Below are positions 1 through 64,000 of a stretch of DNA of 64,000 nt, one piece after another. The notes below the pieces were generated by a model. The model was not told the DNA's origin and searched no databases. It saw only the letters and a list, made by a program, of their open reading frames with translations. Made by a program: the position numbers and the translations under genes. Numbering within the stretch: the first letter of the stretch is position 1; the number at the start of each line of letters is the position of its first letter. This DNA comes from Vezdaea acicularis (lineage: Eukaryota): contig JAPEUI010000071.1 in assembly GCA_026025075.1 (NCBI GenBank), forward strand, positions 1 to 64,000, written 5' to 3'.

Positions 1-284
1 AGTATTTCTATTCGGGGGGGGGGGGGCAAGCTTTTTACTGTTGTCAAGATTTTACTGCTGTGCAGTCAAGTGGGCTGATGATGTGATGATTAAATTGCAA
101 TGAAATAACTCTCTACATGGCTGCAGTACTCGCTGTTTATGACTATGATATCAAAGCTGAAGTCCGCCCAAAATGGTCAAGCGTCATGATCTGTCGCTAA
201 TACTGTCCTAACCTAATCGAGAAATATACAGACCCTCCAGAAGAGACATTTTATGTTGATATCTATCAAACACAACCCTTAACA

Positions 285-1811
285 ATGATACTACGATATC
301 CCCCCCGAAGGGTCACTTTTCTTTCACGATCAGATTCAATATGTTTTGGATGCCTGCTACGGCAAGCTCGGCCGCGATTACGACCTCAAAGACAGGCCCT
401 CTCAACCACAGCTCGAGCCCAGCAGACGTTAGCGGAAGCGCCCTCTCAGGACGGCCTCTTCAAGAAGAAATACTTTTCCGCCAACGGCGTATATGGCTTT
501 AGAGGGGACGTAGAAAGAAGCTCTGGGGAGACGTTGGCGAAGAAAGCGGATAGTTCAATCGTCACACAAGCCTCAAACCTATCGACCACTGCTACCACAA
601 TCGAAGACGTATCTCCCCCACGACCAATACCACCAGTCGAGGCATCGACTGGGCTACCCCCTCCTGCTCGTCCCCGAAGACGTAGATTAAACCCCGAAGA
701 TGATCTCTCGAACCCAGCCGTCCTTCCAGACGCTTCTTCCCGCCTGAGCGCGCTCTCGCAACAGGCTGCCCCGGGCACACTTAAGCGTACGCTCGCAGCC
801 TACCTCTCCCTCACCAAACCGCGACTCACCTTCCTCATGGTCCTCACGGCCACAGCCGCCTACTCCATCTACCCGACTCCTTCTCTCCTCCTGCCCACCG
901 TTACCGACGCTCCCAGCCTTAGCACTCTAACCCTCTTGTTCCTTACGGCCGGCACCGGCCTTGCCTCCGCAAGCGCCAATACCCTGAACATGCTCTTCGA
1001 ACCTACTCACGATGCAAAAATGTCTCGTACCCGCAATCGCCCTCTCGTCCGCGGCCTCCTTGGCAAGCGTGCCGCCGCCCTCTTTGCAGCCGCTACTGCA
1101 GCCCTAGGCGTCGGCGCACTATACTTTGGCACGAACCCCACCGTCGCCGGTCTAGGCGCGCTAAATATCGGGCTCTACGCTTTCATCTACACGCCCCTAA
1201 AACGGCTCTCCGTGATAAACACATGGGTGGGCGCTCTCGTCGGCGGGATCCCTCCTCTGATGGGCTGGGCAGCCGCAGCAGGCCAGTCCGCCAGCCACGG
1301 CGGGACATGGCGCGAGCTGCTGATAGATGGGAAGGAGAGCGCTGGCGGGTGGCTGCTTGCCGCGCTACTTTTCTCATGGCAATTCCCGCACTTCAACAGT
1401 CTAAGCTGGGGCATCAGAGAGGAGTATAAGAACGCCGGATACCGCATGCTCTGCTGGGTGAACCCGCGGATGAACGCGCGCGTCGCGCTCCGGTACAGCA
1501 TCCTCCTCTTTCCCATCTGTGGCGGGCTCTGGTGGGTCGGCGTCGTGGATCAGGGATTCCTCCTGACCAGCTCGGTGGCGAATGCATGGTTTGCGAGGGA
1601 GGCGTGGAGGTTCTATAGGAATCAGGGCGGTAGGGGAAGTGCAAGAGCGCTGTTCTGGGTCAGCGTTTGGCATTTACCGGTTTTGCTCGTGTTGGCCATG
1701 GTGCAGAAGAAAGGGCTTTGGGAGAGGGTGTGGAGGGCAGCTGTGGGTGGGGAGGTTGAGGAGGAAGAGGATGAGGAGGAGTTGGAGAGGGCGGTGGAGA
1801 CGGGAGTATAG
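285..1811 (+). CDS. COX10: Protoheme IX farnesyltransferase (heme O synthase), mitochondrial
   Basis: Single 508-aa ORF with UbiA-family motifs [38 protein letters not shown] and WQFPHF; Arg/Ser-rich N-terminal presequence. Confidence 0.95.
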
Positions 1812-2465
1812 GCCGGAGTTACTGTACGAGTAGAGTTCATAGAGGCAATTCATCGTCTTCAGTTGTAGATATTATAGCAAGAGCTACAAAGTAAAATCGT
1901 CTGGCCTAGCTATAGCTACAGTAGAGGGTTGTAAGTGTTGTACGTTCGCGAATTTGTGCCTCCCATTTTAATCATTCCCTAAGCATGGCGAACAACGAAT
2001 TCATGTGTAGGAAACCTAGCTCACAGATTACCTGGGAGGTCTTCGATATATCAATTCAATAAATGCCTCATCGAGTGGAGGCAGTTCTTAATTCTTGGGT
2101 GTTATACCATATGTTAGCGGTCTCGTAAATGTACAACACTTACGACCACCCACTGGATATATTTCAAGTGACAGCGCGCAAAGTAGACTAAATTTTGACC
2201 GCCAGCCCAGGGTTGGTTGCAAGCGCGCCCTTAAGAGGCCTGGGGGGTGGTATCTAACAAAGGATACCCTGTAAGCGGGAAGTGTTAGCATGAAAGAAAG
2301 ACTCGAGGCTACAGACAAAGAAAGGCAAAGAATGAAAGGCCACAAGCTGTTGACTTACAAAAAGACCTCCAGATTACATCAATGTAATTTGGACTTACAG
2401 AGAAACAAATCGCTTTGGTCTTGGGATTTGAGTTAGTACTGTGGGATCCCTATCATAGCATAATA

Positions 2466-3604
2466 GTCTCCAGACGTAATGTAATAGTCAGAATAGTACG
2501 GAGCTTCTCAGACGTTTTGTAGCTCTCCAGACGTAGTCAAATAATCAAGATCACATGAAACTCTCTATGCTTTATAGAGCTCTCCAGACGTAATGAAACA
2601 ATAAAAATAACTTAAGATTCCTCATGCGTTATCGAGTTTTCCCAGCGTAATCGAAATCTCCATACGTAACCAAATTCTCTAGACGTAATGCAACAATCAA
2701 AGTAACGTAAGACTCCCCATACGTAATAAAGCTTCCCAGACGTAATAAAATAATTAAAATCACATGGAACTCCCCATACGTTATAGAGTTCTCCTGGCGT
2801 AATATAACAGTCATAATCTCGTGGAACTCCTCGTACGTAATGAAGCTCTCCAAACGTAATAATATAAGTAAAATAGCATGAAACTCCCCATACGTTATGG
2901 AGCTTTTGAGACGTAATAAAATAATCAGGATAACACGAAACTCCTCAGACGTTGTTGAATTCTCCAAACGTAATGAAATAACCAAAATGACGTGAAAGTC
3001 CGCAGATGTTATAGATTTCTCCAAACGTAATGAAATGATCAAAATGACGTGAAACTCCTCATACTTTATGAAAATCTCCAGACGTAATAAAATAATTGAA
3101 ATGACGTGAAACTCCTCATTCGTTATGGAGTTCTCCCAACGTAATGAATTGTTTAACATCACATAAAACTACCTGTACGTAATAAACCTCTCTAGACGTA
3201 ATAAAGTAATAAAAATGATGCAAAACTCATCATACGTTATGAAATTCTCCAGACGTAATGTAATAGCAAAAGTAGTTTGAAACTCCTCATACGTAATAGA
3301 GCTCCCCAGGCGTAATGTAGCAGTCAAAGTAGTAAAATCTCCTCATACGTAATGGAGTTCTCCAGACGTAATGCAAGAGTAAGAGTAGCGTGGAAATCCT
3401 CATACGTAATGAAATTCTCCAAACGTAATCTAACAATCAAAGTAAAGTGAGACTCCTCAGACGTAACAGAGCTCTCCCGATGTAATATAGCAGTCAAAGT
3501 AGTAGAAAATTCCTCATACGTAATGAGAGTCTCTAGACGTAATGCAATGATTAAAGTGATATGAGACTCCCCATGCGTCGTGGAGCTCTCCAGACGTAAT
3601 AAAA
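2466..3604. repeat. Tandem array of 21 units of a 57-bp repeat made of three 19-bp monomers (A-B-C)
   Basis: CTCCAGACGTAAT-like core recurs at 2468, 2525, 2582, 2639, 2677, 2734 ... 3304, 3360 ... 3588. Period is 57 except one 38-bp and one 56-bp unit. Consensus A TTCTCCAGACGTAATGAAA, B TAATCAAAATGACGTGAAA, C CTCCTCATACGTAATGGAG. Confidence 0.95.
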
Positions 3605-3911
3605 CATACGCAGTATATACGGGCAAGGACGTTCGTGTAAGCCTCCAGTATCTATATGGAGACCACATAGCACGTACAGAACAGAATGGCTCTATTCTCC
3701 ATGCGAGAACAGCATAAAGAGAAAAATGATATCTAAATCCTTCCGCAAGAGGCATTTAGTTCAACTACTTGGTTTACAGTACTACAAGGAAAGATAAATG
3801 CATCCACTGCGAATGGATACAATTCAAGGCAAGTAAATGGAAAGAGGAACAATTTATTCTCATTGCAAAACTAATTCTTCCAGGCTCAATCTATCCTACA
3901 CAACCATGAGA

Positions 3912-4012
3912 GTCTCCAGATTACATGAGTACGATGCTCTATCGACCGCTAACAACACAGCATAACTGGCATTAGCGAGCGTCAGACCACCACACTCATG
4001 CAATCTGGAGAC
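3912..4012 (-). repeat. 19-bp inverted repeat (hairpin with 63-nt loop) overlapping the orphan gene stop codon
   Basis: GTCTCCAGATTACATGAGT (3912-3930) vs ACTCATGCAATCTGGAGAC (3994-4012): 18/19 complementary; the single mismatch is a G-U pair in minus-strand RNA. Confidence 0.85.
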
Positions 4013-5122
4013 CTCCATTACCGTTTGCCTGCTGGTTGAGCCCTAAAAGCGGACCAAGGTTAGCAGATGAAGGATATATATATGGGAGAGACCAGCTTAC
4101 ATGAAGCAGGAAATTGTGCCTTCTTGAGCGTGCCATCTGCGCGGCATTGCGCCACCATTTGTGGAATAGTCAACCACATACGCTTGCTGGGAGCAGTTCT
4201 GGTAGCCTTGCGAACGGTGAAAAATCCCTTTCGTTTCCAGGAATTCGCTTGGTTTCGTACGGCAGCTTTGATCTTGATATTCAGCTCTGCCTGGAGGTAG
4301 GCAGGCATCGTGGTAACACAAAGATCTTCGAGCAACTGCCGATAGTTTTCATTTGCAGATTCTTCCGTCGCATGAGGGCCACCTTGATCTACGTGGCTGA
4401 CCTGATCGTGTGTATAAATCCAGATTTTGATCATTTGCTTCTCTCGGCTAGGAAGCTTGAATTTACGATTACCTCTGGATGAGTTGAGAGCCGCCAATAG
4501 TTGCGCGTTGGTCATACCTGACCAAGTTTGGGGGCTACGCCAGGTTGGAGGGATGCCTTGGGTGCGGGCAACAATTCCTTTCAATTCCTCAAACGTTCCA
4601 ACATCAGCAATGACTGGGCTGTTTTTGGATCAGTGTTGATACACTGACACTTTCTAAGGAAATGCACTTACGCGGTGGCGAGGCTTGGTGGGCCATCAAA
4701 TTGGAGAAGCTCAAACGGAGTAGTTGCAGTTGGTGATGGGCTTGGAGATGCCATCATATCACCACAAGCCGCAAGTAGGATATCAGCCATCTGCTCGACG
4801 GTAGTTGACGATGAAGGCGTCGGAGTAATAGCCTTGTCACTATTCACAATCTTATTAGTAGCTCGATCAACACTAGATGGCGACATGAATGCCGGGCCAG
4901 GCTTTTTGTCCTTGACAGCAGAGGCTAGTGAGGAACGTTAGAAGATCTAAAAGATAACCCTAACATTGACAACGTACCCTTCTTCTTATTAGTGGCTGCT
5001 TTTGTTGCTAGAATTGGCACTGGAGCGCGTTTGGCACCGCTCCTAGTACGAGACATTCTTCTAGGCGGAGTTGCTAGAACTGGCACTGGAGGCCACTTGG
5101 TACCTCTTTTAGTGCGTGACAT
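3996..5122 (-). CDS. Orphan 4-exon gene, ~320-aa basic protein of unknown function
   Basis: Exons 5122-4978, 4924-4672, 4618-4101, 4042-3996. Donors GTACGT/GTAAGT/GTAAGC, branch sites CTAAC/CTGAT/CTAAC, acceptors TAG/CAG/TAG. All three junctions keep the frame and join ORF-track pieces 4925-5122, 4668-4886 and 4060-4584 into 963 nt. Confidence 0.8.
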
Positions 5123-5928
5123 ACTTCCAGGCGGGGTGGGGGCTTCTAGGAGATCTTAGGGTGACTAGTTCTCTTAGAACTATAGGCTTTGTTCTTAGAT
5201 CCTAAGAACAAACACAAAGGAGACACCTGAGTTGAGATCCTAGCTCAGGAGGTCGGTGGCTTTGTTAGGAGTAAGGAGCAAAGAAGAAGGGACAAATCTT
5301 TTGATGATCCAAGGAAAGGTGAACGTTGAGTGCGGGCAATCGACTCGACAATACGCGAAGAGCAGTCACAACACTTTCGCTTCGCGCTAAGGGGTTCATA
5401 ACAATCATGGCTGTGTTGAAGTGCGGTTTGATCCGGCTAAGTCAAACGGATACACACGGGAATCAAAAGCCCCACTCTTACCAGCAGAAAGCGGCAGGTT
5501 GACTGCCAAAAGCCCCCTCTCTGTCTTTGAGCCTCGAACTTGTACGACTCCTTTTTGCAGACACCATGCTAGCGCCTCAAAGGTAGACTGTGCAAGATGC
5601 TTGAGACTGAGAAGAACAGGCCTTGCATAAGTCCAGCATATTTGGTGGTGAGAATAGATCCCAGAGCCGCCACGTGTGGTCATGCTTGATATACACAGCT
5701 GCTGACCAGTCTCAAGTTCTTGTTTAGGAAAAGACATCCTTTAGGCTCCCGTAATATAGATGCCCGAAGTTGGTGCGACACATGCACCTAGGATTTATCT
5801 TGGTCTCACCAGTCATATTCTCGATCGATGTTCGGCACGCCATACCTTTCCAATGCTTGAAATTCTATTCATATAGCTCCTTAACGCTTCCTCTCAAAGT
5901 ACCCGCTTGACCCCATTATGGCCACACT

Positions 5929-6556
5929 TTGGTCCATAACCCATTCACCGATACCCAAATAGCTGTCGACCCATTTTTTTATCTCTTTATTCTCTGTGAC
6001 TTTCTCGGTCTGGACGCTGGGGCTATGGTCCCAGGAGATGGGAATCGTCAGCAAATCTCTTCTCGAATTCTCAGATGCTACAAAGCTTCAAGGAATATGG
6101 ATGCTTTGATAGAAGCGGCAGGTGAATTTACGTTAGACCGGTTGACCGTTTGACGCCTGCTAAGAATGCCGAAACTGGAATAAGTCAGCTTACAGAACCT
6201 CAACTCAAAGGGGAAGATTACGGACGTAGCACAGCATCAAATGCATAATGAGTCAATCTTCCGAGCTTTTTCAGAATCCAAACAGTCAGTATGCTGAGCA
6301 ACTACGTGGCTTAAGCCGGAGCGCATTTGTGAAGGCTGTGGCAACTCACCACCATTTTGATACGCGCAAAGGCCCAACGGGTCTTGCAGGAAGTGCTTCG
6401 ATTTTGAAATGGGCTCTACGAGGGGAAGTAGACAGCTGCTATGTCCCTCTAGTCAATGCCTTGATAGCCTTTGAGATGAATGTACTTGTCGACAAAGCGT
6501 TAGTTGACCCGTATGTCCAGGCGCTTAGCGCGCACGTGAGCGCCAGAGCTCCCTAG
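5929..6556 (+). pseudogene. Possible interrupted orphan gene (5' end unresolved)
   Basis: ORF 5929-6121 joins ORF 6248-6556 in frame via a putative 43-nt intron (6122-6164, GTGAAT..AAG), with one in-frame TAG at 6227-6229. No family recognised. Confidence 0.3.
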
Positions 6557-7046
6557 ACAAAGAGCCCCGCGCTTGCAAAGCCATATGAAGCCTAGCGTGA
6601 GATTCGATAACAGCCCGTGGTTCAACTGGTTCGGTAAGAAGCTCCCGCGGAAAGTCGCGCCCGAAATTCCTGTTGGGCAGTTTAAGGCTCTCGAAATGTG
6701 TGGAGGGGTTCGCTAGGTGTTGTGGTGAGCTGAACGTCATCCAAGACAACAGTGCCCAAATAATTGCTTCTTCACAACCTCCGGAGAAATTTTGAGGTCA
6801 CGCTCGAGGGCCTTTTTACTTCGTTTTTCAATTCCTGAGTCATATTAAGAGCTTCCGCAGTGCGAGCCTTTGAGTCGGTAAGTCTCAGGTCTTCTCTCTT
6901 GCCCCGCTCAAGATTGAAAGCTCTGTAGCTTGAGCAATATAATTTTCACATCTCGTTACCCCGCAATCCCGTCTCTGACTGCAAGTCCAGCATCGATAAA
7001 ATCCCGAGAGCCATTGAGCATCGTACTTCACTGTCGATTAGATATC

Positions 7047-9096
7047 ATGGCTTCTTCGCAAGACCAATTGTCCAGCCGGACCCGGCATGAATGGCTGGCA
7101 AACCTAAACACGGAATACCGGCCAGCAAAGAATTACAGGAGAACGTCCATCATTGGCACCATTGGTAAGTTTAAATATCTTACATAGAAACATCTGGCAG
7201 TTACGACCTCTGTAGGGACTAGGCTGACATTCCTCAAAGGTCCCAAGACAAATTCTGTGGAGAAGATCAACATGCTTCGCAAGGGTAGGCGAGCTACACT
7301 CTGCTGTCAAAAGCGCCTCTAATGGCTCTGATAGCTGGTCTCAACATTGTCCGAATGAACTTCTCGCATGGCTCATATGAGGTTTTTATCTCGCCCCAAC
7401 ATCGAGAGGGTGACTATACTAAATTAGCTTAGTATCATCAATCCGTTGTCGACAATGCGAAAGAGGCGGAGCGAACCCAGGAAGGTCGCCCGCTTGCTGT
7501 TGCCCTCGATACTGTGTGTGATTCGAACTCCTACCAGGTTATATACTTTCAGCTGACATTATGGCAACCTTAGAAAGGGCCAGAAATCCGTACTGGTAAT
7601 ACTGTCAACGATGATGATATTCCTATTGCTGCTGGTGCCGAGCTGAACATCACGACTGACGAGAAATACGCGACGGCTTGTGACGACAAGAATATGTAAG
7701 TCCAAAGGCCTTCTAGTTATACCACCATGCCTAGTCACACCTTCAGCTACTGACGAATGATCTCAACAAGGTACGTTGACTACAAGAACATTACCAAAGT
7801 TATCGAAAAGGGGCGAATAGTCTACGTCGATGATGGTGTTCTGTCATTTGAGGTCCTTGAGATCGTTGACGAAAAGACTCTACGTGTACGATGTTTGAAC
7901 AATGGCAAAATCTCCTCCAAGAAGGGTGTCAATCTCCCAAAGACAGATATCGATCTTCCAGCATTGTCAGAAAAGGACCAGAAAGATCTAAGGTTTGGTG
8001 TGAAGAATAAGGTCGACATGGTCTTCGCGTCCTTCATCCGACGAGGTAGTGACATCCGCCACATTCGACAGGTTCTGGGTGAAGATGGTAAACAGATTCA
8101 GATTATCGCGAAGATTGAGAATCAGCAAGGTGTAAACAACTTTGACGAAATTCTTAAGGAGACCGATGGCGTTATGGTTGCTCGTGGAGATCTTGGTATC
8201 GAAATCCCGCCAGCACAAGTGTTCATCGCGCAAAAGATGATGATCACCAAGTGCAACCTCGCCGGCAAGCCAGCAATCTGTGCGACGCAAATGTTGGAGT
8301 CGATGACCTACAATCCACGACCTACCCGAGCCGAAGTCAGTGATGTTGGGAATGCAGTGCTTGATGGAGCGGACTGCGTCATGCTGTCAGGCGAGACGGC
8401 AAAGGGCAACTATCCAAAAGAAGCTGTTACGATGATGCACGAGACTTGCCTGCTCGCCGAGGTCGCCATTCCATACGTGAGTCAGTTCGATGAGATGCGA
8501 AGCTTAGCTGCACGGCCAGTCGGTACAACGGAGAGTTGTGCTATGGCGGCCGTCAGTGCCAGTCTAGAACAGAATGCCGGCGCTATCTTGGTCTTGACCA
8601 TAAGGTTAGTAAATTCCTGATCAAGAGGTCGGAGCGCTGCTTATATTCCTCAGTGGGAGCACCGCTCGTCTGGTATCTAAATATCGTCCCGTCTGCCCTA
8701 TCCTCATGGTAACACGTAACCCGATTGCTTCTCGAGTAAGTCTGTCCCGATGTCACAGTTGCCGTCTGGAACTAGAACACTCATATTTCTTTAGTATTCC
8801 CATCTGTATCGTGGCGTCTACCCTTTCCACTTCCCCGAGGAGAAGCCAGATTTTACCAAAGCGGATTGGCAAGAAGACGTGGACGGCCGTATCAAGTGGG
8901 GTATTGCCCAAGCAATCAAGTTGGGTATCCTGAGCAAGGGCGACACCGTTGTCTGTGTTCAAGGATGGCGCGGAGGAGCAGGTCATACCAACACGTAGGC
9001 CACCTTTACGTCTCCTGAGTATTAGTATGCTAACATTTACGCTCTAGACTTCGTATCGTTCCTGCCGAGGATGATCTAGGGTTGAGGCGAAAGTAA
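7047..9096 (+). CDS. PYK1: Pyruvate kinase, 9 exons
   Basis: Motifs [66 protein letters not shown]. Introns 7165-7239, 7285-7334, 7382-7432, 7514-7573, 7696-7770, 8605-8653, 8736-8794, 8995-9047, all frame-preserving. Confidence 0.97.
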
Positions 9097-9625
9097 AAGA
9101 TCAAAGCTAAAGTGCTAGCGCGGATGAGCTAGGGATTATCGTGTGGAAAAGCTGGAGCGTGCGAATAGAAGCCATGGGAGCCGGTACTTTGTTGCACATG
9201 AGACTATTGAAGAAGAAAACTTCTTATTAGATAGGAACCTTAGCTGTTACTCAGCCCTCATGCTTGTGCTGCGAGAACTTCTAGTCACACATGATGTAGC
9301 CAAACTGGTGACCTGACCTCGCAATGTTCTCCTGGCTTGGTATATAAAGACTTTAGAATCGAAAGTATGTTCTATGGAAGCATGTGCAGAATGGGCGATT
9401 AGAAATGCAGAATATCCAAGACGTTCAGTCACTTAAGGGATATCGTAGCATAAGGTACCGAGGCTGTATGCGGATTTCGCCGAGAGAACGAGACGTTCCG
9501 AAGTTCCTCCACCATAATGCTTTGTGAGCTTGATATGAGAACACTTAACTCTACTAAATGATCGACCATGATCCTAAGGTACTATTCGCATTCAGTCAGC
9601 TAGAGCAAAAGTTGCTGCTAGAAAG

Positions 9626-10410
9626 ATGGCACCCCTCAATGCCGATAACATCAAAGCGCTTGAGCAAACGCGCCAGCGGCTCTTCCAGCTCAAGAACTCT
9701 CTAGGCACTCTACAAGAAAATCTCCAGAACGGCGACCCGTTGCCTCCATGGTCCGTTCCCCCCTCTTCCATAATTACCTCATGTAAATATCGGTGCCTAA
9801 CCCTAAGCCTAGGGTCTCCCTCCAATCGCTTGCAACAATCCTAGCCCAAAATCTTTCCGCCCTCTCCAAACACGTGAGCGCACATGCCGACCTGCTCGAC
9901 AGCACTGTCGTGTACCCTCTTCCACAATTCCCCGGCGCCACCGAAGCCGACCTATTGAGCCAACTCCTTCGCAAGAAACTCCAGCCCGGCGCTGAAGACT
10001 TTGTGGAGAAAGGGCGAGCAACAGGCGCAGAGCTACTGGCTAGTGGGACCGCCGAGCAGCTGAAGGAGCTTTGGCAATGGGCGGGCCCTAGCATAAACGC
10101 AGAGGCGCGGGCGAGGGAGTGGGACAGCGAATTTACGCTCGAGGAAAAGGAATCGGGGACTAGTAACGTAGTCACGGGCTTGAAGAGGTCGCTGGAAGAG
10201 AGTAGCGATGAAGAGGATGAAGATGAGGATGAGGAGATGGGGGATGCGCCCAAGGCGGGGGAGATGAGTGTTGTAGGTGTGAGAAGGAAGGATAGTCAAG
10301 CTGGGCTGGAATTTGAAGTCGCTGAGGCAAAGAGAGATGCGCGAGGGCCCGAGCCGCTGACGTTGGAGCAAGTCCTTAGGTTTTCATGCACAGGCATCGA
10401 CAAGAGGTAG
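9626..10410 (+). CDS. MED8: Mediator subunit 8
   Basis: KALEQTRQRL...PLPPW|VSLQS...VYPLPQFPG...LLSQLLRKKL motif set; intron 9751-9812. Confidence 0.9.
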
Positions 10411-10587
10411 AAGCCGGGAAGTGCCTCAAAGTGTTTTACAAGGAGCAAGGCGCGGCATTGAGCATAGAAGCGATGAATTAGATCTTCAATTATTTGCATG
10501 GTCCCTTGGCTGCTCAAGTAGAGTAGCGCAAGCCCCAATATACAACAAACGCGACTGACAATGAGGGTACTTGACCCGTAAACATAA

Positions 10588-11493
10588 TCAACCTCTTCGA
10601 CGAGTGGTAGGAGACTTCTTTTTAGTGCCAGTAGAGGTACCCGAAGACACGCCCTTCGCAATTTCATCGATCTGTTTGCTAGCCTTCAGCTTCGCGGTTG
10701 GAGCATTCCAGTAGTATATCATCTGCAACGCAATAACAGCATTCAGCGTAAAGCCTGCGATGAAGCCATAAAGGATGAGCTTGTCATCAACCTCCTGGAG
10801 CGTCGTGAAGATACGTGAGAGTGATCCCGCTAGGTAGTTGAATACCTTTGAAAATGGTTAGTTTGCTCCCATGTACCGACTCAGGTGTCAACTTACGGCA
10901 AAAGCGCTCAACTGCCCGGTACCACCCTCCTGGAAGATAGTTAGGATCTGCGGTAGCTTGCTCGCAACTCCTAAGAAGCCTGCTCCAGCCTGTAGGTAGC
11001 TCATCAAGTTCATATCAACGACCCCAGGGTTGAAGAGCGCATATCCCGCCGCAGCTAGACCAGCGACGAAAGTCGCCGCACCTGCCGCCTTTCCTCCATA
11101 TTGCAGCACCAGTACACTAATAATAACATTCTGCACAGCGATCAATGCCGTCTCCCCATACGTGCTGAATGGGAAACCCTGTCGGAAGTTATATGCCAAG
11201 CTTATAAGGTAAGCGGCCGTCTCCAGAAGATAGCTCAGGAAAGATACTCCTTCGCCAGACTTCGATTGCAAGAGCTTAAGGATTTGCGGAACCTTGACTA
11301 TTGACGAGACGCCGATGATGCCGATACCCAGGCCCTTTGAGATGGCGAGCTTGATACATTCTACCGACTCCAAGTTAACGTCTAGGACGAGGGTCTTGTA
11401 ACATTTGTCGCCAATAAGGGAGATCGCGAAGTCGCGGACCGGGGGAGGAAGGGAGTGGGTGAGAGGCTGGAGGGTGCTGCGGACGGCGTCCAT
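10588..11493 (-). CDS. MPDU1: PQ-loop protein, mannose-P-dolichol utilization defect 1 (Lec35) family
   Basis: Two PQ loops (IVKVPQILK, SKLPQILT), FPFSTYGE, TGQLSAFA|VFNYLAGSLSRIFTTLQEVDD; exons 11493-10897 and 10845-10588. Confidence 0.9.
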
Positions 11494-11875
11494 TCTCGGC
11501 TCGAGAGCGAAACTGCCTGGTTAAACGTATTCTGATGTTTCTTGGATTAAGAATGTTTTGTAAGACAATTTGCGCTCGGGAAGGGGTTTCTTGGAGCTGT
11601 GGCCTTAACTTTTCGCGACGGATCAGCTTTCGAGCTTCGGGGCCGCACCCTGCTATGCCGGCGCCGGATGTGGACTAGCGTGCTTCTTTTTAGCTCGCTT
11701 TTCTTGAGGCGCAACTGCTCCCTAGCTATGTCGCTTTTCTCTAGCACCTTGCATCTCTTGAGTCTTCTTCCATTCCTCAAATCAACGACAAGAGTGAGTC
11801 TTCAACTTTCTGCTCACAAATTTTAACTGTTCATCTCTTCCATACAAGGACACCCGTTGTCTAAGTGTGTCAGTC

Positions 11876-14800
11876 ATGTCTTCAGACGTAGAAGAAGAAG
11901 AAGACTCCGAGGAGGAAGTTGGCACTGATCGCCCCAGAAAACGCAGCAAGTACAATCCATTTATTGAATTTGAAGCTGAGGTTGAGAACGAAGATGAGGA
12001 TGTCCTGGAGGATGAAGAGGACGAAATCGAAGAGCAAGCAAAATTCATTGCAGACGTGGAAGATACCAGTCTCCCCGCGCACGAAGCCAACAATGACCGT
12101 CGACATCGTGAGCTGGATCGCCAACGTGCGGCGGAGATGGGAGCACAAGCAGAACAAGTTGCAGCAGATTTCAAGAAACGCTATGCAAAAAGTCGGACAC
12201 AGCAAGCGGATACTTTGGTGGTCCCGAGAAGTCTCCTCGGAGCTGATGTCAACGACCCTGGCATCTGGCGAGTCAAATGCAAAGAAGGAAAAGAGCGCGA
12301 CATTCTATACCAGCTATTCGCTCGGATGGAGAATCCCAGAGCTGGAATCCGCATACTTTCTGCATTTGAGCGTGGTGGTGTCATGAAAGGGGCTATCTAT
12401 GTTGAAGCAGAACAACAATCGGACGTTACGCGAGCTGTGGATGGCATCAGCAATATCTACCCGCGATCGGGCATGATGCTTGTGCCGGTCAAAGAGAGAG
12501 ATGCACTTCTCAGGGTCAAGAAAGACAAGGAGTTGGACCAAGGCACTTATGTACGAATAAAACGGGGAAAGTACGCAGGTGATCTAGCCCAGGTGGAAGA
12601 CATTGAAGAAAACGGCCTCGAAGTGCTCGTTAGGATTGTACCTCGGCTTGATTATGGACTAAACGAAGATCTCAACGCTCCAGTGATCGATGGGCCTGCC
12701 TCAAAACGGAAGAGGATAGGATTGAGCAATGTTCGAAGACCGCCCCAGCGTCTGTTTAGCGAAGTTGAGGCCAGAAAGGTTCACTCGAAACACCTCCAGA
12801 TGATCGCACCGACGAACAAGAAGCATTGGAGTTATCTTGGTGAGAACTACAGCAACGGTTTCCTTATGAAAGAGCTGAAGCTTCAACTTCTTCAAACCCA
12901 AGATGTCAATCCTACCTTGGAAGAAGTGACAAAGTTTGCGTCAGCCAATATGGACGATGGTGGTACCGAGTCATTGGACCTGTCAGCTCTTGCTGTTGCG
13001 AACAAGGACTCGTCTGCACATGGCAATTATGCTACTGGTGAGATGGTCGAGATTAACGAGGGCGAACAAGAAGGCGCCATTGGGAGAGTCACGACTGTTC
13101 GACAAGACATTGTTACATTGCAAGTCACCGAAGGTCCTCTGAAAGGTCAGCACCTTGATTCTCCAGCGAAGTCACTCAGGAAGCGCTTCGAGGAGGGCGA
13201 CCACGTTCAAGTGATCGGTGGCAGCCACTACAAAGATGAGGTGGGGATGATCGTCAAGATCGTCAAAGACAAAGTCACTTTCGTCACAGACCAAACACTA
13301 GACGAACGAACAGTATTCAGTAAAGATTTACGTAAAGCCCAGAACTCCGGGGGGGTAAAGATTGAGGGTCAATATGATTTGCATGACCTCGTTCAGCTAG
13401 AGTAAGCATTTATCTGAATTATGAGAGATCCCTAGCTAACCTTGTGAACAGCCCTTCCACAGTGGGCTGCGTGATTAAGGTTGACCGTCAGTCATTACGG
13501 ATACTGGACCAAAACGGATCTATCCGTATAGTACAACCCTCACAAATATCCAACAAGGTGGAGCGAAAGCGTCACGCAGTCGCAGTCGATAAGAACGGCT
13601 CAGAAATCCGGGTCGAAGATAAAGTTCGGGAAGTTGGTGGCGACTCAAGAGAGGGAAGCATAATCCACATCCACCACTCTTTCCTGTTCCTCCACAACCG
13701 CGACATAGTGGAGAACTCGGGTGTGTATGTCGTCCGAACAGGTAACGTAGCGACCATGGTGGCAAGAGGTGGCCGTCCTGGAGGAAGCAGCGCCATGGAC
13801 CTAACCAAGATGAACCCCTCGATGCAGAGGAATGGAGCTAACAGCGACATGGCACCCCCCAAGACCTTCGGCCGAGACAAAGCCCTTGGCCAAACTGTCA
13901 CCATCCGCCGCGGCCCACACAAAGGCCTTGTCGGCATCGTCAAAGATACTACTGACGACACCGCCCGTGTGGAACTGCACACCAAGAGTAAGATCATCAC
14001 CATCAGCAAAGACCTCCTCGGCTTCCGAGACGCACACACAGGGCAGACGAAGACATACGCCGAGCTGATCAGCTTCCGCGGCGGTCGTGGCGCCCCACGC
14101 GACTCCGGCTACCCCTCCCACGGCAGCACTCCCTCTGCCCGAAGCCGCCCAGAGCCTTATGGCGCTCGCTCAGAATACAGCAGCCTGCCCTCGCGTATCC
14201 CCGCCACTATCGACGGGCACCGCACGCCCTCCCGCCCCATCGACGACCACAGCAACATCAGCGATGGGCGCACCCCGGTGTGGTCTCGCACCCCGAGCTG
14301 GGCGCGCGTGCCGCTCGAGGACGCCAATGGCGCTGCTTCTCTTGCTGCTGCCGGCGGCAAGACACCCCTGTCAGGCGGCAAGACTCCCGCGCCGTCGCAC
14401 GTGTACGGTGGCGATACGGGCTACAGCTCCGCCGCAGACGCATTCGCCGCCGGCTCCAAAACACCTGGTTACAGCATGAGCTCTAGCTCTAGCTACGGGG
14501 GACCAGGAGGAGACCCTTTTGCTGCGGGCGGCATGACGCCAGGTCCTGCCTGGGGCAAGACCGAGTCTGAGTCTCTGACCGCGTCTGCGCTTGCGGCTGC
14601 TGCTGCTGCGCCAACGCCTGGTCCTACGACTGACTGGTACGGCAGTGGCGGGCGTGAAACCGATCATCCGACGCCTGGCGCGGGTCTGGGCGGGCTCAAT
14701 GCGCCAACACCGGCGTTCAGTCCGCAAACGCCCGGGGTGTGGGGGGGTGCGATCGATGCGCCGACGCCTGGTGGAAAGGTCGTTGCGACGCCCGCGGGGA

Positions 14801-14877
14801 GTGGGAGTATGCCCGAGACGCCGGCGGGATGGGGGGGCGAGGACGATGGGCCGAGGTACGCGACGCCGAGTCCGTAG
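11876..14877 (+). CDS. SPT5: Transcription elongation factor Spt5
   Basis: Acidic N-terminus, NGN domain (DPGIWRVKCKEGKER..YVEA), multiple KOW motifs, C-terminal G(K/R)TP and APTP repeats; intron 13402-13451. Start codon inferred. Confidence 0.95.
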
Positions 14878-15712
14878 GAGCTGGGAGGAGCTGGTGGGCA
14901 TTGTTACTGGCGGAGAGAGAGGCAAATGTGTTTGGGGACGGTTCTTCTGTCTATGAGGGATGATGCCATCTGGATAAGGGACCTGTGCATTCATGACGCC
15001 AGGCCGATCGTGAGCGCTTTCCACTTCAATCAGCCCTTAAAAGTGAGTGCACAAGGAAAGATGAGTTTTGCCGGCGGCATAGTTTACGCAAATCTGTACC
15101 GTAGTCCAACTCACGCGAATCAAAATAGAACACAACATAAAAAGCGCGCTGTGAAAGCGCGCTGTGGTTGAAATGCCCCCTTTTCTCTCCCTCAGAGCCT
15201 AAACATTCCTGTCCCCTCCTTCCCTACCCCAATGGACGCCTTTTTTTTTGTTTTCTTTGCATGGATAAGTCAAGTGATGAGATGGGAAGTGTGGGATGGT
15301 GGGGTTTTGTCGCTTTGCTATGGCTTGCTTCCTAGCTCCCTATTTCTCGGTTTGTCTTTTCGACTGGACTTAACTAGAATGGACTCGCTACGATGCTGGA
15401 TGATGCATATGAGATCACCACCTAAAGAGAAGAGAGAAGTAGGGGAAAGGAGGGGAGAGGGAGAGAAAAGGACTGGAAGGAGAAGGAGAGTGAGAACGGG
15501 TTGAGAAATGAAGAAAAGAAGGATTATCCTGCTATATGCTTGCTATCCGCACTTGCTATTTCACTTGGAAAACTGCGCTTGCTACCCTGCCTATTTGCCC
15601 CCACGTTTCCCTTTTTTTCATTCCTCCTATGCCTCTATCTATCCCCCCGTCCCCTCCCCTTACTCCATACCCCTTCCCGCCCCAGCAGAAACCCCCTATA
15701 GCGAAAACACCT

Positions 15713-17615
15713 CTACCCGCGATGCAAGCCATGCTCCATACACCCACCAACGACCCACCTTTCCCACATCCTCCGCTGCTCAGGACTGACGACGCGGCCA
15801 TTATCGCCCAGATCTTCTTTATCGACGCGGCTTGCAGGCGCAGCGGTAGCAGTAGCAGCAGCACCACTGGCCCCAGCAGCACTAGACCCGCCAGCCCCAG
15901 CATTATCAGCAGCACTACTACTACTCCTCCTCCTCCCGCAACGGCACCAGGGCGCAGAGCCAGGTGTGTCGGGAGCAGGTGCGTCGGGGGAGAGGGCGAG
16001 GGCGTGGGCGTCGGGGCCGTGGTCGGAGGTGAGTTGGGGGTCGGAGATATCGGAGGCGAAGGAGGAGGTATCGTCGATATCGTCCTGATCGTCATCGTCA
16101 TCGTCATCGAGATGATCAGCATCGAGGACGTCCGCGCCGACGACACCAAGTCCACTGTTCCCTGCCGCTAGCCCGCCGTGGCCGCCACCACCGCCACTAC
16201 TACTAGGTGCGCCCGCGTTGTTGTTGTCGTCGTCGCCGTGATCCGAGTCTTCAGTCTCTGAAGAGAAGGGCGTGAGACTCTCGTCACCGCTCTCGCCCTC
16301 GGTGGAGGAGTAGGAATCCGGGACTTCCATCGCCTGCGCGTCAACCTCGTCGAATGTGGCCGCGTAGCCGATCCGGCGTAGGCTGACCCAGTCGAGAAGG
16401 GTCATCTCTTCTCGCAGACAGGCGAGGACGTCCTTCCAGCGGCTATCGCCGGTGAGGAGGACGTCGCGGAGGCGGAGGCCACGTAGAGAGTGGCGGTGGC
16501 GGCGGGCGAGGCGGAGGATGGAGTCAGCGTCGAGGCGCCAAGCCTGGATGCCAAGGGCGCGGAGCTTGTCCCATTGCACGTGGTGGAAAATGGATTCGAG
16601 GGGGAGGGAGAGGGGGGCACGCGAGGGAAAGCCGACGTGGACGGCTTGCATGCCTGTCGCGGCTTCGAAGACCGTCTTGAATAGGCCGGAGAGCTGGTGC
16701 ATCTTGTCGTCGAGGTTGGTCCAGTCGTCAAAGTGTAGTTCGAGGCAGGTGAGGCGCGCGGCGAGGGATTGGAGGAGGGGGGAGGAGCGCGGGTTGAGCG
16801 GGTCGAGCGAGGACTGGGGCGACATCATCGGCCCGGAGAAGCGCGAGAAGGAGCTTTCGGCGGAGAGGAGGGCCTCTCCGGTCGTGCGGGTCGCGTGCAA
16901 GCAGGCGGGCGTCCACGCGAGATCGACGAGGCGTGGGGCCGAGTCATGGTGGGCATGTAGGCAGTCGATCAGGTGGCGGTCGGCTTCGTCTTGTAAGCGG
17001 AGCAGCTGGACATGTTGCAGGGAGGTGAATGCACTCATGGCCGTCTTGAGGACAGATACATCGAGCCCGGAGTGGATGATTTCGCGCTGTTCGCGGGCTT
17101 TGGATTTGTAGATGCTGGGGTCGAGGCCGGCGAGGTCCTCACGATATTCGCGGAAGAGGTCATCGATGCGTTCTCGGCCTGGATCGTGGAGAGGTGGGAT
17201 GTTAGTATATGGGTTTTTCTATCCGTGCAGGATGACGAGAGGGGGGGAAGGGGAAACAGTAGACAGTTCAGCTGCTACTCATACCTTCGACGTAGAAGAA
17301 AGGTATCATATAACTGAACTTCTTGACATGCTCCGCCAGGTGCGGCTGCTCCGCGATGTTCTTCAGGCGGCGGAAGCCCTTCTTCGAGAAGCGGGTGGTG
17401 ATCCTCGTGAACTGGTGGCGGACGCCGATGGCGGCGAACCTCTTGCACACCAGGCGGAAGTTGGCAACATCCTGCGCCCGATCTGGCACCGGCTCAGGTA
17501 GCCTAAAGCTCTCGACCGACAGGTACCTGCGCACGTCGATAGGCAGCGTCTTTTCCGGATCGCAGTCGATGTGGTCGAGGATTTCCTGTATCAACTCGGG
17601 GAGAAGCTTCTCCAT
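15713..17615 (-). CDS. F-box-like protein with LRR-like body and acidic C-terminus
   Basis: N-terminal LLPELIQEILDHI...FRLVCKRF; exons 17615-17285 and 17178-15713 join in frame (GTATGA..CTAAC..CAG). Confidence 0.75.
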
Positions 17616-17779
17616 TCAAGCGCAAAAAGGTGATTTGGGAGAGAACACTGAGGGCAAGGCCAGTGATCAAACTCCACGTGGCGACCGCCGTTTCTCGCAA
17701 TGGGGGAGCTTCGGAGTGGAATGGACAATGTAATGGAAACTGGTGGGAAGCGTCGTGGAGGAGGAGAGGGGAGGTGCTC

Positions 17780-17890
17780 TCTGACTGTCTGACGGTCTAG
17801 CTGGCTGTCTGATTGTCTGGACTGTCTGTCTCGCTGTCTCTCTTTCTCTCTTTCTCGCACGCGTTCTCCCTCTCTCTCGCGCTCTCTCTT
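17780..17890. repeat. Degenerate (CTGT)n/(CT)n microsatellite upstream of the F-box-like gene
   Basis: ctgactgtctgacggtct...ctgtctgtctcgctgtctctctttctctctttctc; further GA/CT tracts near 18430, 18625-18670 and 19055-19090. Confidence 0.7.
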
Positions 17891-20012
17891 TCGTGTCGTG
17901 CAATTGGTAGCCGCGGCGGAGAGCAATGGGCGAGCTAGCATCTCCAACGTCAGTGGAAGTTGGCGGCCAACGCATGACATATGAAAGCGAGGGAAGCCGG
18001 AGCGCCATTCGAGAGGAGCTGTCTCGCTGCGAGTGCGTCTGTCTGCGTCGCGCTACTTTCCGATTGTCTCTCCGTCAGGTAGCAAGAAGAGAGAAAGGCA
18101 ACGGCGGGGCGGACACGATCCTGGAGCGGAACGATGCACGTCGGCGTAGGTCGGTGTCGCAGAGGAGGGCCGCCGGCGCGGATGATTGGCCGCGGGCCGC
18201 CCCCGCGAAGTCACATGACTGACAGAGCACCGCGGGAGTGGGTGGGCCGACGGGAACGCATCTCGTGCGAGGTAGTCCCATGCGTGGCCCATGCGCGTCG
18301 TAGCGAGTAAGAGACAGGAGGGGGGGAAGGTGTCCAGTCAGCAGCCACCGAGATAGTACGGCGGAGAGGGCACACAAAGCGAGAGGGTACACACACGGCG
18401 AGAGGGAGAGAACCGCAGCAGCCAATCCCCTCCCCCTCTCTCTTCTCCCCCCCCACAGCCAAGCGAATGCATCAATCAACGGGCAAAACGTCGGCAGGAA
18501 GCGAGAGGACGAGGAGCTCGTTCTCGCTCCGACGTCAAGAGGCTACTGTCGCCTGCGGTATGCAGCTGATACGCCGTTGGCTGAACGGATGTCGTACTTC
18601 CCAGCTGACAGTGGTAGCTCGTTTGTAAGAGAGAGACAGAGAGAGAGACACTCACTGGGGGAGAGATAGAGGACCACAGAGGACAGTCGACTCGAAGCTC
18701 AGCGCGAGCAACGCAGCGGCTACACCAACGTCAAGCATGCATACGACCTCTCATCCATCCATCCATCAATCACCCCAAGAAGACCCGGCCAAAGAGCTGC
18801 CTGCCTGCCGTCGAATGGCACGAGGCAGCTGATCATTGTACAACATTCGACGCAAAGAGACGGTGGAGAGAGACATCTTTAATTGATCAGTGATACGTCC
18901 GAAGAAACCTTGGCTCCTCCCTCCTCCCAATCCAACACGATACCATTTCAAGCGCCACCCGGATGCGAGGCGCTGATTGGCGGACGCCTCGCGCCGAGAG
19001 AAGCATCGACGACGTAGACGACCGAAGGCCAAACGCCGAGCTCAGCCTTTGACCTCTTCTCTCTCTATGTGTGTCTCCGTGTATCTCTCTCGATAGATGC
19101 TTGACGTTGCTTTATCCAAGAGATACCCCCACATCAACCACCACACCCCACCTGCCCCCTTTCCGCCAATTTAGAAACGTAACTGCGTTCACTATGCCCC
19201 CCTTGACGATGGCGACAGTGGAGCGGTACATCTCTGAGAACACCGGGAAAGAAAAGTGACATTCCTTCCTCTCTGCGGCGCTCCTCCTTGCGCCCGCCGC
19301 AGACAGTGATGCCAACTGTATTCGCAAGATTGGACGGATGGACGCTTGCATGCGTTATCAAAGCTGGTGGACGCGCAAGACCAGGGTGCATTCCGGGCCC
19401 AGAAAAATAAAGTCTCGGAGAAAACACCAACAGGTGATGGCAACCGCGGGCGCAAAAGGACGCAAGATGCCAGATGCGGTTCTGCCTGCGTTGGCCACTT
19501 CATGCAGCGAACGACGAAAAAGGCCGAATTAAAGTCCAAGTCGCGCTCGCTACGAGCCGCAAAACAGCGTGGAACATCCGCTCCCTCTTGTTCCACCCCG
19601 CCCTCTCCCTCTCTTTCCGCCTCCATCGTCACCACTTCGACTGTACTCCACGTCCACCCAGTAAAAATAGAATGATGGCCCCCCGCGGCCGCCGGCCGTT
19701 GCGGGATGGCTTTTCCTAACGGACAAGACCGCCAACGGGGCCCTGCAGAAAAAGGCCCGGGCTTGCTTTCTTAGTTTCGGGAAAGCCGATGACTTGCGTG
19801 CTCCCACCCGTGCCGCCAACCCGCAGAGCCACCAGGGCCGCGTCGAAGCGCGGGGACTGGATTCGATATCACCGAAGCATCCAGACAATACTACTGCGAA
19901 TCATGCATCTCACTTTCTCGACGATCCGAATAGTGAACTTTCCTGGCTTGTACCTTATCCGCTCCAGTGCAGTCCGGCCGAGTGCAAGACTTAGTCAGCT
20001 GAGAACTCGGAT

Positions 20013-21254
20013 TCAACCCGCGGCCTTGGCGCGCGCCCTCTCGCTTTTTTGCCGCCGAATCTCCGTGCTGCTGATCTTCCCTTCATATGAAGCCCGCATT
20101 TCCGCACTGGGCTCGTCCTCCAAATGGGTGTCCAGCACGTCGACTTCGAAGACCTCCAGACCCGGCCAGCCTTTCGCCTCGCGCTTGTCGTTCACCGCCT
20201 TGCCGCCGTCGCGAGTCTCTCCAGAGACGACCAGGGCAGATATGGCTGGATCGGTAATCGTGGGTCCGAAAGGATCGGAGATCTCGACACATTCGATCAT
20301 TAGCTTATGCGGGAGGACCACGCTTCGAGCTCTTTCTTCCGTGACAGGCGTCGCGATAGATGGTTCCGGTGGGCTCTTTTGTCCTGGGGGTCTGAAGTCG
20401 AGGATGGCTTCCAGGTAATCAGCCACGCCTCTCTGCCGATCTTCCCAGCTCTGCAGATATGTGTGATGTTTCTTGTTCTTAAGCAGCTCGTCGCCCGTGA
20501 TTCCGACGATGAGGCGGCGCGCTTGTTCATCCGCCTGGCCATCGACCAGAAATGCCGTCATCGAGAGCAGAAGCTTGTGGCCTGCATGGAGGTTGTCGAA
20601 GGTGCCGCCAACGGCAACTGCATAGTGCCGTTGAGCTTCGGCATCGGGATGCATTTCAGAGACGTCAGAGATGCTCACGCCACTTCTTAGCTTCTCGTGC
20701 TCCCAGGGCGTGCCAGACTTGAAAACCAAAGCTGTAAATGAGGAGAACTCTTGAAATATACGATCTCCTTCATGACCATTGACCGTGTATAAATATGCCC
20801 AGTCCCTTCGTGAATACGCCAGGGTTGCAAGATCAATAATTGGACCCTGAGCAAGCTCGGCAGAATCCTGATCGAGACTTTCAACAGAGGGCTGCTCGGA
20901 GCCATGGGCGAGGAGCAGAAAGCGGACATCAATGCCAGAAGCATCTTGGGTGTCAATCTGGTCTCTTGCACACATGATCGATGCCAATGTATACAAAGCA
21001 GCCAAGACTTTGTGCGTATGATCAAAAAGTGAAGACCTTGGTATGCGACTCTGCCCCACTAAATGGCTGCAAGGCACCGCAATATCAAGAATAGCTGCCC
21101 TTGATGAACGATTTATGACCCTCAACAGAGAGTGGATTGCAGACGACAGAGGAATTTCTAGAAGGTTTTTGATAGCTTTAAAATCTGTTTGCTTTGGTAG
21201 GGCTGGGAGTAGAAGTAAAGCATAAGGAGGGGTTAAAGTCTCCATCGTAGACAT
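20013..21254 (-). CDS. CAB4: Phosphopantetheine adenylyltransferase (cytidylyltransferase family)
   Basis: AVGGTFDNLHAGHKLLL (HxGH), ISDPFGPTIT, LVVSGET and KISSTEIR motifs; first ATG at 21254. Confidence 0.9.
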   Translation of the reverse strand: MSTMETLTPPYALLLLPALPKQTDFKAIKNLLEIPLSSAIHSLLRVINRSSRAAILDIAVPCSHLVGQSRIPRSSLFDHTHKVLAALYTLASIMCARDQIDTQDASGIDVRFLLLAHGSEQPSVESLDQDSAELAQGPIIDLATLAYSRRDWAYLYTVNGHEGDRIFQEFSSFTALVFKSGTPWEHEKLRSGVSISDVSEMHPDAEAQRHYAVAVGGTFDNLHAGHKLLLSMTAFLVDGQADEQARRLIVGITGDELLKNKKHHTYLQSWEDRQRGVADYLEAILDFRPPGQKSPPEPSIATPVTEERARSVVLPHKLMIECVEISDPFGPTITDPAISALVVSGETRDGGKAVNDKREAKGWPGLEVFEVDVLDTHLEDEPSAEMRASYEGKISSTEIRRQKSERARAKAAG

Positions 21255-21606
21255 ATCTGCAACGAAACTAAGTCTTTTATATTCATTAATCCAAGAGCGT
21301 ACTTGGTGTGTTAAGTCGGGGTACCGATGGGAAGGAAAATTCAAGAAAATAAGTGTGAACCGTTCTCCGAGATCTGCAAGATAGCTGGCTCCGAAGCTTT
21401 TTACTAGCTTTGAAGAGTCGTTGATGAGACTCGATGATTTGTGAGTATGCCAATCTGATTTCGGCTAAGCTCCGAGCCAACAGCACTTCTCTGCGCCTAC
21501 AATCTTTAGACGCCGGCTCACCAGCCTCGAGCATCAGCAATTTCAGATTTCCTTGAAAATCATCGTTGTACCTGCCTTGCCTTGGGCGTCCGAGGGTTCG
21601 GCGGCA

Positions 21607-24004
21607 ATGATGCCTTTCCACCACCACTCTCCATCATCTTCGCAACAGAACCCACCCTCGAATCACCCTGGCGCCGCATCTGCAATCTTTCAGGCCACTC
21701 AAGCTCTAGGATCAGTCGGAGCTCCAGCTGGGAGTCTAAGAGTTGCAACTTCAGGCGCAGGGATGACGAATCCAGATGATTATCTGCCTTCGCCGGGGGG
21801 CGGAAGCGGCCTGCCCGTGAACAGCAGTGGAGGGCAGACAGCTCCACCAGCAACATCAGGGTTGCCCCATCCGCAGTCCGCTAATCCGTCAGCTGCACCC
21901 GGTTCTGCAACAACGGGGCAGATGCAGCAGTTCCAGACACCGAGACGGACCCAGACGTTTGGGAGGCAACCAGAGGAGCTTCATCTGCCCACATCACCGA
22001 TAAGTCAACCAGGTTCGAATACACAGTCTCTTGACGCACAGCAGTACTACTTTCAAAACAATCCAGAGGGGCAATCTGGCCATGTTCAACACGGCCAACT
22101 CGCGCCAAACATAAATGTGCAACAATCTACACCCAGTAGCGCACAATATGCGTCTTCACCTGGGGGATTGCCGGGTTCCTTGCAACCAGGCAATCCTACA
22201 AGGCCAGGACCCTTATCGAGTAATACAGCCCCTTCCACAGTTCCAACCATGCCTCAATTATCACACCAGCAGCAATCCTCGCAACAGCAGCAGCAGCAAC
22301 AACAGACACCATCGCGCACTTCCACGCTAAATCACACGCACAGCTACTCGAGATCGAGTCCTTCTGGTTTTGAGGGTCAGAAGTATGTCCCGTTCTCGAA
22401 CACCCCAGAGAACTCCAAGTTTGCGTCTCCACCTAATTCAAAATATACCCCCATCCAGGGCATTGGGACATCTCAGTCGCCGCTGGGTCTTGCAGATATC
22501 AGACCAAGGGCAGACTCGGGAATGTCCGACTCACCGTATGGTGCAAATCCATACTCCTACGACGGGATGACGGCGGCGCCGACAAACAGCAATTACCTAG
22601 CCCCTTGGGCAATATATGCATTTGATTGGTGTAAATGGCCCGTGCAGCAACAAGGTTCAGCTGGGAAGATAGCTGTCGGTAGCTACCTAGAGGATGGACA
22701 TAACTTTGTACGCGGCCCTCCTCGTTTGAAGTTGCTGAGCATGGCTTTATCAGCTGCGGTAACGTTCTCGAGTATTTCACTTGGCTGATTACACCAGATT
22801 CAAATTCTTGATACCCACGTCGTTCCCGAGCAATCTGCGCCAGGCGGGCCTTCTTACAGCATGGACTTTTCTAAGCTGGCTGAGGCTACTCACCCTTACC
22901 CCGTTACCCGAATACTATGGGAGCCTCCGTCATCTCAAAAGCAAACAACAGACCTGCTAGCAACTTCAGGAGACCATCTTAGACTGTGGTCGTTACCGCC
23001 CAACGCCTCAGCTTCTAGCGCCAGTAATTCAATAACTCGTACCTCGAACTCACACAACCCCGCACCTCATAAGCTCACACCTCTTGCCTTACTCTCGAAC
23101 TCGAAATCCCCTGAGCATACTGCTCCACTCACGTCCCTTGACTGGAACACGCTCTCACCTAGTTTGATCATCACCTCCAGCATTGATACGACTTGCACGA
23201 TATGGGATATACCTACCCTCACTGCCAAAACCCAGCTCATTGCTCATGATAAGGAAGTGTTCGACGTCCGATTTTGCGCCAATAGCGTGGACGTGTTTGT
23301 AAGTTGCGGAGCTGATGGCAGCGTTCGGATGTTCGATCTGCGGAGCTTGGAGCATAGCACGATCATTTATGAGCCCTCGGAGAAGGGCGACAAAGGTAAT
23401 TCCGCCTCTTCGTTTGTGAAAATATAGCTGACAATCCAAGAATCTGGCTCCGGTAAAATGAGCCCCACGACCGCGCAGCAAACAATGACATACTCGCCGC
23501 CCCTGCTCCGATTAGCTGGTAAGTTCTAGGAAGCTCATTTTCATTTTAACAGAGCCCGTTATTAATGATTTACCAACAGCTTCTCCGCATGATGCTCACC
23601 TCCTAGCGACCTTTTCGCAAGACTCAAACATCATCCGCATCCTTGACGTGCGGCAGCCCGGTCAAGCCCTGCTAGAGCTGCAAGGCCACTCCGCATCCGT
23701 AAACTGCATCGAATGGTCTCCCTCACGCCGAGGCACTCTCGCCACAGGCGGCGACGACTCGCTCGTCCTCTTATGGGACCTCCTCAACCAGGGCAATGCC
23801 GCCGCAACCCCTACCGCATCTATCAACGGCGTGCCACACGGGCAAGCCGGGACGACGAATGACCATGGGCGGGCGCCGGCTGCGAGCTGGAGGTGCGAGT
23901 ACGAGGTTGGCAATCTGAGCTGGGCGCCGCAGAGCGCGTTGACGAGTCAGGGCGATTGGCTTGGCGTTAGTGGCGGGAGGGGCGTTTGGGGCGTAAAGTT
24001 ATAG
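21607..24004 (+). CDS. WD40 protein of the DCAF7/AN11/YPL247C family with Q/P/S-rich N-terminus
   Basis: HPYPVTRILWEP, LLATSGDHLRLW, APLTSLDWN, TQLIAHDKEVFDV, GADGSVRMFDLRSLEHSTIIYE; introns 22708-22797, 23396-23440, 23519-23579. Start could also be 21763. Confidence 0.9.
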
Positions 24005-24671
24005 AAGCAGTTGGAGCGACGCGCTATCTGAGCCATGGGGATGGGATGTGGTGCCGGTTCATTGTATGGCTCTCGACACTTCATTACAGGATATCTGACC
24101 GTCGTTTTCTTGGCATTCAAGCAAGCGGAGGCGTTTTGGTTGTGCATGTGGTTGGCCAGTTAACGGTCTCTATAGCCATAAAAGCTAGTTATGATACCAC
24201 TATTTATCACACAAGTACAAGCGATGGACCCATGATTGAGCATAGAGGCTCTTCAAATGCCGAAGGCAGAATCGGGGCTTTTGGATTACTTCGTCATCAG
24301 TACAAGGCGAAGAAAGCTAGATTTTGAGCGACGGCTGTTACTATATCTGGTGATATCATTCTGCTCAGGAGAAATGTTGATCCATTTTAACCAAAATAAG
24401 GAAGTAACCCAAAGCGTCTTAACGAGCAGGTTGGTGGTGTTAGTTTGCTTCGTTTACCCCTGTCCTCAAGCGATTCGGGAACTTCCCGAACCAGCTTGCT
24501 GCCTCCCCCATGCACACACGAGCACCGTGAATGACTCGTTCAAACTGGCCAGCACGTGCTATAAAATGCGTCCAGCCTTTATGACACCATAGCTATCCAG
24601 ACAGGAACGCAGTCTCCATTCATCGTCTGCACCCTCTCGCATCCCCATCCCGCCAGCAAAAGTCTAACATC

Positions 24672-26375
24672 ATGACCAGCTACTTTTCCCCTGGAGCTAC
24701 GACACCACTCCTTCCACAGTACACGCCCAACCTTCCCACAGCCAGCAGCATGGCCTCATCCTCCCGCTCCCCCGACCTGACCGCCTCCAGAATCCCACCC
24801 CCTATCTTTGTCTCGCCCTCCCGGTCCCCTCCTGCAGTCTCTCCCGCTCGCTCGTCCGCAACAACCACTACAACCACAACGACCAACCGCTCGACCTACT
24901 CCCCCTCCCGCCGCCCCGCCCCCACAAGCTCGGCCTTAACCTTCCGCCATGTAGCCCCACCAACCCCACTCTCCGCCCTCTCCCGCAAAGCCTCCCACCT
25001 CCAAACAACACTGCAAACCCTCCTCGACGCCCAAAGCGACGGGCTCCTCGCCGGACTCGGCAACGCGCCCCCTTCCTCAAGCGGGAGCCAAACACCAACC
25101 GCATCTACGTCCAGCCCACCCCCCAGCATCACCACCAGTACCGCTGGCAGCGGATCGCGGAAGCTGCGGCAAAGTGCCCTCATTACGCCTGTCCGCCAAC
25201 CCCCCGCCCGTAAGAAGCTTGGGCTGCGCGGCGCACGCCGCGGGATATTGAATACGATGCACGAGCTCGCTGGAGTCAAAGCCACGGAGGGTAAGATCCT
25301 GGAAGACGAGGCCGCAGGGAACAAAGAAGTGCTGGAGCGGCTGGACGGCTGGGCCGCGAAGCAGGAAGGGCTCGAGGCGCAGATCAGTACCGCGGAGGCC
25401 AATATCGCACTGACGCCAGAAGGAGAGGTGCTGGCGCAGTTGAAGAGCGAGGAAGGGGATGTTACGCGGGAGATCGAGGAGCTGGAGGTGCGGTTGCAGG
25501 GACTCAGGAATAAGCAGGGGATGCTACGCCAAAGAGTCCAGGAGGCGGAGAGCGTTATCCAAGCGCGCGTGTCAAGCTATCAGCGTGCCTTGGAGCTTGT
25601 GCAGGGCGAGGTTGCCGCTTTTTTGAGAAGACCGCCCCTAGGCCAGACGCTGGGAAGAGACGGGGGAGAAAGCTTTTTGAGTCTGCCCGTTAAAAGGCGC
25701 ACCCTTGAGATGGCGAGGGAGGAGTGGGGGCGGGATGCGGAGGTACTGGCGGGGCGGAGGGCGGAAGTGAAGCACGAGCTAGAAGCCCTTGAGAGGGGCG
25801 GGGACGTCTGGGAGGAAGTCGTGCGCGACGTGATATACTTCGAGGACCGACTACGGCTGGAAATGCGGCGGCAAGCGCGGGCAGGCCCGGCTACATCACT
25901 GCTCGGGGACGAGCAGGCTGGAAAATTGGGCGATACCGAGGGCGTACCAGAAGCAGAAGAAGAGGGCGAGGGTTTAACGGGTTTACTCCTCGATATGGAC
26001 CGCACCATGGTGAGTCTCGAGAAGCGTCTCCGTCTCGCAAAACAGAATAACTGGAACCTCCTCGTCTGCTGCATCGGTGCCGAGTACGAGGCTTTCAAGC
26101 AGGGGAGGGAGCTGCTGCGGATGACACTTGGGCTGGGTCGCGAAGCACTGGAAGGAGAGGAGGGTGAGGAGGATGTGGTAGGGGGCCAAGAGCGGGAGCT
26201 GGGTGGTGTGGAGACGCAAAGAAGGGATTGGAGGGATCCGCTGGATCCCTTGGGCAGCCAGCGCGGTGATCCGCCGTTGGTGGGTGTGCCGCGGCTGGAG
26301 CGACATTCGACGTCTGAGAGCTCGAATGAGGATCCGGGCCCGGAACTACTGGTGGCGCATCAGGATGAGGAATGA
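24672..26375 (+). CDS. ATG28: Autophagy-related protein 28 (coiled coil)
   Basis: LQTLLDAQSDGL, GLRGARRGI, FLSLPVKRRTLEMA, WNLLVCCIGAEYEAF motifs as recalled for filamentous-fungal Atg28; long coiled coil. Confidence 0.75.
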   Translation: MTSYFSPGATTPLLPQYTPNLPTASSMASSSRSPDLTASRIPPPIFVSPSRSPPAVSPARSSATTTTTTTTNRSTYSPSRRPAPTSSALTFRHVAPPTPLSALSRKASHLQTTLQTLLDAQSDGLLAGLGNAPPSSSGSQTPTASTSSPPPSITTSTAGSGSRKLRQSALITPVRQPPARKKLGLRGARRGILNTMHELAGVKATEGKILEDEAAGNKEVLERLDGWAAKQEGLEAQISTAEANIALTPEGEVLAQLKSEEGDVTREIEELEVRLQGLRNKQGMLRQRVQEAESVIQARVSSYQRALELVQGEVAAFLRRPPLGQTLGRDGGESFLSLPVKRRTLEMAREEWGRDAEVLAGRRAEVKHELEALERGGDVWEEVVRDVIYFEDRLRLEMRRQARAGPATSLLGDEQAGKLGDTEGVPEAEEEGEGLTGLLLDMDRTMVSLEKRLRLAKQNNWNLLVCCIGAEYEAFKQGRELLRMTLGLGREALEGEEGEEDVVGGQERELGGVETQRRDWRDPLDPLGSQRGDPPLVGVPRLERHSTSESSNEDPGPELLVAHQDEE

Positions 26376-26640
26376 GTGGTGGGGCTTGTGTTGTGGGTAG
26401 AGTAGAGAAGGGTTCTTTGGGGGGAAGCTAGAATGTGGGGAGTTTCTTCTTATAACCATTGAAGCTTACACGAAACCCAGCATTGAGTGGGAAGGGCGAT
26501 AGGGGCTGGAGGGATTGTGATGCCGCAGAGGATCACTTCGTTTATAAACTACAGAGAAGCCGCGGTCATGCAATACAAGCGCACCTCCCATCCCGCCTCG
26601 TTCTTCTCTGGGTCCTTCTACTCCCTATCCCTAGATATCC

Positions 26641-28449
26641 CTACAGCTTCATGCCCAACGCCTTGTGCACCCTCAAGCTCTGCCTAATGCTCAAATCGAG
26701 CATAATCTCCTCGCTGCCACCCGGAATAGCATAGGCGCGCACATCCCTATACAGGCGCTCCACCTTCCCTCCCACGCCGCCGCGCGAATAACTGAGCCCA
26801 CCAAAGATCTGACTGGCCTCCCTCGCACAGAACTCAAAAGTGACAGTCGCCTGAGCCTTGAGGCCAGCGATGGCGCCGCCGAGCTTAAGCATGGCCTCGG
26901 TATCACTCATGCGCTGACACTGGAAGACGAGGTTTTCAAGCCAATTGTAGCTAGCTTCGATCTGGCGCGCCATGTGAGCGAGCTTGAGGCGGATGACGGG
27001 GTGATCGATGAGTTTCTTGCCGAAGGTGCGGCGCTTGTGGGCGTATTTGATGGACTCTTCGTAGCAGACGCGGCTGAAGCGCAGGCATTGGATGATGATG
27101 CCGATGCGCTCGTGGTTGAAGTTCGTCATGACGACTTTGAAGCCTTGGTTGGCTTTGCCGAGGAGGTTCTCGACGGGCACTTTTACGTCTTCGAAGGTGA
27201 TGTAGGTGGTTCCGCTGGACCAGACGCCTTGGCAGTCCATTCGCCGGGTGGAGACGCCGCCGGAGGCGCGCTCGATCAGGAGGACGCTGACGCCGTTCAT
27301 GCCGGCGCCGCCGGTGCGGACGGCCGTTGTGAAGTAGTCGCACCAGATCCCGTTCGTGATCCACTTCTTCTCGCCGTTGACGATGTAGTGCGTCCCGTCC
27401 TCGCTGAGCTTGGCTTCGCAGGTGAGATTGGCGACGTCGCTGCCGGCGTCGGGCTCAGTTATGGCAAGGCAGATGCGTTTGTCGCCGTTGACGATGTCGG
27501 GGACGATGCGCTCGACGAGGGCTTTCTTGCCCCACTTGACGAGGGGCGGGCAGCCGATCCCGAAGCCGCCGAGGAGGTTCCATACGAGTCCGCCGGAGCC
27601 GGCGCGGGAGAGCTCGTCCGTCAGCAGCATTTCGTGGAAGAGGTCCCATTGTTCGGGCGCGACGCATTTGGGGAGGTTCTTGGAGAGGTGTTTCGGGTAT
27701 GGGTGGACTCCCATTAGGCCTGCTAGGTAGCCGCGGTTGCCCATCTCTTTGTAGATGCTGTCGGGGACCTTTTTGGCTTCGTCCCATTCCGTCACGTTGG
27801 GTATGATGGCTTCCTCCACCCATTCTCGAATCTCTGCGCGTAGGGCTGCGTGTGTTTCGTTGAAGTAGGGGGAGTGGTACTGCGGTTGTTAGTTACCGGT
27901 AGATTTGGTCAAGGAGCTGAGAGTGCTTACGCTTTGATACCATGAGGGATCGGCATAGGGGACCAGGTCGCCATAGGGGTCGAGGGGCTCTAATTCTTCC
28001 TGAACGCCCGGTCCTGGGGTAGGTGCTGCGGGTCCTGATCTCGACGGCTTGACCGGCTCTTTCGGGGACGGGGGCGGGGTTGGGGGAGCAGTCTCCTTGG
28101 GCTTTGTGTCTAGAGAGCCGATTTGGAGCTGTGATTTGTACTTCTTGAGGATTGCCTCATTGTGATACTTCCAGAACTGCTTCGAGGCGTCCTTGCCACC
28201 AACTCTTTGTAGGACTGGATACGTTAGCTAGGCGTACTTGGGATGCTTCATATCGTAGTCGCCTTACTTTTCTTGCCGCCTATGGAACTATTAGTATATG
28301 CTCCGTTCTTTAGAATGAACATCATTTAGCTTACCGGGATGCTCCTCTTGGAATTTGGTCATGTCGTAAACATCCTGATCCACAATGATCCAAAGGTTGT
28401 CCGGGTTGCTATGCGCCGAGACGTCATTCTGGGAGAAAGATTTCGACAT
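26641..28449 (-). CDS. Acyl-CoA dehydrogenase with N-terminal cytochrome b5-like domain
   Basis: LWIIVDQDVYDMTKFQEEHPGG (b5), CLAITEPDAGSDVA, NGEKKWITNG, QIFGG, IPGGSEEIM. Exons 28449-28335, 28279-28268 (12-nt micro-exon), 28214-27931, 27879-26641. Ends -MKL. Confidence 0.93.
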
Positions 28450-28819
28450 AATCGCAGCAGTAACAGATATCTACGAAGCCAAAAAGAGAAAAAGGTAAAT
28501 GTAAGAGTCTAAGATGGAAGAAAGGGCCGTGAAGAATGCGAATGTTGTACAGTTTGAGGGTACAGTCGGGAATGTAAGAGTCGCATCCGCGGCATTCACA
28601 TTCACATTCACATGCGGGCGAGCCGACCCCACAGCCGCACTCCGCCGCTCTACCCCAGGAACAAGAGCGCAACGTGACCATAGTGCATTTCTCGACTTCC
28701 AAATACAAGTCATGGGATTGGTCTTTCCCACTCGCTTCTTGGTCCGCTAATTGCCAAGGCCGCGAGCGTCTCTGCTTCTTCCGGCGCAGTCGGCCCTGGT
28801 TGTCCGCATAGCAAATGTG

Positions 28820-28825
28820 CCGAGG
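28820..28825. promoter_or_regulatory. Candidate FarA/FarB (fatty-acid response) site CCGAGG
   Basis: Exact hexamer ~370 bp upstream of the acyl-CoA dehydrogenase start; a hexamer can occur by chance. Confidence 0.4.
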
Positions 28826-30061
28826 CTCGTCTTCGATGCGGCGTCATCGTCCACGTGCCCTGTTGAAGCGCGGTCCCCAGAAAGCGTAACCTTGAAATTC
28901 TCGTTTGCGTAGAATTATTCTCGTTTCATATATGTTTATCTGTTTATTTTGTTTCTGGAAGTACTGTAAGCCGTACTGCTTTGGGTGATTTGGAGAATTG
29001 TCGCTGGGGCGCGCTGATTGGACCCCGGAGGAGCACGGATGTGCGTAACACCGTCAAGTATTTTAAGTCGAAGACTGTTATGTATACTACTCCTACATCT
29101 TCCACTTTGCCTAAGCCTTCGTACCTTTTGCTCCACGAGGCAAACTTACGGACTGCTGATTTACTGCTTGAATATGGCTATATGTGGCCATATACTCCTA
29201 CATGGATCGCTCCCATAGGGTGGTGCATATTCCCAGTACGATTCTACGGGCATTTCCCCTAATGCTCAGGCCCAGGTGCTGTTGCCCTTATTCTAGGACA
29301 GTTGAAGAGAAGATACCATGCTTGCACTTCAACGTACTTTACTGTGATTAATCGCTATGCTATTGCCTTCTCTTTCAAAGTTCAGCATTGCTCGAGTGAT
29401 GCCTTTATCCATGCGTCTCTACTTGGAGCATCCCACATTTTTCAAGACTTTTTGCTTTGATGACGAGTTTCAGTTATTAGAGCATGCTCAATTTGTTCAT
29501 GCTTCCCATGAAGAGGGCGGGGTGATACATTACCGAATATGATGTATCTGTTGGGATGGGATTCACGACTTCAATCTGTGCTGGCTTGTGGGATATCACT
29601 ATCTACGACGAGCTAGACTCTCAAGACTGGGATGACTACGTTTCTCTAGCATTGGGAAACCATCTACAGGTAGCGAAGGCATATACGACGTAACACCGAA
29701 TGATAGAAGGGTGGATGGCGAAGGGCAGATGAAATTCACGGATAGCGGGACATGATGGGAATTGCGTTGCCGCCAAAAACAGGATTAATAATTCCTCCCC
29801 ATACCATAAAGATTAATTCATCCAATCCGCTTGATGATAATCCAAGCTAACATTTCATAAAAGCGTAGCACACCTTCTCGAGCAAACCGAAATGAATCTG
29901 CCATAGTATATATACCCCCGCCGAGTTCCAAGCTGCGAGGCGTCGGCACACACACCAGAGTACTGTCTCCCTTCCATCAACATTCAGCTGCCGGGAATGC
30001 TAGTTGCGTCAGGTCCGCCGACAAGGTTGTTGCTGCTTGATGTGGTGTTCGGTGGCGCGCT

Positions 30062-30421
30062 CTAGTGGGTGGTCATAGGAGCCATCTTCGCCTTCTTGGC
30101 CTTCCGCGCGCGGAGGAACAGAAGAACGGCGACGAGAATGATGATGATAACGACGACAATGACGATGGCTGCGATTACGCCTTTGGAGATCTTCTTCTTG
30201 CCCTTGGAGCCCTTGCTGCCACCTTTGCTACCCTTGCGTTTGGTGAGCCTGGTGAGGTCTAGTTGGCCAGCAGTGGCAGCCTCAGTGGAGCGGAGAGTAA
30301 GGCCATTGGAGGCGAATTCTGGGAGGGCGATAGCGTTGGCTTGAGTGGCCGGGCTGACGATGAAGAGGGCGAGGAGGAGGATGAGGAGGGTGGTGAAGAT
30401 GGGGGTCATGGAGGTACGCAT
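30062..30421 (-). CDS. Small secretory-pathway single-pass membrane protein (~119 aa)
   Basis: Signal peptide (TLLILLLALFIVSPATQA), pro-region ending LTKR, K/G/S-rich linker, strongly hydrophobic helix GVIAAIVIVVVIIIILVAVLLFL, basic tail. Start is 30421 or 30409. Confidence 0.8.
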   Translation of the reverse strand: MRTSMTPIFTTLLILLLALFIVSPATQANAIALPEFASNGLTLRSTEAATAGQLDLTRLTKRKGSKGGSKGSKGKKKISKGVIAAIVIVVVIIIILVAVLLFLRARKAKKAKMAPMTTH

Positions 30422-32568
30422 TCTGACGACTTGCGCTTTGGCAGGCGATACCCTAAGGAGGAGGTATTGATCAAAGAGGTCACGATCTTCAAAGAGTGAA
30501 GGTAAAGTGAGTGAATGGTCCTTGGTGAGAAGATGGAAGGCCAAGGGTTGGATGCGACGAGGGAGTTGGTGTCACTTTAAGACGACGAGGCCGGGCTCGT
30601 GTTGGACGAAATTGAGCATCAGCCGCAGTCACTCATGCCATGCCAACTCTGCCCGTCACAGCCCTCCTTCTTGGAAGCTTGACCCAGTCAGCGAACGCCA
30701 TGAAACCGCCGATCGCTTAACAGAGCCAATCGTAGCGCCCCGCGGTCACGGGATTCGCCATTAGCCCTTGTGGCGGCAATTGCCGGGCGTAAAGGCTGGC
30801 AGCCTTGGCAAAGGCGGAGTCGCAGCTGCAGGGGCCGACTCGCCAACCGAGCGCTGCCCTAAGGAGTTTGGAACCGACAACCAAGAGCCAAGAGCTTTCC
30901 AGCCCCTATCTCGCTTGCGCCATTCAATGAGCGAAGTGCGACATCATAAAGTCTTCTACCAGGAAGGCTTGGCTGTTGAAGCAAGCAAAAGGCACGTCTC
31001 GTCCCGTTGCGCAGTGCGCTGCTGTGGTTTTCCAATTCGCCCTGGGTGCTAGCAGGAGACAAGTCTTGGAAGCGCCCTTTATGACGGGGAGGGCCTGGAT
31101 CCAACGACAAGCATCTCACATGCACGGTCGACTGCCTCGATCAAGCTTAGCACCAAAGCCATCATCTCTCAAGAGCCAATGCTATCGTACCTGATCTGCG
31201 CGGGAACAAACATGCTTTGAGACAAATCTTAAAAATACTCAATCCAGCATGCATCACCATTCGATGCCGGCCTTCCAAGAAACCCAAAACCCCCGGCCTC
31301 CTTGGCAAAAAGGTTCCCGCCATTTCTCCCAAAAGGTTGTTCCTTTGCGATGCTGGAGTGATCCATGTCTAACTTTCCGACCGGAATATGCCATCATCGC
31401 ATCCTGGTCCTAGTTGTCCCAGAGAAAAGCTCTGTTTCACTTGGTCATGGGCCGCGGAGATTGAGCGTGGCCGTGCATTTAAGCTTGAAAGCCTGCCGAA
31501 CCTCGCTAAGTTAATTACGATCAATGCCAAGCCTTTTGATGATCCAAGATCTTGCTTTTTTGTTCGTGAGAGTTGGTTACTGGGTTTGAGCCAGGGGAAC
31601 CGCTGACCAAGGCTGGGAGCGTCGTTGGTGCGTAGGTCTGTAGATGTGATGTAATGCCCGGTCATGGAAGTGGTCGGTGAGGGAGTTGATGGGTGAGCTA
31701 TTGGCGTGTTCTAGGGGCTGATGGGTGGCTGGTCACGTCGTGTGTCCGTCACATGAGGTGTTCGCTGCGCTAGGGTTCGTGTCGTGTTCTCAAGGGGTCA
31801 GGGCTAAAGCAGTTCCGCCAAGAAGTGGCGTCCAATTTTTCGAAACTCTCGATCGTCCGCTATATAGCTGAGACCAGGTATTTTAATTGCAGAAAAATGT
31901 CTGGTACTACACCAAGTTGACTATAAGTCTTAAATATATAATCGCATCTGAAGTCGTGGTGCTGGAAGCGCAGAATAGTTCGGGTTCAAAGTCTTGGCGG
32001 AACGGCATTAGCACTGAGCCTTTGTACGCACGCTTTTCACGGTGTGCTTTTCACCCTGTAGGGTGAATCATACATTCAAGTCTTTGCTCGTGACCAAATC
32101 TGAGTACGAGGGACGATCTAGTTCATGCGTGACGATCGGATCGAGACGCCTTCTAGCCTAGCCCTTGGATATAGGTTAGAGAGAGGCGCGGGTCAACTAC
32201 GTCCTTCTACTTCACCAGCTATGCTAACAGAAAGATCATGTTTTGTCAAGATATCCGTCAGAGGATAATTTGGCTATGGTTGCTCCTACTTGTTCAAAAT
32301 ATAGAGGATGTATTAACTCTCATACCTACGCCTATATGGAGGGCGTTCGCGTAGGCATGCGGGGCACACTGCTGATTGGAGATCTGCCCTGCGAATGGCC
32401 TTTCAGCCTTGTCCCGCAAGGCTATGGATTGCTACGATAGCATCTATCGTGGCTCTTCGATTTCCCCTCAAAGGATTCTGGGACTCGATAGAAACAACTC
32501 ATCTTGCCAAGGGATGTCCCTTGGGTCTTTCCTTCCTATCGAACGATTCACGAGCTGGGAGACTATGA

Positions 32569-32725
32569 GGTAATCGCCGTTTCTTAGAGGAGACTCAGGC
32601 TATTACATCGATGGTACTGCAGTATTCAGTATAAGCTGTGAGAACGTAAGGTAATCGTCATTTCTTATTGGAGATCCTGAAGTTAACAAGCAACTGTATA
32701 GCAGCATCTAGTAGAAGCTGTGAGA
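32569..32725. repeat. Degenerate ~81-bp tandem duplication
   Basis: GGTAATCGyCrTTTCTTA..GGAGA at 32569 and 32650; AGTA.AAGCTGTGAGA at 32628 and 32710. Confidence 0.7.
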
Positions 32726-32759
32726 TAGCAGCAGACTTGCAATCACAGTGACCGGAGAG

Positions 32760-35198
32760 ATGTCTGGCCCTCTCGTACCAATTGGGACTGGGCAGTCCCC
32801 AGCATTCGCTCAACAGGGTCAAGTCGACTGGGTCTCGCTCAGCAAATCAACTTTCTCCGTCTCCTTTGATGTCCTCAATCGGCTTTCTCGTGCCGGCGTG
32901 GAACCCCTGACATTTATGTCCGGCTCAACAGTCTGCTCGAGCTTTGTATTGAAGCCAGAGGCTCAAAAGAAAGTATATGATGCCGTTCAGAAACTTAAGG
33001 GCTTCCCTTCTTATGGAGAAGTGCTATGGTTCGGCTTTGGTATCAAGCCGATACTGAAGGATCTGGCAAATACCGAGTCTGGTCTGACCTGTACTGCTTT
33101 GTGTGCTGCACTTACGCACACTTATGGTTCGTTTATGGCTGGCCAGGTCTTGCGCGAGCTCTGTCAGTTGAACGGGGCAGATCGGTCATATATGCCGTCT
33201 GTTCCACAGTTTATGAGACTAGCTGACGCATGCGCGGGAGCCCTCACATCGACGAAATTTCCCGAACTTGTCAACGGCTTCGCACGACTAATTGTTCCTC
33301 CATCGCTGAGAAGTGGATACGTCAATCCTGTGCCTACCACTCCAGAAGCGCTCGCTACCGCATTAGTAGCCCTTGCAAGGCTTTCAAGACAAGACAGCCT
33401 TAGCTTGACCTTCACTGGTGGTTTGGATTGCGCCTGGATTCTTGCTATAGCGGAATGGCTGCTACTTTTAACAGTTGAGCTAAGAGACGAATCTGAACTT
33501 GTCCTCTATCGAACCCGGTCTCTTTCTCAAGGCATGTCTGTACAAGTTATTGTGGTCTGCGGTACCAGCCAAATACAAAGCCTAGATTCAGTGATGGTCT
33601 CCAGCAGGTTTATTTGCTTGCCCCCTGGCAGCCCACTTATCACGCTAGATTCCGTTAGGGGTCCAAATACGCCAAAGACTCCTGGTTTCGCTACATCCTC
33701 TTCGTGGGAAACGATCTTTCAAGATACATTCGGGAAGTCTGTCGATAAACTTTTTAGAGGGAAACATCAGAAGACGTTTGGCATGCTTCTCCACGGTGTT
33801 GCTTATGATCCTACTTCTATGTGTCATGGTGCGAGAACTTCGCTTTTAGGAAGGATGGGATTGAATTGGATTCTGTGTCTCTACTCGGGATGTGGAGATG
33901 GCAAGGGGTCCAATTTTCTTCACTTCATAGTTCGAAAGTTCCCAGAACTACGACCATGCCTGGAACATATCGAGCTAGACGAGCCGCCTGGCTTCACGCA
34001 CATGGGCTTTGAGAGTTGTGAAAAACTCCTAAGTCAGCCATGTGGGATGTATCCGATTCATGGGTTTTGCAACATTGTTATGGTCACGACGATTCTAGCC
34101 TTCCTTATACTGATGGTGTCCATCAGAACACGCGCAGACCAGGATATCCTACCAACTAGTAGGGGTCTTAGACTATTCTACTATTCATTGAAAGCTATTC
34201 ATGCAGCAGACCGCCAAGAAGGTAGTAACCTGGGCCCTGAGGATGACCCCCATATGCTTCTTGAATTAAATTCAAAGAGGTTTGGATCGTTCGAGGACCA
34301 TGGACCGATCGAGAGCCTTTTGGTCATCTTCACTGGGCGGGAGAGCACCAATCAGTTGGAACCTAGCGGCAGCGCTGCGCGCTCAAGTAATGGAGTCTGC
34401 GTGTACTCGCCCCTGTTGGAGGACCTTAACATCAACCCTGAGCAAGCTCATTATTTGTTCGTCGTCCCTGGGCGCATTCAGCTTGAGGGCGAAGAGTACG
34501 AAGTAGTGAAAGATGTTGAACGAGGCTCCGCATCTTTTTCTGACGCTACGAATGCTTTCAGCCAACCTCTACTTAGCTATTCCCTGGTGGCTCAAGTTAC
34601 GCAAACAAGAGGTGTCCTCAAAGCTGAATATCGAGCAAACGCTGGCCTCGCAACCGATTTGTCTTGCGGTGTCAATCATTTAAGAAATAATCTCGCCAGA
34701 GCAGTGTATTCAAGTTGTATGGCTAATTCCGAGCATGCCAACGTGGCAAGCCAAATGGTCAGCTTACGGTCGCTGAATCAGAGCGAGCTGGAGGATTCTT
34801 GCGTAGGAAAGCTAAAGATTCCACATTTAGACCACAGTGAACCCCAGTACCAGTTCCTATCGCCGAAGAAATACACTCTTCTCCATCGACATGATCGTTA
34901 CGAAAGATTCGAGCGATGCGAACTTCTTCAAATTGATCATTGGCGAACGTACCTTGGATGCGGCGCTCGGGGATCTTGCGGTCACCCCTTTACTCTCATG
35001 CGAGCAAATGACTCGCCAGAGAGTATTGTTCATATCCTAGGTCAGAACCTTAACCATAAACCTGGCTATTACGTTAAGGAGGATAATTTACTGCGTATCT
35101 CAATTACCTCACCCTATGCAAAACGCTCGCCCATCCTCCTGGTATTCGGCGATTCCACATCGGACGAGGTAAGGCAATCTGATGAGGAAAATGCCTGA
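32760..35198 (+). CDS. Intronless 812-aa hypothetical protein
   Basis: Long uninterrupted ORF; N-terminal QQGQVDWVSLS, LWFGFG and DCAWILAIAEW segments resemble an uncharacterised Pezizomycotina family from memory; no function assignable. Confidence 0.85.
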   Translation: MSGPLVPIGTGQSPAFAQQGQVDWVSLSKSTFSVSFDVLNRLSRAGVEPLTFMSGSTVCSSFVLKPEAQKKVYDAVQKLKGFPSYGEVLWFGFGIKPILKDLANTESGLTCTALCAALTHTYGSFMAGQVLRELCQLNGADRSYMPSVPQFMRLADACAGALTSTKFPELVNGFARLIVPPSLRSGYVNPVPTTPEALATALVALARLSRQDSLSLTFTGGLDCAWILAIAEWLLLLTVELRDESELVLYRTRSLSQGMSVQVIVVCGTSQIQSLDSVMVSSRFICLPPGSPLITLDSVRGPNTPKTPGFATSSSWETIFQDTFGKSVDKLFRGKHQKTFGMLLHGVAYDPTSMCHGARTSLLGRMGLNWILCLYSGCGDGKGSNFLHFIVRKFPELRPCLEHIELDEPPGFTHMGFESCEKLLSQPCGMYPIHGFCNIVMVTTILAFLILMVSIRTRADQDILPTSRGLRLFYYSLKAIHAADRQEGSNLGPEDDPHMLLELNSKRFGSFEDHGPIESLLVIFTGRESTNQLEPSGSAARSSNGVCVYSPLLEDLNINPEQAHYLFVVPGRIQLEGEEYEVVKDVERGSASFSDATNAFSQPLLSYSLVAQVTQTRGVLKAEYRANAGLATDLSCGVNHLRNNLARAVYSSCMANSEHANVASQMVSLRSLNQSELEDSCVGKLKIPHLDHSEPQYQFLSPKKYTLLHRHDRYERFERCELLQIDHWRTYLGCGARGSCGHPFTLMRANDSPESIVHILGQNLNHKPGYYVKEDNLLRISITSPYAKRSPILLVFGDSTSDEVRQSDEENA

Positions 35199-37802
35199 TC
35201 AACAATAAATCCGGCCCAACAGAGCACTTACCACATTGAACGCATAGGTAGGGTTAGTGACGAGGAAGTATTCTATCAATCAATGTGAACCGCTGAGCAT
35301 CGCCAGTGGTATCGGCACATCATCGCCGCAGCTGTGACCAGGCAAGCTTGCCGGTTAAAACTATGCAGAGAACTTTGAGAGAACGGAAAAACTCAGCCAC
35401 TCTAGACCAATGGAGCCTTGCTTTCCTTAGAGCGTTGTTGGCAATTCCGCTATTCGTAATTAGGCCTTGAAATTGGTACGCTGGGGAACCTTATGGAGCT
35501 GTTCTTCCACGCGGAAGACAGACTATGAAACGGACTCTGTTAATCCATATATCTTGATCCGGCATTTGGACATCACGGCAACTGCCATGGTATCACGCAA
35601 GGAGATTATGACCGCGGCAACCCTATCATCGAGTCGAGATTTAATGAAGGAACCGTTGCCACCCCTTCATTCCATTCTCTAGCTCAATGTGAAGAGAGCT
35701 TGGAACGGATCCCTTGTGTACGGACAGCATCGGCGACCCCGTGAATAAGTACTGGCCAACGGATAAACTGGCTTAAGCGTCCTTACGCCCACCCCATATC
35801 ATAAGGCAGTGATAGGACGGCACAAGGCCGTCCGGGTCCAAGCTTTAACTCGTCGTTCCTTTGGCTGCTCAGTCGCGCGCTGTCTGGAGCTTTATCACAT
35901 GCTATGGCATATGCTCTCTAAGCTCCTATCGTCACACGAGCAAGCAACTATGGCTTCTCCCTAAGTGCCTGTTGCAGACGGAAAATATATGGCTCTGCGC
36001 ATACGCTCATGTAACGAACGCAATGATGGTGTAATGCAGTGAGCGTTGAGCAGTGGGAAATGTTGGGTCTGCTTAAGCTATGTCGACAGCTGGTTGGTGC
36101 CCGATTGGGATCTTATGGATCGTTAACGAATAAGGCGAGGTTGCGGAGTATAAGTTTGTTATATGGTGATCTGACATGGAAAGTTTATGAGGTTTATGAA
36201 ACAGCTTTCAAGGCTTGATAAATGACGAAAGCATTTATCCCTCCCTTCCTTCTACATGACATGTTGATAGAATTAATGAACTATGAATATCAAACATTCC
36301 CACACTCCTACCTCCACAGATCCTGACACACCAAGCATCTCCCCACAACCCATGAAACAGACTCTAAGCAACGAGTCTGCAACACAGCTCACCCTATAGA
36401 ATCAAGAAGCTTACGGAATCACACTCCGCACGACATCTCACACGCGGGACGAACCGGAAAGAGAAACCTGGACAGAACCGGGCATCAAGCCGTCGCTACG
36501 TACAAGGACGGTTTCGGCCAGCTCCCCGATCTGGCCGGCAGATCCCATTCGACATGGCACTGGCTCTCCCTCTCCACACTTGAAGTCTCCAAGTGGGATG
36601 ATGGAAGAGGGGGTCTCGCTCGAGAGACAAGCTTTTCACAAGCATGCTACTCAACCGCGCCATATCACTCTAGATGTCAACAAGGAGTCTTTCAATTCTT
36701 TCACTCAGGTATTTTGCGGGGGCCAGGGTTTGCTCATATTTGCCATGATGGGTACCATAGCGATGCCGCGGGCGCCTGCTCGGACAGGTCTGAGTAGATA
36801 CGATAGTTTTAGGAAAGGAGAGTCTATCTCCTTTCTGAGATATCTTGAAGCAGATAATAGAACAGGAGCTCTAACTTCTATCGCCCTGCCCAAGTTCTGA
36901 AGTGGCGTTTTTCTAGCCCGCATGCTCGCGCTTGTGGACAGAGGCACAATAGTACCTAGGAGACAGTCTGAACAGTGTAGCAGCGCTAATGCACCAAGGA
37001 TAAGCTTCCCAGAATAAGGTCGTCGTCACCTACTCCCCAAAGCTGTCTCCAGCCACAGCTAGGCGGTCAAGAAACAGCACAGTCGGTGGCCGCAGCTCTT
37101 TGCCCAGCACAGCCAACTGTTCCCGAAATAGCTCCGTGGCAAGCGATGGCCTGCAAAGTCTTGGCATCCGCTGCTATAGCCTCATCACGTGCCCTATAGT
37201 TTGGCTTGGCACAAAGAGTGAGACGGCTGCTGTGACAGTGCTGACTGCTGCGAAATTGGCTCTGAGAAGCCATTCTTCTAGAAGCTGACGACTTAGGTGT
37301 GGCTTGACACCGGTGCAGAGATGACCGTGTTTGTCCACTCGTTACGGGGATGCGCTGATTGCGTTGGGTTCTTCCTATTCATGAAACTCGGATTGCTCTG
37401 GTTCGGTGTGGGGCTGGGCTGACCCCCTCGGGTATTTTGGCGGGCGGAACACAGCCTCAGCTCGGCGTAAGCTCTGGGTCCGCAAGGGACATCTCGCTCG
37501 AACTGGGTTAGTGTTGGGCTGGGCGGCGCTGCGAATAGCCATGAGCGCGAGATATAAGGCTCAGCGACCGCCATCCCAGCTTTGAGACTCTTATCCCGTC
37601 GTCGTCCTTGTATATGTGTTGTTAAAGGTCCTGTCCATTGTTCGACGTTCACGAATTCACCTTCCGAGTGTTTTATTGCGCTTGGATATCACGGTCGTTG
37701 GAAACCTTGCTTACGCAGCCTCTCGCTTTTCTGGGCACTTGAAAACCCGCAAACTCTCACGACACCTTCTTCTCCAACAACACCTCTTCCAAACTCATCA
37801 CG

Positions 37803-38738
37803 ATGGGTAAAGCCGGCCGCATCGCTTGCATTGTCGTACCCTTTCTCCTCACTCTCGCCTCCCTCATCTGCATCCTGCTCGTCTTCTCTGGCGGGCTGAA
37901 CAAATCATCCTCTCTCCAATCGTCACTTTACTTCTTCAAAGCCGACACCAGCGGCTTCAAGACAAATACCGAGGCCATCCACACAGGCACCCCTGCCGAT
38001 TCATTTATCAACAACCTCGTCTCATCGAATGGCACCGAGTCGCTACGGGACGTGTACGAGATCTATCTCTGGAACTATTGCGAAGGTGACAAGGATGGGA
38101 ATAGCACCAAACTAGACAAGTGCTCAAAGGCAAAGAGCAGCTTCTGGTTCGACCCAACCGAAGTATGGGGATTGAACAGCTCTGGTCTTGCAAACGAGTT
38201 CCCGAAGGAACTGCAGAAAGGCCTGAACACCTACAAGAAGGTAGCTGGGTGGATGTTCATCGCATACATCATCGCCTTCGTGAGCACCGCCGTCGAGCTA
38301 ATTGTCTCCATCTTCGCCATCTGGTCCCGCTGGGGCTCCTTTGCAACTACAATCATTAGCTCGATCAGCGGGCTCTTCATCTTCGCCGCCGCCCTGACCA
38401 GCACCATCCTCTTCTCCGTTCTTGCCGGCTCCTTCGACTCCGTCCTCAAGACCTACAACATCAAAGCCAGCGTCGGCACCCAGATGCTCAGCGTCGTCTG
38501 GCTCGCCGTCGCCTTCTCCTTCGCCGCTGGCCTCTTCTGGCTGCTGAGCACTTGCTGCTGTAGCGGTCGGAGCGAGAAGATCCGCAGGGGAACCAAGGCA
38601 GAGAAAACTCCTTACACGTACGAGCAAGTCGCCGGACCGTACGGAAAGGGCGCGAAGAGGGGTAGCATGGCGAGCGACCAGTTGCCATTGCACCCCATAG
38701 GTGGAAGCTACGAGCCGTATAGGCACGAGCACGTCTGA
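37803..38738 (+). CDS. SUR7/PalI family tetraspan membrane protein
   Basis: N-terminal TM, extracellular YEIYLWNYCEG...C motif, FWFDPTEVWGL, three further TMs, Cys cluster CCCSG. Confidence 0.9.
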   Translation: MGKAGRIACIVVPFLLTLASLICILLVFSGGLNKSSSLQSSLYFFKADTSGFKTNTEAIHTGTPADSFINNLVSSNGTESLRDVYEIYLWNYCEGDKDGNSTKLDKCSKAKSSFWFDPTEVWGLNSSGLANEFPKELQKGLNTYKKVAGWMFIAYIIAFVSTAVELIVSIFAIWSRWGSFATTIISSISGLFIFAAALTSTILFSVLAGSFDSVLKTYNIKASVGTQMLSVVWLAVAFSFAAGLFWLLSTCCCSGRSEKIRRGTKAEKTPYTYEQVAGPYGKGAKRGSMASDQLPLHPIGGSYEPYRHEHV

Positions 38739-39269
38739 TCGTTGAGATTAGTTATCGGATGTCAGGGCGTTTCGGAGCGGTCTTCTTTCTTGTTATCAAA
38801 AATCTATTAGACGAGTCTCTTTACTACTTTTATATTGTTATGGGGCTTATGATACCTAAACATCTGCATGAGGCGCAGAATAGGGGAAGATATTCATAAA
38901 TATATCATCTACCTACCATTCCATCAAGTGCTGCTTCTATCCTATGTGAATGCAAGTGAGAATAGACGCATATGGCTCAGTCCAATAACAACCCCATACC
39001 TCCTCTAGTGAACCTCCCGAGTTCGCACCAGAGATCATCCATAACCCCAAACCATCACCCACCTCCTCCATCCTCACAACTCCCACCCACCCCTTTCATA
39101 CCCAGCCAAACAAGCCCCACCAGAAAACAGTAACACCAATCAAACCCAAGCCTTCATTCATTCAACCCTCATCACGAAGCAACAAGGAACCAAAAACCAA
39201 AACCTAAAACCCAAAAACAAATCTTCCTCACACAACACATCCACGCGTGTTGTAGGATGCAGAGGTGAT

Positions 39270-39371
39270 TGGTTTCGGCCGGGATCGAACCGGCGGCCTT
39301 TTCGGTACAAAGCTCGGATGATAGATATCATGAGTGTAAACGAAACGTGATAACCACTACACCACGAAACC
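39270..39371 (-). tRNA. tRNA-Val(TAC) with 29-nt intron
   Basis: Minus strand GGTTTCG/CGAAACC acceptor stem, A box TGGTGTAGTGG, anticodon arm TTTCG-TT-TAC-A[intron]C-CGAAA, B box GGTTCGATCCC. Confidence 0.93.
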
Positions 39372-39653
39372 ATGGCCATTTTGGCCGCTATTATGTTATC
39401 TAAAGCACGCTAATGGGAATTGCTGAAGATAGCTAAAGGGGGATTAAGATGTTGAGTTTGCGCGATGGTGGTTTGGGGGTACGATGGTGGATGAAGGGGG
39501 CGTTGCTTGGGTTGCGAATAGGCACCTTCAACTATAGTGTATTATGGTATACGACATACAAAGCCTTGCGACCATCCCATCCAATAACGTTAAAGCGCTC
39601 AGAAAAGGATAGTCCGACCAAAACACCAGCCCCTAAACCAGCAACGCTAGACA

Positions 39654-42600
39654 CTACAAATCCCAACCCAAAACATCAATCTTCTTCCTCTTCGGTCGCA
39701 GAAGCCCCGTCTGTTCGTCCACAGTGCCCATCTCGCCCTTAACGCTCTTCAGCCGAGAATACTGCTTCGCAAAGCGCTTGAACGGCGCGTCTTTATCCTG
39801 CCACCACTCCACCGCGTTCGCGGGTGAGGGCGGAGGAGCCATCTCGGTCTTGCGGCTTGGCGCGTCTGGAGTCTGGTCGAGCCAGGACTGTACGTTCTGC
39901 GCGGAGGGCGAGTCGGAGTGGCTTCGAGAGCGGGCGGAAGCGCGCATAGTCGATGAGATGGGCGTTGCGTCGGGACGAGTTGCAAAGGGCGTTTCAGATG
40001 GCGTGGGAGGTTGCGAGGTCTCGCTCACGAAGAGAGGGGTACCGTCCTTTTGCTTCTCGGTTGTGGTGGGGGGCGTAAGTTCTGATCCAGCTAAACTTGC
40101 CCAGTGCAGAATACGAGATCTCGGGGGGTGGAGGTCGTTTACCGATCCATCTAAACTTGCCCAGTACAGAGTGCGAGATCTCTTGGGGGGGACCTCGTTC
40201 ACCGTACCAGCGGAGATCGGAGCCCTCTCATCTTGCGTAGCAGTGTCAGCAAGACGTCTCTTTGAAGATGATCTGGGTTGCTCTGATGCTCTATTTCGAT
40301 CTTTTGTTGACAGCTCCTTCACACCTGAGCCATGAAGACTATTAGGCTGCGCCGCATTTCCGGCGTGCGATGTCGAGCGTAACACCTCTTTTGCGGTAGC
40401 AGCTGTGAGTCCGCTACTTTGGGACCGTTCCTGTCTAAGCTGAGGGGAGGAGGAACTCAGACTTCTTCCATAAGATTTGTCGGAGATGCTATCTTTTCTG
40501 CTGAGATGTGTATCCTCCTCCTTATGGTTGAGAGGCTTCGATGGCATGGATACACCGCGTTTGGATGCTCTTCCGAGATTATCTGACATAGCCTCAGCAG
40601 GTCGCTTTAAAGTAGTGGGTGGCAAAAGACGTGGGTTAGACGGCTTGGGTTTTTCCTGATATGATGGTGAAACTGATTTGAGACTTTTATCGCTTTTCAT
40701 CTTGGTGATCTCGACGGAGTAGTTCTGTGGGGCCAGGCCATGCTGGGGGGAAATGCTATGAGTGTTTTCTCGCGAGGCTACTCCACTATGGACCTGCTGT
40801 TTCGGCATGCCATCGTCTTTGTCAATCTTCGTGTCTTGACGTTTTCCATCTAGCTGACGGCCCCTAATGTTGGAAACAAACGCATCAGGAGCTGTGGAGG
40901 AAGTTGGAGGCGCCCCTTTCTCTCCTAGAACATGAGGAATTGTAACTTCAAGAGATAGTTCGTCTATGTCATCGTCTGACGTTACCTCTTTTGAGACTTC
41001 ATACGATGCTCTCTTGGGAGATCTCTTAATTGGAGATAGAATTTTGATCGGCTTGGTCTTGAATTGTGAATATACCTCTGAGACTGGTGTCTCTGGCAAG
41101 TCTTGCTCGTTAGATGACGAGGTTTGGGTAGAAATATCTAAAGTAAGTTTCTCTGAACACTTTAGGGCTGTGTGCTCATGAGAAACTTGTGAGTTCCTAT
41201 CATGATTGTATTGGTCTTGTGGAAGTGCTTCCCCCTGCTCAGTTTCACGATAGCTATGGCCCTTCTCTAGAATCAGGGTATTGTTCGCGGGAGCCTCTAT
41301 ATTGGCCGTCGGAGATGCTCTATCAACTCGGGGGATAGGAGATACCGCCGACATGTCCCGCTCAATCGCGGTCGGTGATCTGCGGGCCATCATCATTGCG
41401 ATTTTCTGAATTCGATGTTCTGGCGTTCCCGGAACATTAGCAAGGTCTGAGCCACACTCGACCACTACTGGCTTGACCGTGTCGGCGTCTGGAGAAAAAC
41501 CTACTCCAGATTCATTTCGAACACGAGTAGGCACGGTCTCATCATCCGAGTCTGGAGGAGGTTGGTGCCCCCAGCGCTCCGGACTTGGTGATTCTTCCCA
41601 AGATATCTCACTGCCTTCCTGTTCTAAATTCGCAGCTTCCGACTCAGAAGTAACAATACTTCGCGCTGTTCCGACATCCTCGTCCAGAAAAGGCATTGAG
41701 TTCTGCTCTTCATCTGAATTGGGATTTTCTCCGGTTGATCTTCTAATTGAATGTACGTCATAAATATTTGGGAGAAGATCAGCCTTGGCATTAAGATGAT
41801 CGAAAAGATCTTGAGGAATGTTCGCCGAGGGTCCTCGGGTGCCTAATTCCGCAGGAATCCAGCAGCTTTTCTTTCGGAGCAGTTTCTCCTGATCTTTTGG
41901 TATTCTAACGTCTCGGAGACTGATTTTCGTCATGTTTTTCCATGGATCATCCTCATCATCGTACCAGAGCCAAGGGTCTCTTTGAACCCCTGAGACACCG
42001 ACGGTTGATAAATCAGTGACAGACTTCTCATTGCTAGCCCTCAAACCGACCTCCTCTTCTTGCCTATTTCGTTGGCTGGTTTTTGGCTGAGTTGAAGAGT
42101 CTACCTTGTGGGACGCGGCACCTGATCCTTTTGCGAAGGAGGTTATAGTCTCCTTGGATAAGTGAGCCATATTATTGCTCATAGGGCTAGATTTAATATC
42201 AGGAGCGTTATGAGCATGCGAAACATGCTTGTAACTTTCCAACCCCTCTCGTTCATCTCTGCGAGCTTGCATAGTGCCTAAATCTGTGGATGGACGCGGA
42301 CGGTCGGTTTCCGTCCCAGCCAATTTCGTCAAATCAGGCCCGATTGGCATGGTCTGAGCTTGTCGTTCAGTACTCGTTCTTGCTTGTTCTATGGATTTAT
42401 GCCTCTCATGTTGAGCACCTTGATGACTCTGAAGAAGCTTAAGCAACTGTGCGTTCGATGGAACTGCTCTTGCGGGGGTAAACTCTCGTGGTTTGTTCAT
42501 ATGATGCTTTGATTCTAAAGGATCTTTTCGCTGTCGTTCGGAGCAATTGGAGGACGATTGTCGATTGTACCTAGACAATTGCTTCGAGAGCGCAGCATTC

Positions 42601-43345
42601 TGCGGAACTTGAGTGGCAAACTCTTGTTGTGAGTTCGAAGCCCACTCCCCACTTTGTGTTTCAGTCTCCGGGGAGCTTTTACGTCCGATCTGGGATTGTG
42701 GCGAGTCGGTACTCTGAGCTGAAGTTGTCAATCGACGCTCTTCATGTTGTGCCTCCCTAAGCCCAGCTAGCTGCCCGAAGATCTCCCTGATAGATGGTCT
42801 ATATTTGAGGGGAGATGCCCTGCCCATGATCTCTTGTCCCTCCCCACCGATCCAGGAGCAACTGGAGATCAATAAATGGAGTTTAGGATCTCTATCCTTT
42901 ATAGAGGCTACTACGTCGAAGTTCTTGAGATGTAGAAGACCGCCTTTGGCATTATCGGTCATGTTATATCCTGGCTTATCAAAACCTCGTTGTGTTTTAA
43001 CCATATCCGCCGCACTTTTGCTAAATTCTACCTCAGTATTAGTATGGCCGTCCGATACAAGTGCCTTGATTGGGTCATCGAAGGTGTGGAACTAAACGTT
43101 GGTGGTGAGCCTTTGCAATCTTGGCACCCTTCTAATTGACATTTCGAGGGCTCTAAGCATACCTGAACAATCTGTACAGTCCTACCAGTTGAGCCGCCCG
43201 ATATGAGAGTTCTTCCATCGTCTGAGAAATTGCCTTCCCTTACAGGCAGAGGAAGAGCGGCGGCAATGCAGTATCTTTTCCAGTCAATACCCCTCCTAAG
43301 CAATACCTCAACCGCAGGTGCAACCCAATCTAACAGTTCTTTCAT
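39654..43345 (-). CDS. TPP1: Shelterin subunit TPP1/Est3 (Tpz1-like): N-terminal OB fold plus long disordered region
   Basis: Exons 43345-43163 and 43091-39654 in frame; L.DWV...VQIVQ|F...LVSDGHT....FSKSA OB pattern; later CWIPAE and C-terminal FKRFAKQYSRLKSV segments. Confidence 0.7.
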
Positions 43346-43905
43346 GTTGTTTTTTCTGCTTTCCGCTCAATGAGGATAAGTTGTGCGAAGACATAGGACC
43401 GAGTCGGTCCTCAAGTCGGGACGAGACCCGGCGGATCTGAGACTAAATACGTTTGGCAGGTCCTGCTGCGTGGTTGGCAAACAATAGTGGCCAGCATCTG
43501 CATAACTCAATATTCAGTCACCTTGGTTACTGTTGTAAATCATGTACGTAAAAGGCTCTTGAGACCCCTCAGTCGCGTTGGTTCACGGGAGACGCGACCC
43601 AAGGAAATCTTTAGCGCGAACCGGGGCCAGATCCGCGGAAACGGGTGCTCAGCGACCCTTTCTTAGCTACATCTGACTAATTCTAGGAGAAAGAGCGTTT
43701 AATTGGACAAAGATGTCTAAACTCTTCCACACTTTAGGCATAACATAGAACATGCATGACATAAAGCTGGCTTGCATGTATTAAAGCATCATAAATCTCG
43801 TTGAAATTCACGCATTGCGGAGTGGTTGTCGTTTTCAAGATGAGTTCCCGCACGAGTTACTTTTATCTATTGTCTAGATACGATGCGTCTCAATGCCTAA
43901 ATCAG

Positions 43906-46900
43906 TCAGCCATACTCTTTGCCCTCGCGTTTGCTTATTGCGCCTCTAGGAAGACCCTCATTGTTGTCGGTCAAGCCCTTAAGCACCGGAACTCTTAGAT
44001 ACTCTAGCCCAACCCCCGCTACAATTACTGTAACATGACTAAAAGATCTCTCTATGACTTCCAAGCATGTAACGTCTGCAACAGATGTATATGTGTTGCC
44101 TATCTCATCGACGTGGAAGATAGTCCTTCCAGACTTTTCGAGCACTTTTGGAACTTCAATCCTCCAAATTCTGACCAACTGGTCTGGCCCGCTCGTAAGG
44201 AAAACAAGATTGTCTTTACCCGCATCGAATACATCCAGCCTTGACTTGGGGTCTGTAAGCTCAACAATTGCAGTGATTGCTGCCGCATGGGCGCTCCGAG
44301 CAGGGAAGATTACATAATCTTCCGGCGTTGTTTGCCCATGGCGGTTATCAAGCTGGACCACGGTAAAGACCAGAGCATTATCATCTCCACCAGTGACCAA
44401 CAGGAATCGGTGTGGGCTTGAGAGATGGGTTTGTAAGAGAGCCTTCACTGCATTTTGGTGAAGCTTTGTTGATGAAAGTAATCTCTGGGGCAACATTAAC
44501 CTCTCGGTTGTCCATTTCCAGTCGTATATATCGACAAAGCCAGATGTGGAAGAAGTTGTAAGATAACCCCTGTGGCCATAGCCGAAGAAAGCGGCCCTTG
44601 TCAGACATGCATGTGTAGGCTTGACAGTGAAGAGGTAGGTCATTCTGTCTGTTTTGGGGTCGAATATGAAGGCCTAGGTTTATTTCAGTAAGAGGTCTTT
44701 AACAATAGAGCGTAATGACGCACGCGGATTGAGCCGTCAGAATAAGACAGGATTGTGCAATACTTGCGTTTTCGCTCTTCTTTAATGCCCGCTGCCTCGT
44801 TTTCAGCATTGATCTCGACAGTGATGATCGATGTAATTCTCAGTGCTTCTAGAGAGCTATCCTTTGGCGTTGAAGTTACCTGGACTGCACCATAACCAAA
44901 TCTTTCAATCTTGCGAACCCTCCAGACAAAACATTCGTTCCTTCCCCCAGAGCTTAGCAAATATTGATCATGAGAGGTCCATTTGAGGTCCTGAATACCA
45001 GTAGTGTGTGCTTTCAATACTCCAGCACACTTGTCATTACTATTGATGAGTGCACTTGGGATGTCCCTATTGTAGGTTTTCGTACTCCGCACAAAAAGAC
45101 GAATGCGGCAATCCTCTGCGCCCGTTGCATAGAGTACCGGAGAATCGGCAACGTCTATAGAAACGGCTGCTACTGCCTTGATGTCCCGTCCATGACATCC
45201 GGCTTGTAAGACTATAGGCTCTCTATCTATGGTGTGCTCATAGGTGAGAGTCAGACCAGCCCTAGTGAACGTGAATGATCCCGCACGCATACTATGAGGT
45301 GGGCTATACATCCAGCTGCGATTGCTGTTGCCGCAATTAACGCGAAACAATTCTAGCAGTTGCGACTCGCTATAGACCACAAAATCAGTACCAGAGAAGC
45401 CGAAGGTAACCAATTCGTCGGTTCCATCCCTGAAATAAGCCCCCTCCAACGAGTCTGGACCTTGGGAAGAGAAGGACTTGTGGAGGAGGCTGCTAGTGGA
45501 TGCTCCTACATCGAACAGGCTATTGGTCTCTATAGCTTGCGTAAAGTGCGTTATTGCGTAAGAGCCGTCCCGCGAAGTTGTCAGTATATCAATTTGCTCA
45601 ACTTGACCCGCGTTCTCATGTTGAAGTAACTGTATGGAGGTAATGGTATCGTCATGTATGGAATTAATTGCATGATACTTCTCTATAATTGGGGGAGAAT
45701 CAATGCCATAGGTAGAATCAGCCTGTATTGTATAAAGGGTACAGGAGCCTGAGCGGCTTCCTAGAATGATAACGCCATGTTGCTCGCTGAATGAAAATGC
45801 TGTAACTACAAAGTGTTGGGGTAGCTGAACTCTAATTGGAACAAGAGTAAGAAGACGGAATTTGCTGGCTTGACCAGTTGCGACACGGTAGATTTCGGAA
45901 ATTGAAGAGTCGATGAAGAGTACTGCAATCAAGAAGTACCCTTGATCTTCGCTGCGAATACTTGAGTCCGGCATAGCCGTTTCAGGGGCCGCAGGAACAT
46001 AATAGAGGAACATATCTGCGAGTTTGCCATTGACCCTCAGCAGACGCTCCAAGTCTTGAGTGCTAGCATCAAAGCCGTAGACTACACCGTCAGAAGTAGC
46101 GAGGAAGGCTACGTTTTCCTCGGAATTAGACTTCACTAGCTGGTATGAGGGGACGACGATGTCGTGGGGGGAGTCTATCGTAGAAGCGTGCTCAAGTACT
46201 TCGGTCAAGTTCAGCCCATTGGTCTTAATCGGGTCTAAAACTTGTTGGGACGTCTTCGCAACAGAGTCGCCCTCGATACTCATGTTCCCTGCTGACTTAG
46301 ACAATTGAGCTGATAGGATATTTGATATCTTTGCGACTATCATACGTCCCCCACAAGTGATCATGAGTAAAAAGCCATCTCTTAAGGGGGCATAATGTTG
46401 AAAACCATCTTTAACATGTCTTTTGGCACTTTGAACTAGTTTGTTAGACTGAGTCTTTCTTGGAGCTATCCTTTGTGGAGGAATGGGTGAATTAGTTGAC
46501 CTTAATACAGATCGGTCGTGTTCCGTAAGACTTGTCAACTGGACCCGGACATGTTTATTACGGGCTTTTGAAGAATAAGCGGTAATGAAAGAGATAACCC
46601 TGCCGTCAGCGCCTCCTGTTGCAATCAATGATCGTCCATCAGCTTGTGAGCATATCGCAACAGACCATATACTCTTTCCGGAATGAAAGGAGTAGGTATT
46701 GTTGCAGTGAAGCTTCATCTCGATTTGAGGTTGCGATTGCAATACAATTGAGTCTATATCGCAAAACAGGCTCCACGAGCGTGATGTAGCGTCTTCACCA
46801 TAGGAGAGAATTTCCAAACCTAAGGTTTCTTCTTCAGGGGACATAGTAAATGGTAGGAAACAAACGCCCCATACCCGTGAAATGTGGGCCCAGCCAATTG

Positions 46901-47861
46901 CGACGCATGCTGTAGGGCGCTCCAGTACTCTCCCTAGTTCAGATACTGCCCTCGTCTCTCTAAATCCTGTATCTTGTTGCACGTCTTTAGAAGCAGAGTT
47001 GGTATTGATGGCTGCCTGGTTGCTTGAAGGTGCTGTCGACACAAGCCAGATACGAATTGTGCGATCATCGCTGCAGCTTGCAAGAAACCGAAGAGGAGAG
47101 CCCTTGTAGTAGATCTCTGGAGACAGTTGCACACCAAAAACAGAACCCTCGTGACCAGAGAGCAATTGATGAAGGGAAGAACGAGATTTTTCTTGGAAAA
47201 CGGGCTTAGGGTCGTTGTCCATGTGACAAGACCATATCGTAATATCGCCGAATACGGTGCCTGCCGCAATAAGTGCCGTTGAAGCAGATTGCCAGAGAAC
47301 GTGAGCAGAGTATAGTATTGATTGGGGACCGGAACACAGCAAATGGAGTCTGGCATCTATATGCCCCAAAAATGAGAAGGGAGTTCTCACCTCCAGTAGA
47401 AGGAGAACGTTATGCGCCGTAACGAATACTGCTCTGTCACCACTCTCGCGGCTTGCTTGGGATGGGGCAAAGGCAGCGGCGAGAATCCAATCCGGAGCAG
47501 TTATTTTGGCTTCAATTTTGAAGCCAACACATGATATGCATTCATTGGACTCGTTCCATGTAGAGCTAAGGTTGATCCTGACAACTTGGATCAGGCAGCC
47601 ACCCCAGACCAGCACGAGATGGGACCATTGCGTGGAAGATTGTTGGTTTGAATCTTGAACGATGATTCCATGAATGGCTTGAGAACGAAACAACCGTTCC
47701 TTTGCCCGCACTACTTTGCGATTATAGTCGATTATCTTCAGATGTGAGCCCTCTCCGCTGAGTAGAAAGGTATTGCCCTGATGTGTGATGAAGGCCAGTG
47801 CAGTGACAGGAACGCATTGATTTTCTTGTCGGAGGCATTCAATATTTCCCTCTCCCACCAT
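43906..47861 (-). CDS. TRM734: WD40 protein WDR6/Trm734 (Rtt10), tRNA 2'-O-methyltransferase cofactor
   Basis: PVTALAF, SILYSAH, AAGTVFG, GHEGSVFGV, SCSDDRTIRIW, HISRVW, CGNSNRSW, GCHGRDIK, TGAEDC, TGGDDNAL; intron 44723-44674. Confidence 0.88.
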
Positions 47862-49207
47862 AATCTCGATATACTTAAAAGCACCTTGATAAGAAGTTGA
47901 GGCGATTTATGAATAATACATCCTCAACCTAGGTATGTCGTAAGGTGGACACCAAAATTGCAAGGTTCCCAGCGTTATTAAGGGTGAAGCGACTACTCGC
48001 GATCACCCGTAGTTGTACCCAATCTTGTGCTCCTGTCGCTTCGATAATTGTCATCGGTAGCCATAAAATCCTACAGAAAAGACCCTGTCGACGTGTGGTG
48101 AGGGTTATGCCCCATCCAACAGTCTCTTAGAGATAACTACTTCCTCTAGCTTAAAGGAATCTTCTTTGCTTTAAGTTCTCCTTATTTGCCATTATAAAGC
48201 GCAATTAACATGGCCAAGTGGAGGAATCTAAGATAGCACCAATCCCTTCGTAACTAGGTCTAATTGATATGTTTGATGACTCTGACTAGAAGTAGTCTAG
48301 CTCGACCCCGTCGGGGAGAAAGCCTCAGCTTTCTTCTTTTGCAAGTTAGCATTTTGGCGTACTTTTAATATCGATATCTGTTCGTTACATGTCCCCGGTT
48401 TCGGCTTTTCTTATGACCAAAAGTTGTCTATTTAAACATTTCTCCAGCATGATATTTTTCCAGGAGATTTCTTAGAATGACGTGACGACCTCTAATCTAC
48501 TAGGCACAGAGAAAATACAGTCGATTCCGTTGGGAAACGGGCATCCATCCGAAACTCATCAGACCCAGGGATTTCTATAATTGTTCCTATCAAGAAACGT
48601 TTACCAAGCCAAAATGCAGTGCAATATAACTGGTAAGAGTTTGGCGATTCTCAAACAACCCGGGACATCACGGGAATAGCTCTCACTTCATGAGGGTTGA
48701 GGATCATAGTGTCCGACACTCCAGTAAGCATTCTGGTGACTCCTAGACCACCTCGTGGCCTAAACAGAGTGCACGGTAGCTACTAATGCGTTGATTGATC
48801 TGAACGTCCCTTGCTCGTCGTAAGAGCAAATAGGCTGAGATACTTGATGGGGAAGATGACTGTATGACCGAGGTAGGTGCAGAGAAGGAAAGACAACTTC
48901 GGCGGTCGAGGTCGGCGCTCAGGGCAGCTTCGGATAAAAGGTTACTTGGCTGTCAGGCTGAATTCAAATCCAAGACTGCTGACGCTGACGAGGATTACTT
49001 CCCAGAGTCCAATGTGCTCCGAGGGGAGAGAGAACAGGCCGATGGATGTCGAAGAGTCGTAACAGTCAGTGAAGTTGAATCACTGAAAGAGCAATTGCCT
49101 ATTTATAATTCTCTAATGCAAGTCTCATTGATGCTTCTATATTACAAGGCTATGTAGTCCCGCCCTACAAGCAATGGTGATAATACAATGAAGAAATTCT
49201 CTTCCAT

Positions 49208-52200
49208 CTAGTTGCCCTCACCTTCTCCGTCAGCTTCCGATTCGTATTCGAACTCTTTTGGCACCTGTGCTTCCTGTGAGTTTTCGTCGTCTTCATCTAC
49301 AGCGGTCAATACACCTGCGGCAGCAGCAGCTCCAACAGCCGCGCCGGCAGTGGCGGTTGCAGTGGCAGCGGCATCACCTGCGCGGCCTGTATTGGCAGCA
49401 CGTTCACCATATGCGCGATTGACTCGGTCGTCTAGAGTTTCTGGGGCAGCAGCTGGTGCGGCAGGAACTTGGCGGGCTTTCAATTCTAGGAGGGTCTTTG
49501 GCTTGCTCGGCTGGGTGTCGGTGAGGAGAATGACACCGCCGGTTGGCTGTAACATAGAGTTAATTTTTAGTGATAGCAATGAAGGAAGTGCATGGGGAAA
49601 CGTACCTTCTTGACAGGCTCATATCGCCCCTCAGGGAAACTGATGAATCTGAGCTGAGCTGGAAGTACGCGCGACATGTTCTCCAATTCGTAGCCAACCT
49701 TTTCCTTTTCAACCCCGGCCTTCTTCTTGACTCCTTCAGCCGGTGGTGTCCCCTCTTTTTCGCCCTCTTTGTCAGCCTTCTTGTCTACTTTCGCTTTTGC
49801 GGCCTCGTCATCCACCTCCATTTTCTCTACTAAGGTTGTCTTGGGCGTGGTAGGTGTTTGATCAATGTCCATCGAATCGGACTTCTGCGCCTTTTCTTTC
49901 TTCTGAGCTCGACGCTTCGCCTGAGCTGTGGTGGACAGAACAGCGGTCGCGACCTTTTCGGGTGCCTCATCCGTCTTGGCTTCCTGCTCAGGAGGATAGT
50001 CAAATAGACTAGGCCGTGTCGCGCTATGGAACCTGAAGCTTGGGATCTCAAGTTCATGGTCAAGGCCAATGACAGATGTAGGTGTGAAGCTGAGAGACAA
50101 GAAGTGGCTGAGTGGGAACCAATACCAGTACTGAGTGAAGACGGCCATGCCCACAATTCCTGCCATATTGAGGTTACCGGTTTGTGTCTGAAGACCAATG
50201 GTACAGTTGCGTCCACCAGCATCAATTATTCCTAGCGCGAGGGCACACCCAAATTTGGCCATTGCGTCCTCATGACGATCTCCAATTGTCTTCATCAGCG
50301 TTTTTCGAATAGATGCAACTTTTGGGTTCATGACTTCGTTCTGTTGGACAAGGATCATCGCCATAGCGATCAGGGCACCTTGTCGTACGAAATCAGTAGG
50401 GTCTTTGATCATAGGTTCTAGTAAGTCAATAGCCTCATCTAACCCAGTGCCGGCGCATGAAATGCCCAACGCCATGGCGGCACCATATCGAACGTGGGGG
50501 TTGTAAGATTCGGAGAGCAACTCTACCATTCGAGGAACGCTGCTTGGCTTGCGGAAGAGGATGAATCCTAGACTCATTACGGCAACCCTTCGAACGTCGT
50601 CATTTACATCGCTGACCGCAACGTGCAGGAGTTTTCGAACGGCCTTGTTGCTTCCACTGCCGCAGTAAGCCATCGCCAACGTCATGATGCCACCATACCG
50701 AAGGGTGGGATCTGGGTCCTCCAAAAGTCCGTTGATCAGTTCATCAGCTGCCTCTTGTCGCGCAAACATGATGAGAGCCATCCCCATTGCTAGGCCACGG
50801 ACGATCTTCTCATGCTGGGTGTCATGCGCGTACTGAATCATGTCCTCAAGAGCCTTGATGCTCCCAGTTCCGAGCATAACTAGTCCCATGGCCAAACCAA
50901 CAGCCTCACCGTTAAGGGCCGAGTCAGTATAGAGTACGGCTTTAAGATCATCGTAAATGTCTTGAGAGCCAGTAGCCATGCCCGCAACGCCAAGGCCTAG
51001 AGCTCCCCCGTGCTGAACAACCTCTTCGCTGGCTTTAGTAAATTGTTCTCGGAGGTAGTCGAGCACGTTAGTTCCGTGATTAGCGTAAATCAGCCCCAAA
51101 GCATATAAAGAGCCTCCTTCGCTATAAGCGGACCCCGCAACCACTGAGTCCCGAGGAAGGTAGGGCGCCAGGAGAGTTTTGCCTTTGCTGAGATTTCCCT
51201 TGTGTATGACCCCTAAAGCAGCAGTGGCAGTAAATTTGGACCAATTCACAGCTTTTCCTAGCCATTCTAGGTTGTCATGGAAGAAGACGTCTTTAGTTGT
51301 GCCTGAGTTCATAAAAGCATTCGCGAGCGTAACGGCTGTATGGAAGATAGAATTCCGAGGCTCCAGACTGTCCTTAATTTTGTTGAGTATGTTCGCATCA
51401 GAATGGTTGTTCCGGTAGAGAAATTCAAGACTGTATTCAATGCTCTTGGTCCCCTGCAGAATCGCATTTATCGACCTGTATGACTTCTCCTGCTCCACAG
51501 ATAGGGCAGGTAGCTTTGGTTCTGCTCTAGATTCCCTCTCATGTAGGTCTGAATGATTTTCATCCAACAGCAGGTCCGACTCTCCTGCATCACGGTCTTC
51601 CCTTGATTCAGCCAAAGAATTAGGCTCTATGGTGGCGTCTGATTTCCCGAAGGATGGCAGTTCCTTGCGGAGCTTCAACAAGAATTCCTGAGTACTGTTG
51701 TCGTAGAGATCAAACGCGATTTGATACGCAATCGCTAGCGATCGCGGGTCCCCCTTTTCGATCAGCTGGCGCAGAATTTGTGACGCCATCGTATGCTGGT
51801 CAAGATATACAACACATTTCGCTATGGCAAAGTAATCTGGGGTAGGTATCTCGTTGAGAAGATCGAGTATAAGCTTGAGGATCTGTAGAGTTGATAAGCA
51901 GTTGCATAATCACAGTTGTACAATGCCGGAGCTTACATCATTCCTCAAGCCTCGTTCTTGGACGATTCCCATGCAGATTTCGAGGACATATTCCATAAGC
52001 TCTTCTCCACTTGCGCCCGTGCCCGTAGCACCACTCTGCTGTGACTTCTTCTCATCATCACTAGCACGTAATATGGCTCTCCGAAGCACGTCCAGGTTGC
52101 GAGCTTCAATTGCAATTCCTACTACTTGTCTGTAACGGCCTTGTTGGAAGCAGCGTTCGAAGAGCTGTTCGATGACTGAGTGTAAACTCTTTTGGATTTC

Positions 52201-52806
52201 ACTGTTCAGGGCAAGCGGCGCAGGATGCGAGCCTACTACACCGGCGTTACCGCCAGATGGGAGAGACGGGTCGAAGTTCGTGGATGTTGCTTGACGTGAG
52301 AGAAGTGATTTGGACGGTAACGTAGACTGTGAGAAAGGAGTGGTTGGTGAGGCCAAGCCAGCGGCAGTGCTTGCGCCACCAGTATTGCTTTGAGGGAAGG
52401 CAGTGGTAAGTTGAAGTGGAGGTTGATTTGTTGCGTTTGCTGGCACTGCAGGGTTATTCATCGCCGATAGAGCGATGTATGTGTCGACGCATTTTGATAT
52501 TATTGTGTCTTCGAACTCGCCTTCGTGGTCTAATCGAAAGAGTTTACCAGCACCCAGTGCGAATACCATGCTCTCATTGTAATCTTGCAAGTGATAGTAG
52601 ACTTTAGCGGCCACCAGAGCTGCAAGCTCACGCTCAGGGAACGCTTCATCCTCGTATAGAGCCTCGATCTGGCCCACGGAGCCAGCAACTTCAGTCCATA
52701 ATAGACTCATCAGATTGTCTAGGCTTTTGAGGGCGAAGATGCTAAGATCTGGGTCAGGCTCAGCTAAGAAGCCGACCAGACCAGCAGCAGATGATATTAC
52801 AGCCAT
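49208..52806 (-). CDS. RPN2: 26S proteasome regulatory subunit Rpn2
   Basis: NWSKFTATAALGVIH, PC repeats, LLHVAVSDVNDDVRR, YNPHVRYG, FTQYWYWFPL; exons 52806-51937, 51882-49606, 49546-49208. Confidence 0.97.
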
Positions 52807-53751
52807 ATCGCGGTGGTACTCTGTTAAGGGTGCTGAAAGAGTGTAGGAAGGGTAGGAAAGATCGAGGTACGTGACTGTGGTCGTGTGACTGTAGAGGCGA
52901 TCGTTTCCAGAGTAGCTACAGGACGTAGGGAGTTAAGGAAAGTTTATGGTCTGGCCCACACTAAGACGTCTGAATTATACTGCTGGAGCCTCAACAGAGG
53001 ACGACAAATGCGGTAAAGGATAACGCAGAGCGTTTTGTCGGGGAGTCCAACGATGTCCTTGCTTAGAGAAGGAGGAAGCGTCAGCAAGGCCAGGCGCAAC
53101 GTAAGACAGGACCGAAGAGAAGCGAAGGCCTCAGTTTTTGGTACGCCAACACGTAACAGAGGCGCGCACCCGCTTGCACTACGTTTACCAAAGTCACGTG
53201 GCAATTGCCTTTTTGTCTCTTTGGCCTAATGAGCTCAGGGAGAACCATAAAACATTGAACGTAAAATAATATCAAGCCTTCGTTCAATTGAATTGTGAGA
53301 CATATGCTGTCTATGAGGGTAAAGTTCGGGTTTCAGGGCTGGTCAGTTGGATGGAAATATAAGGGCGCTATTCCCAACGCAGGTTAATGCGATCTGGGAT
53401 TATGAGCAGCCCGACAAAGGCGACGTATAAACATTGACATCGCTATTTGGTACCTATTCGAATCTCGCCTTCATAAGCATCGGCTGCGGATACCTATATG
53501 AGAGGCTATCCAGTCCTCTGAAAGGCCCATGCTAGACCTTAGAGTGATTGCGCCCAGTAGGACGACTGTGCGCGTTCATAGATCGCTGCCTGTACATCGG
53601 TTTTGAAGACAATCACTACAAACGCTCGCCGCGCAGGGCCGCACGCGCAAAAGCTACAGTGAAGCCCTGGCTGGTGTAACGAGCAATAGAGCTATTGATT
53701 CAGTTTCTAGGCAACAGATTGGGCCGTCAGATCCGCGTTCGAGCCTTCGAT

Positions 53752-56587
53752 ATGGATATCCGGTCTATGATCAACTCGGACACATCAAGTTCAAAACAGG
53801 CTCAAACGATCCTCCCGTCAAGTCAACCTACGCCCCGCCTATTTTCCGTTGAACAAGAACAAAGAGCACATTCAGCGCCGTATCCATACGAAAACGGTGC
53901 CCAACACAGGCCTGGCCCCCCTCCCCCCTTACAACCAGTTTCCCAAAATGACTTCAGATCTCCCGGAGGTTCTTCCACGTACCACTCGGCACAATCGCCG
54001 TACCAGCATACCCCTTCCCCTGCTCTAAGTAGTGGGCAGTACCCTTTTCCGCAAATTTCCTCAAATCAGAGTCCCGTACAGCCTCAACATCCTCACCCCG
54101 CATCCTTGTCGCATCACCACTCGTATCCCTCTGTGCCTTCTCCCGCTCACCCTGCGCCTAACCCTTATGCCCAGCAGAGTCCGTCGTCTTTTACTCCAAC
54201 AGCTGTCACCCCAGGTGGCCATACATATCACCAGCGCCCACCTTCGATTTCTTCACACTCAACGACTCCGCAGTCCGCACAAAGCCAACCCCATTTTACC
54301 CATCGCGATAGCCCTCTCTCTGCCCATTCACAGTCATACCCTCACCTTCATCAAAATAATTCGCTGCCGGGAACTCCTTTAGGCCCGCCAGGAAGCCTAC
54401 CTCGAACATCCGCTGGCGGCATACGAGAACCTCAGAGCCCTTATTCCCATCAACGGACACTTTCATCGACTTCACACAATAGCATACCTTTTTCATATGC
54501 GCCATCGCCAACAGCAACATCAATCCCTCCGCTGAATTCAAGTATCAGAGAAGGTAGACCCAACATTCAGTCCTCATCACTCTCGCCCACTGTTGAACGC
54601 CGAATGAGTCATCGCGACTACGCGGTAGAGCGAGAAAGGGAACGCAGTCTAAGTGTTAGTCCTAAGACGAAGACTCCCAGCCAAATAAATTTAGGCGTAA
54701 CAAGTACAAAACATGAAAGAGAAGACTGGGCAGAGCGCATGGCCCCTGTAAGAAAACGGTCAGACGAACCACCCAATACCCTTCCTTTTGGCCATCAACC
54801 CCAGAACCCGAACGGTTTGAATACTTTTGTACAAGAAAGGCAGCCGGCTCACCCTGTATTGAATAGTAAGGCAGATTTATTTGCAGATATTTCACTCTCA
54901 AGCGAAAACTCGCCGCCAACGAATGATTCGAATGGTATGAAAGCCGAACACCAAGACAAAACACATCTTCAAGGAGGCAGGTTAGGGACTGGACCTCCTT
55001 CGGTTTCTACCTCAACCCTTTCAAATGCCACAGTGAACAATAGTAGACCGGGATCGCTAGATCAGCAAACGTTACTGAATCAACAAACTCTAGGGGTCGC
55101 CAGGTCCTCAACAGCAGAAACGCAGCACCGAACTAGTAACATTGTACCCGACCCAGCAATTAAATCTAGATTAGAAGCTTCAAACCCATCAGCAGCTGTA
55201 TGCACACCTTTACAGCCATTAGAGTCGTCAAAAAATGGACTGAAAAGAAGGATTAGCCAGTCGACAGCGTCAGGTTCAGCGTCTTCGCCTCAACAGCCTC
55301 GAAAGAAACGGACGAAATATGCAGAGATTCCAATCTTTGCTCGAAAAGCAAGCGTTCATAGACCTATCGGCGGTAACTCAAAGGCTGCCATCAAATTGGA
55401 AAACAGCAATCATCCCTCACATCTAGCCTTAGGGAAAATTCAAGAGACCAATAACCAAAAACTTTCGTCGTCCCCGTGTAGTGACGCTGTCAGCGTGCAG
55501 GGTACTAATGGATCATTAGAGGGCCCTTCACTGCCACGAGCTCAACCGCAGCCAAGATCGGCAGGACCTCTAGAGCCCTGGGAGCCAAGTTTCCTAAATA
55601 TCATACCCCATGAAGAGTTGACAAGATCGATTTCGGACTTCCTGTATACGCAAGTCATAGAAAGAGACGATGTTGGTTTTGGTGCCGCTACTGCCCAGCA
55701 GGGTGCAGTCATAGAAGTGGAGGCAAAGATTGGGCAACTCATCGATAAAAACACTAACGAAAGACTTCGCCTGCCTGTTGAGACCGAATGCGTTGTTAGT
55801 AGGAACGATCCAAGCTTACGAATAGCTTTTAAGAGCTCTATGACGGCTGTGAGTAGACCTCTGCACTCTCCCAGTCTCTATACTCGGTGTCTAACTATTA
55901 CATCCGCTTCAGGGCCAACACCAGAAAGTCAACGAGTACTTGAACCGTGCTATACAAGCATCCTTGAAGCCAGGACGAATTTCAATGGCATACAAGCATC
56001 CAGTAGAAGTCGATGCTTTCTATGAACTTTCATCCTCTGCGTCGCTGTCTCTTCCTCCTTCTATCCGCAATTCCGCCAACAAGAATCACCAAACGAGGCT
56101 ACGAGTTACGACGGACCAGAAGACTGGAGAGGTGAAAGCGAGGATTATCAAAGTCAGAGTTGCAGATCTAGATGTGTACAGTCCACGTACGCCATTCGAT
56201 TGGAGAGTCAGCGTCAATCTTGAAATGAATTATAAAGAGGACGAGAAGTTTTTGACTAAAGTCTCAGAAAGAGGAGCAAATATCGAAAGGAAAAAGGACC
56301 GAGTGAGCTACAATCATCTCGCGTATCAGATTGACCTTACGCAGGTCACACCTAATGACGTTAGTTTGACCTGGGCTAGCTCACCATTGTTCCAGGCTTT
56401 GCTAATTACTCATTTTGTCTAGAAAACGTCATTTGTTGATAAAGAGCACGAATTAGAGATTGAGGTCAATAGCAAAACGCTGCGTGAGCAAGGGCTCCTT
56501 GCTAAGGCCCAGAAGCCGTCGCAATATGAAGATCTAGTCCGCGGGTTTGTTGATAATGTACGATTGCTGGCAAGAATCAGGGAATGA
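53752..56587 (+). CDS. CET1: mRNA-capping enzyme beta subunit (RNA 5'-triphosphatase, CYTH family)
   Basis: PIFA motif, EVEAKIG (motif A), RLRVTTD, DWRVSVNLE, RKKDRVSY, HELEIE (motif C); introns 55849-55912 and 56360-56422. Confidence 0.93.
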
Positions 56588-57149
56588 AGCGTGCTTTGAA
56601 TAGGAGGAAGGCTTTTCTTCTTGCTTTGTCTTATCACACTATGACGCTTGTGCAAACTTACTTATGATCCTTAGGTGGGAGGCATTTGGCATTAAAGGGA
56701 TCATCTTTTAAAAGCGTATCCATATCGGACATGCGTAGCATTGCGAGGAGCTTGGCGTCTTCTCGCCACCGTGGAGCTGAGGCGCCTGAGCTAAGTTTAA
56801 TCCATATACGAACACCACTAAGCCTTGGTATATCAGCCTTAATATCACCGCAATTTATTTGCAATAACCTCTCGTCCAAAGTGTACGTGAAGCTTTAAAT
56901 TTGTATGTCTCAATCTCGCTTGCAACACTACTCTGTGCCAGTATAGCCTGAAGCCTTGCACATTCATCTTGCTGGCTTGTTGCTGGTGGCTCGCGTTCAT
57001 CGTTGAGCCAGAGTCTGGTCGCAACGCTGATGAGGATGAGCTTTGTGACCTTGTATGACACTTGGTAAAGCTTGGATGCCTTCTCACACGGAAGCTTTTG
57101 GTGCCTCAGTACATCGATGACTATCAACAATTCATATAGCTCATCAATT

Positions 57150-57534
57150 TCACCCTCCTGCTTTTACGCTAGACTGTATAACTCTGTTAGGATATTCCTC
57201 AATTTCGATCTTGGTGATGTAGCGTCCTGGCACGACGACGAGCCCAAGGAATCGACTTGTCATATTTAGCGTAATAGATTGAGGCTGGTTCATATCAACC
57301 GAGATCACCTCGCTCACTGCGGATGGAGAGGGATGTCGATACTCCTGGGTCTTTGCAAGAATGACATTTTGCTCCTAATTAACCTTAGAAGGAGCTTTTT
57401 GGAGGCTTTCGTGAAGTACGCACTTTGTCGGTGCATTTCATCTCACCTATGAACATGCGGGTGTCGGTCGTGGTAATTCGGAGCTGTTTGCCCAGAAGAG
57501 CGGAGAGATATTGGATGGCTCTCGTATTATCCAT
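57150..57534 (-). CDS. MAK31: LSM-domain protein, NatC auxiliary subunit Mak31/NAA38-like (111 aa); absent from the ORF track
   Basis: Exons 57534-57424 and 57374-57150: MDNTRAIQYLSALLGKQLRITTTDTRMFIGEMKCTDK|EQNVILAKTQEYR...SRFLGLVVVPGRYITKIE, matching Sm1 and Sm2 motifs. Confidence 0.85.
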
Positions 57535-57764
57535 ATTATAGAGACTACTTTAGCCCTAACGGAGCATTATGGTTGTAAACTGGGGAACGCTGTTGGGCAC
57601 GTGCTTTCGTGTTTAGTACCTGATGTCATTCAAGCCGAAAGTGGAGGTCGTCGCGAAATCGAATAGCGTCCACGATTGTTAACGGCGAACCCAGGAAGAT
57701 TGGGCGAGCCCATCATACAATCTGGTGCCATGCCGTTGAGATCTATCACATATTCTCTCTCGTT

Positions 57765-60700
57765 ATGGGTGTTACTGGCCTTTGGACCGTCGTCCAACCA
57801 TGCGCCCGACCCATAAAACTTGAAACGTTGAATAAAAAACGCCTTGCTGTTGACGCCTCAATCTGGATCTACCAGTTTCTCAAAGCAGTCAGAGACAAGC
57901 AAGGGAATGCGCTTAGGAACAGTCATGTTGTCGGATTCTTCCGAAGAATATGCAAGCTACTGTTCTTCGGAATCAAGCCAGTCTTCGTCTTCGATGGCGG
58001 AGCACCGGCTCTCAAGAGGCAAACCATCATCGGCCGAAAGCAGAGACGCGAGGGGAGAAGAGAAGATGCAGTCAGGACTGCAGGCAAGCTTCTTGCCTTG
58101 CAGATGCAAAGAAGGGCGGAGGAAGATGCCGAGAAAAGAAAGCATGAGAGGGCTCAGTATGCTTCTTCAATCAAGGCCCCATAACACTTTACTCATAGCT
58201 CTACAGGCCCCCTCAAGAGGACGAAGAGCCTTTACCCGAGGACCTAGTCTATGTAGAAGAACTGCAAATGACACCACAAGAACGGAGGCAGCACCGGACA
58301 TTTCGAAAGAAGGACGCATATCATCTGCCAGATTTAGACGTCTCCATGGAGAACATGGGTGCATCTAATGATCCCCGAATAATGTCTCAAGAAGATTTAG
58401 AGGAATACGCTAAGCAGTTCCATAGTGATGAAGACATCAATCTCTATGATTTTTCAAAAATAGACTTCAATTCTCCTTTCTTCCTATCTTTACCTGCGTC
58501 AGATCGATACAATATCCTTAATGCAGCCAGGCTTCGCTCAAGGCTGAGGATGGGGGTGTCTAAAGAGCAGCTGGATACTATGTTCCCGGACAGGATGGCA
58601 TTTTCCCGATTTCAAATCGATCGAGTGAAGGAACGTAATGAATTAACGCAACGACTCATGAACATTAATGGCATGAATGATGACGATGCTATGGCAGGTA
58701 TGAATGGCTTTGGTAGGGTGGCAGGAGAGAAGGGAAGAGAATACGTTCTTGTCAAGAACGATGGGGTGGAGGGTGGGTGGGCACTAGGGGTTGTAACAGA
58801 TAAGAACGAAGGGAAAAGGAACAAACCAATCGACGTAGACGGCTGGAGCAAGATACCGAATGATGAAGTTGAAAACAACAATGATGAAATGGACGATGAG
58901 GACAATGCTTTTGAAGACGTCCCGATCGAGGGGCTGAACCGGCTCCCAAAACGCAACAGTCTACACCAATATCTTGCTCGCGATGACATGAATCGCATGG
59001 ATGAATTATCTAGGCAGAGACAGGTTCTCTATAGTGCCAGGAAAGCTGCCGCTGAAGGAGCTAAAACAGATGTGCAAAACACGGCAAGCGACGACTTATT
59101 TGTGGCTAGAGGTGAGGATTTAGACGCTGAGGGAATGGATAATCTAGATGAGCTCTTTGAAAGTGTAGGAGATGATGAAAGCCTCGGAAATGAGGACGAG
59201 CAATTGAGCCGAGCAATCGCAATGTCACTCGAAGATACCGACCGGTTTGACTTTGAAGAGAAGGCCCTAGAGATTCCGCATCAATCGAAGGTTTCAGTGG
59301 CAAAGCCCTTCTCTCGAGGCAACGGTTGCATGATAGCTCATAATGGAAACAACCAGAGCAATTCTGCATCTTCGAAAACACAACAAGTGCCTGATGATGA
59401 TGAAGACGAAGATATTGACTTGCGCGCGGCTCTTTTAGCGGCTCGAAAAGCAGCTCCGCCAGCTCCCCAGGCCCAGAAACTAGCCACGAAGGTATCTGCT
59501 GACAAGTCTCCTTCTCCGCAAAATTTCCCTCCTAGCAACAGTCTATTCGATGGGCCGTTGCCATTCGAGAAAGTGAATCTTGGATCTTTCTTAAGCAAGA
59601 AACAGAAGGAGACTGTTCACGAGGCTGGTGGCTTTGAACGAGAACAGACCAATGAGTCAAAGGAGGGGGGGAAACCGAGGTCAAAACCGCTACCACCATG
59701 GTTTTCTGGGGAGCCACAAGTAGCAAAGAAGGATGAGCGTGCTCCACTAGACCTCGAATTTGATGGTTCAAATTTGGAAAAGCGATTGAGTGCCCCTGAG
59801 TCGCTTAAAGTGCTTGCTAAACACGCAACTGCTGAAGTTATCGAGTTAGATGGTTCTGAAGACGATGGGAATAAAAGGCCAAGAGGGGATCTGGAAAACT
59901 CAAGTTCCTCAAATACAGCTCAAGATCACTCCTTGAAGACAGTTGTGGCAAACTCCACGCAGAAACTCATTCAGACAAGCTTGAGTCCGCAAGAGGTGTT
60001 AGACGTACTCGGCCCTGAAACGTCCGATGAAGAGACGGAATGGTCTGAAAGCAGTCACGAGGATGTCCCCTCGAAGAGACCAGCTGTGTCTTCAAGACGC
60101 GTAGATACACAAAGTCGGAGGACCAAGTCACCATTTTCTGAATTTGAAAATGCTGAACCATTTACTCAAGTCCCAGCTGTCGAGGCCAGCAAGACTGATT
60201 CAGCACCAATTGAGCCATCGGCTAGGACATCCCCACATGAGCCATCTTTGCTGCAAGACCTCGAACTAGATGATGAAGATGGCGCATACTCAGACCCCGA
60301 GGACGCCGACCTCTTCCAGCAGCTGGCTGCGGAGGCTGATGAGCATGCGCGCTTCGCGGCCGAGTTAAATCATCAGTCTTCTGTACAAACAGCAGCAGAC
60401 TATGAACGCGAATTCAAGGCACTTCGCTCACAACAGAAGAAGGACCGTCGAGATGCTGATGAAGTGACTCAGATCATGATCCAGGAGTGTCAGCAGCTTC
60501 TCAAACTATTTGGACTGCCCTACATTACCGCACCCATGGAGGCTGAGGCACAGTGCGCCGAACTCGTTCGACTCGGCCTTGTTGATGGCATTGTGACTGA
60601 TGATTCCGATATCTTTCTATTCGGCGGCACGCGTGTCTACAAGAACATGTTCAATCAGGCTAAGTTCGTCGAGTGCTACCTGGCGTCTGATCTTGAGAAG

Positions 60701-61453
60701 GAGTTTGCACTCGATCGTGATAAGCTCATCCGCATTGCTCATCTACTTGGAAGTGATTACACGGAAGGTTTACCAACCATTGGTCCCGTCACGGCTCTAG
60801 AGATCGTATCTGAGTTCGATGACTTGATCGCTTTCAGGGACTGGTGGGGAGAAGTGCAGACAATGAACCCCGCCCTTAATCCACCTAAAAGCGAGCCTAC
60901 AGCATTCCGGAAAAAGTTTCGGAAAAACACAACTCGTCTTTTCCTCCCACCAGCTTTTCCCGACGCGCGCGTCGATCATGCGTACTGGTACCCAGATGTG
61001 GACTCTGACACTTCCGCCTTTGTCTGGGGCGTTCCGGATCTCAACGCTCTGCGAGCATTCCTCATGGCTACCATTGGCTGGACGAGAGAACGTACGGATG
61101 AGGTACTAGTCCCTGTTATTCGTGACATGAATAGACGCGAGCGGGAGGGAACGCAATCTAATATCACCAACTATTTCGCGGGTGCGGTAGGCGTGGGTGC
61201 CGCACCCAGTGAGAGTGGCACGGGCTCTTACGCACCGCGCCGACGGGAAGTTGGAAAGAGTAAGAGGATGGCAGGCGCGTTAGGACGGCTCCAGGAGCAG
61301 GCTAAAAGGAAGAGGACAGGTCAGAGAAGTCCAGAAGGAGAGATTGATGCAGTGGTGGAAGAGCAGGAGGCAGAAAATGTCACTACCAAAGCCAGAGAAA
61401 ACCAACCAAAGAAGAGAATGAGAGCCTCGAGGTCAAAAGCTACGAGGAAGTAA
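57765..61453 (+). CDS. RAD2: XPG/Rad2 DNA excision-repair endonuclease
   Basis: MGVTGLW, LAVDASIWIYQF, PVFVFDGG (XPG-N); APMEAEAQCA, TDDSDIFLFGG, LLGSDYTEG (XPG-I, H3TH); UIM-like EQLSRAIAMSL; intron 58157-58206. Confidence 0.97.
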
Positions 61454-61816
61454 GTTGAGTTATCACCAACTAGCGATGAAGATGCATATGTAGGATTAGA
61501 CTCAGAGTGGATATAAATCTCTGCTAAGAACAGAAAACGCAAGACCTAAATGAAAGCTCAGTCAAATGAAAACTAAATGTCTCCATCTTTTGCTGTATAC
61601 ATAGCGTAAATCTTTGCAAAGACGCATGCGCGTCATAAAGAGCACATTGCCTGACCATTGTGATTGACCTCTTCAAAGCTTCGATTGTGTTAATGAAAAG
61701 CAATTGAACTCCCATGTCATTTGAGAATATTTCAGGTAATAGAGCCAAATATCCATTCTATTTGACATGTGTCGTATATATTTGCCAATAAAGCCCTGAT
61801 CACGTTAATACAATCA

Positions 61817-61897
61817 TCTTCCTTGGTCTAGTGGTCATGATTTCCGCTTGTCATCGACAAAGCGCGGGAGACCGGGGTTCGATTCCCCGAGGGAGAG
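61817..61897 (+). tRNA. tRNA-Asp(GTC) with 9-nt intron
   Basis: TCTTCCT/AGGGAGA acceptor stem, A box TGGTCTAGTGG, TCCGC-TT-GTC-A[TCGACAAAG]C-GCGGG, B box GGTTCGATTCC, T9 terminator at 61908-61916. Confidence 0.95.
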
Positions 61898-62296
61898 GTA
61901 AATCATATTTTTTTTTGGTAGGATCCTTGGTGCTAGGAATTTACAATGCTTTTTTTTAGATTGAGGGGTGTGCAGGAAAGTGAGTTGTAATGGTCGGCGT
62001 ATTTAGGACCTGGCTTGACCGACAGCTCTGCGGAACCGAGCGATGAGTTGGATATCAAATCTGGGTTTCTCAGATTGACTTAATACCCACTTGCGTAGCT
62101 CCATAGGCACCACTGACGGGAATAGACTTTATACTAAGATACCGCTATCGTTGTATCTCTAAGAAAAGGATTCAAGCTCGTATAGCGAAAGCTATTCTCA
62201 TCAGGTCATGCAAACCTCATCCACAACCAGCCATCCTTCCCTTACAATATGTTCGGATCACGATAATCAATATGATCATCAAATAAGGTATTTAAG

Positions 62297-63475
62297 CTAA
62301 GCCCATTTACCTAGGAGGGCCATCAAACCAGCACCCAAGCACATAATACCGAAAGCTGTCAAAACATGCTGCAAACTCGCCTTCCGCATCGATTGGCTAA
62401 ACATAAATTCATGCGCCAAGAGCTCGACTAGCCCTGTATAAATCAAGATTCCTGCGCTGATCGAGTCAAAGATGCCGTTCACAATCAAAGCAGTCGCCGA
62501 TCCGGGCAAGTAGGACTGTCGAAGGCCAAGCCCTATAGCGATAGAGATCGGTGTCGAAAGACCATAGGATACAGCCATGATATAGGGCGTCCATCGCTTT
62601 CTTTGAGGCCAGGGAACGACAGCGAGACGCGAGCCCAGACCGAGGCCTTCAAATGTCTGGTGGAAAACTAGAACCACGTAGAGAGTGGTGAACTCGGCTC
62701 CCGACACTGCAAGTGTTAGGCCGACAAAGATGGAATGGAATATCACGCCAAATTCAAGGATGAAGATGGCCGTGAGCTGAGCACTGTAGGTCTCCACACC
62801 AATATGGTCATCATGCGGTCCTTGAAATTCAGCGTCGACATGCTCTCGTGCATGGCCAAGGTGATTATCGCCAGGAACGTTCGAGGTATCCCGTGGAGTA
62901 ATGTGTTTGGCTTGTTTATCTTGAGCTTCCACTTCTCGAACAGAGTCATCATCTGGATGTGCAAAGATAGCGAAACGCATGGCCATGAGTTCGACAAAGA
63001 ACAAGGCGAATATGGCCATAAGACATATCCCGTTCACCCAGTCATACTCAGTTATGGGCCCAGTAAGACACGGATTGCGGAGGGCATCGTTGGCTGGTGA
63101 CAGTAGCTTTGAGTAAAACGTCAGCAAGGTTTGCTACAAATATTTCCCGAACTCATACTAACATGGATGAATGCAGTTGCGATGATAACGCCGGATCCGA
63201 AGTACTTGGCGACGAAGAACGCCCATTCTGGTACACCGACTCTCTTGTGTCTGTATGCAAAGACAGGGAATACAGCCCCTATTTTTGTGAGCATCGGACC
63301 TGTTTCTTTGAGAGGGGCACCTGAACTTACCAATCGTGGACCCTAGCAGGATCACAAAGAGTGCCGAAACTCTTAAACCAATCCTTCCGTCAAAGTCATT
63401 TCCAGTTTGACACACAGGCACTTGGTCCGTTGCATCTCGAGTAAAGACAGTGACAGTCTGCAGGAGCTGCAACAT
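62297..63475 (-). CDS. ZIP-family zinc uptake transporter (Zrt2/ZrfB-like)
   Basis: CQTGNDFDGRIGLRV, AKYFGSGVIIATAFIH, ILEFGVIFHSIFVGL, HQTFEGLGLG, LLGKWA; exons 63475-63331, 63278-63163, 63106-62297. Confidence 0.93.
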
Positions 63476-64000
63476 TATACCTTTTGAACCAAGTCTTAGC
63501 TGAGTGAAAGAGCGGATATTCTCGAGCCGGGAGCTGGTCTATGGGAACTCCGAGAGATCTTGGACGGGCCTCTGGGGAGGATGGAGATGTGATATAGTCC
63601 ACCGCTTAAACGGACGTCCAATGTATCAATGCTATCATAGCCCGTCGTTGATAGTGACCTCCACTTGCGTTTCACCGCATACGAACGAGGTAACGCAATG
63701 CACTGGCCGGCGAAAACTCAAGCAAGATATTCTAAGACGGAAATGGAACGCGGAAAAAGAACACAACCGGAACGCTTCCCGCACGCTTACATGGCCCAGT
63801 AATCTGATCAGCTAACACTTGTGGCTCGTGCGTCGGTCGTTCGTTGCCGACGTTCCGCCGTTTGGCGTTGAGTCCCTTGTTGGATACTTTTTCTGCCGCA
63901 AGAGAGTACGTCACCGTCACCGGCTGCACCGGTCAAGGTATGCATGTAACCCTACTTGGATTCACCCTGAAGACGAAGGGAAATTGGCATTTGTAATTCC

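Follow-up and report, generated by a model that had tools for sequence, protein, structure and literature searches.

INTRODUCTION

The described systems that come closest to the locus analyzed here are the intergenic minisatellites of fungi and other eukaryotes, foldback/MITE-type transposons, hairpin-type RNA precursors, and taxonomically restricted fungal genes. Minisatellites consist of units in the 10- to 100-bp class that are arranged head to tail at a single locus. Foldback/MITE-type elements are non-autonomous DNA transposons with inverted ends, in which tandem repeats are often present internally or subterminally. In 3' regions, inverted duplications can give rise to long hairpin RNAs and miRNA-like precursors. 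By titles and the opening lines of abstracts, the literature on Vezdaea covered here is concerned with taxonomy, checklists, or phylogeny, and nothing on this locus was found in that material.

Here, we analyze a locus of Vezdaea acicularis at which a tandem array, inverted repeats, and an orphan gene adjoin one another within a 64-kb stretch of DNA, hereafter called the window. An earlier note had proposed that the gene and the array may be one unit. The sequences of the two do appear to be related, but we find no support for a functional link, and a functional gene-array module is unsupported. Instead, the locus is probably a single-locus minisatellite with inverted, duplicated edge units that sits beside an orphan gene, two separate things that share sequence ancestry.

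RESULTS

The orphan gene and the array had been placed between COX10 and pyruvate kinase, and both flanking genes were confirmed in the window, a UbiA/COX10-type open reading frame at 285-1811 and a pyruvate kinase barrel at 7754-8620, each on the plus strand. The orphan gene occupies 3996-5122 of the minus strand as four exons (5122/5056-4978, 4924-4672, 4618-4101, and 4042-3996), which are separated by GT..AG introns of 53, 53, and 58 nt and end in a TGA stop codon at 3996-3998. The spliced product is identical to a database protein, annotated as a hypothetical protein of a V. acicularis MAG, at 298/298 residues. Translation from the annotated start, ATG 5056, gives 298 amino acids, and translation from the upstream ATG 5122 gives the 320 amino acids that the earlier note had read from four minus-strand exons. 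A 342-nt metagenome contig that covers 4108-4449 at 93% identity changes 22 codons, 15 of them synonymously, with no gap and no stop. In the same contig, 16 of 23 differences fell at third codon positions (binomial P = 4e-4), and exon 3 is under purifying selection. We conclude that the orphan gene is a genuine protein-coding gene, specific to the lineage of this Vezdaea-type fungus, because it splices exactly to a database protein, has canonical introns, and varies mostly by synonymous codon changes.

The 5' end of the gene has a more complex structure. The basic, duplicated N terminus recognized earlier is encoded by a 66-bp tandem duplication at 5004-5134 on the minus strand (TRF period 66, 2.0 copies, 80% matches; 79% identity in a separate repeat search), which gives two 22-amino-acid basic repeats, MSRTKRGTKWPPVPVLATPPRR and MSRTRSGAKRAPVPILATKAAT. 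The annotated start of the protein corresponds to the second of these repeats. Moreover, contig depth marks a multicopy segment, assigned to no strand, at approximately 4906-5267 (boundaries approximate) that runs from the beginning of exon 2 through intron 1 and exon 1 and takes in about 145 bp of upstream sequence. Depth was summed over metagenome contigs in four moss-metagenome runs, which makes it a rough guide to copy number among the contigs listed, and stretches without contig cover were not counted as evidence; across five DNA-type runs from two studies, at most 0.31 of the words sampled from the stretch were present. Among the contigs listed for run X1, the segment had a summed depth of 97 to 134, compared with 5 to 8 in adjacent bins. 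Variants within it were shared by 7 to 10 contigs, loose ends fell at 5263/5267, one contig per run jumped over 4986-5146, and no second copy was found within the 64-kb window. Because exon 1 lies inside this multicopy segment, we place less confidence in its coding status than in that of exon 3.

The protein has no detectable relative in the collections searched. A phmmer search with the full protein against 1,835,955,588 representative proteins returned only the protein itself, as did a word-index search with exon 3 (18 candidates) and a search of the exon-1 peptide against longer proteins (42 candidates). Among the JGI metagenome contigs, 191 pattern matches were found and none was confirmed by tblastn. 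The orphan status proposed earlier thus extends over 1.84 billion representative proteins and the JGI metagenome contigs. Like taxonomically restricted genes of other fungi, the gene has no detectable homolog and yet has canonical introns and is under purifying selection. It differs from them in that its C terminus appears to have been recruited from repeat-derived sequence and in that its first exon lies in a multicopy segment.

Beyond the 3' end of the gene lies a minisatellite of about 20 units of 57 bp at 2467-3604 on the plus strand, delimited by TRF, by the register of the head motifs, and by aligned units. TRF reported a period of 57 at 2681-3604, with 16.2 copies and 68% matches. A 21-unit array some 390 bp past the stop codon had been described, and we recovered 21 A-type heads at 57-nt spacing, from 2468 to 3588, with the end of the array 392 bp from the stop codon; one additional 38-nt partial unit lies near 2639-2676. 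Each 57-bp unit is composed of 19-nt subunits with ACGT cores (CTCCAGACGTAAT ... CTCCTCATACGTAAT), B-heads sit 19 nt upstream of A-heads, and higher-order periods of 114 and 171 are present. The array has a G+C content of 37%, the mean pairwise identity of 19 aligned units is 0.69, and differences among units are divided 155:64 between transitions and transversions. Judged by its units, the array is old and diverged and has decayed chiefly by transitions. The RIP ratios of the array (TpA/ApT, 1.04; [CpA+TpG]/[ApC+GpT], 0.80), for which the window as a whole gives 0.75 and 1.25, carry no conclusion on that decay because the repeated motif itself sets them.

The array is the only one in the 64 kb to score above 200 as a tandem array, and a search of the window with the monomer gave no match outside the array below E = 1. 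Thus, from the window and from contig depth, it occupies a single locus. It resembles fungal and other eukaryotic intergenic minisatellites in its head-to-tail units of the 10- to 100-bp class, in its confinement to one locus, in its 114- and 171-nt higher order, and in a mean unit identity of 69%. One contig, from one of the four runs, joins 2950 to 3008 and omits exactly 57 nt, which may reflect either variation in unit number or assembly collapse. What sets the array apart from other minisatellites is that both of its edges bear inverted copies of the unit junction, one of which is now the end of a coding sequence. A spacer at 3605-3899, assigned to no strand and with 39.7% G+C, separates the array from the hairpin described below; it has no homology to the array by monomer and junction profiles up to E = 100, and a tRNA scan that included it found none. 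We also note that the array lies in a 3'-to-3' gap, with the COX10-type gene on one side and the orphan gene on the other.

Palindromes mark both edges. On the gene side, a 125-nt palindrome at 3900-4024 would fold, in RNA of the minus strand (the sense strand of the gene), into a long hairpin whose stem has about 54 pairs. A 19-bp hairpin containing the stop codon had been reported here, and while the stop codon does fall within an arm, the structure is far larger than that. Its 5' arm consists of the last nine codons of the gene together with the TGA at 3996-3998, and a repeat search placed the arms at 3912-3952 and 3972-4012 (41 nt, 78% complementary). When folded as minus-strand RNA, 3900-4030 gave a 54-pair stem at -67.3 kcal/mol (z = -9.1; 0 of 200 shuffles as low), compared with -46.4 kcal/mol (z = -7.6) for the same region as plus-strand RNA. 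At the opposite edge of the array, 2367-2394 holds a short palindrome, assigned to no strand, that reads CTCCAGATTACAT CA ATGTAATTTGGAC and folds weakly (-6 kcal/mol as DNA; z = -2.45; 5 of 200 shuffles as low).

The earlier note had observed that the hairpin arm, the far-side 13-mer, and the array share a CTCCAGA head, and shuffle tests place this sharing above chance. The 13-mer CTCCAGATTACAT is repeated exactly at 2367 and at 3914 in the hairpin arm. With up to two mismatches, it has 5 matches in the window (1.5 expected; 5 reached in 1 of 100 shuffles), 4 of which lie at 2367-4010. Likewise, TCTCCAGA has 14 matches in the window (3.44 expected; 14 reached in 0 of 100 shuffles), and 9 of them fall in 2467-4011. 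Read as its reverse complement, 4004-4021 agrees with the array junction GTAATGGAGTTCTCCAGA at 17 of 18 positions, and an alignment places the junction core (..ATGGAG.TCTCCAGA..) in both hairpin arms. With a junction-centered profile, the site at 4004-4021 was the best non-array match in the whole window (E = 0.052). The kinship of hairpin and array rests in part on their adjacency, because that E value is only 0.052 and because, in a k-mer test, one further site elsewhere in the window matched the junction at 17/18 or better. Coincidence had been allowed for as the source of the linkage, but the junction match, the profile match, the arm alignment, and the motif excess point instead to related sequence. 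We conclude from these comparisons that the hairpin, the far-side 13-mer, and the array are related by common descent of DNA. Because the hairpin arms bear the junction core, array-type sequence would make up the end of the gene, from its last codons through the stop codon into the beginning of the 3' region.

DISCUSSION

The inverted edges might be the ends of a transposon. One could read 2367-4024, approximately, as the relic of a foldback/MITE-type element with ends CTCCAGATTACAT... and ...ATGCAATCTGGAG and a tandem interior, which inserted next to the gene, decayed, and supplied the C terminus of the gene. Indeed, terminal inverted repeats are found at 2367-2385 and 3992-4010 (19 nt, 84% complementary), all four local copies of the 13-mer sit at the two ends, and a convergent gap of about 2.2 kb separates the stop codon of the COX10-type open reading frame (1811) from that of the orphan gene (3996). 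The locus thus resembles such elements in having inverted ends around a repeat-rich interior, and short inverted-repeat elements of MITE-like kind occur nearby in the genome, such as the multicopy element at 1912-2162 with its 40-nt inverted ends. Depth, however, argues for a single copy. Among the contigs listed for run X1, depth was 2 to 10 across the array and throughout 2185-3965, as against 3 to 9 in single-copy flanks, and it reached 78 to 150 at 1911-2184 and 4925-5335. The same held in 4/4 runs, in which the array region was as deep as the single-copy flanks and the two adjacent segments were 10 to 30 times deeper. Moreover, the window contained no second copy, the array junction pattern had 0 matches in the metagenome contigs, and no target-site duplication was read beside 2367/4010 or 3900/4024. 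Finally, all units of the array share one orientation, and a foldback element would be expected to carry them inverted at its two ends. We conclude that a non-autonomous mobile element, which had been among the earlier suggestions, is unlikely, given the single-copy-like depth in four runs, the lack of a second copy in the window, and the lack of a target-site duplication.

The gene and the array might also be tied at the level of RNA. G·U pairs make up 13 of the 54 pairs in the minus-strand fold, and in the ungapped arms of 3900-4024, 13 G·U pairs form on the minus strand and 1 on the plus strand. Put differently, of the 14 transition mismatches between the arms, 13 become G·U pairs when read on the sense strand of the gene, an asymmetry with a binomial estimate of about 0.002 (two-sided). 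Because nearly all arm differences are sense-strand G·U, the stem has probably been maintained at the RNA level, or at the very least tolerated there. A RIP-type cause of the bias is not favored because 4/13 wobble T's are in TpA context. The asymmetry could come from strand-biased mutation instead of selection, given that the plus strand is skewed (A>T and C>G) all along 2400-3900. If it does reflect selection, a regulatory RNA structure would have been born directly from the edge of a minisatellite. On the gene sense strand, the locus has the stable predicted stem-loop of a small-RNA precursor, and it is like inverted-duplication precursors in its long, near-perfect predicted stem, its small loop, and its sense-strand G·U pairs. 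It differs from them in that the stem takes in the stop codon and the last nine codons.

We think it improbable that selection acts on the 125-nt palindrome as an RNA element, one that derives from array units, embeds the stop codon of the orphan gene, and is kept paired on the sense strand, so as to tie the gene to the array. Were it so, the array junctions might be matched by small RNAs from the hairpin, or read-through into the array might be under hairpin control, and the locus would be a young, lineage-specific, self-regulating gene-repeat unit. In a related scheme, transcription would run through the hairpin and the array, and the hairpin, and perhaps stems within units, would be processed into small RNAs acting upon either the gene or the array. 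Besides the 54-pair stem and its G·U bias, two features are consistent with this scheme. Each unit can form a 6-bp stem, AACTCC/GGAGTT, that is paired in 97 of 114 cells when minus-strand G·U is allowed, and the plus strand has A>T and C>G skew throughout 2400-3900. Transcription-associated mutation can leave strand skew of this kind, and the direction fits minus-sense transcription. The skew may, however, be mere composition of the founding unit. Moreover, the unit stem has a minus-strand excess of G·U (23 versus 7), but slid controls gave similar counts, so the stem may likewise reflect base composition. Finally, 1800-5600 had 0 Rfam matches on either strand at E up to 1. The processing of a cotranscribed repeat RNA into units, as once proposed, is thus unsupported, and we regard the scheme as doubtful.

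A third possibility is that the protein would bind DNA at an array of sites of its own, iteron-like or driver/target-like, namely the ACGT-core units downstream of its gene. The protein is basic and probably nuclear, with a pI of 10.1 overall, 11.8 in the N-terminal 40 amino acids, and 10.1 in the C-terminal half. Its layout is a very basic N terminus, an S/T/P-rich linker, and a basic C-terminal half that low-confidence models predict to be helical. ACGT cores are typical of bZIP-type sites, and 2 to 3 of them are present per 57 bp. No DNA-binding or initiator domain of the kind expected of an iteron-like system was recognized, however, by Pfam, by the PDB, or by structural models. Pfam gave only subthreshold hits to DUF7785 (E = 0.03 and 0.052) and DUF7881 (E = 0.24), with scores far under their 27-bit cutoffs, and nothing on DUF7785 was found in the literature. 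Sequence searches of the PDB with the full protein and with exon 1 gave 0 matches at E up to 10. AlphaFold models from single sequences had pLDDT values of 38.5 and 41.7, without a confident fold, and the best score in an Atlas search, 0.76, was uninformative. A likeness of the N terminus to the histone H3 tail was likewise set aside, as the exon-1 search of the PDB gave no support. Moreover, the protein has no homologs in the searches above, and the shared motif is explained without binding because the hairpin and the array share ancestry. With neither a domain nor a confident fold found, a DNA-binding protein with its own array is very unlikely.

We consider it highly implausible that the array represents a coding repeat, decayed or still live, with a 19-amino-acid unit (consensus SSITYEEFHVILIISLRLE) on the minus strand. 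In favor of that reading, 57 nt equals 19 codons, one fixed minus-strand frame is unusually open, with 11 stops and a longest run of 179 amino acids against 27 to 48 stops in the plus frames, and the 19 aligned units have 3 in-frame stops. Those 3, however, compare with 5.7 ± 2.2 when substitutions are shuffled by position (P = 0.15), and synonymous changes number 77 versus 71 ± 6 (P = 0.20). The three codon positions carry 55/83/81 substitutions, which gives the third no excess, and the frame shifts twice along the array. A coding tandem repeat, for example of a leucine-rich-repeat-like kind, was rejected on the same counts of stops and synonymous changes, which lie near the shuffled expectation and give no sign of coding constraint.

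We favor a minisatellite whose edge units were duplicated in inverted orientation and that adjoins an orphan gene, and its history may have run as follows. A 19-nt unit with an ACGT core would have been multiplied to a 57-nt unit, which slippage or unequal exchange would then have amplified to about 20 copies. The array would have decayed since, mostly by transitions, and the number of its units may still vary. Sequence of the array junction would have been duplicated in inverted orientation at both edges to give the palindromes at 2367-2394 and 3900-4024. The last exon would then have come to read into the right-hand palindrome, from which the gene would have gained its last nine codons and stop codon, along with roughly 100 nt at the beginning of the 3' region. 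The mRNA would fold there into a stem of about 54 pairs, and such a stem most likely affects the fate of the mRNA 3' end, be it stability, termination, or RNase III-type cutting. On this history, the locus would be a small, clean case in which a taxonomically restricted gene took both the close of its coding sequence and a long 3' hairpin from repeat DNA. The case bears on how orphan genes grow, and it is not surprising; the shared motif would reflect common descent of DNA, with no demonstrated gene-array system. A metagenome contig that is 91% alike spans 2131-2511, and the left junction of the array is therefore present in a diverged lineage too.

Results and Discussion

The hairpin at the end of the orphan gene and the neighboring 57-bp array are probably explained by an ordinary old minisatellite, confined to one locus and bordered by units duplicated in inverted orientation, next to a genuine orphan gene whose last exon recruited one of those units. 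Edge units of the minisatellite would have been duplicated in inverted orientation, the last exon of the gene would have recruited one of them, and the recruited unit would have become the long hairpin in the 3' region. The earlier note had proposed that gene, hairpin, and array form one functional module. Common ancestry of the gene end, the hairpin, and the array holds, but we found no evidence for any of the functional systems proposed, and a literature search, in sources available in part, returned nothing on this locus. The 3' hairpin may be maintained as RNA, and the locus gains interest only if the hairpin is a selected RNA element.

The hairpin is real and carries the stop codon in its 5' arm, but it is far larger than the 19 bp originally ascribed to it. 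It is a 125-nt palindrome (3900-4024, minus strand as RNA), and no other short-loop inverted repeat in the window ranks above it. Folding of 3900-4030 as minus-strand RNA gave -67.3 kcal/mol and 54 pairs (z = -9.1; equaled by 0 of 200 shuffles), and the 5' arm contains the last nine codons of the orphan gene together with the stop (3996-3998). An Rfam scan gave no family match and a tRNA scan no match.

The array unit junction is present in both hairpin arms. The reverse complement of 4004-4021 agrees with GTAATGGAGTTCTCCAGA at 17 of 18 positions, and the left arm agrees with the junction at 3511 at 14 of 15 positions over ATGAGAGTCTC.AGA, in an alignment read by eye. By a junction-centered profile, 4021-4004 was the top non-array match in the window, at an E value of only 0.052. 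In a k-mer test, one more site elsewhere in the window reached 17/18 or better, and thus adjacency bears part of the argument for hairpin-array kinship. The 13-mer CTCCAGATTACAT occurs five times in the window with at most two mismatches, and four of the copies build two palindromes, 2367/2382 and 3914/3998, on either side of the array. TCTCCAGA is found 14 times where 3.44 copies would be expected, and nine of these lie within 2467-4011. The motif common to the hairpin, far-side, and array sequences is real and due to their common descent.

The one unusual feature of the locus, the strand bias of the hairpin mismatches, bears on whether the hairpin is selected as RNA. When the arms were paired without gaps (3900-4024), the transition-type mismatches made 13 G·U pairs on the minus (sense) strand and 1 on the plus strand, and folding was more stable for the sense strand than for the antisense strand by approximately 21 kcal/mol. 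A 13:1 split is unlikely under strand-symmetric mutation (binomial estimate, ~0.002 two-sided, a rough figure). One explanation is that pairing of the sense RNA is selected. Another is strand-biased mutation, in line with an excess of A over T and of C over G on the plus strand across the whole of 2400-3900 and with a G·U-minus excess in a small unit-internal stem that was matched by slid controls. A RIP-type cause is disfavored because only 4 of the 13 wobble T's lie in a TpA context.

In the array (2467-3604), 21 A-type heads (CTCCAGACGTAAT and variants) run in register from 2468 to 3588, with one additional 38-nt partial unit. TRF called a 57-bp period over 2681-3604 (16.2 copies, 68% matches), along with 114 (72%) and 171 (70%) as higher-order periods and with local 19-nt periods. 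Since B-type heads (CCTCATACGTAAT and variants) also lie 19 nt ahead of the A-type heads, the 57-mer is composed of related 19-nt subunits, every one of them having an ACGT core. Pairwise identity averaged 69% over 19 aligned units, and array units differed from the consensus by 155 transitions and 64 transversions. No other large tandem array was found within the 64 kb, unit profiles found no further array copy in the window, and JGI metagenome contigs scanned with the array junction pattern gave no match.

As 57 nt equals 19 codons, a single minus-strand frame stays open over much of 2467-3604. Translated on that strand, most of the interval gives a repeated 19-aa peptide (consensus SSITYEEFHVILIISLRLE) interrupted by few stops. 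When substitutions were shuffled over positions as a null, the frame had 3 stops versus 5.7 ± 2.2 and 77 synonymous changes versus 71 ± 6, and substitutions fell 55/83/81 by codon position. These counts indicate no coding constraint, and a coding repeat is rejected.

The array might instead belong to a mobile element, as the earlier note suggested. Copy number was judged from contigs of four moss-metagenome runs of one study, aligned to 1500-5600. In one run, X1, summed depth over the array and hairpin was 2 to 10, like that of the single-copy flanks (3 to 9), which contradicts a mobile element. By contrast, depth reached 78 to 150 over 1911-2184 (3 to 9 alongside), where a 251-bp MITE-like element (1912-2162) just after the COX10-type gene has 40-nt inverted ends of 75% complementarity (core, GGTTGTAAGTGTTGTAC / GTACAACACTTACGACC). 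Contigs of this element end loosely at 1916 and 2155, and one opposite-strand joint links 2034 and 2123; it has no second copy within the window. Depth was likewise 97 to 134 over 4925-5335, in a second multi-copy segment (about 4906-5267) that covers exon 1 and intron 1 of the orphan gene and ~145 bp upstream. Here each run gave 7 to 10 contigs with common variants, one contig per run is without 4986-5146, and a 25-nt palindrome lies at 5188-5212. We conclude from these depths that the genome has multi-copy short elements and that the array-hairpin unit is not among them. No target-site duplication was seen by the candidate ends in the sequence read by eye. One contig joins 2950 to 3008, omitting exactly one unit, and a 91%-identical contig over 2131-2511 places the left array junction in a diverged lineage too. 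Elsewhere, 31791-32024 resembles another MITE-type element, with an inverted-repeat pair whose 33-nt arms are 168 nt apart and show 85% complementarity.

The orphan gene (3996-5122, minus strand) is real. With three canonical GT..AG introns (53, 53, and 58 nt), its spliced product is identical at 298/298 residues to P0001, a hypothetical protein from a V. acicularis metagenome-assembled genome. Starting from the upstream ATG at 5122 yields the 320 aa previously predicted, with one extra copy of a 22-aa basic repeat encoded by a 66-bp tandem duplication, in agreement with the duplicated basic N terminus also described. A 342-nt moss-metagenome contig over 4108-4449 had 23 differences and zero gaps; 16 of the 23 affected the third position of a codon (binomial P = 4e-4), 15 of 22 changed codons were synonymous, and no stop arose. 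Thus, exon 3 is under purifying selection.

Orphan status stood up to protein searches. P0001 itself was the sole match both in a word search (18 candidates) and by phmmer against 1,835,955,588 representatives, and 191 pattern matches in JGI metagenome contigs included 0 confirmed relatives. Pfam gave nothing above threshold (DUF7785, E = 0.03 and 0.052, ~15 bits against a 27-bit cutoff), and a PDB search found no relative. The exon-1 peptide had no relative among longer proteins, and because no other protein carries it, exon 1 may be part of a repeated element or have originated from one. The protein has an overall pI of 10.1, and a basic N terminus (pI 11.8 over the first 40 aa) is followed by an acidic S/T/P-rich linker and a basic C-terminal half, predicted to be helical by low-confidence single-sequence AlphaFold models (pLDDT 38.5 and 41.7). 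The Atlas score of 0.76 was uninformative. Its charge would fit a nuclear or nucleic-acid-binding role. A likeness of the N terminus to a histone H3 tail was not supported, as exon 1 gave 0 hits to PDB sequences at E values up to 10.

The window is fungal DNA, and the flanking genes are as first named, a UbiA/COX10-type open reading frame (285-1811, plus strand) and a pyruvate kinase barrel (7754-8620, plus strand). The ~1.9 kb that separates the orphan gene from the pyruvate kinase gene (5123-7046) forms a big gap in an otherwise compact locus and contains three stop-to-stop open reading frames of 90 to 111 aa, with no Pfam match at E values up to 0.1. A run of 13 G's lies close to the window start (14-26), and a 60-bp tandem duplication (2.1 copies, 80% matches) at 40084-40211 has a G9 run inside.
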